In this document: positions 1 to 64,000 of the stretch, piece by piece
Numbering within the stretch: position 1 is the first letter of the stretch
How the letters are laid out: each line of letters opens with the position of its first letter
Source of the DNA: Escherichia coli
GTDB taxonomy: Bacteria; Pseudomonadota; Gammaproteobacteria; Enterobacterales; Enterobacteriaceae
Reading direction: 5' to 3' (one strand)
DNA length: 64,000 nt
Assembly (NCBI RefSeq): GCF_003018255.1
Contig: NZ_CP027440.1
Notes under the pieces: generated by a model
What the model saw: the letters and a program-made list of their open reading frames with translations, nothing else
What the model was told of the DNA's origin: nothing
Databases searched by the model: none
Translations under genes and position numbers: made by a program

Positions 1-503
1 ATTTGCACCAGTACAAACAAGGTATTGAAGTTAGCGACCAGGTTGACGCTCTTCAGATTCGCGGCGGTTAAAATGGCAACGAAGGTTACCACCCACACCC
101 ACGGCGGCACTTCCGGGAAGAGGGCGGAGAGATAGATTTTCGCCAACAAAACGTTGATCATCGGCAAAAAGAGATAATCCAGCAGCGATGACCAGCCGAC
201 CATAAATCCGACGTGCGGGTTAATCGACTTTTGCGCGTAGGTATAGGCCGAACCGGCCTCCGGAAACTGGCGAACCAGTTTGCCGTAGCTGATAGCGGTA
301 AACAGCACGCCCGCCAGCGCCAGCAAATAGGACGCCGGAACGTGACCGTCGCTAATGCCGGAGACAATACCAAAAGTATCAAATACGGTCATCGGCGTGA
401 GATAGGCCAGACCCATCATCACCACCTGCCACAATTTCAGTGATTTTCGCAGACGGGTTTTGCCAGGTTGCGCAGCAATATTCAGTGGTGAATTAATAGC
501 CAT
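1..503 (-). CDS. puuP: Putrescine importer PuuP, N-terminal part only (about 167 codons); the 3' end lies beyond the window start
   Basis: Minus-strand frame open from the window edge to ATG at 503 (rc of cat 501-503); translation begins [41 protein letters not shown], matching recalled PuuP N-terminus; RBS-like ggagg upstream on minus strand. Confidence 0.85.
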
Positions 504-805
504 AATTGCTGCCTCCCCTGCGTAATAAGGTTTGCGGTCGTGTCGACCTGAAATCAAACCTGTTTAGCAAGGGAAGCAGAGGGGGCGGAGTCCAGTCAGT
601 CGCAGGAGGGGCGCATACGCAGCCTCCCTCGCCATGCGGGGATTTAATCATCGGCATCATCTCATTTCCTCGTCACAGTCTTAATCGTTAACGGAAGCCC
701 GTTGCCGCCTGCGCTCCATAACGCGACATCCGGGAAATGTCTGGATTACCAGCAAATGTCAGGCCTGGCTCCGCTCAGGCCGATGAAACAACCCCGCAAG
801 GGGTA

Positions 806-2224
806 TTACGCGTTTTTCAACATCCACTCAATTTCTGTTTCTGTGATGAGGCGCTCAAACTGCAACAGCTCATCATTTTTACAGGCGTGATAGACATGGC
901 AGAAGCGTTCGCCTAAATAGCGGCGCAGGTGATCATTCTCGATAAACTCACCCAGGGCATCGCTCTGGCGAATCGGGAAGGGTAAGCCTTCCTGTTCCAG
1001 CCCGTTACCTTCGACTTCTTCCTGTAATGGCAGTTCGTTATCAAGGCCATGCAAAATACCGGCAAAAATCGCCGCCATCACCAGATACGGGTTGGCATCG
1101 GCACCCGCCACGCGATATTCCACGCGGTGATTATGGCGATCGCCGCAGGGAATACGCAGGGCGACGGTGCGGTTGTTATGGCCCCACGACGCCTGCGTCG
1201 GTACATACATCCCCGGCTGGAAGCGGCGATACGAGTTCACGTTTGGTGCCAGCAACGCCATTGATGACGGCATCAGGTCAATCATCCCGGCGAGCATCTT
1301 TTTCAGCAGCGGCGAATCTTCGCCTTCCGCGTCAGAAAGCACGTTCTCGCCACGATTATTTTGCATACTGATATGGATATGCATCCCGCTGCCCGCGTGC
1401 TCTTCATACGGCTTCGCCATAAAAGTGGCGTGCATCTTATGCTTTTCTGCCATCAGACGCACCAGGCGTTTTAGTGCCAGCGCATCATCGCAAGCTTCCA
1501 GCACGTTATCGGTATGGTAAAGATTGATTTCAAACTGACCTGGCGAGGCCTCGGCGACCGCGCCATCTGCCGGAATCAGCTGTAACTGCGCCAGCTCATC
1601 AATATCATTGAGCACGTCGGCGAAGTGGTTGAGGTTATCAACGGAGTAAACCTGGCTTTGTGTATTGCGGTCATCGGTGCCGGGCGCGCAGGGCGGTTGC
1701 AGATATCCTTCAGCGTCGCGCTGGCGATCCAGTAAATAGAACTCCAGCTCTACCGCTACGACCGGGAACAATCCGCGCTGGCGCAGCTGCTGCCACAGGC
1801 GGTTAAGAACGTTCCGCGGCTCAACGTCAAAGGGAGCGCCATCTTCATCGACCATGGTCAGGAGCATCTGACCTATAAACTCTGGATCGGCGGCAGAAGG
1901 GGTTAAGGAACCGAGAACAGGAACACAGGTACGATCCGGCTCGCCCATTTCCTGACCCAGGCCCGCTTCTTCTACTACGTTGCCCAGAATATCCATTGCA
2001 AACACCGAGGCCGGGAAATAACACCCTTTCTCGAGCTTCTTCAGGCTTGAAACAGGAATACGTTTTCCACGGAAGCAACCATTCAAATCGGTAAGTAAAA
2101 CATCAACATATTGCGTATTCGGGTAGCGCTCCAGGTAGCGTTTCACTTCCTGCGTAAAGGCGCTACCCCGCCTCTCTTCTGACTGCTGAACAAAGTTCTC
2201 TACTTCAACGATATTGGTTTCCAT
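806..2224 (-). CDS. puuA: Gamma-glutamylputrescine synthetase (glutamine synthetase family)
   Basis: ORF track 806..2302(-); canonical start taken at internal METNIVEVENF (ATG at 2224), giving 472 aa as in K-12 PuuA. Confidence 0.9.
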   Translation of the reverse strand: METNIVEVENFVQQSEERRGSAFTQEVKRYLERYPNTQYVDVLLTDLNGCFRGKRIPVSSLKKLEKGCYFPASVFAMDILGNVVEEAGLGQEMGEPDRTCVPVLGSLTPSAADPEFIGQMLLTMVDEDGAPFDVEPRNVLNRLWQQLRQRGLFPVVAVELEFYLLDRQRDAEGYLQPPCAPGTDDRNTQSQVYSVDNLNHFADVLNDIDELAQLQLIPADGAVAEASPGQFEINLYHTDNVLEACDDALALKRLVRLMAEKHKMHATFMAKPYEEHAGSGMHIHISMQNNRGENVLSDAEGEDSPLLKKMLAGMIDLMPSSMALLAPNVNSYRRFQPGMYVPTQASWGHNNRTVALRIPCGDRHNHRVEYRVAGADANPYLVMAAIFAGILHGLDNELPLQEEVEGNGLEQEGLPFPIRQSDALGEFIENDHLRRYLGERFCHVYHACKNDELLQFERLITETEIEWMLKNA

Positions 2225-2435
2225 GATTCTTCGCCTTTGGTTTGTTTTCCGCTCGTTATCAAAGCGTAAAATATAATGACCACCATTCGAATCTGTATGC
2301 AAACTAAATGTTTGTCAAATGTTAAATTGAGTTTGCAAAAATGAAAATCCACTGCTAGATTGAAAAAATATTGAACATAAAGGTCATTTAAAGCGCAGTA
2401 ATGGCGATAATTTAGTCCACTTTGTGAGATTGAGC
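2225..2435. promoter_or_regulatory. Divergent puuA/puuP - puuD control region; AT-rich, expected to carry PuuR operators and divergent promoters
   Basis: 210-bp AT-rich intergenic space between divergent puuA and puuD; PuuR regulation is established for K-12; individual operator sites not resolved by eye. Confidence 0.45.
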
Positions 2436-3200
2436 ATGGAAAATATAATGAACAATCCGGTTATCGGTGTCGTAATGTGCAGGAACAGGCTTAAGGGTCA
2501 TGCGACCCAGACTCTGCAAGAAAAGTACCTGAATGCCATCATCCACGCAGGCGGCTTGCCAATTGCGCTGCCACATGCGCTGGCGGAACCGTCATTACTT
2601 GAACAACTTTTGCCGAAACTCGATGGTATTTATCTTCCTGGTAGTCCCAGCAATGTGCAGCCGCACCTATATGGTGAAAACGGCGATGAGCCTGACGCCG
2701 ATCCCGGGCGTGATCTTCTGAGCATGGCGTTAATTAATGCCGCACTCGAAAGGCGCATCCCCATTTTCGCCATCTGCCGGGGTTTACAGGAACTGGTGGT
2801 GGCAACCGGTGGTTCGTTGCATCGCAAGCTGTGCGAACAGCCTGAATTGCTGGAACATCGGGAAGATCCCGAACTGCCGGTGGAGCAGCAATATGCGCCG
2901 TCGCATGAAGTTCTGGTTGAAGAGGGGGGATTACTGTCTGCGTTGTTACCTGAATGTAGCAACTTTTGGGTAAACTCTCTGCATGGACAAGGGGCGAAGG
3001 TCGTTAGCCCACGGTTGCGTGTTGAAGCTCGCTCGCCGGATGGCTTAGTTGAGGCGGTTAGCGTCATCAATCATCCTTTTGCGCTGGGCGTACAGTGGCA
3101 CCCGGAATGGAACAGTAGCGAGTACGCGCTTTCGCGTATATTGTTCGAGGGCTTTATCACCGCTTGTCAGCACCATATCGCTGAAAAACAGCGACTCTGA
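2436..3200 (+). CDS. puuD: Gamma-glutamyl-gamma-aminobutyrate hydrolase
   Basis: ORF 2424..3200; ATG at 2436 gives MENIMNNPVIGVVMCRNRL, the recalled PuuD N-terminus (254 aa); class I glutamine amidotransferase-like. Confidence 0.9.
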   Translation: MENIMNNPVIGVVMCRNRLKGHATQTLQEKYLNAIIHAGGLPIALPHALAEPSLLEQLLPKLDGIYLPGSPSNVQPHLYGENGDEPDADPGRDLLSMALINAALERRIPIFAICRGLQELVVATGGSLHRKLCEQPELLEHREDPELPVEQQYAPSHEVLVEEGGLLSALLPECSNFWVNSLHGQGAKVVSPRLRVEARSPDGLVEAVSVINHPFALGVQWHPEWNSSEYALSRILFEGFITACQHHIAEKQRL

Positions 3201-3226
3201 CCACTACAGTTTAAGGAAATGCAAAT

Positions 3227-3784
3227 ATGAGTGATGAGGGACTGGCGCCAGGAAAACGCTTGTCGGAAATCCGCCAGCAGCAGGGGCTTTCACAACGTCG
3301 TGCCGCCGAACTCTCCGGGCTGACTCACAGTGCTATCAGTACGATAGAACAAGATAAAGTCAGCCCTGCCATCAGTACGCTGCAAAAGCTGCTGAAGGTG
3401 TATGGTCTGTCACTCTCGGAATTCTTTTCCGAGCCGGAAAAACCTGATGAGCCGCAGGTCGTCATTAATCAGGACGACTTAATTGAGATGGGCAGTCAGG
3501 GTGTGTCAATGAAGCTGGTTCATAACGGTAACCCGAATCGCACGCTGGCGATGATCTTTGAAACGTACCAGCCGGGCACAACCACTGGGGAAAGAATTAA
3601 GCATCAGGGTGAGGAAATAGGCACTGTACTGGAAGGTGAAATTGTTCTGACGATTAATGGTCAGGATTATCATCTCGTCGCGGGGCAAAGTTATGCCATT
3701 AATACCGGCATCCCGCACAGTTTCAGTAATACGTCGGCAGGTATTTGCCGAATTATCAGCGCCCATACGCCCACCACGTTTTAA
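3227..3784 (+). CDS. puuR: HTH-type transcriptional repressor PuuR (XRE HTH + cupin)
   Basis: 185-aa ORF; HTH segment LSQRRAAELSGLTHSAISTIEQ; synteny inside the puu cluster. Confidence 0.9.
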   Translation: MSDEGLAPGKRLSEIRQQQGLSQRRAAELSGLTHSAISTIEQDKVSPAISTLQKLLKVYGLSLSEFFSEPEKPDEPQVVINQDDLIEMGSQGVSMKLVHNGNPNRTLAMIFETYQPGTTTGERIKHQGEEIGTVLEGEIVLTINGQDYHLVAGQSYAINTGIPHSFSNTSAGICRIISAHTPTTF

Positions 3785-3933
3785 TCTTTTTGTTCTGTAA
3801 GCCGGGTAAGCGCAATGTGCCCGGCAATCCATAAAGAATGTCGCCAGAAATAAACGGGCATGCGGCCCGGGGATCTCTGCGCCCTGACGTTCACAAACTG
3901 CATATATCTGATAGACGTGAAACAGGAGTCATA

Positions 3934-5421
3934 ATGAATTTTCATCATCTGGCTTACTGGCAGGATAAAGCGTTAAGTCTCGCCATTGAAACCCGCTTAT
4001 TTATTAACGGTGAATATACTGCTGCGGCGGAAAATGAAACTTTTGAAACCGTTGATCCGGTCACCCAGGCACCGCTGGCGAATATTGCCCGCGGCAAGAG
4101 CGTCGATATTGACCGTGCGGTGAGCGCAGCACGCGGCGTGTTTGAACGTGGCGACTGGTCACTCTCTTCTCCGGCTAAGCGTAAAGCGGTGCTGAATAAA
4201 CTCGCCGATTTAATGGAAGCTAACGCTGAAGAACTGGCGCTGCTGGAAACGCTCGACACCGGCAAACCGATTCGTCACAGCCTGCGTGATGATATTCCCG
4301 GCGCGGCGCGCGCCATTCGCTGGTACGCCGAGGCTATCGACAAAGTGTATGGCGAAGTGGCGACCACCAGTAGCCATGAGCTGGCGATGATCATGCGTGA
4401 ACCGGTCGGCGTGATTGCCGCCATCGTGCCGTGGAACTTCCCGCTGCTGCTGACTTGCTGGAAACTCGGCCCGGCGCTGGCGGCGGGAAACAGCGTGATC
4501 CTAAAACCGTCTGAAAAATCACCGCTCAGTGCGATTCGTCTCGCGGGGCTGGCGAAAGAAGCGGGGCTGCCGGATGGTGTGTTGAACGTGGTGACGGGTT
4601 TTGGTCATGAAGCCGGGCAGGCGCTTTCGCGCCATAACGATATCGATGCCATTGCCTTTACTGGCTCAACCCGCACCGGGAAACAGCTGCTGAAGGACGC
4701 GGGCGACAGCAACATGAAACGCGTCTGGCTGGAAGCGGGCGGCAAAAGCGCCAACATCGTTTTCGCCGACTGCCCGGATTTGCAACAGGCGGCAAGCGCC
4801 ACCGCCGCAGGCATTTTCTACAACCAGGGCCAGGTGTGCATCGCCGGAACGCGTTTGTTGCTAGAAGAGAGCATCGCCGATGAATTCTTAGCCCTGTTAA
4901 AACAGCAGGCGCAAAACTGGCAGCCGGGCCATCCACTTGATCCCGCAACCACCATGGGCACCTTAATCGACTGCGCCCACGCCGACTCGGTCCATAGCTT
5001 TATTCGGGAAGGCGAAAGCAAAGGGCAACTGCTGCTGGATGGCCGTAACGCCGAGCTGGCTGCCGCCATCGGCCCGACGATCTTTGTGGATGTAGACCCG
5101 AATGCGTCCTTAAGCCGCGAAGAGATTTTCGGTCCGGTGCTGGTGGTCACGCGTTTCACATCAGAAGAACAGGCGCTACAGCTTGCCAACGACAGCCAGT
5201 ACGGACTTGGCGCGGCGGTATGGACGCGCGACCTCTCCCGCGCGCACCGCATGAGTCGCCGCCTGAAAGCCGGCTCCGTCTTCGTCAATAACTACAACGA
5301 CGGCGATATGACCGTGCCGTTTGGCGGCTATAAGCAGAGCGGCAACGGGCGCGACAAATCCCTGCATGCCCTTGAAAAATTCACCGAACTGAAAACCATC
5401 TGGATAAGCCTGGAGGCCTGA
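3934..5421 (+). CDS. puuC: Gamma-glutamyl-gamma-aminobutyraldehyde dehydrogenase (aldehyde dehydrogenase family)
   Basis: ORF 3838..5421; start set at ATG 3934 (MNFHHLAYWQDKALSLAIETRLFINGEY), 495 aa; ALDH motifs, catalytic Cys in QGQVCIAG. Confidence 0.9.
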   Translation: MNFHHLAYWQDKALSLAIETRLFINGEYTAAAENETFETVDPVTQAPLANIARGKSVDIDRAVSAARGVFERGDWSLSSPAKRKAVLNKLADLMEANAEELALLETLDTGKPIRHSLRDDIPGAARAIRWYAEAIDKVYGEVATTSSHELAMIMREPVGVIAAIVPWNFPLLLTCWKLGPALAAGNSVILKPSEKSPLSAIRLAGLAKEAGLPDGVLNVVTGFGHEAGQALSRHNDIDAIAFTGSTRTGKQLLKDAGDSNMKRVWLEAGGKSANIVFADCPDLQQAASATAAGIFYNQGQVCIAGTRLLLEESIADEFLALLKQQAQNWQPGHPLDPATTMGTLIDCAHADSVHSFIREGESKGQLLLDGRNAELAAAIGPTIFVDVDPNASLSREEIFGPVLVVTRFTSEEQALQLANDSQYGLGAAVWTRDLSRAHRMSRRLKAGSVFVNNYNDGDMTVPFGGYKQSGNGRDKSLHALEKFTELKTIWISLEA

Positions 5422-5422
5422 A

Positions 5423-6703
5423 ATGACCGAACATACCAGCAGTTACTACGCCGCCAGTGCGAATAAATACGCGCCATTCGACACGCTGAATGAGTCGATT
5501 TCCTGCGACGTTTGCGTGGTCGGTGGCGGCTATACCGGGCTGTCTTCCGCGCTGCATCTGGCGGAAGCGGGCTTTGACGTGGTGGTTCTTGAAGCCTCAC
5601 GCATCGGCTTCGGCGCAAGCGGACGCAACGGCGGGCAGCTTGTGAACTCCTACAGCCGCGACATCGACGTCATTGAAAAAAGCTACGGCATGGACACCGC
5701 CCGTATGCTCGGCAGCATGATGTTCGAAGGCGGCGAGATCATCCGCGAACGTATCAAACGTTATCAGATTGACTGCGACTACCGCCCCGGCGGCCTGTTT
5801 GTGGCGATGAATGATAAACAGCTCGCGACTCTGGAAGAGCAGAAAGAGAACTGGGAACGCTACGGCAATAAACAGCTGGAGCTGCTGGACGCCAACGCTA
5901 TTCGCCGCGAGGTCGCCAGCGATCGCTACACTGGTGCGCTTCTGGATCACAGCGGTGGGCATATTCATCCGCTAAACCTCGCCATTGGCGAAGCGGACGC
6001 CATCCGCCTGAACGGAGGGCGCGTGTATGAGCTTTCTGCCGTGACGCAGATCCAGCACACCACGCCAGCCGTGGTGCGGACTGCCAATGGTCAGGTGACG
6101 GCGAAGTATGTGATTGTCGCCGGGAATGCGTATCTGGGCGATAAAGTAGAGCCGGAACTAGCGAAACGCAGCATGCCGTGCGGCACGCAGGTGATCACCA
6201 CCGAGCGGCTGTCGGAAGATTTAGCTCGTTCGCTGATCCCGAAAAACTACTGTGTGGAAGACTGTAACTATCTTCTTGATTACTACCGTCTTACCGCCGA
6301 TAACCGCCTGTTGTACGGCGGCGGCGTGGTCTACGGCGCACGCGACCCGGACGATGTTGAGCGCCTTGTGGTGCCGAAACTGCTGAAAACCTTCCCGCAA
6401 CTGAAGGGCGTGAAAATTGATTACCGCTGGACGGGCAACTTCCTGCTGACCCTGTCACGCATGCCGCAGTTTGGTCGCCTCGATACCAACATCTACTACA
6501 TACAGGGCTACAGCGGCCACGGCGTCACCTGTACCCACCTCGCCGGGCGTTTGATTGCTGAACTGCTGCGCGGTGACGCCGAGCGTTTCGACGCCTTCGC
6601 CAATCTGCCGCATTACCCGTTCCCCGGCGGGCGCACGCTGCGCGTTCCGTTTACCGCGATGGGCGCGGCTTATTACAGCCTGCGCGATCGTCTGGGCGTT
6701 TAA
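5423..6703 (+). CDS. puuB: Gamma-glutamylputrescine oxidoreductase (FAD-dependent)
   Basis: 426-aa ORF with N-terminal FAD-binding GxGxxG (VCVVGGGYTGLSSAL); starts 1 bp after the puuC stop. Confidence 0.9.
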   Translation: MTEHTSSYYAASANKYAPFDTLNESISCDVCVVGGGYTGLSSALHLAEAGFDVVVLEASRIGFGASGRNGGQLVNSYSRDIDVIEKSYGMDTARMLGSMMFEGGEIIRERIKRYQIDCDYRPGGLFVAMNDKQLATLEEQKENWERYGNKQLELLDANAIRREVASDRYTGALLDHSGGHIHPLNLAIGEADAIRLNGGRVYELSAVTQIQHTTPAVVRTANGQVTAKYVIVAGNAYLGDKVEPELAKRSMPCGTQVITTERLSEDLARSLIPKNYCVEDCNYLLDYYRLTADNRLLYGGGVVYGARDPDDVERLVVPKLLKTFPQLKGVKIDYRWTGNFLLTLSRMPQFGRLDTNIYYIQGYSGHGVTCTHLAGRLIAELLRGDAERFDAFANLPHYPFPGGRTLRVPFTAMGAAYYSLRDRLGV

Positions 6704-6740
6704 TTTCCGATTAACAGTGAAGAGTCAAAAGGTGTGAAAC

Positions 6741-8006
6741 ATGAGCAACAATGAATTCCATCAGCGTCGTCTTTCTGCTACCCCACGCGGGGTTGGCGTG
6801 ATGTGTAACTTCTTCGCCCAGTCGGCAGAAAACGCCACGCTGAAGGATGTAGAGGGCAACGAATATATCGATTTCGCCGCAGGCATTGCGGTACTGAATA
6901 CCGGGCATCGCCACCCTGATCTGGTCGCGGCGGTGGAACAGCAATTGCAACAGTTTACCCACACGGCGTATCAGATTGTGCCGTACGAAAGCTACGTCAC
7001 GCTGGCGGAGAAAATTAACGCCCTTGCCCCGGTGAGCGGGCAGGCTAAAACTGCGTTCTTCACCACCGGTGCGGAAGCGGTGGAGAACGCGGTGAAAATC
7101 GCCCGCGCCCATACCGGACGCCCTGGCGTGATTGCGTTTAGCGGCGGCTTCCACGGTCGTACATATATGACCATGGCGCTGACCGGAAAGGTCGCGCCGT
7201 ACAAAATCGGCTTCGGCCCGTTCCCCGGTTCGGTATATCACGTACCTTATCCGTCAGATTTACACGGCATTTCAACGCAGGACTCCCTCGACGCCATCGA
7301 ACGCTTGTTTAAATCGGACATTGAAGCGAAGCAGGTGGCGGCGATTATTTTCGAACCGGTTCAGGGCGAAGGCGGTTTCAACGTTGCGCCAAAAGAGCTG
7401 GTTGCCGCCATTCGCCGCCTGTGCGACGAGCACGGCATTGTGATGATTGCCGATGAAGTGCAAAGCGGCTTTGCGCGTACCGGTAAAATGTTTGCCATGG
7501 ATCACTACGCCGATAAGCCGGACTTAATGACGATGGCGAAAAGCCTCGCAGGCGGGATGCCGCTTTCGGGCGTGGTCGGTAACGCGAATATTATGGACGC
7601 GCCCGCGCCGGGCGGGTTGGGTGGTACCTACGCCGGGAACCCGCTGGCGGTGGCTGCCGCGCACGCTGTGCTCAACATTATCGACAAAGAATCACTCTGT
7701 GAACGCGCGAATCAACTGGGCCAGCGCCTGACAAACACGTTGATTGATGCCAAAGAAAGCGTTCCGGCCATCGCGGCGGTACGCGGTCTGGGGTCTATGA
7801 TTGCGGCAGAGTTTAACGATCCGCAAACGGGCGAGCCGTCAGCGGCGATTGCACAGAAAATCCAGCAACGCGCGCTGGCGCAGGGGCTGCTTCTGCTGAC
7901 CTGTGGCGCATACGGCAACGTGATTCGTTTCCTGTATCCGCTGACCATCCCGGATGCGCAATTCGATGCGGCAATGAAAATTTTGCAGGATGCGCTGAAC
8001 GATTAA
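6741..8006 (+). CDS. puuE: 4-aminobutyrate aminotransferase (PLP-dependent class III aminotransferase)
   Basis: 421-aa ORF; class III aminotransferase features; synteny. Confidence 0.9.
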   Translation: MSNNEFHQRRLSATPRGVGVMCNFFAQSAENATLKDVEGNEYIDFAAGIAVLNTGHRHPDLVAAVEQQLQQFTHTAYQIVPYESYVTLAEKINALAPVSGQAKTAFFTTGAEAVENAVKIARAHTGRPGVIAFSGGFHGRTYMTMALTGKVAPYKIGFGPFPGSVYHVPYPSDLHGISTQDSLDAIERLFKSDIEAKQVAAIIFEPVQGEGGFNVAPKELVAAIRRLCDEHGIVMIADEVQSGFARTGKMFAMDHYADKPDLMTMAKSLAGGMPLSGVVGNANIMDAPAPGGLGGTYAGNPLAVAAAHAVLNIIDKESLCERANQLGQRLTNTLIDAKESVPAIAAVRGLGSMIAAEFNDPQTGEPSAAIAQKIQQRALAQGLLLLTCGAYGNVIRFLYPLTIPDAQFDAAMKILQDALND

Positions 8007-8017
8007 TAGCCCAACGC

Positions 8018-8112
8018 AATAATGTCTGATGCGCTGCGCTTATCAGGCCTGCAAACAACGTATTGATTATGTATGCCGGATAAGGCGTTCACGCCGCATC
8101 CGGCAAGTTGTA
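8018..8112. repeat. REP/BIME palindromic units between convergent puuE and pspF
   Basis: Two imperfect palindromes of the REP type: tgatgcgctgcgcttatcaggcctgc and atgccggataaggcgttcacgccgcatccggca. Confidence 0.6.
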
Positions 8113-8125
8113 TTGCCCAACTTCG

Positions 8126-9103
8126 CTAAATCTGGTGCTTTTTCAACAACGCGCGGAACTGATGATAGGTTAACCCCAGTAATTCAGCCGCGCGCTTCTG
8201 GTTATATTTCCCTTGTTGCAAACTGAGTTGCAGCAACTCTTTTTCCTGCTGCATCTGAAACTCACGTAAATCCAGCGGCAGTGTTGGAAGCGAGGTGATT
8301 TCTGAAACGGCGATAGCGTCTTCAGGCGGACGCCGTTTAAAGGGATCAATAATAATGTCATCAAGCGGATAATCGCTGGTGCCGTGGCGATATACTGAAC
8401 GTTCCACCACGTTTTTCAATTCACGAATATTTCCCGGCCAGCGATAATTCAGCAATGTTTCTCTGGCGCGCTCCGTAAACCCCGGGAACAGAGGCAGCTT
8501 GATTTCCCGACACATCTGGATGGCAAAGTGTTCTGCCATCAGCATAATGTCGCTTTCGCGCTCGCGCAGGGGTGGCAGTTGCACAACATCAAAAGCCAGC
8601 CGGTCGAGCAGGTCAGCGCGAAAAGTGCCTTCATTGACCATCGCCGGGAGATCGGCATTCGTCGCGCATACCAACCGCACATTCACCTGCAATGGCTGGC
8701 TACCGCCAACGCGCTCCAGTTCACCGTACTCAATCACACGCAATAATTTTTCCTGCACCATCATCGGTGCCGTAGCGAGTTCATCAAGAAATAGCGTACC
8801 GCCATCGGCACGTTCAAATCTCCCAGGATGACGTTTTTGCGCACCGGTAAACGCCCCCGCTTCGTGACCAAACAGTTCGGAATCCAGCAGATTTTCATTT
8901 AACGCCGCGCAGTTAAGGGAAATAAACGGCCCTTGCCAACGGGAGGAGAGATAATGCAGGCGGCTGGCAATCAACTCTTTACCGGTGCCGCGTTCGCCGA
9001 TGATGAGCACCGGTTTATCCAGTGGTGCGAGATGCGAAACCTGTTCCAGCACTTCGAGAAAGCTATTCGCCTCACCAAGTAAATTATCTTTGTATTCTGC
9101 CAT
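8126..9103 (-). CDS. pspF: Sigma-54-dependent transcriptional activator PspF (AAA+ enhancer-binding protein)
   Basis: ORF 8126..9118(-); start at MAEYKDNLLGEANSFLEV (ATG rc at 9101-9103), 325 aa; Walker A GERGTGKE; C-terminal HTH. Confidence 0.9.
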   Translation of the reverse strand: MAEYKDNLLGEANSFLEVLEQVSHLAPLDKPVLIIGERGTGKELIASRLHYLSSRWQGPFISLNCAALNENLLDSELFGHEAGAFTGAQKRHPGRFERADGGTLFLDELATAPMMVQEKLLRVIEYGELERVGGSQPLQVNVRLVCATNADLPAMVNEGTFRADLLDRLAFDVVQLPPLRERESDIMLMAEHFAIQMCREIKLPLFPGFTERARETLLNYRWPGNIRELKNVVERSVYRHGTSDYPLDDIIIDPFKRRPPEDAIAVSEITSLPTLPLDLREFQMQQEKELLQLSLQQGKYNQKRAAELLGLTYHQFRALLKKHQI

Positions 9104-9197
9104 GATGAAATTCGCCACTTGTTAGTGTAATTCGCTAATTCATCCTGGCATGTTGCTGTTGATTCTTCAATCAGATCTTTATAAATCAAAAAGATAA

Positions 9198-9938
<741 letters not shown>

Positions 9939-9991
9939 TAACATCCAGGCGGCGTCCGAACGCGCCGCCGCTCATCGTCTAAGGAGTCCTT

Positions 9992-10216
9992 ATGAGCGCG
10001 CTATTTCTGGCTATTCCGTTAACCATTTTTGTGCTGTTTGTTTTACCGATCTGGTTATGGCTGCATTACAGCAATCGTTCTGGTCGCAGTGAATTGTCGC
10101 AAAGTGAGCAGCAGCGATTAGCGCAACTGGCTGATGAAGCAAAACGGATGCGCGAACGTATTCAGGCGCTGGAATCCATTCTTGATGCAGAACATCCGAA
10201 CTGGAGGGATCGCTAA
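9992..10216 (+). CDS. pspB: Phage shock protein B
   Basis: 74-aa ORF with a single N-terminal TM helix; position after pspA. Confidence 0.9.
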   Translation: MSALFLAIPLTIFVLFVLPIWLWLHYSNRSGRSELSQSEQQRLAQLADEAKRMRERIQALESILDAEHPNWRDR

Positions 10217-10575
10217 TGGCGGGCATTAATCTCAATAAAAAATTATGGCGTATTCCACAGCAGGGCATGGTCCGTGGCGTCTGCGCCGGGATTGCCAACT
10301 ATTTTGATGTACCAGTAAAACTGGTGCGTATCCTGGTGGTGCTGTCGATTTTCTTCGGTCTGGCGCTGTTTACCCTGGTTGCTTACATCATTTTGTCATT
10401 TGCGCTTGATCCAGTGCCGGACAACATGGCCTTTGGTGAGCAGCTACCTTCCAGCAGTGAATTGCTGGATGAAGTCGACCGTGAACTGGCGGCAAGTGAA
10501 ACGCGTTTACGCGAGATGGAACGTTATGTCACTTCCGATACTTTCACGTTACGTAGCCGTTTCCGTCAACTGTGA
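10216..10575 (+). CDS. pspC: Phage shock protein C
   Basis: 119-aa ORF overlapping the pspB stop; TM helix plus leucine-zipper-like C-terminus. Confidence 0.9.
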
Positions 10576-10583
10576 GGAAAGTT

Positions 10584-10805
10584 ATGAATACTCGCTGGCA
10601 ACAGGCCGGGCAAAAGGTGAAGCCTGGTTTCAAATTAGCAGGCAAGCTGGTACTTCTTACCGCGCTGCGCTATGGCCCGGCGGGTGTAGCTGGCTGGGCG
10701 ATAAAATCAGTTGCTCGCCGACCACTGAAAATGTTGCTGGCTGTGGCGCTGGAACCGCTGTTAAGTCGGGCTGCCAATAAACTGGCGCAGCGTTATAAAA
10801 GGTGA
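10584..10805 (+). CDS. pspD: Phage shock protein D
   Basis: ORF 10572..10805; ATG at 10584 gives [22 protein letters not shown] (73 aa). Confidence 0.85.
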
Positions 10806-10879
10806 GGGGAGTTTCGCAAAAATTGTTAAAGCTAAGGCGTATTATGGATGGCAATTTTCATCCATAGAAGGACGCTTAC

Positions 10880-11194
10880 ATGTTTAAAAAAGGCTTACTT
10901 GCTCTGACACTGGTGTTTTCACTGCCCGTTTTCGCCGCTGAACACTGGATCGATGTTCGTGTTCCAGAGCAGTATCAGCAAGAGCACGTTCAGGGAGCCA
11001 TCAATATTCCTCTGAAGGAAGTGAAAGAGCGCATTGCCACCGCCGTTCCGGATAAAAACGACACCGTGAAAGTGTATTGCAATGCCGGACGCCAGTCAGG
11101 GCAGGCAAAAGAGATCCTTAGCGAGATGGGATATACCCACGTTGAGAACGCCGGCGGCCTGAAAGACATCGCAATGCCGAAGGTCAAAGGTTAA
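10880..11194 (+). CDS. pspE: Thiosulfate sulfurtransferase PspE (periplasmic rhodanese)
   Basis: 104-aa ORF with signal peptide and rhodanese active-site Cys (VYCNAGRQS). Confidence 0.9.
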   Translation: MFKKGLLALTLVFSLPVFAAEHWIDVRVPEQYQQEHVQGAINIPLKEVKERIATAVPDKNDTVKVYCNAGRQSGQAKEILSEMGYTHVENAGGLKDIAMPKVKG

Positions 11195-11207
11195 AAGAAT
11201 CCACCCT

Positions 11208-11238
11208 AAGCGGCGCTTATGCGCCGTTTACTTTTTCT
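11208..11238 (+). terminator. Rho-independent terminator after pspE
   Basis: GC hairpin aagcggcgc-ttat-gcgccgttt followed by a T-rich tract (ctttttct). Confidence 0.6.
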
Positions 11239-11407
11239 GTCACACCTTATTTACATCCCCATAGATTATTTGCGTCAGCTCACAAATACGCTTTTTCCCT
11301 GGTAAAAAATGATTTCCTGCGTGACTAAAACCCTTGTGCTCAATTGACAGTTTATTTTCTGCGGAGTAGTCTCTCGCTTCATGGGACCGCTACCACGGAA
11401 AGGCAAC

Positions 11408-13087
11408 ATGAAACAGAAAATTACGGATTACCTGGACGAAATCTACGGTGGAACATTTACCGCAACTCATTTACAGAAACTTGTAACGCGTCTTGAGAGT
11501 GCGAAACGATTAATTACACTGCGACGTAAAAAACACTGGGATGAAAGTGATGTCGTGTTAATCACCTATGCCGATCAATTTCACAGTAATGATTTAAAAC
11601 CACTACCCACATTTAATCAGTTTTACCCTCAATGGCTGCAAAGCATTTTTTCACATGTTCATTTATTACCTTTTTATCCATGGTCATCTGATGATGGCTT
11701 TTCGGTAATTGATTATCATCAGGTCGCCAGTGAAGCAGGGGAGTGGCAGGATATTCAGCAACTCGGTGATTGCAGTCATTTAATGTTTGATTTTGTCTGC
11801 AACCATATGTCGGCAAAAAGTGAATGGTTTAAAAACTATTTACAACAGCAGCCAGGTTTTGAAGATTTTTTTATTGCGGTTGATCCGCAAATCGATCTCA
11901 GCGCCGTCACCCGTCCGCGTGCGTTACCGTTATTAACGCCATTCCAGATGCGCGATAATTCAACGCGTCATTTATGGACCACCTTTAGCGACGATCAAAT
12001 TGACCTCAATTACCGTAGCCCTGAAGTGTTACTGGCGATGGTGGATGTTTTACTGTGTTACCTTGAGAAAGGTGCTGAGTATATCCGTCTGGATGCCGTT
12101 GGCTTTATGTGGAAAGAGCCGGGAACAAGCTGCATCCATCTGGAAAAAACACATCTGATTATCAAACTGTTACGGTCGATTATTGATAACGTTGCGCCAG
12201 GCACAGTGATCATTACCGAGACCAATGTTCCGCATATAGACAACATTGCTTACTTTGGCAACGGTGATGACGAAGCGCATATGGTGTACCAGTTCTCGCT
12301 GCCGCCGCTGGTGCTGCATGCGGTGCAAAAACAGAACGTTGAGGCACTTTGTGCGTGGGCGCAAAACCTGACACTACCTTCCAGCAACACCACCTGGTTT
12401 AACTTCCTTGCCTCTCACGATGGCATCGGGCTTAACCCACTGCGGGGGTTGTTGCCCGAAAACGAAATATTAGCGCTGGTCGAGGTGTTACAGCAGGAAG
12501 GGGCATTAGTAAACTGGAAAAATAATCCCGACGGTACGCGTAGCCCCTATGAAATGAATGTCACCTATATGGATGCGTTGAGCCGCCGTGAGTGTAGCGA
12601 CGAAGAACGGTGTGCCAGGTTTATTCTCGCCCATGCGATTTTGTTAAGTTTCCCCGGTGTGCCAGCGATATATATTCAAAGCATTCTGGGGTCGCGTAAT
12701 GATTACGCAGGTGTCGAAAAACTTGGATATAATCGTGCGATTAACCGTAAAAAATACTCTAGTAAAGAGATAACGACAGAACTGAACAATAAAGCGACAT
12801 TAAGGTATTTGATATATTATAAGTTGTCGCATTTAATTACACTTCGTCGCAGTCATAAAGAGTTTCATCCGGATAATAATTTCACCATTGATGCGATTAA
12901 TTCATTTGTAATGCGAATTCAAAGAAGCAATGCGGATGGCGATTGCCTGACGGGATTGTTTAATGTCAGTGAAAATATTCAGCATATAAATATTACTGAC
13001 CTGCACGGTCGGGATCTGATTAGTGAAGTTGATATATTGGGTAATGAAATAACACTGCATCCCTGGCAGGTTATGTGGATTAAATAA
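11408..13087 (+). CDS. ycjM: Glucosylglycerate phosphorylase (GH13_18 sucrose-phosphorylase-like)
   Basis: ORF 11381..13087; ATG at 11408 gives MKQKITDYLDEIYGG (559 aa); GH13 features. Confidence 0.85.
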   Translation: MKQKITDYLDEIYGGTFTATHLQKLVTRLESAKRLITLRRKKHWDESDVVLITYADQFHSNDLKPLPTFNQFYPQWLQSIFSHVHLLPFYPWSSDDGFSVIDYHQVASEAGEWQDIQQLGDCSHLMFDFVCNHMSAKSEWFKNYLQQQPGFEDFFIAVDPQIDLSAVTRPRALPLLTPFQMRDNSTRHLWTTFSDDQIDLNYRSPEVLLAMVDVLLCYLEKGAEYIRLDAVGFMWKEPGTSCIHLEKTHLIIKLLRSIIDNVAPGTVIITETNVPHIDNIAYFGNGDDEAHMVYQFSLPPLVLHAVQKQNVEALCAWAQNLTLPSSNTTWFNFLASHDGIGLNPLRGLLPENEILALVEVLQQEGALVNWKNNPDGTRSPYEMNVTYMDALSRRECSDEERCARFILAHAILLSFPGVPAIYIQSILGSRNDYAGVEKLGYNRAINRKKYSSKEITTELNNKATLRYLIYYKLSHLITLRRSHKEFHPDNNFTIDAINSFVMRIQRSNADGDCLTGLFNVSENIQHINITDLHGRDLISEVDILGNEITLHPWQVMWIK

Positions 13088-13100
13088 AAAGGAACATTTC

Positions 13101-14393
13101 ATGATTAAATCAAAAATCGTGCTGTTATCAGCACTGGTTTCCTGCGCCCTGATTTCAGGCTGTAAAGAAGAAAATAAAAATAATGTATCCATCGAATTTA
13201 TGCATTCTTCGGTGGAGCAGGAGCGCCAGGCCGTCATCAGCAAATTGATTGCCCGTTTTGAAAAAGAAAACCCAGGTATCACCGTAAAACAAGTGCCCGT
13301 GGAAGAAGACGCCTATAACACCAAAGTCATTACCCTTTCACGTAGCGGTTCGCTGCCGGAAGTGATCGAAACCAGCCATGACTACGCCAAAGTGATGGAC
13401 AAAGAGCAGCTTATCGATCGTAAAGCGGTTGCCACGGTCATCAGCAACGTCGGTGAAGGCGCGTTCTACGATGGCGTACTGCGGATTGTGCGCACCGAAG
13501 ATGGCAGCGCCTGGACCGGTGTTCCTGTCAGCGCATGGATTGGCGGGATCTGGTATCGCAAAGATGTGCTGGCAAAAGCTGGGCTGGAGGAGCCAAAAAA
13601 CTGGCAGCAATTGCTGGACGTTGCACAGAAACTGAATGACCCGGCGAATAAAAAATACGGTATTGCGCTGCCTACAGCAGAAAGCGTGTTGACGGAACAG
13701 TCTTTCTCCCAGTTTGCGTTATCCAATCAGGCTAACGTCTTTAACGCCGAAGGCAAAATCACCCTTGATACACCAGAGATGATGCAGGCGCTGACCTATT
13801 ACCGCAACCTTGCTGCCAACACCATGCCAGGTTCTAACGACATCATGGAAGTGAAAGACGCTTTTATGAACGGCACCGCGCCGATGGCGATTTACTCCAC
13901 CTATATCCTTCCGGCTGTGATTAAAGAAGGCGATCCGAAAAACGTTGGTTTCGTTGTACCCACCGAGAAAAACTCTGCGGTCTACGGCATGTTGACCTCG
14001 CTGACCATTACCGTCGGGCAAAAGGCCGAAGAGACGGAAGCGGCTGAAAAATTTGTCACCTTTATGGAGCAGGCAGACAACATTGCCGACTGGGTGATGA
14101 TGTCGCCAGGCGCGGCGCTGCCGGTGAACAAAGCGGTTGTCACTACCGCCACCTGGAAAGACAACGACGTTATTAAGGCGCTGGGTGAGCTGCCAAATCA
14201 GTTAATCAGCGAACTGCCAAATATTCAGGTCTTTGGCGCAGTAGGGGATAAAAATTTTACCCGCATGGGCGATGTGACGGGTTCTGGCGTGGTGAGCTCC
14301 ATGGTGCATAACGTCACCGTGGGTAAAGCCGACCTCCCTGGCACGCTGCAAACGAGCCAGAAAAAGCTGGATGAGTTGGTTGAACAGCGCTAA
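13101..14393 (+). CDS. ycjN: ABC transporter periplasmic sugar-binding lipoprotein
   Basis: 430-aa ORF with lipoprotein signal (LISGC); synteny. Confidence 0.85.
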   Translation: MIKSKIVLLSALVSCALISGCKEENKNNVSIEFMHSSVEQERQAVISKLIARFEKENPGITVKQVPVEEDAYNTKVITLSRSGSLPEVIETSHDYAKVMDKEQLIDRKAVATVISNVGEGAFYDGVLRIVRTEDGSAWTGVPVSAWIGGIWYRKDVLAKAGLEEPKNWQQLLDVAQKLNDPANKKYGIALPTAESVLTEQSFSQFALSNQANVFNAEGKITLDTPEMMQALTYYRNLAANTMPGSNDIMEVKDAFMNGTAPMAIYSTYILPAVIKEGDPKNVGFVVPTEKNSAVYGMLTSLTITVGQKAEETEAAEKFVTFMEQADNIADWVMMSPGAALPVNKAVVTTATWKDNDVIKALGELPNQLISELPNIQVFGAVGDKNFTRMGDVTGSGVVSSMVHNVTVGKADLPGTLQTSQKKLDELVEQR

Positions 14394-14413
14394 ACCCAGG
14401 ACAGGAATCCGCA

Positions 14414-15295
14414 ATGAACAGGCTTTTTTCAGGTCGTTCCGATATGCCCTTTGCGCTGTTGCTTCTCGCGCCCAGCTTATTACTGCTGGGCGGTCTGGTG
14501 GCGTGGCCGATGGTGTCGAATATCGAAATCAGTTTTTTACGTCTGCCGCTTAATCCCAACATCGAGTCAACGTTTGTTGGGGTGAGCAACTACGTGCGTA
14601 TTCTCTCCGATCCCGGCTTCTGGCACTCGCTGTGGATGACGGTCTGGTATACCGCGCTGGTGGTGGCGGGCAGCACCGTGCTCGGGCTGGCCGTGGCGAT
14701 GTTTTTCAACCGCGAGTTCCGCCTGCGCAAAACCGCGCGTTCGCTGGTGATCCTCTCCTACGTAACGCCGTCTATTTCGCTGGTGTTCGCCTGGAAATAC
14801 ATGTTCAACAACGGTTACGGCATTGTGAACTACCTCGGCGTCGATCTTCTGCATCTCTATGAGCAGGCACCGCTGTGGTTCGATAATCCGGGCAGTAGCT
14901 TTGTGCTGGTGGTGCTGTTCGCCATCTGGCGCTACTTCCCCTATGCCTTTATTTCGTTTCTGGCGATTTTGCAGACCATCGACAAATCGCTGTACGAAGC
15001 GGCAGAGATGGATGGCGCTAATGCCTGGCAACGGTTTCGTATCGTCACGCTGCCCGCGATTATGCCGGTCCTGGCGACGGTGGTGACCCTGCGCACCATC
15101 TGGATGTTCTACATGTTCGCGGATGTTTATCTGCTGACCACCAAGGTCGATATTCTCGGTGTCTATCTCTACAAAACCGCCTTTGCCTTTAATGACTTAG
15201 GGAAAGCGGCGGCGATCTCGGTGGTGCTCTTCATCATTATTTTCGCTGTCATTCTGCTGACCAGAAAACGGGTGAACCTCAATGGCAACAAATAA
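14414..15295 (+). CDS. ycjO: ABC transporter permease (MalF-like)
   Basis: 293-aa polytopic membrane ORF; synteny. Confidence 0.85.
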   Translation: MNRLFSGRSDMPFALLLLAPSLLLLGGLVAWPMVSNIEISFLRLPLNPNIESTFVGVSNYVRILSDPGFWHSLWMTVWYTALVVAGSTVLGLAVAMFFNREFRLRKTARSLVILSYVTPSISLVFAWKYMFNNGYGIVNYLGVDLLHLYEQAPLWFDNPGSSFVLVVLFAIWRYFPYAFISFLAILQTIDKSLYEAAEMDGANAWQRFRIVTLPAIMPVLATVVTLRTIWMFYMFADVYLLTTKVDILGVYLYKTAFAFNDLGKAAAISVVLFIIIFAVILLTRKRVNLNGNK

Positions 15296-16124
15296 ACGCA
15301 CACTCAGTCGCATCGGTTTTTACTGCGGGCTGGCGCTGTTTCTCATCATCACGCTGTTTCCGTTTTTTGTGATGCTGATGACCTCGTTCAAGAGCGCAAA
15401 AGAGGCGATCTCGCTGCATCCTACGCTGCTGCCGCAACAGTGGACGCTGGAGCATTATGTCGACATTTTTAACCCGATGATTTTCCCGTTTGTCGACTAC
15501 TTCCGTAACAGCATGGTGGTGTCGGTGGTTTCATCCGTGGTGGCGGTATTTCTCGGCATTCTCGGAGCTTACGCGCTTTCCCGCCTGCGCTTTAAAGGCC
15601 GGATGACCATCAACGCCAGCTTTTACACGGTGTACATGTTCTCTGGCATTTTGCTGGTGGTGCCGCTGTTCAAAATCATCACCGCGCTTGGTATTTACGA
15701 CACCGAGATGGCGCTGATCATTACCATGGTGACGCAAACCCTGCCCACCGCCGTGTTTATGCTGAAAAGCTACTTCGACACCATCCCTGATGAGATCGAA
15801 GAAGCGGCGATGATGGATGGCCTCAACCGTCTGCAAATCATCTTCCGTATCACCGTGCCCCTGGCGATGTCCGGGCTGATATCCGTGTTCGTCTACTGCT
15901 TTATGGTGGCGTGGAACGACTATCTGTTTGCGTCGATTTTCCTCTCCAGCGCCAGCAATTTCACCTTACCTGTGGGACTGAACGCGCTGTTCAGTACGCC
16001 TGATTACATCTGGGGACGGATGATGGCGGCCTCGCTGGTGACCGCATTGCCGGTGGTGATTATGTACGCGCTTTCGGAACGTTTTATTAAGAGTGGTTTG
16101 ACCGCCGGTGGCGTGAAGGGCTAA
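15282..16124 (+). CDS. ycjP: ABC transporter permease (MalG-like)
   Basis: 280-aa polytopic ORF overlapping the ycjO 3' end; EAA-type loop (EEAAMMDGLNRLQ). Confidence 0.85.
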   Translation: MATNKRTLSRIGFYCGLALFLIITLFPFFVMLMTSFKSAKEAISLHPTLLPQQWTLEHYVDIFNPMIFPFVDYFRNSMVVSVVSSVVAVFLGILGAYALSRLRFKGRMTINASFYTVYMFSGILLVVPLFKIITALGIYDTEMALIITMVTQTLPTAVFMLKSYFDTIPDEIEEAAMMDGLNRLQIIFRITVPLAMSGLISVFVYCFMVAWNDYLFASIFLSSASNFTLPVGLNALFSTPDYIWGRMMAASLVTALPVVIMYALSERFIKSGLTAGGVKG

Positions 16125-16154
16125 AGCGGCGAGTTTCTTGACAAGGAGTTTTAC

Positions 16155-17207
16155 ATGAAAAAGTTAGTAGCCACAGCACCGCGCGTTGCTGCGCTGGTTG
16201 AGTATGAAGATCGGGCGATTTTAGCCAATGAAGTGAAGATCCGCGTGCGCTTCGGCGCACCGAAGCACGGGACGGAAGTGGTCGATTTCCGCGCTGCCAG
16301 TCCGTTTATCGATGAAGACTTTAACGGCGAATGGCAGATGTTCACCCCGCGTCCGGCAGATGCGCCGCGCGGCATTGAGTTTGGCAAATTCCAGCTTGGC
16401 AACATGGTGGTTGGCGACATTATCGAGTGCGGCAGCGACGTTACCGACTACGCGGTGGGCGACAGCGTATGCGGCTACGGCCCGCTCTCCGAGACGGTCA
16501 TCATTAACGCAGTGAATAACTACAAGCTGCGCAAAATGCCGCAAGGCAGTTCGTGGAAAAACGCTGTCTGCTACGACCCGGCGCAGTTTGCCATGAGCGG
16601 CGTGCGCGATGCCAATGTGCGCGTGGGCGATTTTGTGGTGGTGGTAGGGCTTGGCGCGATCGGTCAAATTGCCATTCAACTGGCTAAACGTGCTGGCGCG
16701 TCGGTGGTGATTGGCGTCGATCCTATCGCCCATCGCTGTGAGATTGCCCGTCGCCACGGCGCGGATTTCTGCCTTAACCCCATTGGCACTGACGTAGGCA
16801 AAGAGATCAAAACGCTAACCGGCAAGCAGGGTGCCGATGTGATTATCGAAACCAGCGGCTATGCCGACGCGCTGCAATCGGCGCTACGAGGTCTGGCATA
16901 TGGCGGCACCATCTCGTATGTCGCGTTTGCCAAACCGTTTGCCGAAGGTTTTAACCTCGGACGCGAAGCCCATTTCAATAACGCCAAAATTGTTTTCTCC
17001 CGTGCGTGCAGCGAGCCGAACCCGGATTATCCGCGCTGGAGCCGCAAACGTATCGAAGAAACCTGTTGGGAACTGCTGATGAACGGTTATCTCAATTGTG
17101 AAGATTTAATCGACCCGGTGGTGACCTTTGCCAATAGCCCGGAAAGTTACATGCAGTATGTCGACCAGCATCCGGAACAGAGCATCAAAATGGGCGTTAC
17201 GTTTTAA
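16155..17207 (+). CDS. ycjQ: Zn-dependent alcohol-dehydrogenase-like sugar dehydrogenase
   Basis: 350-aa MDR-family ORF with Rossmann motif (VVGLGAIGQIA). Confidence 0.85.
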   Translation: MKKLVATAPRVAALVEYEDRAILANEVKIRVRFGAPKHGTEVVDFRAASPFIDEDFNGEWQMFTPRPADAPRGIEFGKFQLGNMVVGDIIECGSDVTDYAVGDSVCGYGPLSETVIINAVNNYKLRKMPQGSSWKNAVCYDPAQFAMSGVRDANVRVGDFVVVVGLGAIGQIAIQLAKRAGASVVIGVDPIAHRCEIARRHGADFCLNPIGTDVGKEIKTLTGKQGADVIIETSGYADALQSALRGLAYGGTISYVAFAKPFAEGFNLGREAHFNNAKIVFSRACSEPNPDYPRWSRKRIEETCWELLMNGYLNCEDLIDPVVTFANSPESYMQYVDQHPEQSIKMGVTF

Positions 17208-17224
17208 TTCAAAGGAATGAAAAA

Positions 17225-18013
17225 ATGAAAATCGGCACACAGAATCAGGCGTTCTTTCCGGAAAACATTCTGGAGAAATTTCGTTATATCAAAGAGATGG
17301 GTTTCGATGGTTTTGAGATCGACGGCAAACTGCTGGTCAACAATCTCGAAGAAGTCAAAGCAGCAATCAAAGAAACCGGTTTACCGGTGATCACCGCCTG
17401 CGGTGGCTATGACGGTTGGATTGGCGACTTTATCGAAGAGCGTCGACTTAATGGCTTAAAGCAGATCGAACGCATTCTTGAAGCTCTGGCAGAAGTGGGC
17501 GGTAAAGGTATCGTCGTTCCGGCTGCATGGGGCATGTTTACCTTCCGCTTACCGCCGATGACCTCGCCGCGTAGCCTGGACGGCGACCGCAAAATGGTGA
17601 GTGATTCCCTGCGCGTACTGGAAAAGGTGGCCGCATGTACCGGAACCGTGGTGTACCTCGAACCGTTAAACCGTTATCAGGATCACATGATCAACACCCT
17701 CGCCGATGCCCGCCGTTACATCGTCGAAAACGATCTTAAACATGTACAGATTATCGGCGATTTCTATCACATGAATATCGAAGAAGATAACCTGGCGCAG
17801 GCGCTGCATGACAACCGCGACCTGCTCGGTCATGTGCATATTGCCGATAACCATCGCTACCAGCCGGGCAGCGGCACCCTGGATTTCCACGCGCTGTTTG
17901 AACAGCTGCGCGCGGATAACTATCAGGGCTATGTGGTGTATGAAGGGCGTATCCGGGCAGAAAATCCTGCCCAGGCGTACCGTGATTCGTTGGCCTGGTT
18001 GCGCACCTGCTAA
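17225..18013 (+). CDS. ycjR: Sugar phosphate isomerase/epimerase (xylose-isomerase-like TIM barrel)
   Basis: 262-aa ORF; synteny. Confidence 0.85.
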   Translation: MKIGTQNQAFFPENILEKFRYIKEMGFDGFEIDGKLLVNNLEEVKAAIKETGLPVITACGGYDGWIGDFIEERRLNGLKQIERILEALAEVGGKGIVVPAAWGMFTFRLPPMTSPRSLDGDRKMVSDSLRVLEKVAACTGTVVYLEPLNRYQDHMINTLADARRYIVENDLKHVQIIGDFYHMNIEEDNLAQALHDNRDLLGHVHIADNHRYQPGSGTLDFHALFEQLRADNYQGYVVYEGRIRAENPAQAYRDSLAWLRTC

Positions 18014-18022
18014 GAGGTCTTT

Positions 18023-19078
18023 GTGAAAAGTGCAATGACAAGCTCTCCGCTGCGTGTCGCGATAATCGGCGCAGGCCAGGTGGCGGATAATGTTCATGCT
18101 TCGTACTACTGCACCCGCAACGATCTGGAACTGGTGGCTGTCTGTGACAGCCGCCTTTCCCAGGCGCAGGCGCTGGCAGAAAAATACGGGAATGCATCCG
18201 TGTGGGACGATCCGCAGGCCATGCTGCTGGCGGTGAAACCTGATGTGGTTAGCGTCTGCTCACCTAACCGTTTTCATTACGAACATACCCTGATGGCGCT
18301 GGAAGCGGGCTGCCATGTGATGTGCGAAAAACCGCCCGCCATGACGGCAGAACAGGCGCGGGAAATGTGCGATACCGCGCGCAAACAGGGCAAGGTGCTG
18401 GCCTACGACTTTCATCATCGTTTTGCACTCGATACGCAACAGCTGCGTGAACAGGTGACCAACGGCGTTTTGGGAGAGATTTACGTTACCACCGCCCGCG
18501 CCCTGCGTCGTTGCGGTGTTCCCGGCTGGGGTGTCTTTACTAATAAAGAATTGCAGGGCGGAGGCCCGCTGATCGACATCGGCATTCATATGCTGGATGC
18601 GGCGATGTATGTGCTGGGTTTTCCAGCGGTGAAAAGCGTGACTGCGCATAGCTTTCAAAAGATCGGCACGCAAAAGAGCTGCGGTCAATTTGGCGAGTGG
18701 GACCCGGCAACCTACAGCGTCGAAGATTCGCTGTTTGGCACCATTGAATTTCATAACGGCGGCATTCTGTGGCTTGAGACCTCATTTGCACTCAACATCC
18801 GCGAACAGTCGATTATGAACGTCAGCTTTTGTGGTGATAAAGCCGGGGCGACGCTGTTTCCAGCACATATCTACACCGATAACAACGGTGAGTTAATGAC
18901 GCTGATGCAACGGGAAATGGCAGACGACAACCGTCATCTGCGCAGTATGGAAGCCTTTATCAACCACGTACAAGGTAAGCCCGTGATGATAGCCGACGCC
19001 GAGCAGGGATACATCATCCAGCAACTGGTGGCGGCGCTTTATCAATCCGCAGAAACAGGGACGCGTGTGGAATTATGA
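18023..19078 (+). CDS. ycjS: Gfo/Idh/MocA-family NAD-dependent oxidoreductase
   Basis: 351-aa ORF with N-terminal Rossmann (VAIIGAGQVADN); GTG/ATG start region. Confidence 0.85.
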   Translation: MKSAMTSSPLRVAIIGAGQVADNVHASYYCTRNDLELVAVCDSRLSQAQALAEKYGNASVWDDPQAMLLAVKPDVVSVCSPNRFHYEHTLMALEAGCHVMCEKPPAMTAEQAREMCDTARKQGKVLAYDFHHRFALDTQQLREQVTNGVLGEIYVTTARALRRCGVPGWGVFTNKELQGGGPLIDIGIHMLDAAMYVLGFPAVKSVTAHSFQKIGTQKSCGQFGEWDPATYSVEDSLFGTIEFHNGGILWLETSFALNIREQSIMNVSFCGDKAGATLFPAHIYTDNNGELMTLMQREMADDNRHLRSMEAFINHVQGKPVMIADAEQGYIIQQLVAALYQSAETGTRVEL

Positions 19079-21342
19079 TCAGGCCAGTAACGTTAACGGA
19101 ACCCCATTTCAGCCAGCATACCCTGAACAAGTATGCTTCGCTGATGGCGCAGGGGAACGGCTATCTTGGGCTTCGCGCCAGCCATGAAGAAGATTACACG
19201 CGCCAGACGCGCGGCATGTATCTGGCAGGGCTTTATCATCGGGCGGGTAAAGGTGAAATCAACGAACTGGTGAACCTGCCTGATGTCGTGGGGATGGAGA
19301 TTGCCATAAATGGTGAGATTTTCTCGTTATCCCGCGAAGCATGGCAGCGTGAGCTTAACTTTGCCAGTGGCGAATTACGCCGCAACGTTGTCTGGCGTAC
19401 CAGCAACGGCGCAGGTTACACCATCACCAGCCGTCGCTTTGTTTCGGCAGACCAACTGCCGCTCATTGCGCTGGAAATCACTATTACGCCACTGGACGCC
19501 GACGCGTTAGTGCTGATTTCAACAGGCATTGACGCCACGCAAACCAACCACGGACGACAACATCTCGACGAAACCCAGGTGCGGGTGTTTGGTCAGCATT
19601 TGATGCAGGGGATCTATACCACTCAGGATGGACGCAGTGATGTGGCCATCAGCTGTTGCTGCCAGGTGAGCGGTGACGTGCAGCAATGCTATACCGCCAA
19701 AGAGCGCCGCTTGCTGCAACATACCAGTGCACAACTACCTGCGGGCAAAACGCTGTCGCTGCAAAAACGGGTGTGGATCGACTGGCGGGACGACAGACAC
19801 GTCGCTTTAGACGAGTGGGGTAGTGCATCGCTTCGTCAGCTTGAAATGTGTGCGCAGCAGAGTTACGACCAACTTCTTGCAGCATCCACAGAAAACTGGC
19901 GTCAGTGGTGGCAGAAACGTCGTATCACGGTAAACGGCGGCGATGCGCACGATCAGCAAGCGTTAGATTATGCGCTTTATCACCTACGCATCATGACGCC
20001 TGCTCACGACGAGCGCAGCAGTATTGCGGCAAAAGGTTTGACCGGGGAAGGCTACAAAGGCCACGTTTTCTGGGATACGGAAGTATTTTTACTGCCGTTC
20101 CATCTGTTTAGCGAACCGACGATTGCCAGAAGTTTACTGCGTTATCGCTGGCACAACTTGCCTGGCGCGCAGGAGAAAGCGCGACGCAATGGCTGGCAGG
20201 GTGCGCTATTTCCGTGGGAAAGCGCGCGCAGCGGCGAAGAAGAGACGCCGGAATTTGCCGCCATTAACATCCGCACCGGACTGCGCCAGAAAGTGGCCTC
20301 GGCGCAGGCTGAACACCATTTGGTGGCTGATATCGCCTGGGCGGTTATTCAATACTGGCAGGCAACGGGGGATGAAAGTTTCATTGCCCACGAAGGCATG
20401 GCGTTACTTCTGGGAACCGCAAAATTCTGGATTAGCCGCGCTGTACAGGTAAACGATCGTCTGGAAATTCACAATGTTATTGGGCCAGACGAATATACCG
20501 AACATGTCAATAATAACGCCTTCACCAGCTATATGGCGTATTACAACGTCCAGCAGGCGCTGAATATCGCTCGTAAGTTTGGTTGTAGCGACGACGCGTT
20601 TATTCATCGTGCCGAAATATTCCTCAAAGAACTGCGGCTGCCAGAAATTCAGCCTGACGGCGTTTTGCCGCAGGATGATTCGTTTATGGCGAAACCAGCG
20701 ATTAATCTGGCGAAATACAAAGCGGCGGCGGGGAAGCAAACCATTCTGCTGGATTATTCACGCGCAGAAGTGAACGAGATGCAGATCCTCAAACAAGCTG
20801 ATGTGGTGATGCTCAATTACATGCTGCCGGAGCAGTACTCAGCGGCATCGTGTCTTGCCAATCTGCAATTTTATGAACCGCGCACCATTCACGACTCTTC
20901 ACTGAGTAAAGCGATCCACGGCATTGTTGCCGCACGCTGTGGCCTGTTGGCGCAAAGTTATCAGTTCTGGCGCGAGGGGACTGAAATCGATCTTGGTGCT
21001 GACCCGCATAGCTGTGATGACGGTATCCACGCAGCCGCAACTGGCGCTATTTGGCTGGGGGCGATTCAGGGTTTTGCCGGGGTGAGCGTGCGTAACGGTG
21101 AATTGCATCTCAATCCAGCGTTACCTGAGCAGTGGCAACAGTTGTCTTTCCCTCTGTTCTGGCAGGGCTGCGAATTACAGGTCACTCTCGACGCGCAGCG
21201 TATTGCGATTCGAACTTCTGCGCCCGTTTCACTGCGTTTGAACGGGCAGCTTATATCTGTGGCTGAAGAATCTGTTTTCTGTTTGGGTGATTTTATTTTG
21301 CCCTTCAATGGGACCGCTACCACGCATCAGGAGGATGAATGA
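19075..21342 (+). CDS. ycjT: Kojibiose phosphorylase (GH65)
   Basis: 755-aa ORF overlapping the ycjS stop by 4 nt. Confidence 0.85.
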
Positions 21343-21998
21343 AACTGCAAGGGGTAATTTTCGATCTGGATGGTGTAATCACCGATACCGCGCATCTGCA
21401 TTTCAAGGCGTGGCAGCAGATTGCCGCTGAAATTGGCATCAGCATTGATGCGCAGTTTAACGAATCCCTAAAAGGGATCAGCCGCGATGAGTCTCTGCGG
21501 CGCATTCTGCAACACGGGGGCAAAGAGGGCGACTTTAACCCGCAGGAGAGGGCGCAACTGGCGTATCGCAAAAATCTGCTCTACGTCCACTCACTGCGCG
21601 AACTGACGGTTAATGCTGTGCTGCCCGGCATTCGCAATTTGCTGGCAGATCTCCGTGCACAGCAGATCCCTATAGGGCTGGCTTCTGTCTCCCTGAATGC
21701 GCCGACGATTTTAGCAGCGCTGGAGCTGCGCGAGTTTTTCACCTTCTGCGCGGACGCTTCCCAACTTAAAAACTCGAAACCGGACCCGGAAATCTTTCTC
21801 GCCGCCTGTGCCGGACTGGGCGTGCCGCCGCAGGCATGTATCGGCATTGAAGATGCGCAGGCGGGCATTGACGCCATTAACGCCAGCGGTATGCGCTCGG
21901 TGGGGATCGGCGCGGGCTTAACCGGGGCGCAATTATTGTTGCCCTCAACGGACTCCCTGACCTGGCCGCGGTTATCGGCCTTCTGGCAAAACGTATAG
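21339..21998 (+). CDS. ycjU: Beta-phosphoglucomutase (HAD superfamily)
   Basis: 219-aa ORF with HAD motif I ([13 protein letters not shown]); overlaps the ycjT stop. Confidence 0.88.
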
Positions 21999-22011
21999 CA
22001 AAGGAATCAAC

Positions 22012-23094
22012 ATGGCACAGCTTTCGTTACAACATATTCAAAAGATCTACGATAACCAGGTGCATGTGGTGAAGGACTTCAACCTGGAGATTGCCGATAA
22101 AGAGTTCATCGTGTTTGTCGGTCCGTCGGGCTGCGGTAAATCGACCACCCTGCGTATGATTGCCGGGCTTGAGGAGATCAGCGGCGGTGATCTGTTGATC
22201 GACGGCAAACGAATGAATGACGTTCCAGCCAAAGCACGCAATATCGCGATGGTGTTCCTGAACTACGCGCTGTATCCGCATATGACGGTCTACGACAACA
22301 TGGCGTTTGGCCTGAAGATGCAAAAAATCGCCAGAGAGGTGATTGATGAGCGGGTGAACTGGGCGGCGCAAATTCTCGGCCTGCGTGAGTACCTGAAACG
22401 CAAGCCGGGCGCGCTTTCCGGCGGGCAACGTCAGCGAGTGGCGCTTGGGCGGGCGATTGTGCGCGAAGCGGGCGTGTTTTTAATGGATGAGCCGCTCTCT
22501 AACCTGGATGCCAAGCTGCGCGTGCAAATGCGCGCAGAGATCAGCAAGCTGCATCAGAAACTGAACACCACCATGATCTACGTGACCCACGATCAGACCG
22601 AAGCGATGACCATGGCGACGCGGATTGTGATTATGAAGGATGGGATTGTTCAGCAAGTAGGTGCGCCGAAAACGGTTTATAACCAACCCGCGAATATGTT
22701 TGTTGCCGGATTTATTGGATCACCGGCGATGAATTTTATTCGCGGCACGATCGATGGCGATAAATTCGTTACTGAAACGCTTAAATTAACCATTCCCGAA
22801 GAGAAATTAGCGGTTCTGAAAACACAGGAAAGTTTGCATAAGCCCATCGTGATGGGAATACGCCCGGAAGATATTCATCCGGACGCGCAAGAGGAAAATA
22901 ACATTTCCGCCAAAATTAGCGTGGCAGAATTAACCGGTGCTGAATTTATGCTCTACACCACGGTTGGGGGGCACGAACTGGTGGTCCGTGCTGGTGCGTT
23001 AAATGATTATCATGCAGGAGAAAATATCACTATTCATTTTGATATGACTAAATGTCATTTCTTTGATGCAGAAACGGAAATAGCAATTCGCTAA
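22012..23094 (+). CDS. ycjV: ABC transporter ATP-binding protein (MalK-like, with C-terminal regulatory domain)
   Basis: 360-aa ORF: Walker A GPSGCGKST, signature LSGGQRQRV, Walker B FLMDEPLSNLD; full length. Confidence 0.88.
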   Translation: MAQLSLQHIQKIYDNQVHVVKDFNLEIADKEFIVFVGPSGCGKSTTLRMIAGLEEISGGDLLIDGKRMNDVPAKARNIAMVFLNYALYPHMTVYDNMAFGLKMQKIAREVIDERVNWAAQILGLREYLKRKPGALSGGQRQRVALGRAIVREAGVFLMDEPLSNLDAKLRVQMRAEISKLHQKLNTTMIYVTHDQTEAMTMATRIVIMKDGIVQQVGAPKTVYNQPANMFVAGFIGSPAMNFIRGTIDGDKFVTETLKLTIPEEKLAVLKTQESLHKPIVMGIRPEDIHPDAQEENNISAKISVAELTGAEFMLYTTVGGHELVVRAGALNDYHAGENITIHFDMTKCHFFDAETEIAIR

Positions 23095-23138
23095 ATACAG
23101 GGGGAAGGCATTCCCCCAGGATAATACAAGGAACAATA

Positions 23139-24044
23139 ATGAAAAAGTTATTACCCTGTACCGCACTGGTGATGTGTGCGGGAATGGCCTGCGCACAGGC
23201 CGAGGAAAAGAACGACTGGCACTTTAATATCGGCGCGATGTACGAAATAGAAAACGTCGAGGGTTATGGCGAAGATATGGATGGGCTCGCGGAGCCTTCT
23301 GTCTATTTTAATGCCGCCAACGGGCCGTGGAGAATTTCTCTGGCCTATTATCAGGAAGGGCCGGTAGATTATAGCGCGGGTAAACGTGGAACGTGGTTTG
23401 ATCGCCCGGAGCTGGAGGTGCATTATCAGTTCCTCGAAAGCGATGATTTCAGTTTCGGACTGACCGGCGGTTTCCGTAATTATGGTTATCACTACGTTGA
23501 TGAACCGGGTAAAGACACGGCGAATATGCAGCGCTGGAAAATCGCGCCAGACTGGGATGTGAAACTGACTGACGATTTACGTTTCAACGGTTGGTTATCG
23601 ATGTATAAATTTGCCAACGATCTGAACACGACCGGTTACGCTGATACCCGAGTCGAAACGGAAACAGGTCTGCAATATACCTTCAACGAAACGGTTGCTT
23701 TGCGAGTGAACTATTATCTCGAGCGCGGCTTCAATATGGACGACAGCCGCAATAACGGTGAGTTTTCCACGCAAGAAATTCGTGCCTATTTGCCGCTGAC
23801 GCTCGGCAACCACTCGGTGACGCCGTATACGCGCATTGGGCTGGATCGCTGGAGTAACTGGGACTGGCAGGATGATATTGAACGTGAAGGCCATGATTTT
23901 AACCGTGTGGGGTTATTTTACGGTTATGATTTCCAGAATGGTCTTTCCGTTTCGCTGGAATACGCGTTTGAGTGGCAGGATCACGACGAAGGCGACAGCG
24001 ATAAATTCCATTATGCAGGTGTCGGCGTAAATTACTCGTTCTGA
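23139..24044 (+). CDS. ompG: Outer membrane porin OmpG (monomeric beta-barrel)
   Basis: 301-aa ORF with signal peptide, aromatic-rich beta-strand pattern, C-terminal ...VNYSF. Confidence 0.9.
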   Translation: MKKLLPCTALVMCAGMACAQAEEKNDWHFNIGAMYEIENVEGYGEDMDGLAEPSVYFNAANGPWRISLAYYQEGPVDYSAGKRGTWFDRPELEVHYQFLESDDFSFGLTGGFRNYGYHYVDEPGKDTANMQRWKIAPDWDVKLTDDLRFNGWLSMYKFANDLNTTGYADTRVETETGLQYTFNETVALRVNYYLERGFNMDDSRNNGEFSTQEIRAYLPLTLGNHSVTPYTRIGLDRWSNWDWQDDIEREGHDFNRVGLFYGYDFQNGLSVSLEYAFEWQDHDEGDSDKFHYAGVGVNYSF

Positions 24045-24059
24045 TAATGGGTTAAATTG

Positions 24060-24091
24060 CCGGATGCGGCGCGAGCGCCAAATCCGGCATA
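24060..24091. terminator. REP-like hairpin / bidirectional terminator between convergent ompG and ycjW
   Basis: Imperfect palindrome gccggatgcggcgcgagcgccaaatccggca. Confidence 0.45.
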
Positions 24092-24094
24092 CAT

Positions 24095-25093
24095 TTATTT
24101 CAACGACATATGCGTGGCAACGGTAATATTTTGTGGTGACGGTTTTCCGGCAATTAAGCGGAATAATAACTCGCAGCTTTGTTGCCCTAACTCCTGCGTC
24201 GGAACATCGATGCCGCCCGGTGCAGGCGTTAAAATAAATGACAGCGTTTCATTGCTATAGCCCACCACCGCTAACTGCTGCGGAATAGCAATATTTTTCT
24301 CTGCTGCCGCACGATAAATGCTCATTAATTTCAGGCTGTCAGTGGCAAATACGGCTTCTGGCAACGGCGACTGGCTTAATAATTGCCGTGCGGCTTGCAA
24401 GGCTGTTTCATGGGTATAACCGCCGTCAACAATCCATTCATCACGCACTGCAATATTATGCGCAGCCAGACTTTGCTTATAGCCATTAACGCGGTCAACC
24501 GAGACATGGACATCAAGCGGAGCATGCAGGCAGGCAATATTTTGATGCCCACTTTCAATTAACGCATCGGTCAACGCAATGCTGTCGCCAAAATTATCGG
24601 TATCGACAGAATAAACATGGGCATATTGACCTTCAACTTTGCCAATTACCACCACCGGAATATCATATTTATCGAGTTGGGCAAAAAATGACTCATCCGC
24701 TGGCGAACTTAGCATAATAATGCCTTTAATCATTTTCTGCTTAATTTTGCTTTCGCATTTTTGTAAGTCTTCTGCCAGGTTGTGCGACGTCTGCAATATC
24801 ACGTCGAAACCTTCTTCTTCAGCTTTGGCGGTGATGGCATGTAAAACTTCCGAGAAAAACGGATTACCCGCCGTAGTTTTGGTCGAACGGGTAGAAATCA
24901 CCATAATGGCATCAAAACCCGAAGAGGTCAGCGCGCGTGCCAGCTTGTTTGGTTGATACTGTAATTCTTCAATGGCCCGTAACACTTTTTCGCGCGCTTC
25001 CGGGGAGATATTGGTTTGCTTATTCAGCACGCGTGATACGGTGGATTTTGATACGCCTGCAACCCTGGCAATATCATAAATAGTAGGGGACAT
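24095..25093 (-). CDS. ycjW: LacI-family transcriptional regulator YcjW
   Basis: 332-aa ORF; N-terminal HTH ([20 protein letters not shown]) plus periplasmic-binding-protein-like fold. Confidence 0.88.
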
Positions 25094-25247
25094 AGGTCAG
25101 GAACTCCGTCCGAACGTGAATGTTGCACATCTTATGGAGTTCGCCCGTCGATGACAACACGGGCAGTTGATAATCAATGGCCTGGCCCCCACATTCATAT
25201 CCTTACGAATGATTTTTTTCTGGTCTTCAGAGCAGCACAGGACAGCA

Positions 25248-26645
25248 ATGAAGCGACTTAAAAATGAACTTAATGCGCTGGTGAATCGGGGTGTCGACAG
25301 ACATCTGCGCCTCGCTGTAACCGGACTTAGCCGCAGCGGCAAAACAGCGTTTATCACCGCGATGGTTAATCAGTTGCTCAATATTCATGCCGGAGCACGT
25401 TTGCCGCTATTAAGTGCGGTGCGTGAAGAACGCCTGCTGGGCGTAAAACGCATTCCCCAGCGTGACTTTGGCATTCCGCGCTTCACCTATGATGAAGGAC
25501 TGGCGCAGTTATATGGCGATCCTCCCGCCTGGCCGACGCCAACGCGCGGCGTCAGCGAAATTCGCCTGGCGCTACGCTATAAATCGAACGATTCGCTGCT
25601 GCGCCACTTTAAGGATACCTCCACGCTGTATCTGGAGATTGTGGATTACCCCGGCGAATGGTTGCTCGACCTGCCGATGCTGGCGCAGGACTATTTAAGC
25701 TGGTCGCGCCAGATGACGGGCTTACTCAATGGTCAGCGCGGCGAATGGTCGGCGAAATGGCGAATGATGTGCGAAGGGCTGGACCCGCTAGCGCCTGCCG
25801 ACGAAAACCGGCTGGCAGACATTGCCGCCGCGTGGACCGATTATCTCCACCACTGTAAACAGCAGGGGCTGCACTTTATTCAGCCTGGGCGCTTTGTCTT
25901 GCCGGGAGATATGGCAGGTGCGCCCGCGCTGCAATTCTTCCCATGGCCAGATGTCGATGCCTGGGGCGAGTCTAAACTGGCGCAGGCCGATAAACACACC
26001 AACGCCGGAATGTTGCGCGAGCGTTTTAATTATTACTGCGAGAAGGTGGTGAAAGGATTCTATAAAAATCACTTCCTGCGTTTTGACCGCCAGATTGTGC
26101 TGGTGGACTGCCTGCAACCGCTCAACAGTGGACCACAGGCATTTAATGATATGCGTCTGGCGCTGACGCAGCTGATGCAAAGTTTCCACTACGGGCAGCG
26201 TACCCTGTTCCGGCGTTTGTTTTCGCCGGTTATCGATAAGCTATTGTTTGCTGCCACTAAAGCGGACCATGTGACCATCGATCAGCACGCTAATATGGTT
26301 TCATTACTGCAACAACTGATTCAGGATGCCTGGCAAAATGCGGCGTTCGAAGGGATCAGCATGGACTGCCTGGGGCTGGCGTCAGTTCAGGCGACCACCA
26401 GCGGCATTATTGATGTTAACGGTGAGAAAATCCCGGCGCTGCGCGGTAATCGACTCAGCGATGGCGCACCGCTCACTGTTTATCCTGGCGAAGTTCCCGC
26501 TCGTTTGCCCGGTCAGGCGTTCTGGGATAAGCAAGGCTTCCAGTTTGAGGCGTTTCGTCCGCAGGTGATGGATGTCGACAAACCGCTGCCGCATATTCGC
26601 CTTGATGCTGCGCTGGAATTTTTAATAGGAGATAAATTGCGATGA
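25248..26645 (+). CDS. ycjX: YcjX family P-loop NTPase (stress-induced)
   Basis: ORF 25167..26645; ATG 25248 gives [15 protein letters not shown] (465 aa); P-loop GLSRSGKT. Confidence 0.85.
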
Positions 26646-27703
26646 CCGAACCGTTAAAACCACGTATTGATTTCGACGGTCCACTGGAGGTCGATCAGAA
26701 TCCAAAATTCAGGGCGCAGCAGACCTTTGACGAAAATCAGGCGCAAAATTTTGCCCCGGCCACGCTCGACGAAGCGCAGGAAGAAGAGGGGCAAGTTGAA
26801 GCGGTGATGGACGCAGCGTTACGTCCGAAACGCAGCCTGTGCCGCAAAATGGTGATGGGCGGGTTGGCTCTGTTTGGCGCAAGCGTTGTCGGGCAGGGTG
26901 TACAGTGGACAATGAACGCCTGGCAAACCCAGGACTGGGTGGCGCTGGGTGGATGTGCCGCTGGGGCATTGATTATCGGCGCTGGCGTAGGTTCTGTGGT
27001 AACAGAGTGGCGGCGCTTATGGCGCTTGCGACAGCGCGCCCATGAACGCGACGAAGCGCGTGATTTATTGCATAGTCACGGCACGGGTAAAGGCCGCGCA
27101 TTTTGCGAAAAACTGGCACAGCAGGCGGGCATCGATCAGTCACATCCGGCGCTGCAACGCTGGTATGCCTCAATCCATGAAACGCAAAACGACCGTGAAG
27201 TGGTCAGTTTGTATGCGCATTTGGTCCAGCCAGTTTTAGATGCCCAGGCGCGGCGCGAAATCAGCCGTTCGGCAGCGGAATCAACGTTGATGATTGCGGT
27301 CAGCCCTCTGGCGCTGGTGGATATGGCGTTTATCGCCTGGCGCAATCTGCGTTTGATTAATCGCATCGCCACGCTGTATGGCATTGAACTGGGATATTAC
27401 AGCCGTTTGCGCCTGTTTAAGCTGGTATTGCTGAATATCGCTTTCGCCGGAGCCAGCGAACTGGTGCGCGAAGTGGGGATGGACTGGATGTCGCAAGATC
27501 TCGCTGCGCGTTTGTCTACCCGGGCAGCTCAGGGGATTGGTGCTGGACTTCTGACGGCACGACTGGGGATTAAAGCTATGGAACTTTGCCGCCCGCTGCC
27601 GTGGATTGAAGATGACAAACCTCGCCTCGGGGATTTCCGTCGTCAGCTTATCGGTCAGGTGAAAGAGACGCTGCAAAAAGGCAAAACGCCCAGCGAAAAA
27701 TAA
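26642..27703 (+). CDS. ycjF: Inner membrane protein YcjF (DUF697/UPF0283)
   Basis: 353-aa ORF overlapping the ycjX stop by 4 nt; TM segments. Confidence 0.85.
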
Positions 27704-27762
27704 TGCAATATCGGGTGCTGACCGGATATCTTTACGCCGAAGTGCCCGTTTTTCCGTCTTTG

Positions 27763-27780
27763 TGTCAATCATTGTTGACA
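27763..27780 (+). promoter_or_regulatory. TyrR box (autoregulatory operator) upstream of tyrR
   Basis: Palindrome tgtcaa-tcattg-ttgaca, matching the TyrR-box pattern TGTAAA-N6-TTTACA, about 70 bp upstream of the tyrR ATG. Confidence 0.6.
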
Positions 27781-27850
27781 GAAACCTTCCTGCTATCCAA
27801 ATAGTGTCATATCATCATATTAATTGTTCTTTTTTCAGGTGAAGGTTCCC

Positions 27851-29392
27851 ATGCGTCTGGAAGTCTTTTGTGAAGACCGACTTGGTCTGACCCGCGAATT
27901 ACTCGATCTACTGGTGCTGAGAGGCATTGATTTACGCGGTATTGAGATTGACCCCATTGGGCGAATCTACCTCAATTTTGCCGAACTGGAATTTGAAAGT
28001 TTCAGCAGTCTGATGGCCGAAATACGCCGTATTGCAGGTGTTACCGATGTGCGCACTGTTCCGTGGATGCCTTCCGAACGTGAGCATCTGGCGTTGAGCG
28101 CGTTACTGGAGGCGTTGCCTGAGCCTGTGCTTTCTGTTGATATGAAAAGCAAAGTGGATATGGCGAACCCGGCGAGCTGTCAGCTTTTTGGGCAAAAATT
28201 GGATCGCCTGCGCAACCATACCGCCGCGCAATTAATTAACGGCTTTAATTTTTTACGCTGGCTGGAAAGCGAACCGCAAGACTCGCATAACGAGCATGTT
28301 GTTATTAATGGGCAGAATTTCCTGATGGAGATTACGCCTGTTTATCTTCAGGATGAAAATGATCAACATGTTCTGACCGGTGCGGTGGTGATGTTGCGCT
28401 CGACGATTCGTATGGGCCGTCAGTTGCAGAATGTCGCCGCCCAGGACGTCAGTGCCTTCAGTCAAATTGTCGCCGTCAGCCCGAAAATGAAGCATGTTGT
28501 CGAACAGGCGCAGAAACTGGCGATGCTAAGCGCGCCGTTGCTGATTACGGGTGACACCGGTACAGGTAAAGATCTCTTTGCCTACGCCTGCCATCAGGCA
28601 AGCCCACGAGCGGGCAAACCTTACCTGGCGCTGAACTGCGCGTCTATACCGGAAGATGCGGTCGAGAGTGAACTGTTTGGTCATGCTCCGGAAGGTAAAA
28701 AAGGGTTCTTTGAGCAGGCGAACGGTGGTTCGGTGCTGTTAGATGAGATAGGCGAGATGTCGCCAAGGATGCAGGCGAAATTACTGCGTTTCCTCAATGA
28801 TGGTACTTTCCGTCGAGTTGGTGAAGATCATGAAGTGCATGTCGATGTAAGGGTGATTTGCGCTACGCAGAAGAATTTGGTCGAACTGGTGCAAAAAGGC
28901 GTGTTCCGTGAAGATCTCTATTATCGTCTGAACGTGTTGACGCTCAATCTGCCGCCGCTACGTGACTGTCCGCAGGACATCATGCCGTTAACCGAGCTGT
29001 TCGTCGCCCGCTTTGCCGACGAGCAGGGCGTGCCGCGTCCGAAACTGGCCGCTGACCTGAATACTGTGCTTACACGTTATGCGTGGCCGGGAAATGTGCG
29101 GCAGTTAAAGAACGCTATCTATCGCGCACTGACACAACTGGACGGTTATGAGCTGCGTCCACAGGATATTTTGTTGCCGGATTATGACGCCGCAACGGTA
29201 GCCGTGGGCGAAGATGCGATGGAAGGTTCGCTGGACGAAATCACCAGTCGTTTTGAACGCTCGGTATTAACCCAGCTTTATCGCAATTATCCCAGCACGC
29301 GCAAACTGGCAAAACGTCTCGGCGTTTCACATACCGCGATTGCCAATAAGTTGCGGGAATACGGTCTGAGTCAGAAGAAGAACGAAGAGTAA
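27851..29392 (+). CDS. tyrR: Transcriptional regulator TyrR (ACT-PAS-AAA+-HTH)
   Basis: ORF 27824..29392; ATG at 27851 gives MRLEVFCEDRLGLTRELLDLLVLRGIDLRG (513 aa); Walker A GDTGTGKD. Confidence 0.92.
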   Translation: MRLEVFCEDRLGLTRELLDLLVLRGIDLRGIEIDPIGRIYLNFAELEFESFSSLMAEIRRIAGVTDVRTVPWMPSEREHLALSALLEALPEPVLSVDMKSKVDMANPASCQLFGQKLDRLRNHTAAQLINGFNFLRWLESEPQDSHNEHVVINGQNFLMEITPVYLQDENDQHVLTGAVVMLRSTIRMGRQLQNVAAQDVSAFSQIVAVSPKMKHVVEQAQKLAMLSAPLLITGDTGTGKDLFAYACHQASPRAGKPYLALNCASIPEDAVESELFGHAPEGKKGFFEQANGGSVLLDEIGEMSPRMQAKLLRFLNDGTFRRVGEDHEVHVDVRVICATQKNLVELVQKGVFREDLYYRLNVLTLNLPPLRDCPQDIMPLTELFVARFADEQGVPRPKLAADLNTVLTRYAWPGNVRQLKNAIYRALTQLDGYELRPQDILLPDYDAATVAVGEDAMEGSLDEITSRFERSVLTQLYRNYPSTRKLAKRLGVSHTAIANKLREYGLSQKKNEE

Positions 29393-29400
29393 GCGCGAAT

Positions 29401-29431
29401 ATGCCTGATGGTGCAACACCATCAGGCATAT
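29401..29431. terminator. Bidirectional rho-independent terminator between convergent tyrR and tpx
   Basis: Near-perfect hairpin atgcctgatggtg-caaca-ccatcaggcat. Confidence 0.7.
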
Positions 29432-29435
29432 TAAC

Positions 29436-29942
29436 TTATGCTTTCAGTACAGCCAGAGCTGCTTCGTAATCCGGCTCGGTGGTGATTTCATCCACCAGCT
29501 GGCTGAAAATCACATTGTCATTTTCATCAATAACCACAACGGCACGCGCTGCCAGACCTTTCAGTGGGCCATCAGCAATTGCCACACCGTAGGCTTGCAG
29601 GAATTCAGCGTTACGGAAAGTGGAGAGGGTGATAACGTTGTTCAGACCTTCTGCGCCGCAGAAACGAGACTGGGCGAACGGCAGATCGGCAGAGATACAC
29701 AGCACAACGGTGTTGTCGATCTCTGTTGCCAGTTGGTTAAACTTACGTACTGATGCGGCGCAAACACCGGTATCAATACTCGGGAAAATGTTCAGCACTT
29801 TGCGTTTACCCGCAAACTGACCGAGGGTGACGTCAGACAGATCTTTTGCCACGAGAGTAAAAGTCTGCGCTTTGCTACCCGCCTGCGGGATGGAATTGGC
29901 GACTGTAACCGGGTTGCCCTGGAAATGAACGGTTTGTGACAT
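29436..29942 (-). CDS. tpx: Thiol peroxidase (atypical 2-Cys peroxiredoxin)
   Basis: 168-aa [38 protein letters not shown]. Confidence 0.92.
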
Positions 29943-30050
29943 GATTATCTTTCCTGTTTACATATAGTTAACGTCACACCTAGTTTATGCTAACTGTCAA
30001 TAACACAGCAAACGCTATTTGCGCTTAATCCGCAGACCACCGCGACAACA

Positions 30051-31000
<950 letters not shown>

Positions 31001-31026
<26 letters not shown>

Positions 31027-31729
31027 GATGCCAGCGCAGCAAGTTTGCCATCGCAAAGAGATATTTTTCGCTGGCTTCGTCGGAGGAGATGGGTGGAAAC
31101 TCTGCGGTGATGCAATGCAAGTTGAGATCTGCACACCAACTACCGAAAGAGCCAGGCGTTTCATAACCGACGCTGGTTACCAGAGGCAATTCAAACGCCT
31201 GGGCCAGCCATTCACCTAATTCGCTGTGTCTGGGATCTTCAATACAGGCCAGCGGATCGTGGAATGAGACCACCCAGGCAGGTTGAATGCGGTGTATAAG
31301 CTGGCACAGCGCCTGGGTTTCAGGTTCGGAGCCAGGTTTGTCACCTGTCAGCAATACGACATCACGTTCTTCAGCGGCGCTGTTCCAGCGATAAACGGTT
31401 TCACCTTCCTTCCAGTTCGCCGCCGGAAAGTTTCGGTTTAAATCCACACCATTAGCATTGGCCCGTAACCCTAACTGGCAGCCGTCAGGATTCACACACA
31501 GCACCACATGATGGCGGCGCAAAGACGGTGTCAAAGTCCGCAGAGCACAGGAGAGCGTGACGATCGAAGAGTTTTCATCACCGTGAGTGCCAGCCAGAAT
31601 CAAACCACTTTCGTGACTGGCTGCAGGGGCCGGAAACCAGATTAACGGCGCGCCCAATAATGAACGTCCGTAATGTTCTGTACCGGGCGGAAATGCGCCG
31701 CGTTCGGCGCGTGGGCGAGTTACGGTCAT
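31001..31729 (-). CDS. mpaA: Murein peptide amidase A (gamma-D-Glu-meso-Dap amidase, M14 peptidase family)
   Basis: ORF 31001..31789(-); start at MTVTRPRAERGAFPPGTEHYG (ATG rc 31727-31729), 242 aa; 3' end overlaps the convergent ycjG 3' end. Confidence 0.88.
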
Positions 31730-31824
31730 GATCGTCTCTGGTTCAGGAAGTATTACAGGCAGTGTTGTGCAAATTTTGCGGATTATCAAATCCTTTTCTT
31801 CAACGCTATGTTATCGATCTTGTA

Positions 31825-31856
31825 TCACTTTTTTGCCGGAAGTTGTTTGCATTTTC
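31825..31856. promoter_or_regulatory. Conserved 32-bp element, copy 1 (tcacttttttgccggaagttgtttgcattttc), upstream of mpaA
   Basis: Near-identical (28/30) to a second copy at 34936-34967 upstream of mppA; contains a TTGCAT hexamer; function inferred only. Confidence 0.4.
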
Positions 31857-32019
31857 ATTGATGTGCAGATATTAGAATTGTCGTAATGTTATATACATGG
31901 CGTATTTTATTCTTACTGGTTCTACACATGTTAATCGCATCTGATTGATCAGTTCACCTTAATAAGTTTAATAAATCGTACTGCACATAGTACAGTACGA
32001 TGGTAGCTATATAATTGAT

Positions 32020-32658
32020 TTACATGAAGAATGGCTTATCGCCATCAGTCCCGGGTTGATTGATTCCTATATTCTCACCAATGTGTTTCTCAGGTTTATC
32101 GATGATATCTGTAATTAATGCTGCGACACTCTTACGTGATACGATCGTACCTTTGAATGGTTCATTGCGTGAGGTAAGCTCATAATCAATAATATCTTCA
32201 TCAGTCAGCCAGGCAGGGCGAAGAATTGTATATTCCAGTCCAGAAGCCTCAATTGCATCTGCAGCCCTGCGGAATGGTTTTAGGGGTTCACCAATAACTG
32301 CATTATTCCATTCGCCAAATTTTCCTGGAACTTCATCATAAATACCGAGGGAAAGAACAAAGATCAGACGTTTAACATCACCGACTTTCATCGCAGCGAT
32401 CACTGAATTTGCCTGAATATCTAAATCTTCCCCCGTAAGGTTGGCATACACAACATCCTGTCCCTGCATGGCCTGCTTCAGTGCTGCATGATTCAGTACA
32501 TCCCCCATAATAATCTTGCTATTAGTGGGATAGGGTTTGTGGATTTTTGCTGGCTGACGGGCAAATAAAGTTTGTTTAATGGTTTGTTTATCTGCCAGTT
32601 GATTAATCACATGGCGGGCTATCTGACCGCCAGCACCAAGAATCAGTACATTTTTCAT
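32020..32658 (-). CDS. ymjC: NAD(P)-binding NmrA/SDR-like protein, full length
   Basis: 212-aa ORF with N-terminal Rossmann motif ILGAGGQIARHV; position of the K-12 ymjC locus. Confidence 0.7.
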   Translation of the reverse strand: MKNVLILGAGGQIARHVINQLADKQTIKQTLFARQPAKIHKPYPTNSKIIMGDVLNHAALKQAMQGQDVVYANLTGEDLDIQANSVIAAMKVGDVKRLIFVLSLGIYDEVPGKFGEWNNAVIGEPLKPFRRAADAIEASGLEYTILRPAWLTDEDIIDYELTSRNEPFKGTIVSRKSVAALITDIIDKPEKHIGENIGINQPGTDGDKPFFM

Positions 32659-32729
32659 GAAACTTTTCCCAGATTATTGGCAGCAATATGCCAGGCCATA
32701 TCACTATTACGGATTTGAATATGTTTCAT
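32655..32729 (-). CDS. Small 24-aa ORF (MKHIQIRNSDMAWHIAANNLGKVS), translationally coupled between ycjY and ymjC
   Basis: Its ATG overlaps the ycjY stop (TAATG) and its TGA overlaps the ymjC ATG (ATGA); corresponds positionally to K-12 ymjD, but the name is from memory only. Confidence 0.4.
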   Translation of the reverse strand: MKHIQIRNSDMAWHIAANNLGKVS

Positions 32730-33661
32730 TACAGAGTTTCCTCAAAGAACGGAGCTAATACTGAAATTGCTTCAGCCACATAGACTTTGCCGTCATAAAG
32801 ATCCATATGGTTTGCGCCTTCAACAATGTGATAGCGTTTATCCTGGCTTGATGCTCGATCGTACAGGTCGTCACTCATCCATTTGCTCCCTGCCTGGCTG
32901 CCCGCCACAATCTGTATCGGCTGAGTCAGGTACACTTCCGCCATATGGTAAGCATCATAGGTAATAATCTGGTTAAGGCTGCGCAAAGTAGCGTAACCCG
33001 GTGCTGTTGGATACTGCGCGCGAGGGGTATGGTAATACTCCCAGGCCTGACGCAGTTCTTCGTTCGGCGCATCGGACTCCTTCATTGGTGCCAGTGGCAT
33101 AGTGGCGTATTCTCTGCTGCTAATATCGCTGGTTCGGGCGTTTGAACCCGCGTCAACGTATGGTAGGGCATCTATAGATTTCACATTGTTTTCCCAACCA
33201 TTACGGAACATCGAACCAATATTGACCGCACTAACAGTACCGATGGCCTTGATGCGGCGATCCTGAATTGCAGCATTGGCTGTATATCCTGCACCGGCAC
33301 AAATTCCCATCGCACCAATTCGGCTATTGTCGACATAAGAAAGCGTTGTCAGGTAATCAATCACGGCACTGACGTCTTCAGTACGAATGTATGGGTTTTC
33401 TAACTGACGCGGCTCGCCGCCGCTTTCACCTTGATAAGATGCGTCATAAGCAATAGTGACAAATCCCTTTTCCGCCAGTTTTTCGGCATAGGTTCCAGCC
33501 GTTTGCTCTTTAACGCCCCCACCTGGGTGAGATACCACAATTGCCGGATACTGACGGGTTTCATCAAATTTTGGAGGGAAATAGATCACTGCAGACAAAG
33601 AGATGGTTGGATTATTGCTGTTAGTGAAGCTGACTTTATTATTCATCATTCCGTTCCTCAT
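32729..33661 (-). CDS. ycjY: Alpha/beta hydrolase (S9/dienelactone-hydrolase-like)
   Basis: 310-aa ORF with nucleophile-elbow-like GICAGAG; synteny; true start may lie a few codons inside. Confidence 0.8.
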   Translation of the reverse strand: MRNGMMNNKVSFTNSNNPTISLSAVIYFPPKFDETRQYPAIVVSHPGGGVKEQTAGTYAEKLAEKGFVTIAYDASYQGESGGEPRQLENPYIRTEDVSAVIDYLTTLSYVDNSRIGAMGICAGAGYTANAAIQDRRIKAIGTVSAVNIGSMFRNGWENNVKSIDALPYVDAGSNARTSDISSREYATMPLAPMKESDAPNEELRQAWEYYHTPRAQYPTAPGYATLRSLNQIITYDAYHMAEVYLTQPIQIVAGSQAGSKWMSDDLYDRASSQDKRYHIVEGANHMDLYDGKVYVAEAISVLAPFFEETL

Positions 33662-33786
33662 GGAGTTGTCGGTTCGTTTTGACGGTTGGTGATATCACTA
33701 TAGATATTGATCATTAAGTTGATTAGACCCAAAATCATGATTAGACCTATCATTTAAATGATTAATAGATTGTATGGAGATACTGA

Positions 33787-34686
33787 ATGAAGCGTGAAGA
33801 AATCGCTGATCTGATGGCGTTTGTCGTCGTTGCAGAGGAGCGTAGCTTCACTCGCGCAGCAGCCCGCCTGAGCATGGCGCAGTCAGCTTTAAGCCAGATA
33901 GTGCGCCGTATAGAAGAACGATTGGGATTGCGGCTTCTGACACGAACCACGCGCAGCGTTGTACCCACTGAAGCGGGCGAGCATCTTTTGTCTGTTCTTG
34001 GCCCTATGTTGCATGACATAGATTCTGCCCTGACATCCCTGAGCGATCTGCAGAACCGCCCATCCGGGACAATACGTATTACTACTGTAGAACATGCAGC
34101 AAAAACGATATTGTTACCAGCTATGCGCACATTCCTGAAATCGCATCCTGAAATTGATATCCAGCTTACCATTGATTATGGTTTGACCGATGTCGTTTCT
34201 GAACGTTTTGATGCAGGCGTCCGTCTGGGTGGGGAGATGGATAAAGATATGATCGCCATTCGAATCGGGCCAGATATACCAATGGCTATTGTTGGCTCAC
34301 CGGATTATTTTTCTCGTCGAAGTGCTCCAACCTCAGTGTCACAATTAATAGATCATCAGGCAATTAATTTGTATCTTCCCACATCGGGTACAGCAAATCG
34401 CTGGAGATTAATACGCGGTGGACGTGAAGTTCGTGTTCGCATGGAAGGTCAGCTTTTACTGAATACGATAGACCTGATCATTGATGCTGCAATTGATGGG
34501 CATGGATTGGCGTATCTACCTTATGATCAGGTTGAGCGGGCTATTAAAGAAAAAAAACTGATACGTGTTTTGGATAAATTCACACCAGATTTACCCGGTT
34601 ATCACCTGTACTATCCACACCGTCGACATGCTGGCTCGGCATTCTCATTATTTATAGATAGGCTGAAGTATAAAGGTGCTGTTTAG
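33787..34686 (+). CDS. pgrR: LysR-family transcriptional regulator PgrR (YcjZ), regulator of murein peptide degradation
   Basis: 299-aa ORF with N-terminal LysR HTH (FTRAAARLSMAQSALSQIVRRIEERLG). Confidence 0.85.
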   Translation: MKREEIADLMAFVVVAEERSFTRAAARLSMAQSALSQIVRRIEERLGLRLLTRTTRSVVPTEAGEHLLSVLGPMLHDIDSALTSLSDLQNRPSGTIRITTVEHAAKTILLPAMRTFLKSHPEIDIQLTIDYGLTDVVSERFDAGVRLGGEMDKDMIAIRIGPDIPMAIVGSPDYFSRRSAPTSVSQLIDHQAINLYLPTSGTANRWRLIRGGREVRVRMEGQLLLNTIDLIIDAAIDGHGLAYLPYDQVERAIKEKKLIRVLDKFTPDLPGYHLYYPHRRHAGSAFSLFIDRLKYKGAV

Positions 34687-34935
34687 CACTACTTGCTGAT
34701 ACATTAATTTAATTCTTCTCTTAACGTATTCTCAGTTCCTTTCAACGTTTTGGTTATTTTTTATTCTTCGTACAATGGCGACAGATGCTGATTATGATAC
34801 CGAAAACGGGTTTGAACGTGCGAAGCCCGAACGTAGTGTTCGGAGTTCTATGTGCTTTACCGCATTTTGGAGACTATTATTTACACTAAATCTGATTTGA
34901 TATATTGATACTTAAAACATTTGATGCTTCCTTTG

Positions 34936-34967
34936 TCACTTTTTTGATGGAAGTTGTTTGCATTTCT
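34936..34967. promoter_or_regulatory. Conserved 32-bp element, copy 2 (tcacttttttgatggaagttgtttgcatttct), upstream of mppA
   Basis: Paralogous to 31825-31856; lies about 55 bp upstream of the mppA ATG. Confidence 0.4.
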
Positions 34968-35022
34968 TTAAGGCGAAACAAATAATTACGCATCAATTTT
35001 AATGTCGGTTAGAGGGAAACTT

Positions 35023-36636
35023 ATGAAGCACTCTGTTTCAGTCACGTGTTGTGCGCTGTTGGTCAGCAGCATTTCTCTTTCGTATGCTGCTGAAGTTCCG
35101 AGCGGCACAGTACTGGCAGAGAAGCAGGAGCTGGTGCGCCACATTAAAGATGAGCCTGCGTCGCTGGATCCCGCTAAAGCCGTGGGCCTGCCAGAGATTC
35201 AGGTCATTCGCGATCTGTTTGAAGGACTGGTGAATCAGAACGAGAAAGGGGAGATTGTCCCCGGCGTTGCGACTCAGTGGAAAAGTAATGACAACCGTAT
35301 CTGGACTTTTACCCTGCGCGATAACGCAAAATGGGCGGATGGCACACCGGTAACGGCGCAAGATTTTGTCTACAGCTGGCAACGTCTGGTGGACCCAAAA
35401 ACATTGTCGCCATTTGCATGGTTTGCCGCGCTGGCGGGAATCAACAACGCACAGGCGATTATTGATGGTAAAGCCGCGCCTGACCAGCTTGGCGTCACCG
35501 CAGTTGATGCCCAAACTTTGAAAATCCAGCTTGATAAACCGTTGCCGTGGTTTGTGAATTTAACCGCTAACTTTGCCTTCTTCCCGGTGCAAAAAGCCAA
35601 CGTAGAAAGCAGTAAAGAGTGGACGAAACCCGGAAATCTGATCGGTAATGGCGCTTATGTTCTTAAAGAGCGCGTAGTCAATGAAAAACTGGTCGTGGTA
35701 CCGAATACCCATTATTGGGATAACGCCAAAACGGTGCTGCAAAAAGTGACCTTCCTGCCAATTAATCAGGAATCCGCAGCCACTAAGCGTTATCTCGCGG
35801 GGGATATTGATATCACCGAATCCTTCCCGAAAAATATGTATCAGAAGCTGTTGAAGGATATTCCGGGGCAGGTTTATACGCCGCCACAGCTCGGGACCTA
35901 TTATTATGCGTTTAACACGCAAAAAGGGCCGACGGCCGATCAGCGTGTTCGCCTGGCATTAAGTATGACGATAGATCGCCGCCTGATGACCGAAAAAGTG
36001 TTGGGAACGGGCGAAAAGCCAGCGTGGCATTTTACACCAGATGTTACTGCAGGATTTACGCCGGAACCTTCGCCGTTTGAACAAATGAGTCAGGAAGAAC
36101 TGAATGCGCAGGCAAAAACTTTGTTGAGCGCAGCTGGTTATGGTCCGCAAAAACCGCTGAAGCTGACGCTTTTGTATAACACTTCAGAAAACCATCAAAA
36201 AATTGCGATTGCTGTAGCATCAATGTGGAAAAAGAACCTTGGCGTAGATGTTAAATTGCAAAATCAGGAATGGAAAACCTATATCGATAGCCGTAACACC
36301 GGCAATTTTGATGTTATCCGAGCCTCGTGGGTAGGGGATTATAATGAACCCTCCACTTTCCTGACATTATTAACGTCAACGCATTCAGGAAATATTTCAC
36401 GCTTTAACAATCCGGTATACGACAAAGTACTGGCCCAGGCATCAACGGAAAATACCGTTAAAGCGCGTAATGCCGATTACAATACGGCAGAAAAAATCCT
36501 CATGGAGCAAGCACCGATTGCACCAATTTATCAATATACCAATGGACGATTAATCAAGCCGTGGCTGAAAGGTTATCCCATTAATAACCCGGAAGATGTG
36601 GCGTACAGTCGGACTATGTATATTGTGAAGCATTGA
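35023..36636 (+). CDS. mppA: Murein tripeptide periplasmic binding protein MppA (OppA-like, cluster C SBP)
   Basis: ORF 35002..36636; ATG 35023 with RBS gagggaaa; MKHSVSVTCCALLVSSISLSYAAEV signal peptide; 537 aa. Confidence 0.9.
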   Translation: MKHSVSVTCCALLVSSISLSYAAEVPSGTVLAEKQELVRHIKDEPASLDPAKAVGLPEIQVIRDLFEGLVNQNEKGEIVPGVATQWKSNDNRIWTFTLRDNAKWADGTPVTAQDFVYSWQRLVDPKTLSPFAWFAALAGINNAQAIIDGKAAPDQLGVTAVDAQTLKIQLDKPLPWFVNLTANFAFFPVQKANVESSKEWTKPGNLIGNGAYVLKERVVNEKLVVVPNTHYWDNAKTVLQKVTFLPINQESAATKRYLAGDIDITESFPKNMYQKLLKDIPGQVYTPPQLGTYYYAFNTQKGPTADQRVRLALSMTIDRRLMTEKVLGTGEKPAWHFTPDVTAGFTPEPSPFEQMSQEELNAQAKTLLSAAGYGPQKPLKLTLLYNTSENHQKIAIAVASMWKKNLGVDVKLQNQEWKTYIDSRNTGNFDVIRASWVGDYNEPSTFLTLLTSTHSGNISRFNNPVYDKVLAQASTENTVKARNADYNTAEKILMEQAPIAPIYQYTNGRLIKPWLKGYPINNPEDVAYSRTMYIVKH

Positions 36637-36645
36637 TGTGATGGG

Positions 36646-36678
36646 AACTGGCGTTACCCTTGTGGATAACGCCAGTGA
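36646..36678. terminator. Bidirectional terminator hairpin between convergent mppA and ynaI
   Basis: Inverted repeat ctggcgtta ... taacgccag with a 11-nt loop. Confidence 0.55.
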
Positions 36679-36686
36679 TGTCTGAT

Positions 36687-37718
36687 TTAGCGACCCTGGT
36701 CCGGCGGTGTAATGTTATCCATATACAGCGTCTGGCTGGGGAAGGCAAAGTCCGCGCCGTGTGACTGTACAATATCGATAATCTTCAAATAAACGTCTTG
36801 CTGTGCAGCAAGCCATTCAGCCCATACCGTGGTTTTGGTAAAGCAATAAACCATAATATTCAATGAAGAGTCAGCAAACTGGTTGAAATAAACCAGTAAG
36901 GTTTGTCGCTGGTCGATGGCCGGGTGATTTTTCAGCATCTCACGTACGGCTTCGACAATAACGCCCACTTTTGCCGCATCCTCATAACGTAAACCAATGG
37001 TCGTGGTAATGCGCCGGTTGGTCATTCGTCCTGGGTTTTCTACGCTGATCGACGAAAACAGCGAGTTCGGTACGTACAACGGACGATTATCAAAAGTCGT
37101 AATTTTGGTAATTCGCCAGCCAATTTCCGCTACTGTACCTTCGATATTTCTGTCCGGTGAACGGATCCAGTCGCCAATACTAAAAGGACGGTCGAAATAG
37201 AGCATAATCCCGGAAAAGAAGTTACTCAAAATATCTTTACCGGCCATACCGACAGCCAGACCACCAATACCACCAAAGGTCAACAAGCCAGAAAGGCTCA
37301 TACCGAAATGTTCACCATAAAGCAGAACAAGCACCACAATAATGGTGATTTTGATGATACGCGACATAATCCGCGCACTGGTGATATCGCGACCTTTTTT
37401 AATCTGCTGTTTTTCAAACTGATTTATCAGCAGAAATAGCTTAATCGTCAGAATAACCGCAATCAGGGACGTACAGATAAAATCGATAACGCCTGGGGTG
37501 ATAAATTTGAGTTTATAGTTTTCTATAACATAATTAATGATGCTACCAACAGCACTGATAATTATGGTGTAGATTAAAAATTGCACCGCATGGAATAAAA
37601 ATCCTTTTCTTTTACGATTTCCGCGGCGAAACCAAAAGCTCATCAGAATCAATGCTGCGCAGCTACCGAAAATAATGACCAGATTAAGCGCATTATTTGT
37701 AAACAGTTCAGCGATCAT
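36687..37718 (-). CDS. ynaI: MscS-family mechanosensitive channel YnaI
   Basis: 343-aa ORF with N-terminal TM helices and MscS-like core. Confidence 0.88.
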
Positions 37719-37961
37719 TGTTTTATCAGGCTCCTCCAGATAATTGTCGTCATGCCGGAAACCCCTGGCGGGGCTATTTTACCGCGACAATTCATTCAGA
37801 TCATCAATAGTCAGGGAAGGAAGTAGCAACATTAGCTAACTAATCAATGCGTTGATTGTAAATCCAGCTAAGAGGTGAGGTTTTCAGAGCAGACAACGGT
37901 GAAATGTCATGGTATTGTTACGTTTAGGTAACAAGAAATTTGTCTGCACAAGGATTACATC

Positions 37962-38219
37962 ATGATTATGGCGAAACTGAAGTCAGCGAAAGGGAAGAAA
38001 TTTCTCTTTGGTTTGTTGGCGGTTTTCATTATTGCGGCGTCGGTTGTGACTCGCGCGACCATCGGCGGCGTGATAGAACAGTACAATATTCCGCTGTCTG
38101 AGTGGACGACATCAATGTATGTGATTCAGTCATCGATGATTTTTGTTTATAGCCTGGTCTTTACTGTGTTGCTGGCAATCCCGTTGGGAATTTATTTCCT
38201 TGGCGGCGAAGAGCAGTAA
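37962..38219 (+). CDS. ynaJ: Small inner membrane protein YnaJ (DUF2534)
   Basis: 85-aa ORF MIMAKLKSAKGKKFLFGLLAVFIIAASVV with two TM helices. Confidence 0.85.
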   Translation: MIMAKLKSAKGKKFLFGLLAVFIIAASVVTRATIGGVIEQYNIPLSEWTTSMYVIQSSMIFVYSLVFTVLLAIPLGIYFLGGEEQ

Positions 38220-38228
38220 GTAAAAAAT

Positions 38229-38250
38229 AGGCCCGATAACTCGGGCCTTG
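38229..38250. terminator. Bidirectional terminator between convergent ynaJ and uspE
   Basis: Hairpin aggcccga-taac-tcgggcct. Confidence 0.6.
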
Positions 38251-38268
38251 TCAGTTATTGAAGAGTCG

Positions 38269-39219
38269 TTAATCGTCTTCTTCGTCATCCAGTTCAACGG
38301 GTGTCTGATACTGGTCAGGTTTAATGACCAGCAGGTCGCAGCGAAGATGATCAATCACCTGTTCCGCCGTGTTACCAAGGAATGCTGCTGAAATACCGGT
38401 GCGTCCGACCGTGCCCAGAACCACAATCCCCGCCTGTAAGTGCTCCGCCAAATCAGGAATCACCTCTTCTGGCAGACCTTTTTCTACGTGCGTCATGTTT
38501 TCATTAATGCCGAATTTCTGCCGCAGGGCTTTCATTGCCAGCAAATGTTGCCCACGAATGGCATCGTTATAAACGCTCGGATCAAATTCCGGCAGTTCAA
38601 TCGCGATATTAATTGGCGTTACCGGATAAGCGCCAACCAGATGAACTTCGGTATGGTTGACTTGTTCCGCCAGTTCGATCGTCTCTTTGACCAGTTTTTC
38701 ATTGAGCGCATTATGATACGGCTCTTCACTGGCGAGATTCACCGCCACCAGCGCCTTACCCCCTTCCGGCCACGGCTGGTCTTTCACCATCCACACGGGG
38801 CTTGGGCATTTGCGTAACAGATGCCAGTCCGTTGGCGTAAAAATCACCGCTTCCAGACGGTCATGTTGGTGCGCCATTTTTAGCACCAAATCGTGCCCGC
38901 CGCTGATCACTTCCTGAATGATGGCTTCGAAAGGACGGTTATGCCAGACCACTTTAATTTCAATGGGAACGCCAGCATTGAGATAATATTTTGCCTGCTC
39001 GTGGATCCAGGCTGTACGCTGGCTGATGACGCCCTGACGCATAGCGGTACGTTCGTCCGGGGAGAGCAGGGTGGTCATTTCGTATGAGAAGTCATAGATC
39101 GGCAAAAAGGCTTTAATTTTGCCACCAATCCGTTGATGTAAATAAACAGCTCGCCGCAATGCTGGTTGGTCGTCCTGGTTAGGATCGATAACAACGAGCA
39201 TGTTCTGATACATAGCCAT
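38269..39219 (-). CDS. uspE: Universal stress protein E (tandem Usp domains)
   Basis: ORF 38269..39246(-); start at [17 protein letters not shown] (ATG rc 39217-39219), 316 aa. Confidence 0.9.
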
Positions 39220-39370
39220 ACAGGGTCTCCTTACAACAACTGTCAACGCAGTTTGTAATTAAAAGATTAACCCATATCTGGTGAATGAAACAGTGATGAA
39301 CCTTCTGCCAGATCAATAAATCAGAAAAATTTAATGATATGACAGAAGGATAGTGAGTTATGCGGAAAAA

Positions 39371-40123
39371 TCAGGCAACGTTACGCGTATGACCAGCAAG
39401 CTGGGCCAGCGCATCGTTATTTTCGATGGTGATGTATTTACCTTTGACTGCCAGCATACCGCTTTTCTGGAAGCGACCCAGCAGACGGCTGATGGTTTCT
39501 ACCGTCAGGCCCAGATAGTTACCAATATCGCCACGAGTCATCGTCAGGCGGAATTCACGAGGGGAGAAGCCGCGTTGGGCAAAACGACGGGACAGGTTGT
39601 AGATGAATGCAGCCAGACGTTCCTCGGCATTTTTCTTCGACAACAGCAGGATCATGTCCTGATCGCCTTTGATTTCACCGCTCATCAGACGCATCATCTG
39701 CTGACGCAGATTCGGCATTTTACCGGACAAATCGTCCAGCGTTTCGAACGGGATTTCACATACCATCGAGGTTTCCAGCGCCTGCGCGAAGCTCGGGTGA
39801 TGGCCGCTGCCGATGGCGTCAAATCCCACCAGGTCGCCTGCTAAATGGAAACCAGTGATTTGCTCGTCGCCTTGCTCAGTGATGGTATAACTTTTAATCG
39901 TACCGGAGCGGATGGCATAAAGCGATTTAAGTTCATCACCAGCCTTAAACAGCGTCTGGCCTTTCTGAATAGGCTTCTTCCGCTCAATGATATTATCAAG
40001 CTGATCAAGCTCATGTTCGTTGAGTGTGAACGGGATGCAAAGCTGGCTGATGCTGCAATCCTGGCAATGGATAGCACAACCGCCAGACTGAATGCGCCGT
40101 ATAATTCGCTTTTCCGGGATCAT
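39371..40123 (-). CDS. fnr: Global anaerobic regulator FNR (CRP/FNR family, [4Fe-4S])
   Basis: ORF 39371..40180(-); start at [29 protein letters not shown] (ATG rc 40121-40123), 250 aa; N-terminal Cys cluster. Confidence 0.93.
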
Positions 40124-40142
40124 AGGTCTGCTCAAGCCGTAA

Positions 40143-40156
40143 TTGATATTTGTCAA
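40143..40156. promoter_or_regulatory. FNR box in the fnr promoter (autoregulation)
   Basis: TTGAT-ATTT-GTCAA, one mismatch from the FNR consensus TTGAT-N4-ATCAA, 20 bp upstream of the fnr start codon. Confidence 0.65.
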
Positions 40157-40317
40157 TTTTAACATCTTTTTAGGGAGCAAGTAAGTCTAAGCAAACCTTA
40201 ACAGCAGAGAATTCCGATATTAGATGTAAATATATGTCTATCTATTTGAAAACCCTTAAGTTGTTAAGGGTAACTTTACATAAAAGTGTGAACAAGCTGG
40301 CACAAATTGTTTAATGT

Positions 40318-40833
40318 TTACAGCAAAAGATAACCTTCGTGGCGCAATAACCACTCTTTTCGCTGAACTCCGCCTGCATATCCGGTCATGGTGCCGTTTC
40401 GGCCAATAACCCGATGGCAAGGTACAACAATGCTGATGGGATTCGATCCGTTAGCCGCACCAACGGCACGCGCCGCGCCTGGGCGGCCTAATTGTTCAGC
40501 CAGTTGGCCATAATGCATTACCTGCCCGCAGGGGATAGTGCGCAGTGTTTTCCAGACTTCGCGCTGAAATGGCGTCCCCCCCGTGGCAGTGGGAAGCGTA
40601 TCAATAATGCTAAGATTACCGGCAAAATATTCACGAAGCTTGTCGCTTAAACCACCTGGGTTGGTGGCAGAAATGCGCTCATAGCCTTCTTTGCGATAAT
40701 GGATGTCCAGCAGCTGCACCATGCGTTCGCTGTACTCTTCCCATTCAACCGCCCGCAGGCGAAATTGCTCATCGCAAATCACCCACAGTGGACCCAGTGG
40801 CGTGGCAATTTTTTCTTCAAGTAATCTCAGCAT
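40318..40833 (-). CDS. ogt: Methylated-DNA--protein-cysteine methyltransferase
   Basis: 171-aa ORF with active-site motif VPCHRVIG. Confidence 0.92.
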
Positions 40834-40843
40834 CCGTTCTCTC

Positions 40844-41047
40844 TTAAGACAAACGTGGGTAAATACCCGGACCTATCGGCAGACCGACAAGATACCACGC
40901 CAGCAACATCAGCAGCCATACCACCAAAAAGATAAGCGGATAGGGCAAGACTAACGAATAGTAAGTACCCAGTTTCGCGTCTGGTTTGTCGCAGTCTGAT
41001 AGCATAAAGCGATTTTTTGATTTTTCTGCCTGAAGAAATGAGGGCAA
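40844..41047 (-). pseudogene. abgT: Probable 3' remnant of abgT (p-aminobenzoyl-glutamate transporter), last about 67 codons
   Basis: Hydrophobic TM-like 67-aa ORF ending 10 bp upstream of the ogt start, in the position and orientation of the K-12 abgT 3' end; no room for a full abgT upstream because mcaS follows at 41211. Confidence 0.4.
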
Positions 41048-41210
41048 GCCATCACATGGATCGAGGGTGGGATAATTCCAGTCAGCGAAATTTTACCGTA
41101 GGCTATCTGTTATTTGATTCTGTGGCGTGATAGCCGCCAGACACCACTGATCTCGTCACTCATTCCCCAATCCCGGCGAGAATGTGGTTATTTACAGAGC
41201 TAAAAAATGA

Positions 41211-41306
41211 ATAAAAAAATAGAGCCTGTCGACATCCGCCAGACTCTACAGTACACACAGCAGTGCATCCTCGTCTTAAATCCGGCCTGGGGTCCTGGTG
41301 ACCGGT
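41211..41306 (-). ncRNA. mcaS: McaS (IsrA) small regulatory RNA
   Basis: Minus-strand sequence ACCGGTCACCAGGACCCCAGGCCGGATTTAAGACGAGGATGCACTGCTGTGTGTACTGTAGAGTCTGGCGGATGTCGACAGGCTCTATTTTTTTAT matches recalled McaS, including GGA motifs and a terminator hairpin with U-tract. Confidence 0.8.
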
Positions 41307-41376
41307 GACAGTGTTATAACGGTTTTACCCATCCGTTGCCAATTTTCTTCAGTGACAGATTTCACGAAAATATAAG

Positions 41377-42192
41377 TTAAATCATTTGCCTTGTGATTGC
41401 ATAATCATGCATCGTTAATCGACGAGTAAATTTACCGGGCGAGTAGCCCGTTCGACGCTTAAACATATTGCCGAACGATTCAGCTGAGGCATAGCCCAGA
41501 CGATGGGCAATTTTGGTCAACGAATATCCATCATCAAGAAGCGTCACTGCAGAAATAACGTGCATTTGCTGAACCCAGTGGCGAAATGTTAATCCCGTCT
41601 CTTTAACAAATAAGCGCATGAGTGTACGGCTACTGACGTTAATTTTATCCGCTAGATTATCCAGTGTTGGCAGATACCCTTGGTTGTTTAGCAAATTCTC
41701 ACAAAGCTGCTGTAGCCGCTCATCATTTGGCCAAGGGAGTTCAAGTGACATTTTCACCCCCATTTTTATTTCCTGAAGTATCAGTGTCTCGAGGGCTGAA
41801 AAACGTAACTGTTGTTTATCTGTGGTACTTTGCGACGGTGGAAGTTGGTTAATTGCAATTAGTAATTCTCTTAACAGGGGTGAAATACCCGTCATGAAGC
41901 AAACTTTTCCCAGCGTTTCACTTTCCGCTTCTGAAACCAGTACGGTTTTTAAAAGTACGTTGCCTGTCGCAACAAACTTATGCGGCATTTGTGGGGGCAG
42001 CCAAAGCGCGCTGCTGGCATGCACTAGCCAGACGCTTTCTCCAGCCCATAGACGAACGACTCCTTCAGCCGGGTAAAGCAACTGGGCATAGAGATGTTTA
42101 TGCCAGGGAACTGTGCCTCCATTCAGATGTTCCGAATCCAGTCCGATAATGTGATGCCCTGGTGATGCTTTGGGTTGCAGTGTGATTGTCAT
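41377..42192 (-). CDS. AraC/XylS-family transcriptional regulator (cupin-like N-domain + double HTH)
   Basis: 271-aa ORF; C-terminal AraC HTH region (...SRTLMRLFVKETGLTFRHWVQQMHV...LGYASAESFGNMFKRRTGYSPGKF); divergent from the efflux genes. Confidence 0.8.
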   Translation of the reverse strand: MTITLQPKASPGHHIIGLDSEHLNGGTVPWHKHLYAQLLYPAEGVVRLWAGESVWLVHASSALWLPPQMPHKFVATGNVLLKTVLVSEAESETLGKVCFMTGISPLLRELLIAINQLPPSQSTTDKQQLRFSALETLILQEIKMGVKMSLELPWPNDERLQQLCENLLNNQGYLPTLDNLADKINVSSRTLMRLFVKETGLTFRHWVQQMHVISAVTLLDDGYSLTKIAHRLGYASAESFGNMFKRRTGYSPGKFTRRLTMHDYAITRQMI

Positions 42193-42285
42193 TTACAGTA
42201 GGTATTTTGTCAGAAATCATCAAATAAGCCATGTTAAATTTTAAATATGGCGAATGCAAGTTTCCGGATATATACGGTGTAAAGA

Positions 42286-43317
42286 GTGATGATAATTTCT
42301 AAAAAACAGCTTATTGGGGTAGTAGCGATCGGTATTATTTTGGCTGGCGTTGTCTTTTTTATCTGGTGGGTAAGCAAAGGAAGATTTATACAGACGACGG
42401 ATGATGCTTACATTGGTGGTAATATTACCACGGTGGCAAGTAAAGTTTCTGGTTATATTTCTGCTATAGAGGTGCGTGATAATCAGAGCGTAAAAAAAGG
42501 CGATATTATCCTGCGTCTCGATGATCGGGATTATCGTGCAAATGTCGCCAGGCTTGAGGCAAAAATAAAAAGTAGAAAAGCCAATCTCGAAAGCATTCAA
42601 GCCACTATTACGATGCAGCAGTCGATAATTCAAAGTGCCAGTGAAACATGGCAGGCAGTAAAACATGAGGAGCAAAAGCGCCTGCGAGATACTGAACGTT
42701 ATGAAAAACTCGTACAATCAGCGGCAATATCGCAGCAAATTATTGATAACGCCAGGTTTGACTACCAGCAGGTCGCAGCAAAGGAGCGCAAAGCCGCGAA
42801 CGATTTCCTGGTGGAGAAGCAACGGCTGGCAGTTTTATCTGCTCAGGAAGAAAACGTACGTGCGAGTATCGAAGAAGTTCAGGCCGCTTTGACTCAGGCA
42901 CTACTGGATCTGGAATATACCCTTGTTCGTGCGCCGATTGATGGCATTGTCGCAAACCGCAGCGCCCATACAGGCAGTTGGGTGGAAGGCGGCACATCGT
43001 TAGTTTCACTTGTACCAGTCAGTGAGTTGTGGGTTGATGCAAATTATAAAGAAAACCAAATAGCGGGAATGAAGCCAGGAATGAAGGCTGAGATCCGTGC
43101 TGATATTCTCAAAGGGGAAGTGTTTCACGGTCACATTGAAAGCCTTTCCCCAGCGACAGGAGCCAGTTTCAGCTTGATTCCGATAGAAAATGCCACTGGC
43201 AATTTCACCAAAATTGTTCAGCGTGTCCCGGTACGGATTGCATTTGACGACGCAAAGGAATTAAAGCAACTTCTTCGCCCGGGACTGTCCGTCACCGTCA
43301 GTGTCGATGAGAGATGA
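42286..43317 (+). CDS. HlyD-family membrane fusion protein (EmrA-like periplasmic adaptor)
   Basis: 343-aa ORF with N-terminal TM anchor (VAIGIILAGVVFFIWW), coiled coil, and HlyD motifs (GDIILRLDDRDY ... LEYTLVRAPIDGIV). Confidence 0.8.
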   Translation: MMIISKKQLIGVVAIGIILAGVVFFIWWVSKGRFIQTTDDAYIGGNITTVASKVSGYISAIEVRDNQSVKKGDIILRLDDRDYRANVARLEAKIKSRKANLESIQATITMQQSIIQSASETWQAVKHEEQKRLRDTERYEKLVQSAAISQQIIDNARFDYQQVAAKERKAANDFLVEKQRLAVLSAQEENVRASIEEVQAALTQALLDLEYTLVRAPIDGIVANRSAHTGSWVEGGTSLVSLVPVSELWVDANYKENQIAGMKPGMKAEIRADILKGEVFHGHIESLSPATGASFSLIPIENATGNFTKIVQRVPVRIAFDDAKELKQLLRPGLSVTVSVDER

Positions 43318-44828
43318 TGTCTATGCGTAAACATATTGCTTTCGCCAGTATGTGTATGGGATTATTTATTGCTCAGCTTGATATTCAAATTGTATCGTCA
43401 TCCCTAAATGAAATAGGTGGTGGTCTGTCCGCAGGTAAAGACGAAATGGCCTGGCTTCAGACCAGCTATTTAATTGCTGAGATTATTGTTATTCCGCTCT
43501 CTGGGTGGCTGTCACGGGTATTTTCCACTCGTTGGCTTTTTACTCTATCCGCGGGAATATTTACTTTAATGAGTATCGCGTGTGGACTTGCATGGAATAT
43601 TCAGATCATGATTTTGTTTCGTGCTTTACAGGGAGCGGCTGGCGCATCCATGATCCCTTTAGTTTTCACGACGGCGTTTATTTATTACCAGGGTAAAGAG
43701 TTGGGGTCGGCTGCTGCGGTAGTCAGTGCGCTGGCCTCACTGTCACCGACGCTAGGGCCAACTCTGGGGGGCTGGATCACTGATAACCTCGACTGGCGAT
43801 GGCTATTTTATATCAATATATTACCTGGCATATATTTAGTTTTGAGTATTCCTTTTCTGGTTAATTTTGATAAACCTGATCTCTCTTTACTGAAAGTTGC
43901 TGATTATCCGAGTATTATCCTGTTGGCCATGACACTGGGATGTCTGGAATATACCCTTGAAGAAGGAGCGCGCTGGGGATGGCTGGATGATAATACTATT
44001 TTGCTGACATCAGTTCTGGCATTGGTGAGTTTTATTTTATTTGCTGCGCGTACACTTACAATATCCAATCCGATAATGGATCTTCATGCTTTTAAGGATA
44101 AAAATTTCACGCTGGGATGTTTTTTTTCTTTTTCTGGAGGGGTTGGGATATTCTCTACTGTATATTTAATACTTGTGTTTTTGGGGCAGGTTCGCGGATT
44201 AAATGCCGAAGAGATAGGTTTTGCCGTTTGCACAACAGGTATTTTCCAGTTATTTTCTGTTCCCTTTTACTTCTGGTTAAGTAAAAAAATAAATCTGCGA
44301 TGGCTGTTGATGGCGGGGCTGGGTGGATTTGTGTTTTCAATGTATCTTTTTACCCCTATAACCCACGAATGGGGATGGCAGGAGTTACTGTTTCCACAGG
44401 CAATTAGAGGGATTTCGCAGCAGTTTGCGATGGCCCCCATCGTAACATTAACGCTGGGGGGAATTCCAAAGGAACGGCTGAAGTTAGCCTCTGGTGTATT
44501 TAATTTAACACGTAATCTTGGGGGCGCGATTGGTATTGCCCTGTGTGGCTCTATTCTCAATAATCGAACTAATTTTCATTTTTCGAGAATGGGTGAAAAA
44601 ATGGTTTCTGTTCCCCATACGGTGAATGACTTCATTTCCAGAAGTGCTTTGTTTTTTAATCGCAGTGGAAGTGACCAGACATCGGAAATACTGGCTTCAA
44701 CCAAATTATTGAGTCAGTTGATGCTGAGGGAGGCGCAAACTATGGCATTTTCGGATACCTTTCTGCTAATCAGTGGTCTGTTATTTATCGCATTTTTGTT
44801 GGTTCCTGCTATGAATAAATCATCCTGA
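43314..44828 (+). CDS. MFS transporter, DHA2 (EmrB/QacA-like, about 14 TMS) drug/metabolite exporter
   Basis: 504-aa polytopic ORF overlapping the HlyD stop by 4 nt; MFS signature region (GWLSRVFSTRW ... LFRALQGAAGASMIP). Confidence 0.8.
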   Translation: MMSMRKHIAFASMCMGLFIAQLDIQIVSSSLNEIGGGLSAGKDEMAWLQTSYLIAEIIVIPLSGWLSRVFSTRWLFTLSAGIFTLMSIACGLAWNIQIMILFRALQGAAGASMIPLVFTTAFIYYQGKELGSAAAVVSALASLSPTLGPTLGGWITDNLDWRWLFYINILPGIYLVLSIPFLVNFDKPDLSLLKVADYPSIILLAMTLGCLEYTLEEGARWGWLDDNTILLTSVLALVSFILFAARTLTISNPIMDLHAFKDKNFTLGCFFSFSGGVGIFSTVYLILVFLGQVRGLNAEEIGFAVCTTGIFQLFSVPFYFWLSKKINLRWLLMAGLGGFVFSMYLFTPITHEWGWQELLFPQAIRGISQQFAMAPIVTLTLGGIPKERLKLASGVFNLTRNLGGAIGIALCGSILNNRTNFHFSRMGEKMVSVPHTVNDFISRSALFFNRSGSDQTSEILASTKLLSQLMLREAQTMAFSDTFLLISGLLFIAFLLVPAMNKSS

Positions 44829-45022
44829 TCGGAGCCTGTGCTGAATTAAACTCGGGCTAAACTGTTCGATACTGCTAACAGGCTAGTATAAAATGCCCCG
44901 CCTGCGCAGATACTCACAGGTATGAAGTAGAGTATTGTTTCAATCTGTGAAGGGAACGATGCAGTAAGAATGAACAATTAACCCGTCTGAATCACGACGT
45001 GTGAAGGTGCATAGGAGGTTAC

Positions 45023-45586
45023 ATGAACCTTGACGACAAATCGCTGTTTCTTGACGCCATGGAAGATGTCCAGCCGCTGAAACGTGCTACAGATGTCCAC
45101 TGGCATCCAACGCGTAACCAACGTGCGCCGCAGCGTATCGACACGCTGCAACTTGATAATTTCCTCACCACCGGATTTCTCGACATCATCCCGCTAAGTC
45201 AGCCGCTGGAGTTTCGGCGGGAAGGGTTGCAACATGGGGTGCTGGATAAGCTGCGCAGTGGTAAATATCCGCAACAGGCGAGCCTGAATCTTTTGCGCCA
45301 GCCGGTGGAAGAGTGCCGCAAAATGATGTTCAGTTTCATTCAACAAGCCATGGCGGATGGTTTGCGTAACGTGCTGATTATTCATGGTAAAGGGCGGGAT
45401 GATAAATCGCATGCCAATATTGTCCGCAGCTATGTGGCGCGCTGGCTGACCGAATTTGATGATGTTCAGGCATATTGCACCGCGCTACCGCATCATGGCG
45501 GCAGCGGGGCGTGTTACGTCGCACTACGTAAAACGGCGCAGGCGAAGCAAGAAAACTGGGAGCGCCACGCTAAGCGCAGCCGTTGA
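45023..45586 (+). CDS. smrA: Smr-domain DNA endonuclease SmrA (YdaL)
   Basis: 187-aa ORF MNLDDKSLFLDAMEDVQPLKRATDVHWHPT; Smr domain (LIIHGKG). Confidence 0.88.
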   Translation: MNLDDKSLFLDAMEDVQPLKRATDVHWHPTRNQRAPQRIDTLQLDNFLTTGFLDIIPLSQPLEFRREGLQHGVLDKLRSGKYPQQASLNLLRQPVEECRKMMFSFIQQAMADGLRNVLIIHGKGRDDKSHANIVRSYVARWLTEFDDVQAYCTALPHHGGSGACYVALRKTAQAKQENWERHAKRSR

Positions 45587-45606
45587 TCTCGAGACGCATC
45601 CGCGGC

Positions 45607-46839
45607 TTATGCCGCCAGCACGCGGTTGCGTCCATCATTTTTCGCCCGATACAAAGCATCATCAACGCGTTTAAACAGTTCATCGATGCTTTCATTTCCT
45701 TCGTGATGCGCCACACCAATGCTGACGGTAAAGCGTGGTAAGCCCGAAATACTCACTTTTGCCACGCTTACGCGGATAGTTTCAGCCAGCGAAAGCGCGG
45801 TATCCAGTGGGGTTCTTGGTAGCAATAAGACAAACTCTTCGCCTCCCCAACGAAACACCAAATCGCCTTTGCGAGCGCAACTTTCGAGGGTGCGGGCGAG
45901 GGCGCATAACACCTCATCACCTTTAGAATGCCCATAGAGATCGTTAATGTGTTTAAAACGATCGGTGTCGATGAGCAATAAGCTGTAATCCTGAGCGATG
46001 GCGAGGTGCTGCATTTGGCCTGGCTCGGTAATGTGATAAAACTGTCGCCGATTCAGTAATCCGGTCATCGCGTCATGGTGGGCAGCATGTTCCAGCTGCT
46101 CCTCCAGCCGTTTTTGCTCAGTAATATCATGCACAATACATAACATGAGCTTGTCGCCATAAATTTCAATCGGACCGGCATAGGTCTGCACATGACGAGT
46201 CGAACCATCCGCCAGTTTATGAACAAAATTCAAAGGCTTATGGCCACCGGGTAAATGCGAAATTTCATGCATGATAGGCATGACGCGTCGCCCGAGCATA
46301 TTTATTTCCCAAGTATGTTTCTGGCACATCGTTTCATGGTTATAGCCATAGAAATTGAGCGCGGCGAGGTTAGCATCGACGATTTGGCCATCTCGTGAGG
46401 GGTCAATCAACAACATTGGTGCAGAGTTAGTCAGAAAAAAGCGCGCATAAAAACCTTGTTTTTTGCGCTGATAATTTGCCGAGCGACTGGCTTTTAAACC
46501 CAGCGTTGCCGGTGCTTCGATACCTTCGAAAATAATCACCGGTTCTGCTTCTGTCAGCTTTCGCAAAACAAGCCGACAGCTCAATGCTGTTTCCTCTTCA
46601 TTGCGCTGAACGGTGAGGATTTCGATAATATCGTGTTGGTTTTGCAGATCGGAGAGGTATTCCGGCAGTTCTTTTTGTGAGGAGGCGGAATAGGGACCGG
46701 TTCGTAGCTGACTAAACGTGAGGTCTTGCATCAACAGTCGCGCCGCGCTGTTGGCATAAATTAACTGTTCCTCAAAGGGCGAAACGATCCAGACAGGACT
46801 GGTGAGTAAGTCCAGGGTATTGAAGTTGTGCGTAATCAT
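45607..46839 (-). CDS. dgcM: Diguanylate cyclase DgcM (PAS-PAS-GGDEF)
   Basis: ORF 45607..46899(-); start at MITHNFNTLDLLTSPVWIVSP (ATG rc 46837-46839), 410 aa; GGEEF motif present (RWGGEEFVLLL). Confidence 0.9.
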   Translation of the reverse strand: MITHNFNTLDLLTSPVWIVSPFEEQLIYANSAARLLMQDLTFSQLRTGPYSASSQKELPEYLSDLQNQHDIIEILTVQRNEEETALSCRLVLRKLTEAEPVIIFEGIEAPATLGLKASRSANYQRKKQGFYARFFLTNSAPMLLIDPSRDGQIVDANLAALNFYGYNHETMCQKHTWEINMLGRRVMPIMHEISHLPGGHKPLNFVHKLADGSTRHVQTYAGPIEIYGDKLMLCIVHDITEQKRLEEQLEHAAHHDAMTGLLNRRQFYHITEPGQMQHLAIAQDYSLLLIDTDRFKHINDLYGHSKGDEVLCALARTLESCARKGDLVFRWGGEEFVLLLPRTPLDTALSLAETIRVSVAKVSISGLPRFTVSIGVAHHEGNESIDELFKRVDDALYRAKNDGRNRVLAA

Positions 46840-47072
46840 TGAGATCCCGTTATTTTTATCAATTTTTGTTGCTATCCGATCGCAAAAAAGCCACGTCATA
46901 TGATCAGATAATTCTGATAATGATAGACGCTATTTAACACTTCACACGGTTTGTATATGGAAAAGCATTTTGCTTTTTGTATTCAATTTAGACAGAATTT
47001 TATTAATCATTTCAGGGTAATGGGGTGATGAGATGTTGCGTAACAGGGCCAGAAGGCTAGACTACAAAATAA

Positions 47073-48077
<1,005 letters not shown>

Positions 48078-48351
48078 CAAAAGCAATTTTCCCGGCTGTC
48101 TGTATACAAAAACGCCGCAAAGTTTGAGCGAAGTCAATAAACTCTCTACCCATTCAGGGCAATATCTCTCTTGCAGGTGAATGCAACGTCAAGCGATGGG
48201 CGTTGCGCTCCATATTGTCTTACTTCCTTTTTTGAATTACTGCATAGCACAATTGATTCGTACGACGCCGACTTTGATGAGTCGGCTTTTTTTTGCCTGT
48301 TATTTGTCAGCGTCTACCCTTTAAGAGTCCACCCAATGACCGGAGGGAAAT

Positions 48352-48525
48352 ATGACGACACTTATTTATTTGCAAATTCCTGTCCCTGAACCGATTCCTG
48401 GCGATCCTGTTCCAGTGCCCGATCCGATCCCTCGCCCGCAACCCATGCCTGACCCACCACCCGACGAAGAACCGATTAAATTGTCGCATCGTGAGCGTAG
48501 ATCTGCGAGGATACGCGCCTGCTAA
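48352..48525 (+). CDS. Candidate 57-aa proline-rich small protein (MTTLIYLQIPVPEPIPGDPVPVPDPIPRPQPMPDPPPDEEPIKLSHRERRSARIRAC)
   Basis: ATG at 48352 preceded by RBS ggaggg (48342-48347) at 5-nt spacing; not in the ORF track because under 60 aa; lies in the zntB-dbpA intergenic region. Confidence 0.4.
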   Translation: MTTLIYLQIPVPEPIPGDPVPVPDPIPRPQPMPDPPPDEEPIKLSHRERRSARIRAC

Positions 48526-48554
48526 CTTTGCGTCGATGACCACGAGAATAGATT

Positions 48555-49928
48555 GTGACCGCTTTTTCTACCCTGAATGTTTTGCCTCCCGCCCAACTCA
48601 CGAACCTTGATGAGTTGGGTTATTTAACCATGACGCCGGTGCAGGCCGCCGCGCTTCCGGCGATCCTTGCCGGAAAAGATGTTCGCGTGCAGGCGAAAAC
48701 CGGCAGCGGCAAAACGGCGGCTTTTGGCCTCGGCTTGTTACAGCAAATTGATGCGTCGCTATTTCAAACCCAGGCTTTAGTGCTGTGTCCTACGCGTGAA
48801 CTGGCGGATCAGGTGGCAGGTGAATTGCGTCGGCTGGCGCGTTTTCTGCCAAATACCAAAATTTTGACGTTGTGCGGTGGTCAACCGTTCGGTATGCAGC
48901 GTGATTCGTTGCAACATGCGCCGCATATTATCGTGGCAACGCCGGGCCGTTTGTTGGATCATCTGCAAAAAGGCACGGTATCACTGGATGCGTTGAATAC
49001 GCTGGTGATGGATGAGGCCGACCGCATGCTGGATATGGGATTTAGCGATGCCATTGATGATGTCATCCGTTTTGCGCCAGCATCTCGACAGACGCTTCTG
49101 TTTTCGGCAACCTGGCCGGAAGCCATCGCCGCAATCAGCGGACGAGTGCAACGCGATCCTTTAGCGATTGAAATTGACTCAACAGATGCTCTGCCACCTA
49201 TTGAACAACAATTTTATGAGACATCCAGCAAAGGCAAAATTCCGTTGTTGCAACGGTTATTAAGTTTGCATCAGCCATCCTCTTGCGTGGTGTTTTGCAA
49301 TACCAAAAAAGATTGCCAGTCTGTCTGCGACGCGCTGAATGAAGTAGGGCAAAGTGCATTGTCGTTACACGGCGATCTGGAGCAACGCGATCGCGATCAG
49401 ACCCTGGTACGTTTTGCTAACGGTAGCGCCCGTGTACTGGTCGCGACTGATGTTGCTGCGCGTGGTCTGGATATAAAATCGCTTGAGCTGGTGGTGAACT
49501 TTGAGCTGGCGTGGGACCCTGAAGTTCATGTACATCGCATCGGTCGTACAGCTCGTGCAGGAAATAGCGGTCTGGCGATCAGTTTCTGTGCCCCGGAAGA
49601 AGCACAGCGGGCCAATATCATTTCTGACATGTTGCAGATAAAACTTAACTGGCAAACGCCGCCAGTTAATAGTTCCATTGTGCCGCTGGAAGCAGAAATG
49701 GCAACGTTATGTATCGATGGCGGGAAAAAAGCCAAAATGCGCCCGGGTGATGTATTAGGTGCGCTGACAGGAGATATCGGGCTTGATGGCGCAGATATTG
49801 GCAAAATCGCCGTGCATCCGGCGCATGTCTATGTCGCGGTGCGTCAGGCTGTTGCTCATAAAGCATGGAAACAGTTACAGGGCGGGAAGATTAAAGGAAA
49901 AACGTGCCGGGTGCGGTTATTAAAATAA
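48555..49928 (+). CDS. dbpA: ATP-dependent RNA helicase DbpA (DEAD-box, 23S rRNA hairpin 92 specific)
   Basis: 457-aa ORF with Walker A TGSGKTAAF, DEAD box (VMDEADRML), SAT motif. Confidence 0.92.
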   Translation: MTAFSTLNVLPPAQLTNLDELGYLTMTPVQAAALPAILAGKDVRVQAKTGSGKTAAFGLGLLQQIDASLFQTQALVLCPTRELADQVAGELRRLARFLPNTKILTLCGGQPFGMQRDSLQHAPHIIVATPGRLLDHLQKGTVSLDALNTLVMDEADRMLDMGFSDAIDDVIRFAPASRQTLLFSATWPEAIAAISGRVQRDPLAIEIDSTDALPPIEQQFYETSSKGKIPLLQRLLSLHQPSSCVVFCNTKKDCQSVCDALNEVGQSALSLHGDLEQRDRDQTLVRFANGSARVLVATDVAARGLDIKSLELVVNFELAWDPEVHVHRIGRTARAGNSGLAISFCAPEEAQRANIISDMLQIKLNWQTPPVNSSIVPLEAEMATLCIDGGKKAKMRPGDVLGALTGDIGLDGADIGKIAVHPAHVYVAVRQAVAHKAWKQLQGGKIKGKTCRVRLLK

Positions 49929-49974
49929 TGAAATGTTGAATCGCAGGGTGCAAGAGTAAACATCTTCTTCGGGA

Positions 49975-50050
49975 TTGCCGGATGCGACGCTGGCCGCGTC
50001 TTATCCGGCCTCCATAAGAGTAGCCCGGTAAGCTTGCGCATCGGGCGCTA
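49975..50050. repeat. REP/BIME palindromic units between convergent dbpA and ttcA
   Basis: gccggatgcgacgctggccgcgtcttatccggcc and gcccggtaagcttgcgcatcgggc. Confidence 0.6.
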
Positions 50051-50056
50051 TCCGGG

Positions 50057-50992
50057 TTATTTCACTTCAACCACATTCAGCCGTAACTCATCCAACTGAT
50101 TTTCATCTTCTTCAGGCTGCCAACCCGCCGGTTGTAGAGGGATCTCTTCGCGATCAAACGCCAGATCACCCCCGTTAACCACTTCAGAACCGTGGGTAAT
50201 ACCTTTGAAATCGAACAGGTTGGTATCGCACAGATGCGACGGCACCACATTCTGCATCGCGCTGAACATCGTCTCGATACGCCCTGGATAACGTTTATCC
50301 CAGTCACGCAACATGTCAGCAATCACCTGACGTTGCAGGTTAGGCTGTGAACCGCACAGGTTGCACGGAATAATCGGGAACGCTTTTGCATCGGCAAAGC
50401 GCTGAATATCTTTCTCGCGGCAGTAGGCCAGCGGGCGAATCACGATATGTTTGCCATCATCGCTCATCAGTTTCGGAGGCATACCTTTCATCTTGCCGCC
50501 GTAGAACATATTTAAGAACAACGTTTGCAGGATATCGTCACGATGGTGACCCAGCGCGATCTTCGTCGCTCCCAGTTCCGTTGCGGTACGATAAAGGATA
50601 CCGCGACGAAGACGAGAACACAGTGAGCAAGTGGTTTTGCCCTCCGGAATCTTCTCTTTCACGATACCGTAAGTGTTCTCTTCCACAATCTTGTACTCAA
50701 CGCCCAGCTTTTCAAGATACTCGGGCAGAACGTGTTCCGGAAAGCCCGGTTGCTTTTGATCGAGGTTAACAGCCACCAGCGAAAAATTGATTGGCGCGCT
50801 TTGCTGCAAATTGCGCAGAATTTCCAGCATGGTATAGCTATCTTTACCCCCGGAGAGGCAAACCATGATGCGATCGCCTTCTTCAATCATATTGAAGTCA
50901 GCAATGGCTTCGCCCACGTTACGACGCAGGCGTTTTTGTAATTTGTTCAGGTTGTATATTTCTTTCTTCGTATTCTTTTGATTTTCTTGCAT
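50057..50992 (-). CDS. ttcA: tRNA-cytidine(32) 2-sulfurtransferase TtcA
   Basis: 311-aa ORF with PP-loop SGGKDS and CxxC pairs; Rac-type integrase immediately adjacent to its 5' end. Confidence 0.92.
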
Positions 50993-51043
50993 TATTTCAG
51001 TTCTCTGGTACTAAATGGGGCAAATTGGGGGCAAACTTTGCAA

Positions 51044-52279
51044 CTACGATAACCGCGCATTCAACATGGCTACCTGTTCGTCGTTCATGTCATCAATCCA
51101 CATACCGTAAATTTCATACACCATCTGCGCAGTTTCATGCCCCATCTGGCTGGCTATAAACGCCGGGTTCGCTCCTGCCGTCAACAGCCAGCAGGCAAAA
51201 GTATGCCGCGTATGGTACGGATTACGGCGGCGAATACCAGCACGTTTTACTGCTGCATTCCATCTCGCACCCAAACTGCTTACCGAGTAATAAGGTTTCT
51301 GTTTTCCGTTACACACTCTGGGCATGAAAACAAAATGCAGTTTTTGCTTTTCGGTTCTGCCGTACTCCCGATGATAAAAAGTGATTTCGCTTTTGCGATG
51401 ATGCCCGGTCAGTTTGTATTGCTCCTTCAGTGCTTCAAGAGCAGGCTGCAGTAGTGTTACCGTCCGGATCCCCGCATTTGTTTTTGGGGGACCGAACATA
51501 TCAAGTATCGTCAGGTTTCTTCTGACATTCACAACTCCCTTCTCGAAATCCACATCCTCCCACGCCAGAGCAGCCAGTTCCCCGTGACGAAGCCCGGAGT
51601 ATACGGCAAATTTCCACAAGTTCTGGCTCTGTCCTTTTTCACTTTCCATTAATGCATTGAATTCTGTTTTAGATAACGGGTCAGGCTTTATTCTGTTTCT
51701 CTGTAATTTTTTTACTCCTTCAAATGGTTTGGTTGATATAAATCCCGACTGATACGCAAAACGTAACAACGAACAGAGCAGGGCGATATAATTATCAACT
51801 GTGCGCACGGTTCTTCCTTTTTTGTTGGATCTTGGATTATCTAGGTAAAGCGTTTCTCCATGCAGCAGTTCATTCCGGTAGTTTAAGATATCGCTATAAC
51901 GAATATGCGATATCGGGGTACTCTCACAAATTATTATCCTGAGTGTTTTTAATTGTGATTTCGTTTTCTTCATTGTGTTTGTTGTTAACTCTGTTTCTTT
52001 AATTTTTGTCCAGATATCACAAAGCTCCCCGAACGTTTTTATGACCCTCGTTGTCACCATTTTTGCCCCAGTGCTGGACTGGGGAAAACGTCTTAAATAC
52101 TCAAACTCACCGGAATTGATTTCATGAACTATCAACGCTCTTAAATTCCCGGCTTTTTTAATGTTACTGTTAGTAACCTCCCAGCCTTTCAATGTTTCCC
52201 GACATCGTTTTCCTCGAAACATGAACCAGATGCGAATGTATTTACCTCGAATCTCGACACCTGTTGGTAATTTAGACAT
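51044..52279 (-). CDS. intR: Rac-type prophage integrase (tyrosine recombinase)
   Basis: 411-aa ORF with C-terminal catalytic region (...HTRHTFACWLLTAGANPAFIASQMGHETAQMVYEIYGMW...). Confidence 0.9.
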   Translation of the reverse strand: MSKLPTGVEIRGKYIRIWFMFRGKRCRETLKGWEVTNSNIKKAGNLRALIVHEINSGEFEYLRRFPQSSTGAKMVTTRVIKTFGELCDIWTKIKETELTTNTMKKTKSQLKTLRIIICESTPISHIRYSDILNYRNELLHGETLYLDNPRSNKKGRTVRTVDNYIALLCSLLRFAYQSGFISTKPFEGVKKLQRNRIKPDPLSKTEFNALMESEKGQSQNLWKFAVYSGLRHGELAALAWEDVDFEKGVVNVRRNLTILDMFGPPKTNAGIRTVTLLQPALEALKEQYKLTGHHRKSEITFYHREYGRTEKQKLHFVFMPRVCNGKQKPYYSVSSLGARWNAAVKRAGIRRRNPYHTRHTFACWLLTAGANPAFIASQMGHETAQMVYEIYGMWIDDMNDEQVAMLNARLS

Positions 52280-52280
52280 A

Positions 52281-52496
52281 TCATGAGTCTTTGATAAACT
52301 GATTTATCTTTGGATAGTTGTACCAGATAATTCCTCGCTTACTGTCTGGCTTCCCTAAAGGAGATACTCGTTTGAAGTGGAAGCCTTCCACCCAACAGTT
52401 CTGGCGGTATGCTTCAATTTGTCTGGCCCCCAGACCAGTGCGAAGCATCAGGCCGTATTCAACCATCCACTCTTCATTAAAGATTACTTGTGCCAT
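52281..52496 (-). CDS. xisR: Prophage excisionase (YdaQ/XisR-like)
   Basis: ORF 52281..52520(-); start at [21 protein letters not shown] (71 aa); 1 nt upstream of the int start. Confidence 0.8.
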
Positions 52497-52595
52497 CGCA
52501 TTACCTCTGGCAGGCGCCAATGTTAGACTTAAATTGACGCCCGATGTTGATTATTAATAATCAGCTATGAAGTTTTAATTTGAATACAATGCAAT

Positions 52596-52856
52596 TCACG
52601 AGGACTGAAGTTTCTCGCAATTAAAATTTATCAGTTTTACTTTCTGCTCTCTGGAAACGCCTGCTTCTTTTTTACCTGAGAGCATTTTTTCGCATTCTGA
52701 TTTAGTTAGTTTATATTTTGAATATCTTGTCCAGTTAGTAGGAGTGCCACCTTCCTTTTCAATAGTGGCGGTAATTTTATACATGAACACCTCCATTATT
52801 ATTTCCAGTGGTTCGTTTATTCCATCTTTCGAGTGCTTCTTTTTCACTTCCACCAT
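52596..52856 (-). CDS. ydaC: Rac prophage protein YdaC-like (DUF1187); start codon uncertain
   Basis: ORF containing MYKITATIEKEGGTPTNWTRYSKYKLTKSECEKML; synteny with int/xis/lar. Confidence 0.6.
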   Translation of the reverse strand: MVEVKKKHSKDGINEPLEIIMEVFMYKITATIEKEGGTPTNWTRYSKYKLTKSECEKMLSGKKEAGVSREQKVKLINFNCEKLQSS

Positions 52857-52971
52857 AACCGGTTCGGGATTCGCATCCGTTACACTTCGCTCGGTAATAT
52901 CCTGAAATGGCTTTCACCGTTACTGATGGACAACCACAAAATGGACATGGTTTAACATTGTCATATCTCAT
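52777..52971 (-). CDS. ralR: Restriction alleviation protein Lar (RalR)
   Basis: ORF 52777..53010(-); start at MRYDNVKPCPFCGCPSVTVKAISGYYRAKCNGCESRTG (64 aa, zinc-ribbon-like Cys pairs). Confidence 0.8.
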   Translation of the reverse strand: MRYDNVKPCPFCGCPSVTVKAISGYYRAKCNGCESRTGYGGSEKEALERWNKRTTGNNNGGVHV

Positions 52972-53027
52972 AATTTTTCTCATAAAAAATATTTCAAGTT
53001 GGCGGTGCATTACACCGCCAGGCTGAA

Positions 53028-53843
<816 letters not shown>

Positions 53844-53909
53844 ATTTTATAACCCAGAACGGGCGTCAGAAATGACGCCTTTTTTATTGCAGAAAAGCGA
53901 GAGGTAATT

Positions 53910-54509
53910 ATGCGTAAACTTTATGCCGCCATTTTGTCCGCAGCCATTTGTCTGGCCGTATCCGGTGCGCCTGCATGGGCGTCTGAACATCAGTCCACGC
54001 TGAGCGCGGGGTATCTTCATGCCCGGACGAACGTTCCCGGCAGTGATGATCTGAACGGGATTAACGTGAAATACCGTTATGAGTTTACGGACACACTGGG
54101 GATGGTGACGTCATTCAGCTATGCAGGAGACAAGAATCGTCAGCTGACCCGTTACAGCGATACCCGCTGGCATGAAGATTCCGTTCGTAACCGCTGGTTC
54201 AGCGTAATGGCGGGGCCGTCTGTGCGCGTGAATGAATGGTTCAGCGCGTATGCGATGGCGGGTGTGGCTTACAGCCGTGTGTCGACTTTTTCCGGGGATT
54301 ATATCCGCGTAACTGACAATAAGGGGAAAACGCACGATGTGCTGACCGGAAGTGATGACGGTCGCCACAGCAACACGTCTCTGGCGTGGGGGGCTGGCGT
54401 GCAGTTTAACCCGACCGAATCCGTGGCCATTGATATTGCTTATGAAGGCTCCGGCAGTGGTGACTGGCGCACTGACGGTTTCATCGTGGGTGTCGGTTAT
54501 AAATTCTGA
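53910..54509 (+). CDS. lom: Lom-like outer membrane protein (Ail/Lom/OmpX beta-barrel family)
   Basis: 199-aa ORF with signal peptide (AICLAVSGAPAWA) and C-terminal ...VGVGYKF. Confidence 0.85.
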   Translation: MRKLYAAILSAAICLAVSGAPAWASEHQSTLSAGYLHARTNVPGSDDLNGINVKYRYEFTDTLGMVTSFSYAGDKNRQLTRYSDTRWHEDSVRNRWFSVMAGPSVRVNEWFSAYAMAGVAYSRVSTFSGDYIRVTDNKGKTHDVLTGSDDGRHSNTSLAWGAGVQFNPTESVAIDIAYEGSGSGDWRTDGFIVGVGYKF

Positions 54510-54528
54510 TTAGCCAGGTAACACAGTG

Positions 54529-54557
54529 TTATGACAGCCCGCCGGTTCAGGCGGGCT
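54529..54557 (+). terminator. Rho-independent terminator after lom
   Basis: Hairpin gcccgcc-ggttcag-gcgggc followed by tttttt. Confidence 0.7.
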
Positions 54558-54567
54558 TTTTTGTGGG

Positions 54568-57500
54568 GTGAATATGGCAGTAAAGATTTCAGGTGTACTG
54601 AAAGACGGTGCAGGTAAACCGGTACAGAACTGTACAATCCAGCTGAAAGCAAAACGTAACAGCACCACGGTGGTGGTGAACACGGTGGCCTCAGAAAATC
54701 CGGATGAAGCCGGGCGTTACAGCATGGACGTTGAGTACGGTCAGTACAGCGTTATTCTGTTGGTGGAAGGATTCCCGCCGTCACATGCCGGGACCATCAC
54801 CGTGTATGAAGATTCCCGACCCGGTACGCTGAATGATTTTCTCGGTGCCATGACGGAGGATGATGCCCGTCCGGAGGCTCTGCGCCGTTTTGAACTGATG
54901 GTGGAAGAGGTGGCGCGTAACGCGTCCGCGGTGGCACAGAACACGGCAGCCGCGAAGAAATCAGCCAGCGATGCCAGCACATCAGCCCGTGAGGCGGCAA
55001 CCCATGCGACTGATGCTGCAGATTCAGCACGTGCAGCCAGCACGTCAGCCGGACAGGCCGCTTCGTCGGCTCAGTCAGCGTCTTCCAGCGCAGGAACGGC
55101 ATCAACAAAGGCCACTGAAGCCTCAAAAAGTGCTGCCGCTGCAGAGTCCTCAAAAAGCGCGGCGGCTACCAGTGCCGGTGCGGCGAAAACGTCAGAAACG
55201 AATGCGGCAGCGTCACAACAATCAGCAGCCACTTCTGCATCCACCGCGACCACGAAAGCGTCAGAAGCTGCCACCTCAGCCCGGGATGCGTCGGCCTCAA
55301 AAGAGGCAGCGAAATCATCAGAAACGAACGCATCATCAAGTGCCAGTAGTGCAGCTTCCTCGGCAACGGCGGCAGGAAATTCCGCGAAGGCCGCAAAAAC
55401 GTCTGAGACGAATGCAGATAACAGCGCACAGGCGGCAGCAGACTCACAAACTGCATCAGCAAACTCCGCGACAGCAGCCAAAAAATCAGAAACCAACGCG
55501 AAAAATAGCGAGGCAGCAGCAAAGAGCAGCGAAACCAACGCTAAAGCCAGCGAAACTAATGCTAAATCCAGTGAAACAAACGCGGCGAAATCTGCGGCGG
55601 ACGCACTTAATTATCGCAACCAGGCGCAAGTAATTGTTGGCGATAATATCGGTCTTGGTGAAGTTGCCATGACCTGCACTGATATCTCTGTTGAGCCATC
55701 AGGTTATATTGGATTTGTCAGGATTTACATCTCAGCGAAAGGTTATCCATCAGTAGCGTCTAGTGCCGGTGATAATCTTATTTCTGGTTATATAGTTAGA
55801 TCAGAAGTGTCAACAAAAAGATATTCCGGTCTATTTGTTGGTTCAGATACAAAATCATTGTATTCGTACATTTACAGCCAAAGTTCTGGCCCGCAATGGA
55901 TACGTCATACCCGCAGAGATGAATTAAGCCGCTTTGGTCAAAATGAATCAACAACTCGTATGTATGGTCCAACTGGTGATCGTTTCTTTGAAATCCATAC
56001 TAACGGGAGTTGGGGAGTTTATGATTCTTCTTCTGGACAATGGTCTCCGTTAGGTTTAGCCCAGGGCGGTACTGGTGGAAGAACTATCGAGCAAGCACGT
56101 GCGAACTTGCGGGTAATGTATGAGCAAAAAGCTGGCCTTGCTAATACTGACCTAAACACCCTTACCGGTGAATATTCTGGTTTCTATCAACAACCAACGA
56201 GCGCTTACGCAACAGAAGAATTAAATTACCCAATCGGTCTGGCGGGCGCTTTAATAGTGCTCCAAACGAGAGCCAACACTGCTTCTTCCTGCGTTCAGGT
56301 GTACTACCCTTATAATAATCCGGGAATTACTTATAGACGAATATATGAAGGAGGAAGCGGTACCTGGTCTGAATGGAAGAGAGATGTATCAACAGAAAGG
56401 GTTGAAGAGGGAAAAGAAACAACTTACGTATATTCTACGTATTCTTCAGGCGCACCACGCTTACAGGTTTCCAAATCTGGTTTGTGGGGTTGTCATAATG
56501 GCACTGGCTGGTTGCCATTAGCTGTTGGGCAAGGAGGTACAGGTGCGACAACAGTAGAAGATGCGCGAAACAACTTAAGTCTTGGCGAAAGTAGCGCAGT
56601 TAAATTTAAAAACCTTACTTTAACCGAAGCGCTCGACACGACATTAGGACTGCTTACAAAAACAGGACGAGACTGGAACACGCAGCATACTGATAACATT
56701 AATAAATTTATACCAATTGCAGGCAGTACAAACGGCCCGGCAGGTTCTATGGTTCTTGGCGGCATTCATGTTCAATTTAGTAAAAATTATGCTGTGCAGT
56801 TCGGAGGCCGCAATTCCGGTTTTTGGGGAAGAACAATTGAAAATGGAACGACGCAGGAATGGAAGAAATTACTAACAGTAGACGATCTCAATTCATCTAC
56901 CGATCTTGCTGTCAGGTCATTAACCACATCTAACCCGGTAAAATCTGGCGGAGGGCGAATTGATGTCCTTGGAAGCACGTCAGACTATAGCAAAATGGAT
57001 TGCTTTGTACGTGGGTTTGATAGCACCGGTAATTCTCTCGCGTGGGCGTTGGGTTCATCAGTCGGCGTAAGTAAGATGCTGTCGCTAAAAAATTTCTTTA
57101 GCGGAGCTGAGATACTGTTAAATGGTAATGACGGCGCGGTTCAACTCAAAACAGGTGCTGTTAACGGGGCTAAAGCGCAGGCGCTCACTATCAACAAGGA
57201 TGAGGTTAACTCAACTGTTGATTTAACTCTTACAAAACAAACAGGGACTGGAAATCGTTTTGTTTTACAGAACTTAGGTAATACAGAACTATCATTTGCC
57301 GCAAAAGTATGGGGATCAAGTGATCGACAAAACGTTTTTGAGGTTGGAACGTCTGCTGCGTATCTGTTTTATGCGCAAAAAACGTCAGCAGGCCAGTTGT
57401 TTGATGTAAATGGCGCTATTAATTGCACAACGCTGAATCAGTCATCAGACCGCGACCTTAAAGACGATATTCTCGTTATCAGCGACGCGACGAAAGCAAT

Positions 57501-57879
57501 CCGTAAAATGAACGGATACACCTACACGCTCAGGGAAAACGGGATGCCTTATGCTGGCGTTATTGCACAGGAAGTAATGGAGGCGATACCAGAAGCTGTG
57601 GGATCGTTTACTCATTACGGTGAAGAGTTGCAGGGACCAACGGTTGACGGCAATGAATTACGTGAAGAAACACGTTATCTGAATGTTGACTACGCCGCCG
57701 TGACGGGGTTACTTGTTCAGGTCGCCCGTGAAACAGATGGTCGCGTTACCGCGCTGGAAGAGGAAAACATAACGCTACGTAAAAATCTGGCAACAGCAGG
57801 CACCCGGATCAGCACTCTGGAAAATCAGGTAAGCGAACTGGTTGCACTTGTCGGGCAGTTAACAGGAAGCGAACATTGA
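54568..57879 (+). CDS. stf: Side tail fiber protein (lambda Stf-like N-terminus, Ala/Ser/Thr-rich repeat shaft, C-terminal intramolecular-chaperone/S74-like domain)
   Basis: 1103-aa ORF; N-terminus MAVKISGVLKDGAGKPVQNCTIQLKAK...; SETNA-type repeats across 55050-55620; C-terminus SSDRDLKDDILVISDATKAIRKMNGYTY plus coiled coil. Confidence 0.85.
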   Translation: MNMAVKISGVLKDGAGKPVQNCTIQLKAKRNSTTVVVNTVASENPDEAGRYSMDVEYGQYSVILLVEGFPPSHAGTITVYEDSRPGTLNDFLGAMTEDDARPEALRRFELMVEEVARNASAVAQNTAAAKKSASDASTSAREAATHATDAADSARAASTSAGQAASSAQSASSSAGTASTKATEASKSAAAAESSKSAAATSAGAAKTSETNAAASQQSAATSASTATTKASEAATSARDASASKEAAKSSETNASSSASSAASSATAAGNSAKAAKTSETNADNSAQAAADSQTASANSATAAKKSETNAKNSEAAAKSSETNAKASETNAKSSETNAAKSAADALNYRNQAQVIVGDNIGLGEVAMTCTDISVEPSGYIGFVRIYISAKGYPSVASSAGDNLISGYIVRSEVSTKRYSGLFVGSDTKSLYSYIYSQSSGPQWIRHTRRDELSRFGQNESTTRMYGPTGDRFFEIHTNGSWGVYDSSSGQWSPLGLAQGGTGGRTIEQARANLRVMYEQKAGLANTDLNTLTGEYSGFYQQPTSAYATEELNYPIGLAGALIVLQTRANTASSCVQVYYPYNNPGITYRRIYEGGSGTWSEWKRDVSTERVEEGKETTYVYSTYSSGAPRLQVSKSGLWGCHNGTGWLPLAVGQGGTGATTVEDARNNLSLGESSAVKFKNLTLTEALDTTLGLLTKTGRDWNTQHTDNINKFIPIAGSTNGPAGSMVLGGIHVQFSKNYAVQFGGRNSGFWGRTIENGTTQEWKKLLTVDDLNSSTDLAVRSLTTSNPVKSGGGRIDVLGSTSDYSKMDCFVRGFDSTGNSLAWALGSSVGVSKMLSLKNFFSGAEILLNGNDGAVQLKTGAVNGAKAQALTINKDEVNSTVDLTLTKQTGTGNRFVLQNLGNTELSFAAKVWGSSDRQNVFEVGTSAAYLFYAQKTSAGQLFDVNGAINCTTLNQSSDRDLKDDILVISDATKAIRKMNGYTYTLRENGMPYAGVIAQEVMEAIPEAVGSFTHYGEELQGPTVDGNELREETRYLNVDYAAVTGLLVQVARETDGRVTALEEENITLRKNLATAGTRISTLENQVSELVALVGQLTGSEH

Positions 57880-57930
57880 TATCCTTCAAGCCCTGAAGGA
57901 GGCTGTTCCTGGTACGTTCAGACTGTTGTT

Positions 57931-58086
57931 GAGCTGGAAATCGCAACGGAGGAAGAAACTTCGTTGCTGGAAGTCTGGAAAAAGTATCGGGTGTTGCTGA
58001 ACCGTGTTGATACATCAACTGCACCTGATGTTGATTGGCCAGCAGCACCGAAGTGTAATTCATTAGAACTCATCACCTGTGAATAA
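57931..58086 (+). pseudogene. tfa: tfa (tail fiber assembly protein) 3' remnant, copy 1
   Basis: Frame 57883-58086 translates ...[50 protein letters not shown], matching the last about 40 aa of lambda Tfa; no N-terminal part. Confidence 0.6.
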
Positions 58087-58689
58087 TATCTGTTTTTGAG
58101 TAAGTTAGTAATAATCACTTAAATGTGTTATGAGTTTGTTGAGGCGTGATTTGCAATAGGATAGAGAGTACGATTATGGATTGAGAATAAGAAAGCGCCA
58201 TGAAAGAGTTTCATGGCGAGTACATAAACGTACAAAATATGATGAAAGTAGAGTGGCATAAGCCACTATGTTAACTTATAGCAATAGGGAAGATAAGTAA
58301 ATAATATTTCTTGAGTATAGTGTAAGTCGTTCATTGTAAAGCGTTAATGTTATCTATATTGTTTATCTTAAAATAAGGTGTATAAACCAAACTTTTGAGC
58401 TAAAAGTTTAAAGAGTATTAGTGCAAAAATAATGTTTAATAAGATAATCAATTTGCTTTGTATCTTCATTTCGAAAGATTGCTAAGTAACGTTAATTACC
58501 AAAACGATAGATCAGAATTATCTTAGAGTCAATGACTTTAGGTTTGTTTATAATGTAAATATTTTCTATTTGTTATAAGTTTTCTTAATATAGTCACCCA
58601 TGCAACTTGTTCCGTGTGGAGATTAAAGGTTAAAATTTAATGCGAAGATGGAATTATATTATATTTGTTATAATTAATTTAACCTTAAC

Positions 58690-58785
58690 ATCGTTGCTGG
58701 CGGCATGGAAGAAATATCGGGTCTTGCTGATGTCGTGTTGGCACTTCCTTAGTGCCGGATATCGAGTGGCCAGCTGCACCTATAG
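58690..58785 (+). pseudogene. tfa: tfa 3' remnant, copy 2 (frameshifted)
   Basis: [13 protein letters not shown] and, in another frame, PDIEWPAAP; diverged paralog of the 57931-58086 fragment. Confidence 0.5.
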
Positions 58786-58987
58786 GGTAAAAATATAGTT
58801 CTATATGGGAGCGCTATTTTTACAATATAAATGCTGAACGGAAGAATCTAACCAGTTACAAAAAACATAGTTATGTAATCCAGTTGCCTGGGCATGCGTG
58901 TGATGTTGATAGCTATTACTGTATCTTCCGTTCACTTACCTTATTGTGAACAGTTATATATAATTTGATCTGCTCTTATTCAGCCTG

Positions 58988-60190
58988 CTAGGCTGCTGTA
59001 AATCTTCGATACTTTCTTAACATAAAGATCATGATTAGAATAATTGAAAGTAAGTAAACAATCCAAATGGTGATATTTCGTTCAATTAAAAAGCTACCAA
59101 TTCCGCCGATCACTGAAGGAATCACCAGAGAAGCGGCCCCCATTAACGCAGATGTGGCACCCAGACTGGTACGTTGGCTGGACATAGTTAGGTAAGTATA
59201 AAGTGATTCGAACATACCTCCGGCAAACATCAAAACAATGAAGAATAATATAAAAACATTGACATGATGAACGAATATTATTAGCGGAGTGCACAATACG
59301 ATAAATGAAGCAATGAGCTTCAGCCATAAACTCAAAATTTGTGGTGCAGACCGCTTCTTAAGTAGTTTACCTGATAGTGCTGCTCCCAGCAGAAGGAATC
59401 CTCCAATAATTGATGAGATAACACCAAATTGCGTAGATGAGTATCCATACTTAACCATCAAAATAAATGGGGAAGCTGTGACATAACAATAAATTAGAGA
59501 GAATGAAAGTCCAAGAGAAAGGCAAGGTAGATAAAATCTTGGTTGCTTACTTATCTCTTTGTACGTAAGAAATGATGATTTTAGTGAATATGTAATCCGT
59601 TTTTTATGACTGAGTGTTTCAGGGAAGTTAAAATAGACATACGTTAATGTTACAACAGAATATCCTAATATCATTAGAAAAATTGCACGCCATCCCCATA
59701 CATCATTAATTATTCCTCCCAGCAGTGGAGAAGCAATAGGCACGACACCTTCAATAGTTATGATAATAGCGTACAGTGTAGCAGCCACTGAACCGCGTGT
59801 TACATCACGAACGGCACTAATTGCTGTAACCAGAGTTATTGATATAGAAAGCCCCTGTATGATGCGTATTGTAAGAAACGTACCCAATCCGGTCGAGAGT
59901 GTGAGGCAATATGTTGTCACACAATAAATAATAGCACCTGAAAGCATAATTCTTCGACGACCAATAGAATCAGATAATGGGCCAAAAATTAGCTGTCCAA
60001 AACCTATACAAAGGGTATAAACCATGATAGACAATTGCATGGACGGGATGTTTTGTCTAAATTCTTTTGCGATGTCAGGAATTGAAGGCAAATAAGTGTC
60101 CACACCTAGAATGCCCATAATAGTCAGCAGCGATAGGCCAATAGTAAAGAAAAGTATATTCTTTCTGTGAATAACAACTTGTGATTTCAT
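58988..60190 (-). CDS. MFS transporter, 12-TMS DHA1-like (Bcr/CflA-type) exporter; AT-rich
   Basis: 400-aa polytopic ORF with MFS motif region (GPLSDSIGRRRIMLSG); strongly AT-rich codon usage relative to the core genes. Confidence 0.75.
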   Translation of the reverse strand: MKSQVVIHRKNILFFTIGLSLLTIMGILGVDTYLPSIPDIAKEFRQNIPSMQLSIMVYTLCIGFGQLIFGPLSDSIGRRRIMLSGAIIYCVTTYCLTLSTGLGTFLTIRIIQGLSISITLVTAISAVRDVTRGSVAATLYAIIITIEGVVPIASPLLGGIINDVWGWRAIFLMILGYSVVTLTYVYFNFPETLSHKKRITYSLKSSFLTYKEISKQPRFYLPCLSLGLSFSLIYCYVTASPFILMVKYGYSSTQFGVISSIIGGFLLLGAALSGKLLKKRSAPQILSLWLKLIASFIVLCTPLIIFVHHVNVFILFFIVLMFAGGMFESLYTYLTMSSQRTSLGATSALMGAASLVIPSVIGGIGSFLIERNITIWIVYLLSIILIMIFMLRKYRRFTAA

Positions 60191-60952
60191 TATTTATCAC
60201 CATGAATAAATTAAAAGAATGAAAAAAACTCCATTTAAATGGAAGGAGGTGGATAATTATCGTGTAGGCAATACAACAGAGTTGAAAAGAACTGTCAAAC
60301 TTTTAACTCAAAAAAGTGAGATGTGAATCACAGACATAAAAATCATCTTTTTCAGCCCTATGGTTCAGTTAAATTTGATTGTTATCGTACGAAGGTTTGA
60401 ACGTGTGTGTGCGTATGCGGTATTTTTTCTTGCGAGTGCCGGAGTTATGAGAGCGTTGTATTAACCTTCATAATCTGACCTATTCAATTGATTCCAGTAC
60501 ACCAATGGGTATTTTGGTGTTATGGTATGTGACTCCAAATAAAATGGAGCGTGAACTGATAGTTGTGCGAACAAAAGTCGGACTAGAAACCGCTCGGGTA
60601 CAGTGGCGAATTGGAGTTGGCGACCCAAACTGACCTAGGAACAATCGTTGCAGATCGGACGATTAATTTCATCAGAAATTCCTCGCTAAAAGGTGGCTAT
60701 CACTGTGATGTTAACGTATCTAATTTGTACAAGAAATTTCTGCGGGGGAAAATGAAACCGCAGACTCGTTGTATGCAAAAACGTGCTGCGGCTAACTGGT
60801 GAACTTTCGATAGTGCGGGTATTGAATGATTTCTAGGCGTTATCGATTTTACGTATTTTTTGCATGATAGAATTCGTACCTCCTCCCAACGACCTTCCAT
60901 GGCTTTCCGGACTTCTGTAGGCCGGCGGACGATGCTGTCCTCGGATGTTGTG

Positions 60953-61810
60953 CTAATTGGGTGATAACAGATCCTGTGTATGGGAGTTTCCCTTTGTGCG
61001 TGCGTTGATGCTGGTAACGGTAAACGTCATGATGAACACGACCGCGAATAAGACGACAATCGTCGGAGCTGGTGCGCTGTCGATAAAAAAGGACAACCAG
61101 ACACCAGTCATTGACACTATTACCGATATGCCAGTCGCCAGTAGGAGCGCAATATGAAAGCGTTGTGTCAGGAGTACCGCAATGGCGCCAGGCGCTATGA
61201 GCAGAGAAATGGAGAGAATGATACCTACCGCTTTCAGCGTCGCCACAATGGTCAGAGAGACCATGCACAGCAGCCCATAATGCAGCCATCTCGTATGCAA
61301 ACCGCTTACCTGCGCCTGTTGATAATCAAAGCTGAACAGCAAAAAATCCCGCCATTTTACGCTAATAACAAGTGTAACCAGCCCGGCAATAATCATCGTC
61401 TGGATTATATCGCCGATGGTTATCCCGAGCATGTCGCCGAAAAGAATATGGTCAAGATGTACGTCTGGTTTGACTGCAATATACAAGATCAGACCTGCGG
61501 CAAACATGCCAGAAAAAACAATCCCCATCACTGTATCTTGCTTGATTCGGCTGTTGTCTTTCAGGTATCCCGTCGCCACCGCGCAGAATACTCCGGCGAC
61601 GAATGCCCCTGTAGCTAAAGGTAACCCCAGAATCCAGGCAAGCACGATGCCAGGAAAAACTGCATGACTCATCGCGTCACCCATCAGTGCCCAACCTTTC
61701 AGGACCAGAAAGACCGACAGCAGCGCACAGGGTATGGAAACTACCAGTGAAATCAGCAGTGCGTGACTCATAAAGGTGAACTGCAGTGGCTCCAGTAATA
61801 ATGCCATCAT
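60953..61810 (-). CDS. sitD: Mn/Fe ABC transporter permease SitD
   Basis: 285-aa polytopic ORF, last gene of the sit operon. Confidence 0.85.
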   Translation of the reverse strand: MMALLLEPLQFTFMSHALLISLVVSIPCALLSVFLVLKGWALMGDAMSHAVFPGIVLAWILGLPLATGAFVAGVFCAVATGYLKDNSRIKQDTVMGIVFSGMFAAGLILYIAVKPDVHLDHILFGDMLGITIGDIIQTMIIAGLVTLVISVKWRDFLLFSFDYQQAQVSGLHTRWLHYGLLCMVSLTIVATLKAVGIILSISLLIAPGAIAVLLTQRFHIALLLATGISVIVSMTGVWLSFFIDSAPAPTIVVLFAVVFIMTFTVTSINARTKGNSHTQDLLSPN

Positions 61811-62664
61811 GAGCGATCCTCCAGCGCCTTATGCGCACGCCGACGATTTGCCAAAAGCCCATGGGTGGGCGCAAAGACAAATGCTAAAAGAAACAGCAGT
61901 GTCTGCGCCACCACGATGATTCCACCTGTCGCGCCGTCCAGAAAGTAACTGACCCACGAGCCGAGGAAACTGGTTACACTGCCAATAGTTACAGCAATCA
62001 TGAGCAGGCGGGGAAAACGATCGGTTAACAACCATGCTGTTGCACCGGGAGTCACCACCAGACAGATCACCAGAAAGGCACCAACCGTTTGCAGCGCCGC
62101 AACGGTCGAAACCGACAGCAGGGTGAAGAAGAGGAGTTTTAATCTGCCCGGATGCAATCCAATAGCACGGGCGTGATTCTCGTCGAAAAAGGTCACCATA
62201 AGATCTTTCCATTTGAAAAAAAGCACGATGATCGAGAGAATGCCAATGATAGTGAGTTGCAGGATATCCGCCGGATCGATTGCCAGAATATTGCCCAGGA
62301 CGATGGTCTGAATGTTCACAGATGTCGGGTTCAATGACACCATAAACAGCCCCAGGCCAAAAAAGGATGAGAAGATCAGGCCGATGATGGCATCTTCTTT
62401 TAAGCGGGTGCGTTGGTTAAGAAACAGCATGCTGCCCGCAGCCAGTCCGCCGGAAAAGAAGGCTCCCAGAGAAAACGGAAGCCCCAGCATATATGCTCCC
62501 GCAACACCCGGGACAATAGAGTGCGACAACGCATCGCCAATCAGCGACCAGCCTTTTAGCATCAGATAGCATGACAGGAAAGCGCAGAGACCGCCGACCA
62601 TCGCCGAGACCCACATCGCATTGAGCATATATTCATAGCTGAAGGGTTCCAGTAGCACGTTCAT
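61807..62664 (-). CDS. sitC: Mn/Fe ABC transporter permease SitC
   Basis: 285-aa polytopic ORF overlapping sitD by 4 nt. Confidence 0.85.
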
Positions 62665-63488
62665 CTTTCTTCCCTCTGCACCGCTGACGGTCGATGAGCC
62701 ACAAAAGGGCGTTCATCGTCAGTAATAATGCTTTCTTCCGAGCCGTTAAGTGTGACATGGCGCAGTACGCCGCTAAAAGCCAGCTCCAGGTTCTCGGCTG
62801 TAAAAGTGGTGTCTGTCGGCCCGCTTGCCAGGACGGTGCCTTTGACCATGACCGTATAATCGCAAAATGTCGTGACGGATCCGAGATTGTGTGTTGAGAC
62901 AAGCATCGTTTTGCCTTCCGCGCGTAACTCCCTCAACAGGCTGATGATTTTGGCTTCGGTTTTCACATCAACGCCAGTAAAAGGTTCATCCAGCAGGATC
63001 ACATCACCCTGCTGTGCAATCGCTCTCGCCAGAAAGACGCGTTTCTTTTGTCCACCGGAAAGCTCGCCGATTTGTCGATGGCGAAAATTCACCATATCGA
63101 CACGTTCCAGCGCATCGGTGACAATTTGACGATCCCTCTTTTTGGCGATACGCAACATACCCATATGCCCATAGCGGCCCATCATCACCACATCTTCCAC
63201 CAGTACAGGAAATGACCAGTCAACCTCTTCTGACTGAGGGACGTAGGCAACCAGGTTTTTCTGTAACGCCTGTCGCGTGGGAATACCCAGAACAGATATC
63301 TTTCCGCTGGTCAGACGCACAAATCCCATAATCGCTTTAAACAACGTCGATTTTCCGGAACCGTTTACCCCAACCAGAGCGGCAATAGATCCACTTGGTA
63401 CTGTGAAGGATGCATCGCGCAGTGCTGTGTGCCCGTTACGCCAGGTGACAGTAACATCATTAACGACAATGCCTGCAGATTGCATCAT
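62661..63488 (-). CDS. sitB: Mn/Fe ABC transporter ATP-binding protein SitB
   Basis: 275-aa ORF with Walker [10 protein letters not shown], signature LSGGQKKRV, Walker [12 protein letters not shown]. Confidence 0.88.
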
Positions 63489-64000
63489 TATTTCTCCCTT
63501 TTCCCGGCTTTAATTCCCTGTACCAGCGTACTGGTAGTAACCTTAAGAAGGTCGATATACGTCGGTACCGGGCCGTTTTCTGTGCTCAGGGAATCGACAT
63601 AGAGCACACCGCCGTAGTGTGCGCCGGTTTCACGCGCAACCTGACGCGCTGGTTTATCGGAAATCGTACTCTCGCTAAAGACTGCCGGGATATGATTTTT
63701 CTTAACTATATCAACAACCTTACGTACCTGTTGCGGTGTTCCTTGTTGATCGGCATTAATCGGCCACAGATAAAGCTCTTTTAGCCCCAAATCGCGTGCG
63801 AGATAAGAAAAAGCCCCTTCACTGGTGACCATCCACCGCTGATTCTCAGGGAGTTCCGTAATCTGCTTACGCAGGGGGGCAAGGGTTTGGGTAATCTTGG
63901 CTTTATAAGTATCGGCATTACGTTGGTAGGTTTGTGCATTAGCGGGATCGTATTTTATCAACGCATCACGAATATTATCGACGTAAATCAGAGCATTATC
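63488..64000 (-). CDS. sitA: Mn/Fe ABC transporter periplasmic binding protein SitA, C-terminal part only; 5' end beyond the window end
   Basis: Minus-strand frame open to the window edge; cluster A-I SBP sequence; stop overlaps the sitB ATG (ATGA). Confidence 0.8.

What the first reader, a model, noticed from the sequence alone, without database searches (positions are those of the whole stretch)
48352..48525. Proline-rich 57-codon ORF with a strong RBS in the zntB-dbpA intergenic region
MTTLIYLQIPVPEPIPGDPVPVPDPIPRPQPMPDPPPDEEPIKLSHRERRSARIRAC has a hydrophobic N-terminus followed by a P-x-P-rich segment and a basic tail. It is preceded by ggaggg at ideal spacing. The roughly 480-bp intergenic region is otherwise unexplained (a putative sRNA, C0343, has been reported here in K-12, from memory). 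The proline run would require EF-P for efficient translation, so the ORF could be a small membrane-anchored protein or a regulatory leader.
Basis: partly seen in the sequence, partly recalled or inferred. Interest (0 to 1): 0.4.

Follow-up and report, generated by a model that had tools for sequence, protein, structure and literature searches.

The report
Known small gene ynaL upstream of dbpA
The 57-codon proline-rich ORF is real, but it is the already annotated and experimentally detected E. coli small-protein gene ynaL (formerly mislabelled as the sRNA C0343); what it does is still unknown.

Summary
The ORF is at 48352-48525 (+) exactly as described, with GGAGGG 4 nt before the ATG. It is not new. 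It is ynaL ("proline-rich small protein YnaL", WP_001296046.1, Pfam PF23677), 100% identical to K-12 YnaL. YnaL was detected by chromosomal SPA tagging (VanOrsdel 2018) and is ribosome-covered in EHEC; C0343 is this mRNA.

The intergenic region is not "otherwise unexplained": the sRNA FnrS lies at 48173-48295.

In 76 Enterobacteriaceae genomes ynaL lies about 30 nt upstream of dbpA wherever the locus holds enough sequence. Its conservation has two parts:
- **Pro-rich core (D18-K43):** conserved as protein (pN/pS 0.06-0.28, synonymous sites saturated).
- **3' end:** conserved as nucleotides (pS about 0.003). It stays identical in the 14 species where a stop codon cuts off the basic tail.

The N-terminus is hypervariable and too short for a membrane helix, and AlphaFold gives no fold.

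My best inference, about 40% likely, is that ynaL is the first cistron of a ynaL-dbpA unit. Its translation would melt a conserved arm (48483-48490) that can pair with the dbpA GTG start. Covariation neither supports nor refutes this. A trans-acting role for the peptide is equally open.

The parts
48352..48525 (+). ynaL coding sequence (57 codons plus TAA), the ORF of the finding
   Evidence: ORF list. RefSeq annotation ynaL / WP_001296046.1. Pfam PF23677 full-length match, E = 2.2e-40. Identical to K-12 YnaL in VanOrsdel 2018.
48342..48347 (+). Shine-Dalgarno GGAGGG of ynaL, 4 nt before the ATG
   Evidence: Read from the sequence. GGAGG is conserved in the cross-species alignment.
48352..48402 (+). 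Hypervariable N-terminal part of YnaL (residues 1-17), variable in both length and sequence
   Evidence: Protein alignment A1. N-terminal segments are 10-19 aa with mean hydropathy -0.4 to 1.6. No nucleotide conservation.
48403..48480 (+). Pro-rich core D18-K43 (DPVPVPDPIPRPQPMPDPPPDEEPIK), conserved at protein level. It includes the PPP codons at 48454-48462.
   Evidence: First and second codon positions are conserved while third positions are free: mean major-base frequency 0.93 / 0.96 / 0.64. pS 0.52-0.63 and pN/pS 0.06-0.28. PPP is kept in 72 of 76 species.
48472..48490 (+). Nucleotide-level conserved block 1, CCGATTAAA(T/A)TGTCGCATC. Its 3' part GTCGCATC (48483-48490) is the candidate arm that pairs with the dbpA start region.
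   Evidence: pS = 0.002 for the L-S-H codons. Many columns are invariant in 65 species. RNAalifold pairs it with the dbpA start. Pair-compatible in at least 95% of species, but with no two-sided covariation.
48491..48498 (+). Neutral spacer of fixed length between the two blocks. This is where 14 species carry a premature stop codon.
   Evidence: pN/pS = 0.79 for the three codons 48490-48498 that span it. Stops TAG, TAA or TGA at the same codon in Enterobacter, Lelliottia and Kosakonia-like genomes among others.
48499..48519 (+). Nucleotide-level conserved block 2, AGATCTG(C/A)GAGGATACGCGCC, which encodes RSARIRA in E. coli. Function unexplained. It contains a possible small hairpin AUCU-G[C/A]GA-GGAU at 48501-48512.
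   Evidence: pS = 0.005. Identical even downstream of premature stops. The hairpin has mean pair probability about 0.5. The C-to-A change in the Kosakonia group keeps a GNRA loop. No covariation.
48541..48559 (+). dbpA translation initiation region: weak SD-like GAGA and the GTG start (48555-48557). GA (48544-48545) and TGTGAC (48554-48559) are the candidate partners of block 1.
   Evidence: Alignment A2. RNAalifold. Pair counts.
48555..49928 (+). dbpA (ATP-dependent RNA helicase DbpA), the gene immediately downstream in every locus that holds enough sequence
   Evidence: ORF list. RefSeq annotation. The start motif TGTGACCGCTTTTTC follows ynaL in all loci with enough sequence.
48173..48295 (+). 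FnrS sRNA with its intrinsic terminator (stem 48267-48286 plus T-run). It is a neighbour and not part of the ORF, but it occupies much of the 'unexplained' intergenic region.
   Evidence: Rfam RF01796, 134.8 bits. Terminator scan. Conserved upstream of ynaL in 68 of 69 aligned loci.
48293..48320 (+). Conserved motif TTGCCT-N16-TACCCT directly after the FnrS terminator. It is a candidate weak sigma-70 promoter for ynaL-dbpA (inference only).
   Evidence: Conserved columns in the 69-locus alignment. The consensus scan did not call it because the -10 matches only 3 of 6.

Best explanation
**Identity (about 98% certain).** The ORF is ynaL, a known small-protein gene restricted to Enterobacteriaceae. 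It was formerly annotated as the sRNA C0343. It encodes an unstructured, proline-rich 57-aa peptide.

**Mechanism (inferred, about 40% likely).** ynaL is the first cistron of a conserved ynaL-dbpA unit and acts at least partly in cis.
- dbpA has a poor initiation region: a GTG start and only a GAGA as SD.
- That region can pair with the invariant RNA arm GUCGCAUC inside the last conserved codons of ynaL (L44-S45-H46-R47).
- Ribosomes that translate ynaL through this arm would open the helix and allow dbpA initiation, i.e. translational coupling.
- The conserved Pro-rich peptide, which is slow to polymerise and contains DPPPD, would set how often and how fast ribosomes reach that point.

**What is shown:** identity, translation, synteny, and the split between protein-level and nucleotide-level selection.

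**What is inferred:** the helix, the coupling, and any role of proline-dependent pausing.
For: **Identity and translation**
- RefSeq annotation and an identical protein accession in K-12-like strains.
- Pfam YnaL match at E = 2e-40.
- SPA-tag detection and a tetracycline ribosome-profiling signal reported in PMC6001520.
- Ribosome coverage value of 2.49 in EHEC, and C0343 equated with a 57-aa protein, in PMC5331693.

**Linkage to dbpA**
- All 78 genome loci found with the core pattern that hold enough sequence have the dbpA start about 30 nt after the canonical ynaL stop, with no indels in the conserved 3' part.

**Two kinds of selection**
- Core: pS 0.52-0.63 and pN/pS 0.06-0.28.
- L-S-H codons and tail: pS 0.002-0.005.
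- The tail stays nucleotide-identical in 14 species where a stop precedes it.
- Every one of those stops lies just 3' of the candidate arm, so the ORF always covers the arm.

**Candidate helix**
- RNAalifold's only consensus helix is 48483-48488 with 48554-59, which includes the dbpA GTG.
- The extended 8-bp version is pair-compatible in at least 95% of species.
- The only changes in the arm (A to G and C to U in the Kosakonia group) keep G.U pairs.
Against: - **No covariation.** No pair of the conserved long-range helix changes on both sides, and the helix is only 6-8 bp.
- **No unusual stability.** The E. coli leader does not fold better than shuffled sequence (z = +1.6 for 305 nt, -1.0 for 115 nt).
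- **A competing hairpin.** Mean predicted probability of the long-range helix is only about 0.2, and a local hairpin competes with it.
- **Block 2 unexplained.** The model does not account for block 2 (48499-48519).
- **Not general to dbpA.** Orthologues at 51-60% identity have no Pro-rich upstream ORF and no such element.
- **The protein accumulates.** A tagged YnaL accumulates to detectable levels (PMC6001520), which fits a trans-acting protein just as well.
- **PPP not universal.** PPP is replaced by PSP in 4 species.
Confidence: 0.4

Rival explanations
1. YnaL is a trans-acting small protein. The conserved, extended polyproline-II core binds a partner, for example DbpA, the ribosome or another protein. 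Co-transcription with dbpA would then reflect related function only. The nucleotide-conserved 3' end would be a separate dbpA regulatory element that merely overlaps the ORF.
For: - About 26 residues are under strong protein-level purifying selection across genera.
- The tagged protein accumulates in exponential and stationary phase (PMC6001520).
- AlphaFold gives high local confidence (pLDDT about 90) for an extended Pro-rich segment without a fold, as is typical of linear binding motifs.
- The tail is dispensable as peptide, which fits two independent overlapping functions.
Against: - No partner, phenotype or domain is known.
- There is no PDB relative. The only family hits besides YnaL are compositional: TonB region at 20.8 bits against a cut-off of 315, and TonB_N at E = 0.75.
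- It does not explain why the ORF always extends just past block 1.
Confidence: 0.35
2. ynaL is a nascent-peptide or EF-P-dependent stalling leader (SecM, TnaC or MgtP type). The 29-residue conserved segment would fill the exit tunnel when the P site reaches about codon 46-47. The ribosome would pause there or at DPPPD. The pause would report peptidyl-transferase or EF-P competence and so adjust synthesis of DbpA, a helicase that acts on the 23S hairpin 92 region. This is a sharper version of the best explanation.
For: - The architecture matches: variable N-terminus, conserved C-proximal peptide, and an ORF end that overlaps RNA able to pair with the downstream start.
- A DPPPD motif of the kind known to need EF-P is kept in 72 of 76 species.
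- There is precedent that polyproline in leader ORFs affects downstream expression through EF-P (PMC5021804, found; title and abstract only).
Against: - No stalling data were found. ynaL is absent from the held EF-P/EfpL profiling supplements.
- Four species have PSP instead of PPP.
- Distant dbpA genes lack any such leader.
- The physiological signal is pure speculation.
Confidence: 0.2
3. YnaL is a small membrane-anchored protein, with a hydrophobic N-terminus as anchor.
For: The E. coli N-terminus MTTLIYLQIPVP is moderately hydrophobic, with mean hydropathy 1.1.
Against: - There are only about 12 residues before the Pro-rich region, too few to span a bilayer.
- The segment is hypervariable, and in Klebsiella and Raoultella it is polar (MRYQPLTSIP).
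- AlphaFold predicts only a 3-residue helix.
Confidence: 0.03
4. The region is a non-coding sRNA (C0343) and the ORF is fortuitous.
For: It was listed as the sRNA C0343 in older annotations (PMC5331693, PMC3318445).
Against: - The core shows a coding substitution pattern.
- Indels are in frame.
- Ribosome coverage and immunoblot detection are reported.
- C0343 was removed from Rfam according to PMC5331693, and there is no Rfam hit here.
Confidence: 0.01

Closest known systems
YnaL (E. coli K-12 b4743-class small protein; Pfam PF23677 'Protein YnaL-like'; RefSeq WP_001296046.1)
   Same: - Identical 57-aa sequence.
- Same position between fnrS and dbpA.
- Full-length Pfam match.
   Different: Nothing. 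This is the same gene in another E. coli strain.
C0343, a former candidate sRNA of E. coli K-12
   Same: Same locus. The literature states that C0343 contains this 57-aa ORF (PMC5331693).
   Different: C0343 was interpreted as non-coding. That interpretation has been abandoned.
Proline-codon leader ORFs mgtP and mgtL of Salmonella, and polyproline leaders studied with EF-P (PMC5021804)
   Same: A short upstream ORF with consecutive Pro codons, whose translation speed could influence the downstream gene.
   Different: - Those leaders control transcription attenuation through alternative stem-loops that have been shown experimentally. Here no terminator or attenuator is evident.
- The conserved peptide here is much longer.
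- Nothing has been tested.
- The comparison with mgtP and mgtL rests on my own knowledge.
SecM-secA and other arrest-peptide leaders (own knowledge)
   Same: - Variable N-terminus and conserved C-proximal peptide.
- The ORF end lies next to RNA that can sequester the downstream initiation region.
   Different: - No demonstrated arrest.
- No covariation support for the helix.
- YnaL has no export signal.
- The trigger is unknown.
TonB proline-rich spacer (Pfam PF16031)
   Same: An X-Pro repeat composition expected to form an extended polyproline-II rod.
   Different: The resemblance is compositional only: E = 0.75 in Pfam, and 20.8 bits against a 315-bit cut-off in NCBIfam. There is no TonB domain and no membrane anchor.

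Membership tests
YnaL family (Pfam PF23677) | Full-length match to the family HMM | tested here: met
   Residues 1-57 match model positions 1-57 of 57, E = 2.2e-40, 136.8 bits. All 120 listed homologues carry PF23677.
YnaL family (Pfam PF23677) | Genomic position between fnrS and dbpA, as for K-12 ynaL | tested here: met
   FnrS is at 48173-48290 and dbpA at 48555. The RefSeq gene order is zntB-ynaL-dbpA. The same order holds in the cross-species loci.
Experimentally validated E. coli small proteins (VanOrsdel 2018) | Sequence identical to the tagged and detected protein | tested here: met
   The 57-aa sequence printed for ynaL in PMC6001520 is identical to the window ORF.
Small membrane proteins | A hydrophobic segment long enough to span a bilayer (about 18 or more residues), conserved among orthologues | tested here: not met
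   N-terminal segment is 10-19 aa, hypervariable, with mean hydropathy -0.4 to 1.6. AlphaFold predicts no helix longer than 3 residues.
Regulatory leader / arrest peptides (SecM, TnaC, MgtL/MgtP type) | Short ORF immediately upstream of, and always linked to, the regulated gene | tested here: met
   The dbpA start is about 30 nt after the ynaL stop in every locus with enough sequence.
Regulatory leader / arrest peptides (SecM, TnaC, MgtL/MgtP type) | RNA structure that links leader translation to the downstream initiation region or to a terminator, supported by covariation | tested here: inconclusive
   A 6-8 bp helix between 48483-48490 and the dbpA start is pair-compatible in at least 95% of species. 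It shows no two-sided changes and no unusual folding energy.
Regulatory leader / arrest peptides (SecM, TnaC, MgtL/MgtP type) | Demonstrated ribosome pausing or arrest, and an effect on the downstream gene | not testable with these tools
   This needs toeprinting, ribosome profiling or reporter fusions. No such data for ynaL were found in the held literature.
EF-P-dependent polyproline proteins | At least three consecutive prolines (PPP) in a strong context | tested here: met
   DPPPD is at residues 34-38 (48451-48465) and PPP is kept in 72 of 76 species. Actual EF-P dependence was not tested.
TonB (NCBIfam NF008084 / Pfam PF16031) | Score above the curated family cut-off | tested here: not met
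   20.8 bits against a cut-off of 315. TonB_N at E = 0.75.
Known RNA families (Rfam 15) for the conserved 3' element | Covariance-model match | tested here: not met
   Only FnrS and a chance DUF2815 hit (E = 0.85) within 47900-48800 at E up to 1.

The most novel reading that the evidence does not exclude
The ynaL 3' end and the dbpA leader form an undescribed, Enterobacteriaceae-specific control module with three elements:
- a tunnel-length conserved polyproline peptide;
- an invariant RNA arm able to mask the dbpA GTG start;
- a second invariant 21-nt block (AGAUCUGNGAGGAUACGCGCC) of unknown ligand.

Together these would couple DbpA synthesis to how well ribosomes polymerise proline. DbpA is the helicase that remodels the 23S hairpin 92 and peptidyl-transferase region. 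The module would therefore be a feedback sensor of peptidyl-transferase or EF-P competence.
Probability: 0.15. Interest if true: 0.6.

Novelty: already known. Interest (0 to 1): 0.2.

Why it matters
As a discovery it does not matter: the gene is named, has a Pfam family and has been detected experimentally.

What still matters is that YnaL has no known function. The comparative analysis here turns "unknown small protein next to dbpA" into testable statements:
- The functional peptide is D18-K43, not the hydrophobic head or the basic tail.
- The last 50 nt of the ORF are an RNA-level or DNA-level element that belongs to dbpA control.
- The ORF is never allowed to end before the arm that can pair with the dbpA start.

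If coupling or proline-dependent pausing were confirmed, it would be the first regulatory input known for dbpA.

Tried and rejected
1. **23S rRNA hairpin-92 mimicry by the conserved element (DbpA autoregulation).** Local alignment of 48466-48525 against E. coli 23S and 16S, both strands, scored no better than shuffles. The best 23S score was 17 against a shuffle mean of 18.7. A 16S h23-like match was reached by 16 of 200 shuffles.
2. **CsrA site (GGA in a small hairpin).** The supplements of Potts 2017 list dbpA with no CLIP-seq peak and no significant change.
3. **FnrS pairing with the ynaL-dbpA leader.** Duplex energies were not better than shuffles.
4. **Known RNA family.** None.
5. **Sigma-70 promoter inside ynaL for dbpA.** The scan found none. 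By-eye candidates had wrong spacing, and no match to other sigma-factor consensus sequences was seen by eye (not a rigorous test).
6. **Stable conserved secondary structure.** No two-sided change in the conserved helices and no excess folding energy.
7. **Dual coding in another frame or on the antisense strand.** The open frames are what this codon composition predicts, and no conserved start was seen by eye in the alignment.
8. **Pro-rich upstream ORFs as a general feature of dbpA.** Absent in three distant orthologue contexts.
9. **EF-P profiling data for ynaL.** Not present in the held supplements.
10. **The RNAcode paper (Washietl 2011).** It could not be read and is cited only through PMC5331693.

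Full report
**Observation.** GGAGGG lies at 48342-48347, 4 nt before the ATG. zntB ends at 48077 and dbpA begins with GTG at 48555, so the intergenic region is 477 bp. One statement in it is wrong: the region is not otherwise unexplained. Rfam FnrS (RF01796) matches 48173-48290 at 134.8 bits, and its intrinsic terminator is at 48267-48294.

**Identity.** A megablast of 48060-48570 against 5,426 complete E. coli genomes found the region in 5,392 of them. In a spread sample, all 29 full-length hits annotate "ynaL: proline-rich small protein YnaL" between zntB and dbpA. The protein accession WP_001296046.1 is the same in the best hit and in a K-12-like strain. Pfam has a family for it, PF23677 "Protein YnaL-like", matched end to end at E = 2.2e-40.

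**Published evidence.**
- VanOrsdel et al. 2018 (PMC6001520) list ynaL between fnrS and dbpA with the identical 57-aa sequence.
- They detected it by chromosomal SPA tagging and immunoblot.
- They note that it was an unidentified positive in a tetracycline ribosome-profiling screen.
- They suggest it may form an operon with dbpA.
- Neuhaus et al. 2017 (PMC5331693) state that the former sRNA C0343 contains this ORF. They report a ribosome coverage value of 2.49 in EHEC and say Washietl et al. 2011 had shown that it encodes a 57-aa protein.

No paper in the held library assigns YnaL a function.

**Distribution.** A protein search returned 162 homologues, all carrying PF23677, from these genera:
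- Escherichia, Citrobacter, Salmonella and Enterobacter;
- Klebsiella, Raoultella and Kosakonia;
- Leclercia, Lelliottia and relatives.

A degenerate DNA pattern for the core found 78 loci among species-representative genomes, again all Enterobacteriaceae. In every locus with enough sequence:
- The dbpA start motif follows the canonical ynaL stop by about 30 nt.
- FnrS lies upstream in 68 of 69 aligned loci. The exception is Intestinirhabdus.

dbpA orthologues at 51-60% identity from other lineages have neither a Pro-rich upstream ORF nor the conserved element.

**Anatomy from comparison.** The gene falls into three parts.

1. *Residues 1-17.* They are hypervariable in sequence and length, 10-19 aa, with mean hydropathy from -0.4 to 1.6 and polar in Klebsiella and Raoultella. 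This is too short and too variable for a membrane anchor. AlphaFold on the 30-sequence alignment gives no secondary structure and pTM 0.22. It shows high local confidence only for an extended Pro-rich stretch. There is no PDB relative.

2. *Residues 18-43, DPVPVPDPIPRPQPMPDPPPDEEPIK.* They evolve as a protein under purifying selection.
   - Third codon positions are free (mean major-base frequency 0.64 against 0.93 and 0.96 at positions 1 and 2).
   - pS is 0.52-0.63, which is saturated.
   - pN/pS is 0.06 for the 17 codons used in the search pattern, an estimate biased downward by ascertainment.
   - pN/pS is 0.28 for the 10 unbiased codons upstream of the pattern.
   - Indels in E. coli and Salmonella variants are in-frame repeat gains or losses.
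   - PPP is kept in 72 of 76 species.

3. *From I42 onward.* Here the constraint switches to the nucleotide level.
   - ATTAAA(T/A)TGTCGCATC (block 1, 48472-48490) and AGATCTG(C/A)GAGGATACGCGCC (block 2, 48499-48519) have pS of 0.002-0.005.
   - They are separated by a fixed-length spacer that evolves neutrally (pN/pS 0.79).
   - In 14 of 76 species, from several independent lineages, a TAG, TAA or TGA sits in that spacer, right after ...KLSH(R).
   - Block 2 nevertheless remains identical downstream of those stops.

The "basic tail" is therefore a by-product of a conserved RNA or DNA element and is dispensable as peptide.

**What the nucleotide element might be.** RNAalifold finds one consensus helix: GUCGCA (48483-48488) with UGUGAC (48554-48559), which contains the dbpA GTG.
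- Extended by U-A and C-G pairs to GA at 48544-48545, it is pair-compatible in at least 95% of species.
- The only substitutions in the arm (A to G and C to U in the Kosakonia group) keep G.U pairs.
- No pair of this conserved helix changes on both sides, so covariation neither supports nor refutes it.
- Folding energies are unremarkable.
- Per-species partition functions give the helix only about 0.2 probability, against a competing local hairpin at the dbpA start.
- Block 2 can form a 4-bp hairpin with a GNRA loop. The one variable base is the N of GNRA. This too is unproven.

I tested several other explanations and rejected them:
- 23S or 16S mimicry or complementarity;
- a CsrA site;
- FnrS pairing;
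- known Rfam families;
- an internal sigma-70 promoter;
- alternative reading frames.

Block 2 remains unexplained.

**Mechanism.** I commit to the following, at about 40%. ynaL and dbpA form one translational unit. dbpA has a weak initiation region (GTG start, GAGA as SD) that can be masked by the block 1 arm. Ribosomes translating ynaL across L44-R47 would unmask it. This accounts for four observations:
- the strict linkage and fixed spacing;
- the nucleotide-level conservation of codons 42-47;
- the fact that all natural premature stops lie just 3' of the arm and never before it;
- the dispensability of the tail as peptide.

The model does not by itself explain why the Pro-rich peptide is conserved. 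Two readings are open. One is a trans-acting linear motif (about 35%). The other is a nascent-chain or EF-P-dependent pause that tunes arrival at the arm (about 20%; it overlaps the main model). The conserved peptide is about 29 residues, roughly the length the exit tunnel holds when the P site reaches codon 46-47, but this is only suggestive. A membrane-anchor role (about 3%) and a non-coding role (about 1%) are effectively excluded.

**Transcription.** Directly after the FnrS terminator there is a conserved TTGCCT-N16-TACCCT at 48293-48320. It could be a weak promoter for ynaL-dbpA. Read-through from fnrS or zntB is an alternative. Neither was testable here.

**Verdict.** The finding is real and correctly described, but it is already known: a named gene with a Pfam family and published detection. 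The part that appears unreported in the held literature is the split into a protein-constrained core and a nucleotide-constrained 3' module tied to the dbpA start. It is modest in interest and directly testable.

Noticed in passing
window 48173-48295 (+): FnrS sRNA (Rfam RF01796, 134.8 bits) with its terminator occupies the middle of the zntB-dbpA intergenic region.
   Followed up: yes
window 48499-48519 (+): The 21-nt block AGATCTG(C/A)GAGGATACGCGCC is invariant across Enterobacteriaceae genera at all codon positions, even where it lies downstream of a premature ynaL stop. None of the hypotheses tested here explains it.
   Followed up: partly
window 48293-48320 (+): A conserved TTGCCT-N16-TACCCT motif immediately follows the FnrS terminator T-run. 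It may be a weak promoter for ynaL-dbpA. The spacing is lost in two Citrobacter-like loci (L019, L080) through a 9-nt deletion.
   Followed up: partly
window 47033-47080 (+): A 15-codon ORF ([15 protein letters not shown]) ends 13 nt before the zntB start. RefSeq annotates it as 'protein YnaN' under the gene label ydaN. It may be a leader or small protein for zntB.
   Followed up: partly
L082 3319-4016 (E. coli STEC388, NZ_CP041425.1): An IS1A element is inserted between fnrS and ynaL. PGAP then calls a 61-aa YnaL with a different N-terminus. The locus therefore tolerates separation from the upstream region.
   Followed up: no
proteins P0001, P0112, P0053; locus L022 (E. coli E69): In-frame gains and losses of 10-15 residues (one 15-aa loss in P0112, the others 10-11 aa) occur in the PVPDPIP repeat part of YnaL, in E. 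coli and Salmonella. Rare E. coli variants also carry frameshifts or deletions that fuse ynaL into the dbpA start region (P0007, P0041, P0106, P0110).
   Followed up: partly
L072 (Intestinirhabdus alba), upstream of ynaL: This is the only aligned locus where the sequence upstream of ynaL does not align with FnrS, while ynaL, both conserved blocks and dbpA are retained.
   Followed up: no
window 48499-48514 vs E. coli 16S rRNA 700-719 (L081): AGATCTGCGAGGATAC resembles 16S helix 23, AGAUCUGGAGGAAUAC. The match is not significant: 16 of 200 shuffles score as high.
   Followed up: yes

Follow-up and report, generated by a model that had tools for sequence, protein, structure and literature searches.

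The side tail fibre gene stf of the window (the whole stretch of 64,000 nucleotides of Escherichia coli DNA analysed here) encodes a protein that ends in a Peptidase_S74 intramolecular chaperone domain of 144 residues, and no functional tfa gene is present beside it. We consider it highly probable that this gene specifies a lambdoid side tail fibre with exchangeable parts, in which a self-chaperoning distal cassette replaced a Tfa-dependent tip, and that it now persists as a silent passenger that has not decayed.

By reading the open reading frame from the letters, we found it uninterrupted and free of internal stops from 54568 to 57879 on the + strand, and 14 complete E. coli genomes carry intact annotated CDSs that match all of its 3312 nt at 100% identity. 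The first-pass annotation had given this frame as 1103 aa; its intactness holds whereas its length does not, since the GTG at 54568 lies two codons upstream of the real start. The true start is the ATG at 54574 (MAVKISG...), which yields 1101 aa and matches both the RefSeq annotation and a solved 94-residue N-terminal fibre fragment (9e7m). The gene lies after J and lom (order J', lom, stf), that is in the position of a lambda-type side tail fibre (Stf), and the coordinates of all features are collected in Table 1.

Table 1. Coordinates of stf, of the parts of its product and of neighbouring features in the window.
Feature	Position	Strand	Remarks
14-bp overlap at the RecT/J deletion junction	53324-53337		junction sequence GACGTGGGTATCAG
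3' remnant of central tail fibre gene J	53324..53843	+	
lom, intact	53910..54509	+	PHROG 108 1.4e-109
terminator-like hairpin after lom	54536..54557	+	followed by a T run
stf, side tail fibre gene	54574..57879	+	1101 codons + TGA stop; PHROG 6578 tail fibre E=0
N-terminal tail-attachment domain (Pfam phage_tail_N)	54574..54975	+	residues 1-134; Pfam 4.5e-72; PDB 9e7m 2.9e-51
Ala/Ser/Thr-rich shaft	54889..55608	+	residues 106-345
pyocin-fibre-like knob region	56158..56592	+	residues about 529-673; PDB 6cl5 2.4e-6
distal module, presumed receptor-binding tip of the mature fibre	56602..57444	+	residues 677-957
predicted scissile bond Ser957/Ser958	57442..57447	+	by homology to T5 pb1
intramolecular chaperone (Peptidase_S74 / ICA) domain	57445..57876	+	residues 958-1101, 144 aa, last of 1101
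long C-terminal helix, presumed trimeric coiled coil	57691..57861	+	residues 1040-1096
36-nt spacer	57880..57915	+	conserved in all lambdoid relatives
tfa 3' fragment 1, cassette-swap scar	57916..58086	+	TfaR residues 147-191, then divergent tail to stop; RefSeq partial pseudogene
AT-rich stretch between tfa fragments, no annotated gene	58087..58690	.	about 32-35% GC
tfa 3' fragment 2, frameshifted	58691..58781	+	

The proximal half of the protein is that of a lambdoid fibre. The phage_tail_N match supports the lambda-Stf-like N-terminus proposed earlier, and at the DNA level the 5' ~840 nt of stf are 96% identical to K-12 stfR. BLASTP of the window Stf against StfR gave no significant match, as adjustment for the composition of the Ala/Ser-rich shaft masked this 96%-identical N-terminus; a search of NCBIfam returned no family at E <= 0.001. 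The shaft, described before as of low complexity, is made of Ala, Ser and Thr to 68% compared to 35% for the whole protein, and GC falls after it at about 55500, which points to a mosaic joint. Two GGTG motifs follow, at residues 498 and 654, the second of which marks the end of the knob region. Further on, the last 425 aa are 90.6% identical to the Stf of phage mEp460, and the last ~40 residues of the distal module, to which we ascribe a probable receptor-binding role, resemble the T4 gp34 repeat domain (gp34 matches 1.5e-7). The gp37-like His-rich (GAHTHS) receptor-binding tip that K-12 StfR carries is absent from this protein.

The identity of the C-terminus was then confirmed by several approaches. 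First, the Pfam Peptidase_S74 model (PF13884), which the first-pass annotation had proposed for this region, matched at E = 1.7e-11 over model positions 1-57 of 58. Second, the motif SSDRDLKDDI begins at residue 957 (nt 57442), exactly where it had been placed, and NGYTYTL at residue 980. The Ser958 and Lys963 dyad, with Lys five residues downstream of Ser at the start of the domain, is invariant in 64/64 relatives and aligns with S/K of S16 gp37, of a T5-like fibre and of GA-1, and with A/K in the MYRF chain. Third, in 150 representative relatives the median distance between the end of the S74 match and the C-terminus is 6 residues, and the prediction of the terminal helix is of high confidence, this helix showing the heptad pattern reported before. 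A first AF2 model, covering the last 350 residues as a monomer, was poor (pLDDT 60.8, <50 near the cut site) and gave no meaningful Foldseek match; a model of the chaperone alone, from a deeper alignment, took its place. This second model, of high confidence, shows the S74 fold, that is a small alpha/beta unit, a long beta-hairpin and the C-terminal helix, and its sole real fold matches are four solved chaperone domains (endoNF, T5 pb1, GA-1 and MYRF). Sequence profiles never matched endoNF (3GW6) or T5 pb1 (4UW8) directly, and it is fold comparison alone that linked them to Stf.

Among solved structures, the closest relative by sequence is the C-terminus of Salmonella phage S16 gp37 (PDB 6F45, profile E = 1.7e-14), whose alignment to Stf runs from end to end of the chaperone, with SSDRxxK and the terminal helix both covered. 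However, gp37 belongs to the long tail fibre of a T4-like myovirus that also uses a separate gp38 adhesin. The chaperone domain of the K1F endosialidase (PDB 3GW6), the founding Peptidase_S74 member, is carried by a podovirus tailspike enzyme rather than by a fibre, and its sequence does not match Stf even with a profile. In the L-shaped fibre protein pb1 of T5, Arg1250 and Asp1239, which lie upstream of the cut site and come from the neighbouring chain, sense correct folding. Cleavage of pb1 occurs between Thr1263 and Ser1264, with Lys1269 at +5, and the helix equivalent to the terminal helix of Stf forms a triple coiled coil (PMC4690869). The spacing of Ser958 and Lys963 is thus that of Ser1264 and Lys1269. 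On the other hand, both chaperones share only about 12% sequence identity, the terminal helix has about 57 residues in Stf but about 24 in pb1, the tips that precede the chaperone are unrelated by sequence, and pb1 docks through p132 whereas the window Stf has the lambda phage_tail_N domain. By analogy with pb1 and the K1F enzyme, we infer that this Stf trimerises and cleaves itself.

Within the lambdoid family, lambda Stf/Tfa and StfR/TfaR of the K-12 Rac prophage share with the window Stf the gene position (J, lom, stf), the N-terminal domain and the shaft. In contrast, lambda Stf and StfR end in the gp37-like GAHTHS-repeat tip and require a downstream Tfa, while the window Stf has another tip, equipped with its own chaperone, and codons 1-146 of tfa are missing. 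K-12 StfR keeps the alternative cassette with an intact TfaR, and it carries no S74 domain. The Stf proteins of mEp460 (NC_019716, gp20) and Ayreon (MF807953) have the same architecture, chaperone, 36-nt spacer and tfa fragment as the window, and mEp460 Stf matches the window protein without a difference over its last 220 residues. They differ by their longer shafts (1202 and 1252 aa, respectively) and by being encoded in complete phage genomes.

Downstream of stf, positions 57916-58050 correspond to TfaR residues 147-191 of 191 at 75% identity (by tblastn, the C-terminal 45 codons only). This first fragment has no start codon and its first ~146 codons are absent, so that no full-length Tfa ORF exists. 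In every lambdoid relative with enough downstream sequence, mEp460 and Ayreon included, the 45-codon fragment starts exactly 37 nt after the stf stop codon, and a scan with the TfaR query found a full tfa in 0/80 related loci. Because the same fragment recurs at a fixed junction in the lambdoid relatives, and a full tfa is found at none of these loci, the first fragment is the scar of an old cassette swap rather than the product of local decay. Hence the first-pass annotation, which had seen tfa reduced to short 3' remnants beside an S74 fibre, was right about the remnants and the lack of a functional tfa, and the link to S74 is stronger than it proposed, but decay within this prophage does not account for fragment 1. 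We do not take the pairwise omega of the fragment (0.2-0.7) as constraint, since each pair offers ~13 substitutions and exchange with functional tfa alleles by recombination confounds the estimate.

Taking these observations together, we propose the following sequence of events. The N-terminal anchor and the Ala/Ser/Thr-rich shaft are the part common to lambda Stf and K-12 StfR, and the distal cassette brings its own folding device in the form of the C-terminal 144-residue chaperone. [quoted passage not shown] Cleavage between Ser957 and Ser958, carried out by Ser958 with activation from Lys963, would follow when the tip has reached its correct fold; the chaperone would thereby be shed, and 957 residues would remain as the mature fibre. 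Since folding would occur within the same chain, no separate Tfa should be needed. Fragment 1 is the right-hand scar of a recombination that swapped the Tfa-dependent tip and the first ~146 tfa codons for the S74 cassette. The stf gene of the window is a complete and probably assembly-competent fibre gene of the self-chaperoning type.

The prophage that carries it has been gutted and retains int, xis, RalR/RalA, a Lar-like gene, an 81-aa RecT fragment, a 171-aa J fragment, lom and stf. It occupies the Rac site, carries sit and is missing all that lay from recT up to the 3' end of J. The RecT/J junction is found in 0/5,426 complete E. coli genomes and, by exact search, in no GTDB representative genome; its absence from all 5,426 complete genomes means that the deletion is probably recent. 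It is improbable, in our view, that the bacterium keeps the fibre gene for its own use, to arm a tailocin or another prophage, or as a host-range cassette captured by incoming lambdoid phages through the shaft and tfa-scar flanks; in a milder version, the shaft repeats and the tfa 3' end may be universal linkers for switching Tfa-dependent and self-chaperoning tips in lambdoid phages. Very improbable is the retention under selection suggested by the first-pass annotation, in which stf is useful to the host as a surface adhesin, as a tailocin fibre or by complementing other prophages and its intactness reflects purifying selection. The 1101-codon ORF is indeed intact while most neighbouring phage genes are deleted, and the same allele occurs at 100% identity in many strains. 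However, the gutting looks recent and therefore left little time for stf to decay; int, xis and lom are also intact; and the allele is 100% identical to copies in far more complete prophages. Moreover, other prophage copies of stf are frameshifted (L022, L027, L031, L086 and L087) or 5'-truncated (L026, L029, L034 and L044), and omega (0.08-0.19 across lineages) was measured between phage lineages and is silent on selection in this host. Finally, stf begins about 17 nt past the hairpin that follows lom and that resembles a strong terminator, the equivalent mEp460 site is annotated as a rho-independent terminator, and a consensus terminator and promoter scan revealed no promoter-like site between this terminator and the stf ATG, so the gene is presumably not expressed here. 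To our knowledge, Stf has neither a signal peptide nor an export route. The most likely reading is that stf is a passenger, silent but so far undecayed, which could act as a recombination donor for incoming lambdoid phages.

The truncated tfa and the defective prophage could also suggest that the S74-like C-terminus has degenerated to a relic, that the fibre does not function without its lost Tfa and that the gene is dead though still free of stop codons. We find this still less probable, since the phage isolates mEp460 and Ayreon have the same C-terminus next to the same tfa fragment, the dyad is invariant, omega is low across lineages, and the modelled chaperone matches solved ones. Lastly, it is hardly credible that readthrough of the TGA fuses Stf to the tfa fragment as a functional extension: stop codon, 36-nt spacer and fragment do share one reading frame in all 42 lambdoid loci, as expected from descent from a single event, but variable sites in the fragment are even over codon positions (25/27/28), a test after which we dropped this explanation, one allele is frameshifted, several have unrelated 3' ends, and more distant relatives have a TAA stop and no tfa fragment.

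The S74 stf module is present in 795/5,426 complete E. coli genomes (about 15%), and the tfa scar travels with it there and in phage isolates. The self-chaperoning architecture is thus common and ordinary in E. coli prophages, and it is already known, as RefSeq names it; the importance of our finding is small beyond correct annotation. For annotation, hundreds of E. coli genomes list a "partial tail fiber assembly protein" pseudogene beside such genes; our result shows this pseudogene to be an inherited recombination scar and not a sign of local decay. For phage engineering, StfR/TfaR and the window stf would offer natural splice points for a fibre tip that needs no helper gene, because they share anchor, shaft and right flank yet differ in their tip.

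The lambda-type side tail fibre gene stf of the gutted Rac-site prophage is, as the first-pass annotation described it, an ORF without internal stop, but the GTG start given there for a 1103-residue protein gives way to the ATG two codons downstream (54574), which yields 1101 residues. This ATG was chosen by RefSeq for identical genes, and the product begins MAVKISG..., as does the N-terminus of a fibre fragment of known structure (94 residues; 9e7m, E = 2.9e-51); all Stf residue numbers are counted from it. Intact annotated CDSs from 14 complete E. coli genomes match stf at 100% identity across 3312 nt, which makes a sequencing artefact or a hidden frameshift unlikely. The factual elements of the earlier description were otherwise all confirmed, namely a lambda-Stf-like N-terminus (Pfam phage_tail_N, 4.5e-72), a low-complexity shaft (68% Ala+Ser+Thr over residues 106-345) and, near the C-terminus, S-D-R-D-L-K-D-D-I within SSDRDLKDDI (from residue 957, nt 57442) followed by NGYTYTL (from residue 980). 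With PHROGs, the complete protein falls in the tail-fibre family phrog_6578 (E = 0).

Coordinates of the features discussed, with strand where marked
Feature	Coordinates	Observation	Basis
McaS	41211-41306 (-)	ordinary E. coli core sRNA gene	Rfam
FnrS	48173-48290 (+)	ordinary E. coli core sRNA gene	Rfam
RalR/RalA	52596-52856	type I toxin-antitoxin of Rac, kept in gutted prophage	
RalA sRNA	52600-52778 (+)	217 bits; overlaps RalR ORF on minus strand	Rfam
RecT/J junction	53324-53337	14-bp overlap	
stf ORF	54568-57879 (+)		
gp34-like segment	57319-57444	profile E = 1.5e-7 to 4uxe/5nxf	
Terminal coiled coil	57691-57876		
tfa fragment 1	57916-58050	TfaR residues 147-191, 75% identity	tblastn
Stretch between tfa fragments	58087-58690	~600 bp, 32-35% GC, no annotated gene	
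tfa fragment 2	58691-58781	frameshifted	tblastn
MFS transporter gene + sitDCBA	58988-63961	Bcr/CflA-type transporter, iron/manganese uptake; cargo, right end of Rac-site prophage	

Several comparisons support the proposed Peptidase_S74 intramolecular chaperone (ICA) domain. First, Pfam returned a significant Peptidase_S74 match at residues 958-1009 (1.7e-11). Second, Ser958, Asp959, Leu962 and Lys963, and with them the Ser/Lys dyad, were invariant in an alignment of 64 distinct C-terminal 350-residue segments, obtained from 80 related loci gathered from viral contigs. Third, a profile built from 44 diverse chaperone members and run against the structure database matched the S16 gp37 C-terminal chaperone (6f45, 1.7e-14), the MYRF ICA domain (7dc3, 2.8e-9), a T5-like L-shaped fibre (8hqz, 1.2e-4) and, weakly, the GA-1 neck appendage chaperone (3gud, 0.086); Ser and the Lys at +5 share alignment columns in all four, the MYRF chain having Ala for Ser. 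A search of the last 151 Stf residues against 1.84 billion representative proteins gave 1,976 clusters at E <= 0.001, the median distance from the end of the match to the protein C-terminus being 6 residues. As the matched proteins range from about 100 to more than 1,400 residues (with a single outlier of 5,473), the chaperone appears to be a portable C-terminal module. Its omega between lineages was 0.08-0.19. The terminal coiled coil is modular in its own right: two related proteins (P0068 and P0072) have chaperone cores only 44-46% identical to that of the window Stf, yet match it almost perfectly over their last ~25 residues, and the coil of a third (P0014) has about 21 additional residues.

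T5 pb1 is cleaved at Thr1263-Ser1264, with the serine activated by Lys1269, and the released domain of 133 residues ends in a triple coiled coil, at which folding is proposed to begin; cleavage is proposed to need correct trimer formation (PMC4690869). We infer autoproteolysis and trimerisation of Stf by this homology: the predicted cut at Ser957|Ser958 would free the last 144 residues, so that the mature fibre would have 957. In pb1, folding is also sensed by residues upstream of the bond; a longer monomer model of the Stf C-terminus was too poor to place their counterparts. The ~40 residues preceding the predicted cut site resemble a repeat domain found in gp34, the proximal long tail fibre of T4.

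Downstream of stf, tblastn with TfaR, the separate tail fibre assembly protein of the K-12 Rac prophage, detected just two pieces, so that the reduction of tfa to short 3' remnants holds. Moreover, none of the 80 viral loci carried a full tfa. The suggested link between the S74 chaperone and the missing gene is supported; the BASEL collection paper (10.1101/2024.09.12.612763) likewise states that intramolecular chaperones at the fibre C-terminus and separate Tfa proteins are alternatives. The cause, though, lies elsewhere than in this prophage. The phages mEp460 (NC_019716) and Ayreon (MF807953) share the window Stf C-terminus, identical over the last 220 residues in mEp460, with the tfa fragment directly after, and no further tfa-like sequence was found across the whole 44.5-kb mEp460 genome. 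From their records, we take both to be plaque-forming isolates. Wherever a lambdoid locus among the 80 extends far enough downstream, the fragment begins exactly 37 nt past the fibre stop codon; in more distant relatives (mostly phage contigs of ~50-55 kb) an integrase gene or opposite-strand genes directly follow the fibre. Together, these data show that the tfa truncation travels with the chaperone module in working phages, and did not arise by decay inside this prophage.

At this chromosomal site, the K-12 Rac prophage has the alternative arrangement. The 5' 840 nt of its stfR are 96% identical to stf and homology returns for the final 137 nt of tfaR; between these ends, K-12 encodes a tip with GAHTHS repeats as well as an intact TfaR. 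Similarity to stfR ends at 55415, coinciding with a drop in GC from ~58% to 42-45% near nt 55500 (window 55400-55700), which marks the left joint of the mosaic, at the boundary between shaft and distal cassette. On the simplest reading, a single old recombination would have exchanged a Tfa-dependent tip and tfa codons 1-146 for a self-chaperoning tip. The remaining fragment 1 is a neutral scar and not a gene, given that its variable sites are even across codon positions (25/27/28), that one allele is frameshifted and that its 3' ends are mosaic. The stf TGA, the 36-nt spacer and the fragment share one frame (57877-58086) in all 42 lambdoid relatives; readthrough of the stop is unlikely, as substitutions lack codon-position bias. 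The stretch separating the two tfa fragments is common to the attLambda-site prophage of APEC O78 (L001) up to 58681 and thus accompanies the fibre module in some prophages.

Of 5,426 complete E. coli genomes, 795 have the chaperone together with the tfa scar, and 115 have near-full-length stf. RefSeq already names relatives, for example "pyocin knob domain-containing S74 family peptidase". Both the type of protein and its arrangement are thus known already, and the fixed tfa scar is a neat minor point rather than a discovery.

The region around stf reads ttcA, int, xis, RalR/RalA, a Lar-like gene, an 81-aa RecT fragment and a 171-aa J fragment, then lom, stf, the two tfa fragments, the MFS transporter gene and sitDCBA; McaS and FnrS lie left of ttcA. 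In strain GF54 (L007), a Rac-site prophage shows the state before the deletion: its tail module is full and its right end is the same as far as uspF, with the MFS gene and sitDCBA placed after tfa fragment 2 and before uspF. At 35-38% GC, the MFS gene is AT-rich, as are its flanks. The deletion joined recT to the 3' end of J, and this junction was found in none of the 5,426 complete E. coli genomes and had no match among GTDB representative genomes, so the gutting is confined to a narrow lineage and is probably recent.

This bears on the earlier proposal that stf, being intact in an otherwise gutted prophage, is retained under host selection, for which the analysis gave no support and which we consider unlikely. 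After a recent gutting, an intact 3.3-kb ORF is expected under neutrality. Furthermore, at least nine viral-locus copies are frameshifted or 5'-truncated, and the stf start is preceded at ~17 nt by a strong terminator-like hairpin, with no promoter-like site in between. Finally, the identical allele (99.9-100% over 3312 nt) also resides in much fuller prophages, at attLambda/bio in APEC O78 (L001, 9001-12312) and at Qin/ydfJ in strain C11 (L002, 7001-10312). With ttcA/Rac, the allele spans three attachment sites in different strains, which indicates that lambdoid prophages have recently exchanged the fibre region.

Follow-up and report, generated by a model that had tools for sequence, protein, structure and literature searches.

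Side tail fibres of the lambda type are trimers on the virion and make adsorption faster. In a 64,000-nucleotide stretch of Escherichia coli DNA (the window), the side tail fibre gene stf contains an Ala/Ser/Thr-rich stretch with recurrent SETNA motifs, which raises the question of whether this stretch is a low-complexity run of tandem repeats, liable to drift in copy number and to mislead assemblers, or a folded part of the fibre. Based on the findings presented here, we consider it very probable that the SETNA stretch forms the proximal rod of a lambda-type Stf, an alpha-helical coiled coil of three chains and 33 heptads.

The stf gene and its heptad array

The stf gene is an intact open reading frame on the plus strand (54574..57879) that encodes 1101 aa from an ATG (MAVKISG...). 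A GTG at 54568 is listed as an alternative, longer start (1103 aa); since the RefSeq homologue WP_015364453.1 measures 3306 nt, which implies the ATG, the start should be the ATG at 54574. The product matches the Pfam family PF08400 (phage_tail_N) at 240.8 bits (cutoff 26.6), as well as PHROG tail fibre families. Its N-terminal collar domain, the tail anchor (54574..54855, plus strand), was delimited by a match to chain 9e7m_Ta of PDB entry 9e7m, which represents residues 1-94 of the Ur-lambda Stf (E = 2.9e-51); gpStfN of lambda comprises residues 1-91 (PMC12617516). The C-terminal end of the fibre carries a Peptidase_S74 intramolecular chaperone domain (PF13884, E = 8.6e-12, aa 960-1011; 57445..57600, plus strand), and a Tfa C-terminal remnant is located downstream of stf. 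The PF08400 collar, the long proximal coiled coil that follows it after a short linker, and a distal part folded by a chaperone (through PF13884, with the downstream Tfa remnant in addition) all agree with a lambda-type Stf, as does the gene order, in which a gpJ C-terminal fragment (53202-53843) is followed by Ail/Lom (53910-54509) and then by stf, the position of the side tail fibre gene in lambdoid tail modules. The gene is a RefSeq-annotated allele with a known domain, the coiled-coil rod being of an ordinary type that has been described before. In the surrounding prophage, which is defective, both J and recT are truncated, and stf may never yield a fibre in this host. No Rfam match was obtained across 54500-58300, and no complete E. 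coli genome covers 80% or more of the 10 kb window segment around stf.

Seven SETNA motifs are present in the stf reading frame (nt 55192-55584), with their Ser residues at aa 209, 251, 279, 307, 321, 328 and 335 as numbered from the GTG at 54568. When the array is shuffled by composition, 0.007 copies are expected, and 0.49 when the heptad columns are kept, none of 20,000 shuffles of the latter kind reaching seven. All six spacings between neighbouring motifs (42, 28, 28, 14, 7 and 7 aa) are multiples of seven, and all seven units fall in the same phase of a longer array, an unbroken series of 33 heptads of the form x-x-S-[A/E]-x-x-A (54913..55605, plus strand; aa 116-346), which constitutes the rod. 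Of these 33 heptads, 28 have Ser in column 3 and 31 have Ala in column 7, while residue identity at lags of 7, 14, 21 and 28 amounts to 0.41-0.48 as compared with 0.21 after shuffling (z = 8-10, with z = 10 at lag 7). Its 231 residues are 71% Ala, Ser or Thr and include no Pro, four Gly and a single aliphatic residue.

The original prediction of tandem SETNA repeats inside stf at 55050-55620 was thus accurate as to the motifs and the gene, while the array starts approximately 137 nt before 55050 and ends at 55605, and only the last three motifs are arranged in tandem. The first four are the plus-strand heptads KTSETNA (55186..55206, heptad 14 of the array), KSSETNA (55312..55332, heptad 20), KTSETNA (55396..55416, heptad 24, at whose last base the homology to lambda stf and K-12 stfR stops) and KKSETNA (55480..55500, heptad 28); at the DNA level they are dispersed 26-nt units, 77-85% alike and 126, 84 and 84 nt apart. 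The sole truly tandem part is the triple KSSETNA KASETNA KSSETNA (55522..55584, plus strand, heptads 30-32). Tandem Repeats Finder accordingly reported one 21-nt array of 2.7 copies with 83% match (55527-55583), picking up only these last units, the full periodicity being visible at the protein level only.

Length variation and mosaic junctions

The length polymorphism expected from repeat number was found to be real; it mostly involves blocks of whole heptads (1, 2, 14 or 15) throughout the array and is not mainly a matter of SETNA copies. Relatives hold 17, 19, 31, 32, 33, 46, 48 or 63 heptads, and those of 31, 33, 46, 48 and 63 heptads leave a remainder of 0 modulo 7. As compared with the 48-heptad type, one allele (L057) carries a duplication of 15 heptads and another (L032) a deletion of 15 heptads at the matching junction, and the two look like reciprocal products; deletions of 14, two and one heptads are also present among the alleles. 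In distant relatives 826 of 845 spacings between neighbouring SExNA motifs are multiples of 7. One protein (P0103), with a SETNA spacing of 41, was considered as an out-of-phase allele and rejected, being a frameshifted metagenome protein.

The smallest step is illustrated by a 21-nt unit (55527..55547, plus strand) which alignment with E. coli EC21Z-097 revealed to be absent from two-copy alleles. The 9-mer CAGCGAAAC stands at the start of this unit and is repeated directly after it, and the resulting junction, an exact 21-nt deletion that turns the SETNA triple into two copies, occurs in 38 of 5426 complete E. coli genomes; the proteins P0016 and P0048 represent the two-copy allele as well. 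Such a copy-number difference between strains, produced by the exact loss of one unit between 9-nt direct repeats, together with the detected 2.7-copy array, is what would be expected of a VNTR or contingency locus, in which tandem repeats prone to slippage often change in copy number and mislead assemblers. This reading is nevertheless improbable, as the tandem units are far from near-identical DNA, agreeing with one another at only 15-16 of 21 nt, exact repeats inside the array reach 11 nt at most, and all 40 listed full-length matches to an 801-nt stretch (97.6-100% identity) span exactly 801 nt. Moreover, the 21-nt unit is in frame, as is every variant seen, which leaves no on/off switching of the kind that defines phase variation, and the one- and two-heptad steps stand beside larger block events.

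For a coiled-coil rod, the restriction to whole heptads would follow from the array itself: it is self-similar in the heptad register only, and insertions of other lengths would strain the coiled coil, so that unequal recombination would give only whole-heptad length variants. Recombination in register would also let different distal modules join. Comparison with lambda stf and StfR provides examples of such joins. Over heptads 1-24 the DNA identity is 88% with lambda stf and 93-97% with StfR-type alleles; heptad by heptad, 17-21 of 21 nt agree with lambda stf and K-12 stfR through heptad 24 and 4-13 of 21 thereafter. Of five distinct mosaic junctions in the array, all but the one at 55239/66 (55185, 55211, 55415/6 and 55547) are no more than 6 nt away from a SETNA heptad, an association with a binomial P of approximately 0.03 as estimated by hand from a small sample in which BLAST extension through the shared motif pulls endpoints to motif ends. 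We offer it as a hypothesis that SETNA units are favoured sites of mosaic junctions.

Chimeric lambda Stf fibres are already in use as delivery vehicles (PMC11338833). For phage engineering the natural alleles provide a rule for fusion points, namely that rod length be kept in whole heptads and distal modules be joined in heptad register.

The array as a probable coiled-coil rod

The recent (2025) structural study of Ur-lambda modelled Stf residues 102-393 as a proximal trimeric coiled coil by means of cryo-EM, cryo-ET and AlphaFold3 (PMC12617516), and the array of the window stf corresponds to this segment. In the current analysis AlphaFold2, run on a single chain with no alignment (pTM 0.30), predicted an alpha-helix over aa 100-358 (GTG numbering; 54865..55641, plus strand) with a break at aa 245-253, the two helices occupying model residues 6-150 and 160-264 at a pLDDT of 83-91 over most of their length. 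The break is probably a fold-back of the modelled monomer. The heptad periodicity is uninterrupted and the helix is predicted, while the core positions a and d of the array lack the hydrophobic residues of a canonical coiled coil, the conserved stripe being formed by Ser and Ala; the array acts like a coiled coil, with a small-residue core. No deposited atomic model of these heptads was found, the PDB entries for lambda Stf covering only residues 1-94.

From these features we infer a spacer function for a trimeric rod. Three Stf chains, each fixed to the tail by its N-terminal collar domain, would wind past the short linker into a single parallel three-helix rope of 33 heptads, in which the near-invariant Ala of column 7 and Ser of column 3 would form a tight core stripe of small residues; columns 4 and 7 could equally well be assigned to a and d. 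K-x-S-E-T-N-A would then be a charged variant of the heptad, whose Lys and Glu, three residues apart, might pair as an intrahelical salt bridge. At 0.148 nm per residue, the value assumed here, the rod is approximately 34 nm in length, and it would hold the distal receptor-binding part about 35-40 nm off the tail.

The view of the region as a shaft was upheld by the in-phase heptads, the predicted helix and the homology to lambda; its description as low-complexity gives way, on the evidence of the lag identities, the AlphaFold2 model and the published structure (PMC12617516), to that of a coiled coil with strict heptad periodicity. An intrinsically disordered low-complexity linker in place of a folded rod might be suspected from the 71% of Ala, Ser and Thr with hydrophobic residues almost absent, from the lack of any Pfam model covering the array heptads, and from the low-complexity filter of BLAST, which seems to mask the array, tblastn matches starting only at query residue 47. 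Disorder is, however, very unlikely given a 7-residue phase that is strict across 231 aa and maintained through duplications and deletions, the absence of Pro from the array, the confidence with which AlphaFold2 predicted helix over most of the stretch and the fact that homologous regions have been observed as rigid triple-helical rods.

Five long ORFs occupy other frames of the same DNA (54741-55633), and their dismissal as spurious in the original prediction was confirmed, permutations of the codons reproducing their lengths. A 220-aa ORF in frame +2 (54971..55633, plus strand) remained open in all 1000 synonymous permutations over 230 of 230 codons; this frame cannot contain a stop because T occupies the second position in just one of the array's codons. 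On the minus strand, a 155-aa ORF in frame -2 (55071..55538) uses the frame of lambda 'orf206b' and is open for 177 codons as compared with 180 +/- 43 in synonymous permutations, and a 118-aa ORF (55166..55522) is open for 124 codons as compared with 83 +/- 27, a length reached in 6.4% of permutations. The remaining two (54797-55153 and 54741-55043, both minus strand) were judged, like the 155-aa frame, from permutations and stop variants. It is hardly credible that any of them, for example the antisense 155-aa ORF, is a real overlapping gene: ORFs of 100-220 aa do occur on both strands, the lambda record J02459 annotates the equivalent ORF, and 119 synonymous against 104 non-synonymous substitutions were counted in the antisense 155-aa frame, yet this excess arises because the wobble position of that frame coincides with that of the sense frame; the sense frame still fits best (136 against 88), and natural alleles include stop-creating variants in every alternative frame. 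None was found to be both conserved and longer than codon composition predicts, and we regard the alternative-frame ORFs as by-products of composition. In annotation the five should not be called genes, and the array should be entered as the proximal coiled coil of Stf.

An assembly artefact, with repeats collapsed or expanded, can be dismissed almost with certainty as the origin of the repeat number in the window. Most database homologues are indeed 'partial' proteins cut at contig ends within stf, but the 801-nt stretch is 100% identical in at least 25 complete genomes (25 of the 40 listed full-length matches, from different hosts) and in the IMG/VR viral contig L002, the alignment to the viable phages mEp460 and PhiR70_1 (95.7-96.4% identity) runs through the tandem SETNA region with no gap, and the DNA units are too diverged for collapse. 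The suspicion that the repeats are a source of assembly error was consequently not substantiated. Contig breaks in stf, common in the databases and seen in draft genomes, fit paralogy among several prophage stf copies (a median of two and up to seven stf places per complete genome, with 8788 places in the 5426 complete genomes), not these repeats.

Related rods in other phages

The heptad is not peculiar to this gene. A family set of 2620 heptads, drawn from cluster representatives at 50% identity, has Ser in column 3 in 91% and Ala in column 7 in 92%; columns 3, 4 and 7 are nearly free of large hydrophobic residues (at most 0.6% in the conserved stripe), and column 7 is devoid of charged residues. 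Lys in column 1 coincides with Glu in column 4 in 477 heptads and with Ala in column 4 in two, counts that include related and duplicated units and hence inflate significance. Judged by sequence, KxSETNA is a widespread, co-varying heptad, and some proteins contain more than 20 tandem copies of K-x-S-E-T-N-A. Whether it constitutes a distinct 'charged brick' of an Ala/Ser-core trimeric coiled coil across the unrelated morphotypes of lambda, T5, T7 and Klebsiella tailspikes is a more speculative proposal, which we consider possible but rather unlikely. If true, the strict phase may let phages tune the reach of their fibres from 31 to 63 heptads (approximately 32-65 nm), and distal receptor-binding modules may be swapped by in-register unequal recombination, with joins often at SETNA. 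A literature search on Ala/Ser heptad quantisation in tail fibres, which did not extend to older subscription papers such as Sandmeier 1994, returned nothing specific.

Among the closest known systems is lambda Stf, with which the window protein shares the N-terminal collar domain, the start of the array, the count of 33 heptads and heptads 1-24. The nine heptads that follow heptad 24 in the window protein, the SETNA triple among them, differ from those of lambda. Lambda Stf possesses a EDIASAVALEDA hinge and a gp37-like tip, both of which are missing from the window stf, whose distal end instead combines a module common to the lateral fibres of T5-like phages with the S74 chaperone. StfR of the E. 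coli K-12 Rac prophage (b1372) likewise follows lom and is nearly identical over heptads 1-24; its rod counts 48 heptads, its hinge is of the lambda type and its chaperone, TfaR, is a separate protein, in contrast to the 33 heptads, the intramolecular S74 chaperone and the mere downstream Tfa remnant of the window.

A PDB sequence search with the array yielded weak matches only (E = 1e-4 to 4e-3), to T7 gp17, 8hqz_d and DpK2; a match to the RNA polymerase II C-terminal repeat was discarded as a compositional false hit. Residues 172-269 of T7 gp17 (E = 0.004) present x-x-S-A-x-x-A heptads and an SE-x-NA unit (GNSASAA HQSEVNA ENSATAS ANSAHLA), and the proximal half-fibre of gp17 has been described as a dynamic triple-helical coiled coil, the rod being called experimentally unresolved. 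As a podovirus fibre, gp17 differs in its N-terminal adaptor, in its shorter rod and in its more canonical hydrophobic and charged heptads.

In 8hqz_d, a T5-like 'L-shaped tail fiber', the SE-x-NA heptads RQSELNA and KISETNA align with the window array, and T5-like lateral fibres are 43-53% identical to the distal module of the window stf. LtfA of DT57C has a long helix, starting at residue 40, that forms a three-helix coiled coil projecting off a dodecameric collar. That collar is a separate protein, LtfC, whereas in the window Stf it is the fibre's own N-terminal domain.

Finally, residues 120-197 of DpK2 from Klebsiella phage RAD2 (7LZJ) align with the rod end and the transition that follows it (E = 1.5e-4), KTSEDNA KSSENAA KNSEVAA ETTRDQIQQIIDNAG being matched to the window's KSSETNA...LNYRNQAQVIVGDNIG. 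The N-terminal bundle of DpK2 is seen by cryo-EM as an extended triple helix, for which the entry has no atomic model; unlike the window Stf, DpK2 is a tailspike whose enzyme domain is a beta-helix.

Heptad periodicity and the SETNA motifs

The SETNA-rich region of stf forms an array of 33 consecutive heptads of the pattern x-x-S-[A/E]-x-x-A on the plus strand (54913-55605; residues 116-346, with Stf numbering starting at the GTG codon at 54568), laid out in rows of seven residues without a single phase break. Serine occupies column 3 in 28 of the 33 heptads and alanine column 7 in 31, and residue identity at lags of 7, 14, 21 and 28 reaches 0.41-0.48 versus 0.21 in shuffles (z = 8-10). Alanine makes up 36% of the array, Ser 23% and Thr 11%; Pro is absent, Gly occurs four times and Val once. 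Repetition at the DNA level is weak, with a mean of 9.2 of 21 nt common to in-register units (11-18 of 21 for the SETNA units) and a longest exact repeat of 11 nt within the array. A single-chain AlphaFold2 model predicts helix over residues 100-358, mostly at pLDDT 83-91, with one break at residues 245-253 that is probably a fold-back of the modelled monomer. At an assumed 0.148 nm per residue the array alone would measure approximately 34 nm, columns 3 and 7 providing a putative tight Ala/Ser core stripe. We infer both the trimeric state of this rod and its exact a/d register.

Seven in-frame SETNA motifs are present in stf (Ser at residues 209, 251, 279, 307, 321, 328 and 335), a number beyond chance since shuffling the array by composition yields 0.007 copies and shuffling that preserves the heptad columns yields 0.49, with seven copies being reached in 0 of 20,000. 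The spacings between the units (42, 28, 28, 14, 7 and 7 aa) are all multiples of seven. The tandem arrangement assigned to them in the original prediction holds for the last three units (55522-55584, plus strand), where Tandem Repeats Finder detected its single 21-nt array (2.7 copies, 83% match); this is the sole tandem part, the remaining four being dispersed 26-nt units that are 77-85% alike. KxSETNA would be the charged version of the heptad, in which Lys and Glu pair from i to i+3 along one helix, and these two residues may form a salt bridge. Pfam holds no model for KxSETNA heptads and no atomic structure of them was found in this analysis.

The stf gene, its reading frames and its setting

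The long plus-strand ORF containing the array (54568-57879, from the GTG start in the ORF listing) begins at the ATG at 54574 in the RefSeq annotation of the identical gene (WP_015364453.1), which yields 1101 aa. Residues 3-136 correspond to the Pfam 'prophage tail fibre N-terminal' domain (240.8 bits) and residues 960-1011 to the Pfam Peptidase_S74 intramolecular chaperone domain; many PHROG tail-fibre families match the protein, the solved collar domain of Ur-lambda Stf (9e7m) matches residues 3-96 (E = 2.9e-51), and a gpJ C-terminal fragment and an Ail/Lom gene lie upstream. These domain and collar matches together with the gpJ/Lom neighbours therefore identify a lambda-type side tail fibre gene, as had been proposed. 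The distal part (55606-57879) differs from that of lambda, ends in the S74 chaperone and resembles T5-like phage lateral tail fibres (43-53% identity), and residues 531-675 match an R-type pyocin fibre region (PDB 6cl5). The 3′ end (56909-57879) has 79-94% in common with alleles whose middle part differs and, judging from these sequences, could serve as a downstream homology arm.

All five long alternative-frame ORFs previously described are present in the ORF listing, and their spurious nature was substantiated: synonymous permutations of stf codons reproduced all observed open lengths (control regions of stf giving only 30-71 open codons), substitution patterns across 75 alleles agree with the stf frame (136 synonymous versus 88 non-synonymous), and stop-creating variants were found in every other frame. 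Because T stands at the second codon position only once in the array, no stop is possible in frame +2, which is open from 54899 to 55630. The 155-aa antisense ORF (55071-55538) occupies the same frame as the historical 'orf206b' of lambda. A practical consequence of these open frames is the existence of frameshifted database entries that fail to terminate. Among relatives of 54574-55650, the entries P0051, P0055, P0094, P0106 and P0103 are frameshifted stf products, such entries running many residues on in a stop-free frame (e.g. '...KNQKPTRKLARQQQ').

The feature is real, its earlier description being partly right and its interpretation largely right with the exception of assembly error. The latter is not supported: the 801-nt stretch is 100% identical in 25 complete genomes and viral contig L002, and the viable phages mEp460 and PhiR70_1 show a gap-free alignment over the SETNA region. 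Most database homologues are 'partial' and end at contig ends (e.g. clusters of 206-218 aa with 555-1193 members), a pattern consistent with multiple stf paralogues within a genome (median of 2 stf places, up to 7) rather than with internal repeats.

The gene is harboured by a defective Rac-like prophage remnant (51044-58100) that commences with an integrase (51044-52279, minus strand), followed in order by a DUF1233 excisionase, a DUF1187 protein, a Lar/RalR protein and a RecT C-terminal fragment (53028-53273, minus strand), which overlaps the gpJ C-terminal fragment (53202-53843, plus strand); Lom, stf and a Tfa C-terminal remnant (about 57928-58080) come next. The early-left region seems to have been joined to the tail-tip gene through the loss of a large internal segment. 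Among the complete E. coli genomes of the collection, none covered at least 80% of the 10 kb at 50500-60500. APEC O78 carries an identical stf allele in a DLP12-like context (ybcV, ybcW and a terminase fragment), which shows that this cassette has passed from one prophage background to another. A 19-nt tandem repeat within the gpJ fragment (53370-53412, 2.3 copies, 84% match) is probably trivial.

Length variation and mosaic junctions

The predicted length polymorphism was indeed observed among alleles, but it is quantised in whole heptads: across 80 viral contigs, K-12 and lambda, array lengths are 31, 33, 46, 48 or 63 heptads, and every one is an exact multiple of seven residues. Such quantisation is accounted for by coiled-coil theory, since a trimeric heptad coil is strained or disrupted when 1-6 residues are inserted (PMC4786415), and also by sequence similarity being confined to the in-register state. 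The sole apparent out-of-phase allele, P0103, was rejected as a frameshifted entry. Viral contig L057 (63 heptads) is the 48-heptad type with a 15-heptad block duplicated in tandem, and from their sequences L057 and L032 (33 heptads) look like reciprocal products because the 15-heptad deletion in the latter matches the duplication at the same junction. A further 15-heptad deletion occurs in L042 with its junction a few codons off, L051 is without two heptads, and the protein relatives P0073 (19 heptads) and P0119 (17 heptads) are without 14, with joins at TSAR[ED]A heptads. Strain EC21Z-097 is without exactly 55527-55547, i.e. one SETNA unit, flanked by 9-nt direct repeats (CAGCGAAAC), and this two-copy junction is found in 38 of 5426 complete E. 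coli genomes. E. coli AR_0369 (NZ_CP027140.1) holds both alleles in different prophage remnants, the three-copy allele identical to the window at 560105-560905 and the two-copy junction at 4341108-4341154.

Homology to lambda/StfR ends at 55415/6, the final base of SETNA heptad 24, beyond which per-heptad identity drops from 17-21 to 4-13 of 21 nt, and that to the 'KEYLDKV' alleles ends at 55547, within the tandem SETNA units. From LNYRNQAQ on, the distal module has 43-62% identity to fibres of mEp460, PhiR70_1 and T5-like phages. That four of five junctions fall at SETNA units is suggestive of preferred joining points, in a statistically weak and biased sample.

Relatives and known rods

A search of 1.84 billion cluster representatives retrieved 849 relatives, some with in-phase runs of up to 68 heptads or more than 20 tandem KxSETNA units. 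Across 2620 of their heptads, Ser occupies column 3 in 91% and Ala column 7 in 92% of cases; large hydrophobic residues are almost absent from columns 3, 4 and 7, and column 7 contains no charged residue. Lysine in column 1 accompanies Glu in column 4 in 477 cases and Ala in two. That KxSETNA is a widespread, co-varying heptad is a side result worth keeping. Five matches to 54865-55650 (P0134, P0135 and P0149-P0151) are of giant size (3400-4400 aa) and match the Ala/Ser heptad rod in 8-15 separate places, P0135 containing 26 SExNA units; they may be giant phage fibres or bacterial surface proteins.

Known fibres that align with the window heptads are T7 gp17 (residues 172-269; SE-x-NA unit HQSEVNA), the 'L-shaped tail fiber' chain 8hqz_d (RQSELNA KISETNA) and the Klebsiella depolymerase DpK2 (KTSEDNA KSSENAA), and triple-helical bundles feature in descriptions of T7 gp17, DpK2 and the related DT57C LtfA. 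The DNA identity of heptads 1-24 is 88% with lambda stf and 93-97% with K-12 stfR-type alleles. Cryo-EM, cryo-ET and AlphaFold3 have defined four parts in Ur-lambda gpStf, namely a collar domain (residues 1-91), a linker (92-101), a proximal coiled coil in a trimer (102-393) and a hinge (394-422) (PMC12617516). The SETNA array is this proximal coiled coil, a known rod of Stf, and RefSeq already annotates the allele that carries it.

Follow-up and report, generated by a model that had tools for sequence, protein, structure and literature searches.

In the Pin/Gin/Cin invertible segments of e14, Mu and P1, alternative tail fibre tips and tfa genes lie beside the fibre genes. The alternative tfa genes of Mu and P1 are inverted relative to each other, as in e14. 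The region analysed here follows the side tail fibre gene stf in a 64,000-nucleotide stretch of Escherichia coli DNA (the window). It resembles these segments in its position beside fibre genes, in a duplicated tfa C-terminal motif and in a nearby pin-family remnant. It differs in that the tfa copies are direct, and it contains no inverted fibre-tip/tfa sets, no second fibre tip and no bounding inverted crossover sites. No functional serine invertase is adjacent, the only candidate being a decayed pseudogene behind an MFS transporter gene.

A second parallel is found in the K-12 prophage DLP12, where two direct tfa 3′ ends (85% over 157 bp) likewise surround a minus-strand cargo gene, in the order tfaD-ybcY-tfaX. 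The downstream copy, tfaX, has been reduced to a short remnant, its tfa-homologous stretch broken by an in-frame stop, and an AraC-family regulator (appY) lies beyond it, as such a regulator also does in phages ev099 and mEp332 and in prophage locus L007. DLP12 differs in carrying as cargo a methyltransferase pseudogene of 655 bp, ybcY, rather than the yncL-like cassette described below, and in that the upstream tfaD is nearly full length.

Accessory genes, or morons, are known downstream of lambdoid tail fibre genes (sitABCD, bor, lom). The sitABCD moron is carried by 70% of infant-gut lambda phages, and lambda morons mostly encode membrane proteins (PMC6969025). The DNA between the tfa copies in the window is likewise a patchily occurring unit of deviant GC content, with what may be its own promoter and terminator and a predicted membrane peptide, although it is much smaller than the described morons and has been overlooked by annotation (PGAP, RAST and phage records).

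Our reading, to which we give a probability of about 0.7, is that a lambdoid prophage exchanged its tail-fibre modules more than once, that the tfa fragments are the scars of these successive swaps, and that what separates them is no filler but a small accessory gene cassette (moron). The features of the locus are collected in Table 1.

Table 1. Features of the tfa region and its surroundings, in window coordinates
Feature	Position	Strand	Basis or description
stf, side tail fibre gene	54568..57879	+	ORF; 1103 aa, self-chaperoning C-terminus
tfa fragment 1	57917..58086	+	Final 56 codons of tfa, in frame; N-terminal three quarters absent
44-bp insertion at extreme end of tfa	58050..58093		Alignment of loci and allele table
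Most conserved cassette block	58186..58270	-	6-bp hairpin, AU-rich single strand, small hairpin, 10-bp GC-rich terminator hairpin (58218-58196), U-rich tail
Unannotated 33-codon ORF, MKIQSKLIILLNIIFALILFKLLAQKFGLYTLF	58368..58469	-	ORF list and conservation; predicted YncL-like single-pass membrane peptide
Putative sigma-70 promoter-like site, TTGACT-17-TATCGT	58504..58532	-	Consensus scan only; ~30 nt before the ORF
Conserved block upstream of the small gene	58586..58660		Near-invariant in alignment, including loci lacking tfa fragment 2
tfa fragment 2	58688..58790	+	Final ~34 codons of tfa; +1 frameshift
Bcr/CflA-family MFS efflux transporter gene (cargo)	58988..60190	-	ORF; annotated by PGAP in L001 and L002
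Decayed Pin-family DNA invertase pseudogene	60370..60745	+	~Residues 55-184; several stops, one frameshift
sitD, sitC, sitB and partial sitA, iron/manganese transporter	60953..63961	-	ORFs; annotation in L001

Two direct tfa 3′ ends downstream of stf

The fragments lie in a degraded lambdoid prophage at the Rac site, in which intR, ralR/RalA, recT′, J′, lom and stf are followed by the MFS gene and sitDCBA as cargo. The N-terminal part of stf is 96% identical to K-12 stfR, and its product contains the Pfam domains phage_tail_N (aa 3-136, E 4.5e-72) and Peptidase_S74 (aa 960-1011, E 1.7e-11).

The initial annotation had described two diverged tfa 3′ remnants in direct orientation, the second frameshifted. 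Alignment with Tfa bore this out, placing both on the plus strand near the positions it had assigned. Fragment 1 is read in frame through 57916-58083 to a stop at 58084-58086, and aligns with residues 147-202 of the full 202-aa Tfa encoded by strain A21 (91%; tblastn, E 2e-29) as well as with residues 147-191 of K-12 TfaR (76%, E 2e-17). A 44-bp insertion at its end, confined to the window/A21 allele, converts the ending APIG-stop to a different C-terminal end. Fragment 2 covers Tfa residues about 161-193. Its first frame (58688-58729) gives 14 residues and, after a +1 shift between 58729 and 58734, 58734-58790 encodes RVGTSLVPDIEWPAAPIG followed by a stop (tblastn against Tfa, E 7e-6). Identity to intact Tfa is 93% and 69% in the two frames. 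Both fragments carry the conserved Tfa C-terminal motif, and neither retains the complete frame of ~190-200 aa with the N-terminal domain.

The similarity of the fragments to each other is far beyond chance, at 73% across 104 nt (E 5e-11), and a repeat search resolved it into two stretches, 44 nt with 82% identity and 47 nt with 70%, at a spacing of 730-731. The Rfam model IS009 (RF02111) also matched the fragments independently, with 91.7 bits (E 8e-21) for fragment 1 and 32 bits (E 6e-5) for fragment 2, although both scores are below the gathering score. This model is the last 199 nt of K-12 tfaD, so the matches merely restate the tfa homology. A small RNA corresponding to IS009 was rejected for the same reason, the family being the coding 3′ end of tfaD and the hits to it no evidence for such an RNA. 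PGAP already labels both fragments as tfa pseudogenes in near-identical genomes (L001), and in themselves they are ordinary, routine recombination scars.

A constrained 33-codon ORF in the AT-rich spacer

The spacer is AT-rich, as had been noted initially, with a GC content of 0.26-0.33 compared with about 0.50 in stf. Its description as free of ORFs did not hold, since a 33-codon ORF that is conserved and under purifying selection runs on the minus strand (58469..58368). The cassette that contains it (~570 bp) is present in 828 of 5426 complete E. coli genomes (about 15%), in prophages at the Rac, Qin, bio and icd sites. It is also carried by phages ev099, mEp332 and PhiR70_1, where it lies between tfa and an AraC-type regulator; in ev099, an integrase and an excisionase are found further downstream. 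It is absent from mEp460 and others, being present in three of the lambdoid phages found. This patchy presence among related phages and the base composition are those of a moron. A degenerate search for the ORF pattern in species-representative genomes gave one contig, labelled as a Collinsella MAG, which shares 95% identity with the E. coli cassette and is most likely mis-binned.

Most likely, the cassette is read on the minus strand, as a unit consisting of a promoter-like site, the 33-codon ORF, a 3′ UTR of ~180 nt and a hairpin block with an intrinsic terminator. Consensus scans placed the promoter-like site (TATCGT in the window, TATTGT in L004) and the terminator at homologous positions in two alleles. 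In this model the cassette would be transcribed as a unit of its own and the ORF translated. The conserved block upstream of the small gene holds no conserved ORF on either strand. Two further candidate genes were discarded: a plus-strand 52-aa ORF (58640-58798) is not conserved, with a 1-nt indel in other alleles, and a hypothetical protein of 37 aa in the PhiR70_1 annotation has no conserved counterpart in the window.

The 33-codon ORF is intact, and never differs in length, across all 29 homologous loci that extend to it. Between the window and the common allele there are 19 nucleotide differences, 12 synonymous and 7 non-synonymous, distributed 7/1/11 over the codon positions, and dN/dS is 0.06-0.075 (binomial P for the synonymous excess, 4.6e-5); as there are only two main alleles, this test rests on ~20 synonymous sites. 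The alleles differ by no indels within the ORF, compared with five in the adjacent 92 nt, and in a random-mutation simulation none of 20,000 trials retained the ORF with five or fewer amino-acid changes. We conclude from these substitution patterns that the ORF is under purifying selection. On this evidence, a small gene that is unannotated and under strong selection of this kind is present in ∼15% of complete E. coli genomes and in no fewer than three viable lambdoid phages.

The predicted peptide resembles YncL (K-12 b4598), a 31-aa stress-induced membrane protein. The two are alike in length (33 and 31 aa), in a single hydrophobic helix, judged by eye from the sequence of the peptide, and in the motifs M-x-[IV]-x-S-[KR] and [KR]-F-G at their ends; BLASTP aligned them ungapped over 30 residues with 33% identity and 67% positives. 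The NCBIfam YncL model (NF000537) gave 23.5 and 25 bits (E 4e-5 and 1e-5), under the curated equivalog cut-off of 35 bits, which makes the peptide a distant relative or paralogue of YncL and not an orthologue. The genes also differ in context. K-12 yncL lies between patD and ortT and has a Shine-Dalgarno sequence, whereas the cassette ORF lies in prophages downstream of tfa and lacks a Shine-Dalgarno sequence in both alleles, and the flanking DNA is dissimilar. The K-12 protein YnaM proved unrelated.

A search of PHROGs with the peptide gave nothing significant, a search of 1.84 billion proteins returned only the peptide itself and one frameshifted variant, and exact protein look-up gave two entries with the common-allele peptide but none with that of the window. 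A tblastn comparison of the peptide with phage sequences was negative, presumably an effect of low-complexity filtering. A full-text literature search for the peptide string found no paper. Overproduction of YncL depolarises the membrane and condenses the nucleoid (PMC12542507). By analogy, the peptide would enter the inner membrane of the lysogen and might modulate membrane potential or stress physiology. The gene provides YncL with a mobile relative, and the small-protein field with a testable prophage candidate beside the sit virulence cargo.

A near-invariant hairpin block 3′ of the ORF

Identity between alleles is 93-94% in the hairpin block, 81% in the ORF and 66-72% in both flanks of the block. 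The block is predicted to fold strongly (z-scores of -7.3 and -6.1), and a terminator scan found its terminator both in the window and in L004, a diverged allele. Since the block is more conserved than the ORF, an RNA function may be primary: the main product of the cassette could be a regulatory RNA, with the block acting as an 85-nt 3′-UTR-derived small RNA of the Hfq type, made up of a 5′ hairpin, an AU-rich seed and the terminator, and with the ORF secondary or the transcript dual-function. This would suit the canonical terminator, which has a AUUUUUUAUU tail in the common allele, a single-stranded stretch that is invariant across nine variants, the missing Shine-Dalgarno sequence, and three stem substitutions that are G-U-compatible on the minus-strand RNA only. 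We consider such a primary RNA role possible but somewhat unlikely, given that the block matched no Rfam family, that no double compensatory changes were seen in its stems, that recent recombination could explain its high identity, and that the ORF is itself constrained (dN/dS of 0.07). Nor is the block PasB, an EPEC prophage small RNA that often has IS009 in its flanks; no match to the PasB northern probe was found in the window with as many as three mismatches allowed, and the PasB sequence is unlike the block.

Probable origin of the tfa fragments

Loci that share parts of this arrangement indicate how it was assembled. In strain A21 tfa is intact (609 bp), and downstream of it come the same spacer, fragment 2, the MFS gene and the sit operon; A21 matches the window at 99.2% from 57917 onwards. 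The junction between the S74 end of stf and the truncated tfa (57760-57960) occurs at ≥95% identity in 802 of 5426 genomes, with up to five copies per genome, and also in the viable phages mEp460, Ayreon and PhiR70_1. In mEp460 it is 100% identical, and no tfa gene is annotated downstream of stf there. Alignment of the loci showed the window to be a mosaic, of a15/L003 type to the left of fragment 1 and of A21 type to its right. Among the loci, the S74 junction, the type of tfa tail and the ORF allele vary independently of each other and of whether fragment 2 is present.

From the alignments, fragment 2 is the older scar, shared with prophages at other integration sites. It recurs in the Qin-site and bio-site prophages L003, L004 and L007, where most of the indels are shared and the length differs by 1 nt at some loci. 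Its identity there, 94-95%, marks recent recombination, so that conservation in this region is not everywhere readable as selection. In all, a second remnant was seen in about ten of the retrieved loci (Qin/ydfJ site, bio site and viral contigs), and fragment 2 is missing from ev099, mEp332, L005 and L006. Six loci contain three direct tfa ends, of which the third copy is more decayed. Most of the loci retrieved besides that of the window, these included, have the spacer cassette directly 3′ of a tfa end. A cassette with a 65-aa gene follows fragment 2 in other prophages; it was not found in sequenced phages.

Repeated recombination at the conserved tfa 3′ sequence, the second of two origins suggested in the initial annotation, is the best fit to this distribution, to the mosaic breakpoints and to the three-copy loci. 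The last 130-170 bp of tfa, conserved among lambdoid phages, would have served as the right-hand joint in swaps of fibre modules. In an older event, a block comprising stf, tfa and the downstream cassette would have been imported with its right end inside the resident tfa, leaving fragment 2, which then decayed and gained its frameshift. In a later event, a fibre tip with Peptidase_S74, an intramolecular chaperone, would have replaced the old tip and the first three quarters of tfa, leaving fragment 1. From what is established about the S74 domain and from the gene content of mEp460, fibres of this kind should be independent of Tfa, and the incoming tip should have had no need of it. The crossover joining the S74 cassette to the present downstream DNA would lie within the conserved tfa stretch, at ~57946-58005. 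The stacked tfa 3′ ends, in rising order of decay, would then be a record of successive fibre-module swaps, and the conserved tfa end a joint for the exchange both of host-range modules, including Tfa-independent S74 fibres, and of downstream cargo.

In this model the scars would have been produced by replacement and not by insertion. Direct repeats could also have arisen by insertion of a cassette into the tfa 3′ end with target duplication, or by local tandem duplication. Both models predict the same final layout and are indistinguishable on these data, and all the cassettes found between tfa copies (yncL-like, 65-aa hypothetical and ybcY) are on the minus strand, as inserted units might be. 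We nevertheless regard insertion or duplication as unlikely. The cassette is not bounded by mobile-element features, a target duplication of ~100 bp has no known mechanism here, ev099 and mEp332 carry the cassette without fragment 2, decay grows with distance from stf, and copies 1 and 2 are merely 73% alike.

Other readings of the cassette and of the repeats

A broader version of the module-exchange reading would make the cassette a dual-function lysogenic-conversion unit, in which one minus-strand transcript gives both a YncL-like depolarising peptide and, from its 3′ end, an Hfq-type RNA. Decayed tfa-end arrays would, on this view, offer lambdoid phages a general route, driven by homology, for stacking small cargo cassettes downstream of fibre genes and exchanging them. 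This is speculative and, we think, quite unlikely to hold in full.

Very unlikely, in our estimate, is a type I toxin-antitoxin system in which the hydrophobic 33-aa product is a membrane toxin, silenced by an antisense RNA and stabilising the prophage. The peptide is small, hydrophobic and single-pass, its relative YncL depolarises membranes when produced, the untranslated regions of the predicted mRNA are long and structured (z -3.4), the lack of a Shine-Dalgarno sequence would suit translational silencing, and the prophage also bears RalR/RalA. Against this, no conserved plus-strand promoter and terminator pair for an antisense RNA was found, by scans weak enough that this negative is no strong exclusion, and a plus-strand terminator-like site (58522-58542) is not retained in the common allele. 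Known toxin families were unmatched in Rfam, NCBIfam matched YncL only, PHROGs gave nothing significant, and YncL itself is not known as a member of a toxin-antitoxin pair.

The initial annotation had alternatively proposed a decayed invertible region. A AAACCNNGGTTT-like crossover core was absent from 53000-60400, and no gix site was found within three mismatches of the consensus. BLAST against K-12 Rac stfR-tfaR-pinR and e14 stfP/tfaP/tfaE/stfE/pinE gave the tfa 3′ end as the sole similarity in the repeat region; the pin-family remnant was detected separately, by PinE. That the fragments are leftovers of two alternative tfa genes of a G/C/P-like segment that has lost its invertase is highly improbable, despite the pin-family pseudogene at ~60370-60745 and the presence of pin beside tfa in e14 and in K-12 Rac, whose site this prophage occupies, because the tfa copies are direct whereas the alternative tfaP and tfaE of e14 are mutually inverted, no inverted repeats were found flanking the region, many loci that lack pin show the arrangement, some of them with three direct copies, and the pin remnant is parted from the repeats by the MFS gene and co-travels with it.

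The pin pseudogene lies ~1.6 kb from the tfa repeats, on the far side of the MFS gene, and its distribution follows the MFS segment and not the repeats. No pin gene was seen among the retrieved loci outside the window lineage, and K-12 PinR gave no tblastn match. The pseudogene aligns with e14 PinE in two stretches, residues 70-142 at 55% and residues 140-166 at 67% (tblastn, E 3e-19). Among the retrieved loci it is restricted to those of the window type, and at least 80% of a wider query containing it (60191-60952) is present in 35 of 5426 genomes.

Identity of the two tfa remnants

Translation of 57880-58089 gave an open frame with the Tfa C-terminal end (fragment 1), while at ~58640-58803 a Tfa-like motif was split over two frames, the second reading PDIEWPAAPIG* (fragment 2). 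Compared with the complete Tfa (202 aa) encoded by strain A21, fragment 1 (57916-58083) matched residues 147-202 with 91% identity (E 2e-29), and fragment 2 matched at 93% (58688-58729) and 69% (58734-58781), with a +1 shift between the two parts. The two fragments were 73% alike across 104 nt (E 5e-11). Both therefore align to Tfa, and the initial annotation of two tfa 3' remnants in direct orientation, the second frameshifted, was borne out.

The Rfam IS009 model also matched both fragments (91.7 bits for fragment 1, 32 bits for fragment 2). Since this model (RF02111) represents the final 199 nt of K-12 tfaD and scores 227.8 bits within that coding sequence, these matches confirm tfa homology and nothing more, and an IS009 small RNA gene at the fragments was rejected. 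IS009 has been listed among RNAs within genes (PMC5331693). In the K-12 DLP12 region it lies on the tfaD 3' end (tfaD and tfaX sites at 5857-6055 and 6899-7102 of that region), with tfaX below threshold; genome-wide IS009 matches thus mark tfa ends or remnants, not small RNA genes. PGAP gives both fragments as incomplete tfa pseudogenes in near-identical genomes. The remnants are real, ordinary, already annotated pseudogenes from modular recombination in a decaying prophage.

Origin of the tfa ends

The upstream fibre protein Stf has a Peptidase_S74 intramolecular-chaperone domain (residues 960-1011). Such a domain makes a separate chaperone unnecessary; here the only backing is the gene content of phage mEp460, where no tfa gene is annotated downstream of stf. 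At ≥95% identity, the 200-nt stretch joining the S74 fibre end to truncated tfa occurred in 802 of 5426 complete E. coli genomes, in as many as five copies per genome, and also in the viable phages mEp460 (100% identity), Ayreon and PhiR70_1. Strain A21 has another fibre C-terminus and an intact 609-bp tfa, and from 57917 onwards is 99.2% identical to the window across spacer and fragment 2 and into the first part of the MFS gene, the query ending at window position 59000; beyond that, gene order in the annotation is MFS-sitDCBA, as in the window. Fragment 1 is a mosaic, its left part of the a15/L003 type and its right part of the A21 type, so a crossover took place inside the conserved tfa stretch. 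Junction type, tfa tail type (APIG* or a longer tail with a 44-bp insertion), spacer allele and presence of fragment 2 assort independently among the loci. We conclude that fragment 1 forms the right-hand homology arm of a fibre cassette that is widespread and putatively Tfa-independent.

Within 57877-58086, the stf stop TGA (57877-57879) is in frame with the tfa fragment ORF, such that read-through would add 68 residues, and an SD-like GAAGGAGG (57898-57905) has no suitably spaced start codon. The shared frame and the SD-like sequence are probably a coincidence.

Fragment 2 is present in the Qin/ydfJ- and bio-site prophages L003, L004 and L007 (94-95% identity, largely identical indels), has one nucleotide fewer close to the frameshift in a15, F6326 and certain viral contigs, and is absent from the spacer carriers ev099, mEp332, L005 and L006. 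Six loci have a third direct tfa end further downstream, which is more decayed, reading AKEKGTTLLALWIKYRVLLNCVDT and then stops. Between copies 2 and 3 lies a minus-strand 65-aa hypothetical gene (e.g. WP_000348576.1), a cassette without a match in the phage collection. K-12 DLP12 likewise has direct tfa ends around minus-strand cargo (tfaD, ybcY (-), tfaX), but there the cargo is ybcY. Decay of the tfa ends rises with distance from stf, which fits a serial import of fibre-plus-cargo blocks, the right ends of which would have landed in resident tfa. The earlier suggestion of repeated recombination at the tfa 3' sequence agrees with this gradient and with the mosaic fragment 1, and the stacked ends become readable as a record of fibre-module exchange. 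Alternatively, the stacking may have come from insertion with duplication.

The other reading initially proposed, a decayed invertible segment, fails every defining feature, although a decayed Pin-family invertase pseudogene does lie behind the MFS gene and before sitD: the tfa copies are direct, neither bounding inverted repeats around the region nor a gix-like core or site was found, and BLAST against the K-12 Rac (stfR-tfaR-pinR) and e14 fibre-pin regions matched the tfa end only. The pseudogene shares 55-67% identity with residues 70-166 of e14 PinE, is broken by several stops and a frameshift, and indicates that an invertase was once carried on the neighbouring cargo segment. It is unannotated in the near-identical genomes L001 and L002, was not detected with K-12 PinR as query, and occurs only in window-type loci; at least 80% of a wider query containing it (60191-60952) was found in 35 of 5426 genomes. 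This former invertase is no explanation for the tfa repeats.

A YncL-like small gene in the spacer

The spacer is AT-rich as described (GC 0.26-0.33), but the claim that it lacks ORFs did not hold, a 33-codon ORF being present on the minus strand (Table). The spacer was found in 828 of 5426 genomes, mostly at ~80% identity, and lies directly 3' of tfa at four integration sites. In phages ev099, mEp332 and PhiR70_1 it is located between a tfa end and an AraC-type regulator. The tfa end of PhiR70_1 is a truncated remnant that comes after an S74 fibre, and the ev099 record has integrase and excisionase further downstream.

Features of the tfa region and its surroundings (window positions unless a locus is named)
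Feature	Position	Strand	Remark
lom	53910-54509		
stf	54568-57879		
Two hairpins and 10-bp terminator stem with U-rich tail	58270-58186	-	
3' UTR (predicted)		-	ends in the hairpin block
33-codon ORF	58469-58368	-	
Promoter-like site TTGACT-17-TATCGT	58532-58504	-	homologous TTGACT-17-TATTGT in diverged allele
MFS gene		-	3' of tfa''
Decayed Pin-family DNA invertase pseudogene	~60370-60745	+	e14 PinE, E 3e-19
sitDCBA		-	beyond MFS gene; uspF next in near-identical genomes
Third tfa 3' end, L003	7686-7757		direct orientation
Third tfa 3' end, L004	6331-6445		direct orientation
Third tfa 3' end, L007	6331-6402		direct orientation

The ORF was intact and of equal length in all 29 loci reaching it. 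Between the window allele and the common allele, the two main alleles on which the selection figures are based, there are 19 nt differences, 12 synonymous and 7 non-synonymous (7/1/11 by codon position), giving pS 0.61, pN 0.088 and dN/dS 0.075, with a synonymous excess of P 4.6e-5. Indels numbered zero in the ORF versus five in the adjacent 92 nt, and in 20 000 random-mutation trials the ORF never survived with ≤5 amino-acid changes. All of this speaks for the ORF being a genuine gene. No Shine-Dalgarno sequence precedes it.

The peptide, MKIQSKLIILLNIIFALILFKLLAQKFGLYTLF, matches only NCBIfam YncL (E 4e-5 and 1e-5; 23.5-25 bits, under the cut-off of 35); its alignment with K-12 YncL is ungapped (33% identity, 67% positives). 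YncL, a membrane peptide induced by stress, depolarises the membrane when produced and also makes the nucleoid condense (PMC12542507). The ORF is nearly absent from databases: a 15-billion-protein collection lacks the window allele peptide and has two unnamed entries for the common allele, a search of 1.84 billion representatives returned nothing beyond the peptide and one frameshifted variant, the phage and genome records examined do not annotate the ORF, and no occurrence of the peptide string was found in published literature. What the locus adds is a hidden small-gene cassette, predicted to be a moron encoding a YncL-like small membrane protein.

Identity between alleles is 93-94% in the 85-nt 3' hairpin block, 81% in the ORF and 66-72% in both flanks. 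However, fragment 2, a pseudogene, is itself 94-95% identical between alleles, which points to recent recombination in part of the cassette, and identity alone is thus no proof of selection. The block stems vary only by changes keeping G-U pairs on the minus-strand RNA, with no double compensatory changes, and the block matches no Rfam family. An RNA function, for example as a 3'-UTR-derived sRNA, is plausible. PasB was rejected as the identity of the block. Upstream of the small gene, a near-invariant 75-bp block (58586-58660), without a conserved ORF on either strand, is conserved even where loci lack fragment 2; it could be regulatory DNA, or part of a longer 5' UTR from a TATAAT-like element near 58652-58657.

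A 1552-bp contig labelled Collinsella sp. MAG (JAIJJM010000739.1) shares 95% identity with the tfa/yncL-like cassette of E. coli and most likely comes from an E. coli prophage and was mis-binned.

Prophage setting

Collinearity between the window and K-12 extends from zntB/FnrS through ttcA, intR and RalA/ralR to the recT start, and resumes over lom, the N-terminal part of stf and the 3' end of tfa. The prophage is a heavily deleted lambdoid element at the Rac site, with the order intR, ralR/RalA, recT', J', lom, stf, tfa', spacer, tfa'', MFS gene, sitDCBA. At the deletion joint (53028-53843) a recT fragment (53028-53273, -) overlaps a C-terminal J fragment (53202-53843, +). The Rac-like prophage has thus lost all its replication, lysis and head genes and most of its tail genes, while intR, ralR/RalA, lom and stf remain.

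The sitABCD operon is a known moron; among lambda phages of the infant gut, 70% carry it (PMC6969025). A 37-bp match (60755-60791, 89%) to the K-12 Rac right end (25729-25765 of the K-12 Rac region, just inside attR), situated between the pin remnant and sitD, suggests that the sit operon lies at or beyond an old right end of Rac. Strain A21 has an integrase fragment next after sitA. In strain R12 (icd site; L006, 5004-5785) sitD directly follows the yncL-like cassette, without tfa fragment 2 or the MFS gene; sit cargo and this cassette have hence become linked through at least two distinct breakpoints.

Rfam matches above the gathering score were the small RNAs McaS (41211-41306, -), FnrS (48173-48290, +) and RalA (52600-52778, +), known genes unrelated to the tfa finding, of which RalA alone lies in the same prophage.

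Follow-up and report, generated by a model that had tools for sequence, protein, structure and literature searches.

The window analysed here, a 64-kb stretch of Escherichia coli DNA, ends within a prophage remnant that is inserted in the 5′ end of ttcA (Table 1). The integrase and excisionase pair (IntR/Xis) adjoins ttcA with a 26-bp att core, an arrangement which identifies a Rac-type prophage, and the int–xis region shows 97–99% nucleotide identity to Rac-type phages (Rac-SA53 and vB_EcoS phages). The attL core, TTGTTCAGGTTGTATATTTCTTTCTT, agrees in 25 of 26 bases with the att annotated in phage Rac-SA53. Integration at a tRNA site is excluded because the 64-kb window contains no tRNA genes. 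The left arm continues with the ralR toxin and its RalA antisense RNA up to an internal deletion scar, where a 3′ fragment of recT is joined to the 3′ end of the tail gene J, and is followed by lom and the side tail fibre gene stf.

It was originally predicted that an MFS gene and the sit operon directly follow the tail-fibre region. The adjacency holds, because stf stops at 57879 and 3′ fragments of tfa come next, with the correction that tfa is not intact. Between the two tfa fragments there is a ~630-bp stretch in which the GC content drops to ~30% and no ORF exceeds 43 aa. Below-threshold Rfam matches to IS009 at the tfa 3′ ends were rejected, being simply the tfa 3′ ends themselves. In a consensus scan, promoter-like sites were fewer than in shuffled sequences and the terminator count was within the shuffle range.

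Table 1. Features of the ttcA prophage remnant and its cargo (positions in the window; –, minus strand; +, plus strand;., no strand).
Feature	Position	Strand	Basis or remark
ttcA	50057-50992	–	prophage sits in the 5′ end
attL core, ttcA-integrating (Rac-type) prophage	50944-50969	.	inside ttcA 5′ end
Integrase IntR, 411 aa, intact	51044-52279	–	phrog_1, 237 bits
Excisionase, intact	52281-52520	–	phrog_539, 94 bits
DUF1187/ydaC-like gene and ralR toxin	52596-53010	–	phrog_5753, phrog_599
RalA antisense sRNA	52600-52778	+	Rfam RF02694, 217 bits (gathering score 170)
Internal deletion scar, recT::J fusion	53028-53843	.	recT 3′ fragment joined to tail gene J 3′ end
recT 3′ fragment	53028-53337	–	phrog_148 RecT; homology to L001 stops at 53337
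Tail gene J 3′ end	53324-53843	+	phrog_2148/496 tail fibre C-terminus; homology to L002 begins at 53324
lom	53910-54509	+	phrog_108 Lom, 365 bits
Side tail fibre stf, 1103 aa	54568-57879	+	phrog_6578 tail fibre, 1247 bits
tfa (tail-fibre assembly) 3′ fragments, two	57916-58050, 58691-58781	+	tblastn with K-12 TfaR
MFS cassette, 1.9 kb (MFS CDS, upstream region, decayed invertase fragment)	58931-60839	–	common to Salmonella prophages, FSL SP-016
MFS CDS, 400 aa, intact, Bcr/CflA-type	58988-60190	–	NCBIfam TIGR00710
Gin/Pin invertase 3′ fragment, decayed	~60430-60800	+	translations, Salmonella comparison
sit module, runs past the window end	60933-64000	–	NCBIfam and identity to lambdoid phages
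sitD, 285 aa	60953-61810	–	ORF, NCBIfam
sitC, 285 aa	61807-62664	–	ORF, NCBIfam
sitB, 275 aa	62661-63488	–	NF011630 PRK15056
sitA, partial, 513 of 915 bp (3′ 56%)	63488-64000	–	cut by the window end only

The MFS cassette

The MFS gene was described in the original prediction as AT-rich and coding for a protein with 12 transmembrane segments, and both parts agree with what was found: the reading frame is intact, its GC content is 37.7% as compared to 50.3% in the rest of the window, and a crude hydropathy scan fits ~12 membrane spans. Motif A (GxLxDxxGRR) is present as GPLSDSIGRRR and the TM5 antiporter motif as PLLGG, and among solved structures MdfA is the nearest in sequence (E 6e-26). The protein matches the Bcr/CflA subfamily model TIGR00710 from end to end (residues 15–389 of 400) with 204.5 bits, which passes the cutoff of 200.9 narrowly. 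The cassette is predicted to encode a 12-span DHA1 (Bcr/CflA-type) proton-coupled efflux pump, accompanied by a dead invertase fragment.

The cassette shows 81% nucleotide identity over 1.9 kb to L006, and the MFS homologue is likewise tail-fibre-distal both in a Salmonella prophage and in FSL SP-016, an isolated Salmonella phage. In this phage the protein, with 88% amino acid identity, is annotated as a ‘bicyclomycin efflux system’ and lies beside an annotated Gin fragment. One option is that the gene confers bicyclomycin resistance (bcr), in line with this annotation, with the pass in the Bcr/CflA subfamily and with the name bcr homologue used in PMC3728262. Yet the authors who used that name state that they tested no phenotype (PMC3728262), and the protein, at 163.3 bits, stays below the cutoff of 303 bits of the Bcr equivalog NF008314 PRK11102 and fails all other named equivalogs as well. 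Its identity is 65% to an Arsenophonus protein, the sole other named relative, and only ~30% outside this small E. coli, Salmonella and Arsenophonus group. We regard the bcr assignment as very doubtful.

Relative to the Salmonella copy, the substitutions in the MFS gene fall 33/24/94 on the three codon positions, and the excess at the third position argues for purifying selection on the gene. A conserved leader or attenuator upstream of it (the palindrome CTCCATTTAAATGGAG followed by a T-run) was also considered, and dropped because identity to Salmonella is only 83% over the 205 bp upstream, as compared to 87% over the coding sequence. The decayed invertase fragment between the MFS gene and sitD is an addition to the layout as first described. 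It is of the Gin/Hin/Pin-e14 type and became apparent only when the Salmonella locus was compared; a search with K-12 PinR matched nothing between the MFS gene and sitD, and the 63-aa ORF at 60611–60802, for which no phrogs match was found, belongs to this pseudogene.

In a survey of 5426 complete E. coli genomes, 35 (0.65%) had the MFS gene, and in every one of them it was joined to sitD. With rather low confidence, we suggest that it may represent a small phage-disseminated efflux lineage of E. coli and Salmonella prophages, which is under purifying selection and, in E. coli, occurs exclusively in fusion with the sit cargo of ttcA prophages, and that it could give a specific resistance or export phenotype that phages spread among enteric bacteria from poultry, wildlife and human hosts. 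Should the pump turn out to export a drug or a metabolite, it would add to the phage-borne efflux genes and would bear on the debate over how frequently phages carry resistance determinants.

The sit module

The operon had been read as a complete sitDCB followed by a partial sitA, and the ORFs are as described, all on the minus strand. Consecutive sit ORFs overlap by 4 bp, and sitA and sitB by 1 bp; SitB, SitC and SitD are as long as the RefSeq proteins of relatives and are free of frameshifts. With 593.6 bits, SitB passes the cutoff of 393 of NF011630 PRK15056, the curated equivalog for Mn/Fe ABC ATPases. In NCBIfam, SitC and SitD match metal ABC permeases best (SloB/AztB, E 1e-55) and SitA matches Mn-binding lipoproteins best (EfaA/SloC/MntC, E 1e-33), in each case below the equivalog cutoffs of these models, and all three proteins fit the metal (ABC-3/cluster A-I) permease and binding-protein families. 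The gene order, sitA (binding protein), sitB (ATPase), sitC and sitD (permeases), is that of SitABCD, and the DNA is 99.4–99.9% identical to RefSeq loci annotated sitA–D. The GC content of the genes is 50.4%, which is host-like, and thus composition alone does not flag them as foreign.

In relatives the module extends to ~137 bp upstream of the sitA start, for a total of 3.6 kb, and includes the Fur and MntR boxes that had been expected there, 33–95 bp upstream of sitA. In the relative L004 the MntR palindrome AAACATAGCAACGGCTATGTTT has 0 mismatches (chance expectation 0.00) and the Fur box has 2 (chance expectation 0.03).

In ExPEC, APEC and Shigella, sitABCD aids Mn/Fe acquisition and resistance to oxidative stress. 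Judging by its sequence, the operon would be expressed here as an ABC importer for Mn2+/Fe2+, with SitA as the periplasmic binding protein, SitB as the ATPase and SitC and SitD as the permeases. Transcription would start from its own promoter region with MntR and Fur operators, so that expression would track the metal status of the host and not the phage cycle. In the literature on sit phages, sitABCD was found with a fur box on 70% of infant-gut lambda phages, and in an LF82 lysogen of Perceval, an active phage, sit is transcribed as a moron (PMC6969025; PMC9928086).

Phage boundaries and the proposed route of acquisition

In relatives a ttcA-derived attR core precedes uspF, and the attL core recurs between sitA and uspF. 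Relatives with a 99.9% identical right arm have the ttcC/attR core and integrase arm repeats GGGGCAAAA 200–380 bp upstream of sitA, before uspF. This arrangement was seen in L001 and L004, and the same attR region exists in K-12. Over 57746–64000 (the last 6.25 kb) TUM12355 shares 99.94% identity in the right arm; this strain and strain 41 match the right arm only, and none of the complete E. coli genomes in the collection reaches 80% coverage of positions 50000–64000 (14 kb). Because the attR core and arm repeats of the relatives fall between sitA and uspF, both the MFS gene and sit lie inside the att boundaries. The attR of the source strain, with TTGTTCAGGTTGTAT as its expected core, would be located beyond the window end, as are the promoter of sitA and the initial 44% of the gene, and these parts therefore rest on relatives.

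The survey gives the distribution of sit. It is present in 2355 of the 5426 genomes (43%), at 1680 chromosomal and 1022 plasmid places, and the sitA–attR–uspF junction occurs in 494 (9%). Many genomes have empty ttcA–uspF sites without sit, where the junction probe matched only from the att core onward, and sit is absent from K-12, in whose records the probe matched with its uspF/attR part alone. Starting exactly at 60933, the module matches phage 4A7 and further lambdoid phages with 99.4% identity. These results support the original prediction that sit is foreign to K-12, that a ttcA-derived attR repeat lies upstream of sitA and that sit was acquired or is maintained through the prophage: its context is phage-derived, with attL in the window and attR on the far side of sitA in relatives, and it is not a universal occupant of the site.

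Based on these data, the locus is very probably a decayed Rac-type lambdoid prophage in the 5′ end of ttcA whose stretch from the tail-fibre genes to attR holds two cargo cassettes that are independent of each other. The cassettes are inside the att boundaries, are missing from empty sites and are found in isolated phage particles, as expected from morons, and their position would correspond to the non-essential ‘b-region’ or moron position of the phage. A record that might have served as further virion evidence, ‘Salmonella phage SPF_0923’, was set aside; it spans uspF, ompN and nifJ and looks like a mis-delimited prophage prediction.

Another hypothesis is that sit is an ordinary chromosomal island by uspF and that the phage integrated alongside it with no role in its acquisition. 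The GC content of sit equals that of the core genome, and plasmids have copies of sit with IS1 on either side, so that phages are not required for its movement. Against this stand the attR and arm-type repeats on the uspF side of sitA, the unoccupied ttcA–uspF sites that have no sit and the cultured phages that hold the module in the same place, and we give such an island almost no credence.

A more serious option is that the prophage arrived without cargo and that sit and the MFS cassette later recombined into the resident defective prophage from a prophage, phage or plasmid, for which it served as a landing pad. Seen against K-12 Rac, sit appears to have cleanly replaced ~35 bp just within the right end; K-12 homology lies at 60755–60791 and resumes at position 15725 of L004. 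The MFS cassette occurs in just 35 of the 494 ttcA prophages with sit, and the tfa and invertase fragments on either side of it are possible recombination substrates. Phages with another integrase also hold this sit module. However, full-length and apparently complete ttcA prophages (L002; EAEC 042) already hold sit at the same spot, and arrival with the phage is thus the simplest history; we consider that an initially empty prophage is unlikely. Co-arrival and later recombination can both hold, and either leaves the cargo phage-associated.

The mechanism that we propose for this phage-borne cargo is that the sit and MFS cassettes are exchanged among temperate phages when these recombine in the tail-fibre/att-proximal region, and that both would have entered the chromosome with the ttcA prophage or by recombining into it. 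The phage would then have lost its replication, head and most of its tail genes, and the integration end and the cargo end would have been kept; it is probably still excisable. The cargo may have been retained selectively. Strains with differing internal deletions all retain int and MFS–sit, which fits selection and could also be the result of shared ancestry and of the positions of the deletions.

Comparison with known systems

The layout of sit and MFS cargo has already been published for E. coli and phages (042p3, 2010; Mathieu 2020; Moreno Switt 2013), and the finding is therefore correct but ordinary: nothing is new in the sit part and the MFS part is a small novelty. That temperate phages are one route by which the sitABCD trait spreads is established, and the window adds one example, a strongly decayed ttcA prophage that keeps its integration module and its cargo.

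The closest system is prophage 042p3 of EAEC 042 (ROD21; Chaudhuri et al. 2010, PMC2808357), which occupies the same site with the order J–lom–stf–tfa fragment–sitDCBA–attR–uspF–ompN. It is ~50 kb long, apparently complete and without the MFS cassette, whereas the window has a ~13.8-kb remnant with the recT::J deletion. The cryptic K-12 prophage Rac shares the integrase/excisionase family, the ttcA att site, ralR/RalA and lom/stf/tfa, and its attR region has the same GGGGCAAAA repeats and ttcC fragment, but it carries pinR–ynaE–ynaM in place of the two cassettes and has no sit.

Among cultured lambdoid phages, 4A7, 1H12, the Lambda_ev series and Perceval (Mathieu 2020, PMC6969025; Misson 2023, PMC9928086) hold a 99% identical 3.6-kb sit module. 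As in the window, it lies between the tail fibres and int/att and has Fur/MntR boxes; in contrast to the remnant these phages are active, and at least 4A7 has an icd-type integrase and site. The MFS gene was found in none of the sit-carrying phage records listed. It is found in Salmonella phage FSL SP-016 (Moreno Switt 2013, PMC3728262), between the tail fibres and int/att and with the same truncated Gin/Pin fragment, but this phage is Gifsy-2-like, has no sit and has MsgA/DinI beside the cassette. The same four-gene operon is described for the Shigella ‘PAI sit’ (Fisher 2009, as cited in PMC7545054). It is also found on ColV/IncF virulence plasmids with 97.7–98.0% nucleotide identity, where it is flanked by IS1/Tn3 remnants, whereas the copy in the window is flanked by phage genes.

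Composition of the cargo and of the remnant that carries it

The right end of the window carries an AT-rich MFS gene followed by sitD, sitC, sitB and part of sitA, and this content, as well as its position directly after the tail-fibre region of a prophage, is borne out by the open reading frames, profile matches and GC content. With 593.6 bits, SitB exceeds the cutoff (393) of the curated equivalog for Mn/Fe ABC ATPases; SitC and SitD match metal ABC permeases and the SitA fragment matches Mn-binding lipoproteins. The MFS protein clears the cutoff of the Bcr/CflA subfamily model by a small margin (204.5 vs. 200.9) and falls below the equivalog models Bcr, TcaB, CmlA, EmrD and MdfA. GC content is 37.7% in its gene, 34.8% in the preceding tfa-fragment zone, 50.4% in the sit part and 50.3% in the rest of the window. 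Just left of the MFS gene stand lom, the side tail fibre gene and two tfa 3' fragments.

Features of the prophage remnant and its cargo
Feature	Coordinates	Strand	Basis
ttcA	50057-50992	-	
Integrase, intact	51044-52279		
Excisionase, intact	52281-52520		
DUF1187 gene	between excisionase and ralR		
ralR with antisense RalA sRNA	52600-53010		Rfam, RalA 217 bits (gathering score 170)
recT 3' fragment joined to 3' end of tail gene J	53324-53337 (overlap)		homology to both sides
lom	53910-54509		
Side tail fibre, 1103 aa	54568-57879		
Tail-fibre-assembly (tfa) 3' fragments, two	57916-58050 and 58691-58781		
MFS transporter, 400 aa	58988-60190	-	ORF
sitD	60953-61810	-	ORF
sitC	61807-62664	-	ORF
sitB	62661-63488	-	ORF
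sitA, 3' 513 bp	63488-64000	-	ORF, running to window end

The remnant stems from a Rac-type prophage in which all that lay between recT and the end of J is missing; another 24 kb to the left contain only core genome. The large deletion fuses mid-recT sequence with the 3' end of J, and the 14-bp overlap of the parental homologies at the joint suggests that it was microhomology-mediated. The RalR/RalA type I toxin-antitoxin pair is intact, with RalA antisense to the DUF1187 gene and abutting the ralR 3' end. Between the two same-strand tfa fragments lie ~630 bp (58060-58690) with GC down to ~30% and no ORF longer than 43 aa.

Attachment boundaries

Within the 5' end of ttcA, positions 50944-50969 match 25/26 bases of the att core (26 bp) that is annotated for phage Rac-SA53. 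Since the window stops inside sitA, the right boundary was read in relatives, of which E. coli TUM12355 is 99.94% identical to the window over 57746-64000. TUM12355, E. coli 18AR0366 and K-12 all have GGGGCAAAA repeats ahead of the ttcA-derived core TTGTTCAGGTTGTAT; repeats of this kind would be expected at integrase arm sites, and similar ones adjoin int in the window (51013-51040). In the first two strains this core is placed between sitA and uspF, as the original prediction of an attR with a ttcA-derived repeat upstream of sitA had it. Homology to Rac, the cryptic K-12 prophage at the same site, restarts 202 bp upstream of the sitA start codon (15725 and 15523 of the TUM12355 stretch), inside the annotated right end of Rac. 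Judged by these relatives, the MFS and sit genes should therefore lie within the att boundaries, and the element would measure ~13.8 kb if the source strain resembles TUM12355. The 37 bp at 60755-60791 share 89% identity with the K-12 Rac sequence immediately to the left of the attR region (MG1655 ~1434728-1434764). Compared with K-12, sit thus seems to have taken the place of ~35 bp close to the Rac right end, on its inner side.

Two cassettes and their possible retention

Homology to the cultured sit-carrying phage 4A7 has its sharp start at 60933, 20 bp beyond the stop codon of sitD, and in TUM12355 it extends to 137 bp upstream of sitA (3.6 kb in total, 99% identity). The Fur and MntR boxes proposed upstream of sitA are present there in the relatives: the MntR palindrome is perfect (chance expectation 0.00) and the Fur box has two mismatches (0.03). 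The sit module thus comes with a metal-responsive control region of its own. Its product, SitABCD, is a binding-protein-dependent ABC importer of Mn2+ and Fe2+, and it is established for the family that sit is repressed by Fur and MntR when metals are plentiful.

The MFS protein shows DHA1 hallmarks (GPLSDSIGRRR between spans 2 and 3, PLLGG in span 5, an acidic residue in span 1) and MdfA is its closest solved structure by sequence, which makes a putative proton-coupled exporter the best inference. Over 1.9 kb, the window at 58931-60839 has 81% identity to the end of a Salmonella enterica prophage near pepN, in which the MFS gene has tail-fibre-assembly genes, pagK and dinI as neighbours. The isolated Salmonella phage FSL SP-016 encodes a 'bicyclomycin efflux system' that shares 88% identity with the protein; its gene lies between tail fibres and int and was reported in 2013 as a putative bcr homologue (PMC3728262). 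There it adjoins a truncated Gin invertase gene, and the same truncated gene is found between MFS and sitD as a decayed Gin/Hin/Pin-type 3' fragment (~60430-60800, + strand) with many frameshifts and stops. This common fragment suggests that the cassette may have formed once, in a tail-fibre inversion region. Substitutions between the E. coli and Salmonella genes fall 33/24/94 at codon positions 1/2/3, a pattern that indicates purifying selection. Outside this small group identity drops to ~30%, except for a 65% identical chromosomal homologue in Arsenophonus apicola. This only non-phage homologue (within L008 9486-14138) adjoins a 1550-aa pentapeptide-repeat/SopA-like gene and type III secretion genes.

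Both cassettes are oriented opposite to the late genes; they occupy a phage region tolerant of insertions and could be expressed from a repressed or dead prophage. Four strains whose internal deletions differ considerably (the window, strain 41, TUM12355 and 18AR0366) all keep the MFS-sit end, which fits the retention of useful cargo during prophage decay, although it is not proof. The int end is seen in the window and 18AR0366; the stretches from TUM12355 and strain 41 stop short of it. In these four strains the ttcA prophage has decayed in different ways, by loss of its tail genes, its head genes or its entire centre.

Distribution and comparison with known systems

Among 5426 complete E. 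coli genomes sit is present in 2355 (1680 chromosomal and 1022 plasmid places), and the sitA-attR-uspF junction in 494. In many genomes the match to the junction probe begins only at the att core and ttcA adjoins uspF; such sites are empty and lack sit. The K-12 match is confined to the attR/uspF part. It follows that sit is neither part of K-12 nor present in all E. coli at this site, which agrees with the original observation. The MFS gene was found in 35 genomes, always chromosomal, at least 99.4% identical and joined to sitD. In other sit-bearing ttcA prophages the tfa-sitD slot is empty or holds a diguanylate cyclase gene. Other chromosomal sit copies occupy the same relative position in an icd-integrated lambdoid prophage, and around the plasmid copies lie IS1 and Tn3 remnants. 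The record ON032529.1 ('Salmonella phage SPF_0923') ends with uspF, ompN and part of nifJ, and seems to be a prophage predicted from an E. coli-like chromosome with limits set too wide, not a packaged genome.

The original observation is confirmed, and its reading, that sit was acquired or is maintained through the prophage, is supported by the attL core in the window, the attR beyond sitA in relatives and the empty sites. The MFS pump is rare and, in E. coli, strictly linked to sit. Sit as phage cargo is already known: lambda-like phages induced from E. coli of the infant gut carried sitABCD in 70% of cases, with a fur box noted (Mathieu et al., 2020; PMC6969025), and sit is transcribed from the active prophage Perceval (Misson et al., 2023; PMC9928086). 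For the Shigella/E. coli 'PAI sit', a passage of PMC7545054 leads back to Fisher et al. (2009) for four clusters of insertion sites. Prophage 042p3 of EAEC 042 (PMC2808357) has exactly the same layout, J-lom-stf-tfa fragment-sitDCBA-attR-uspF.
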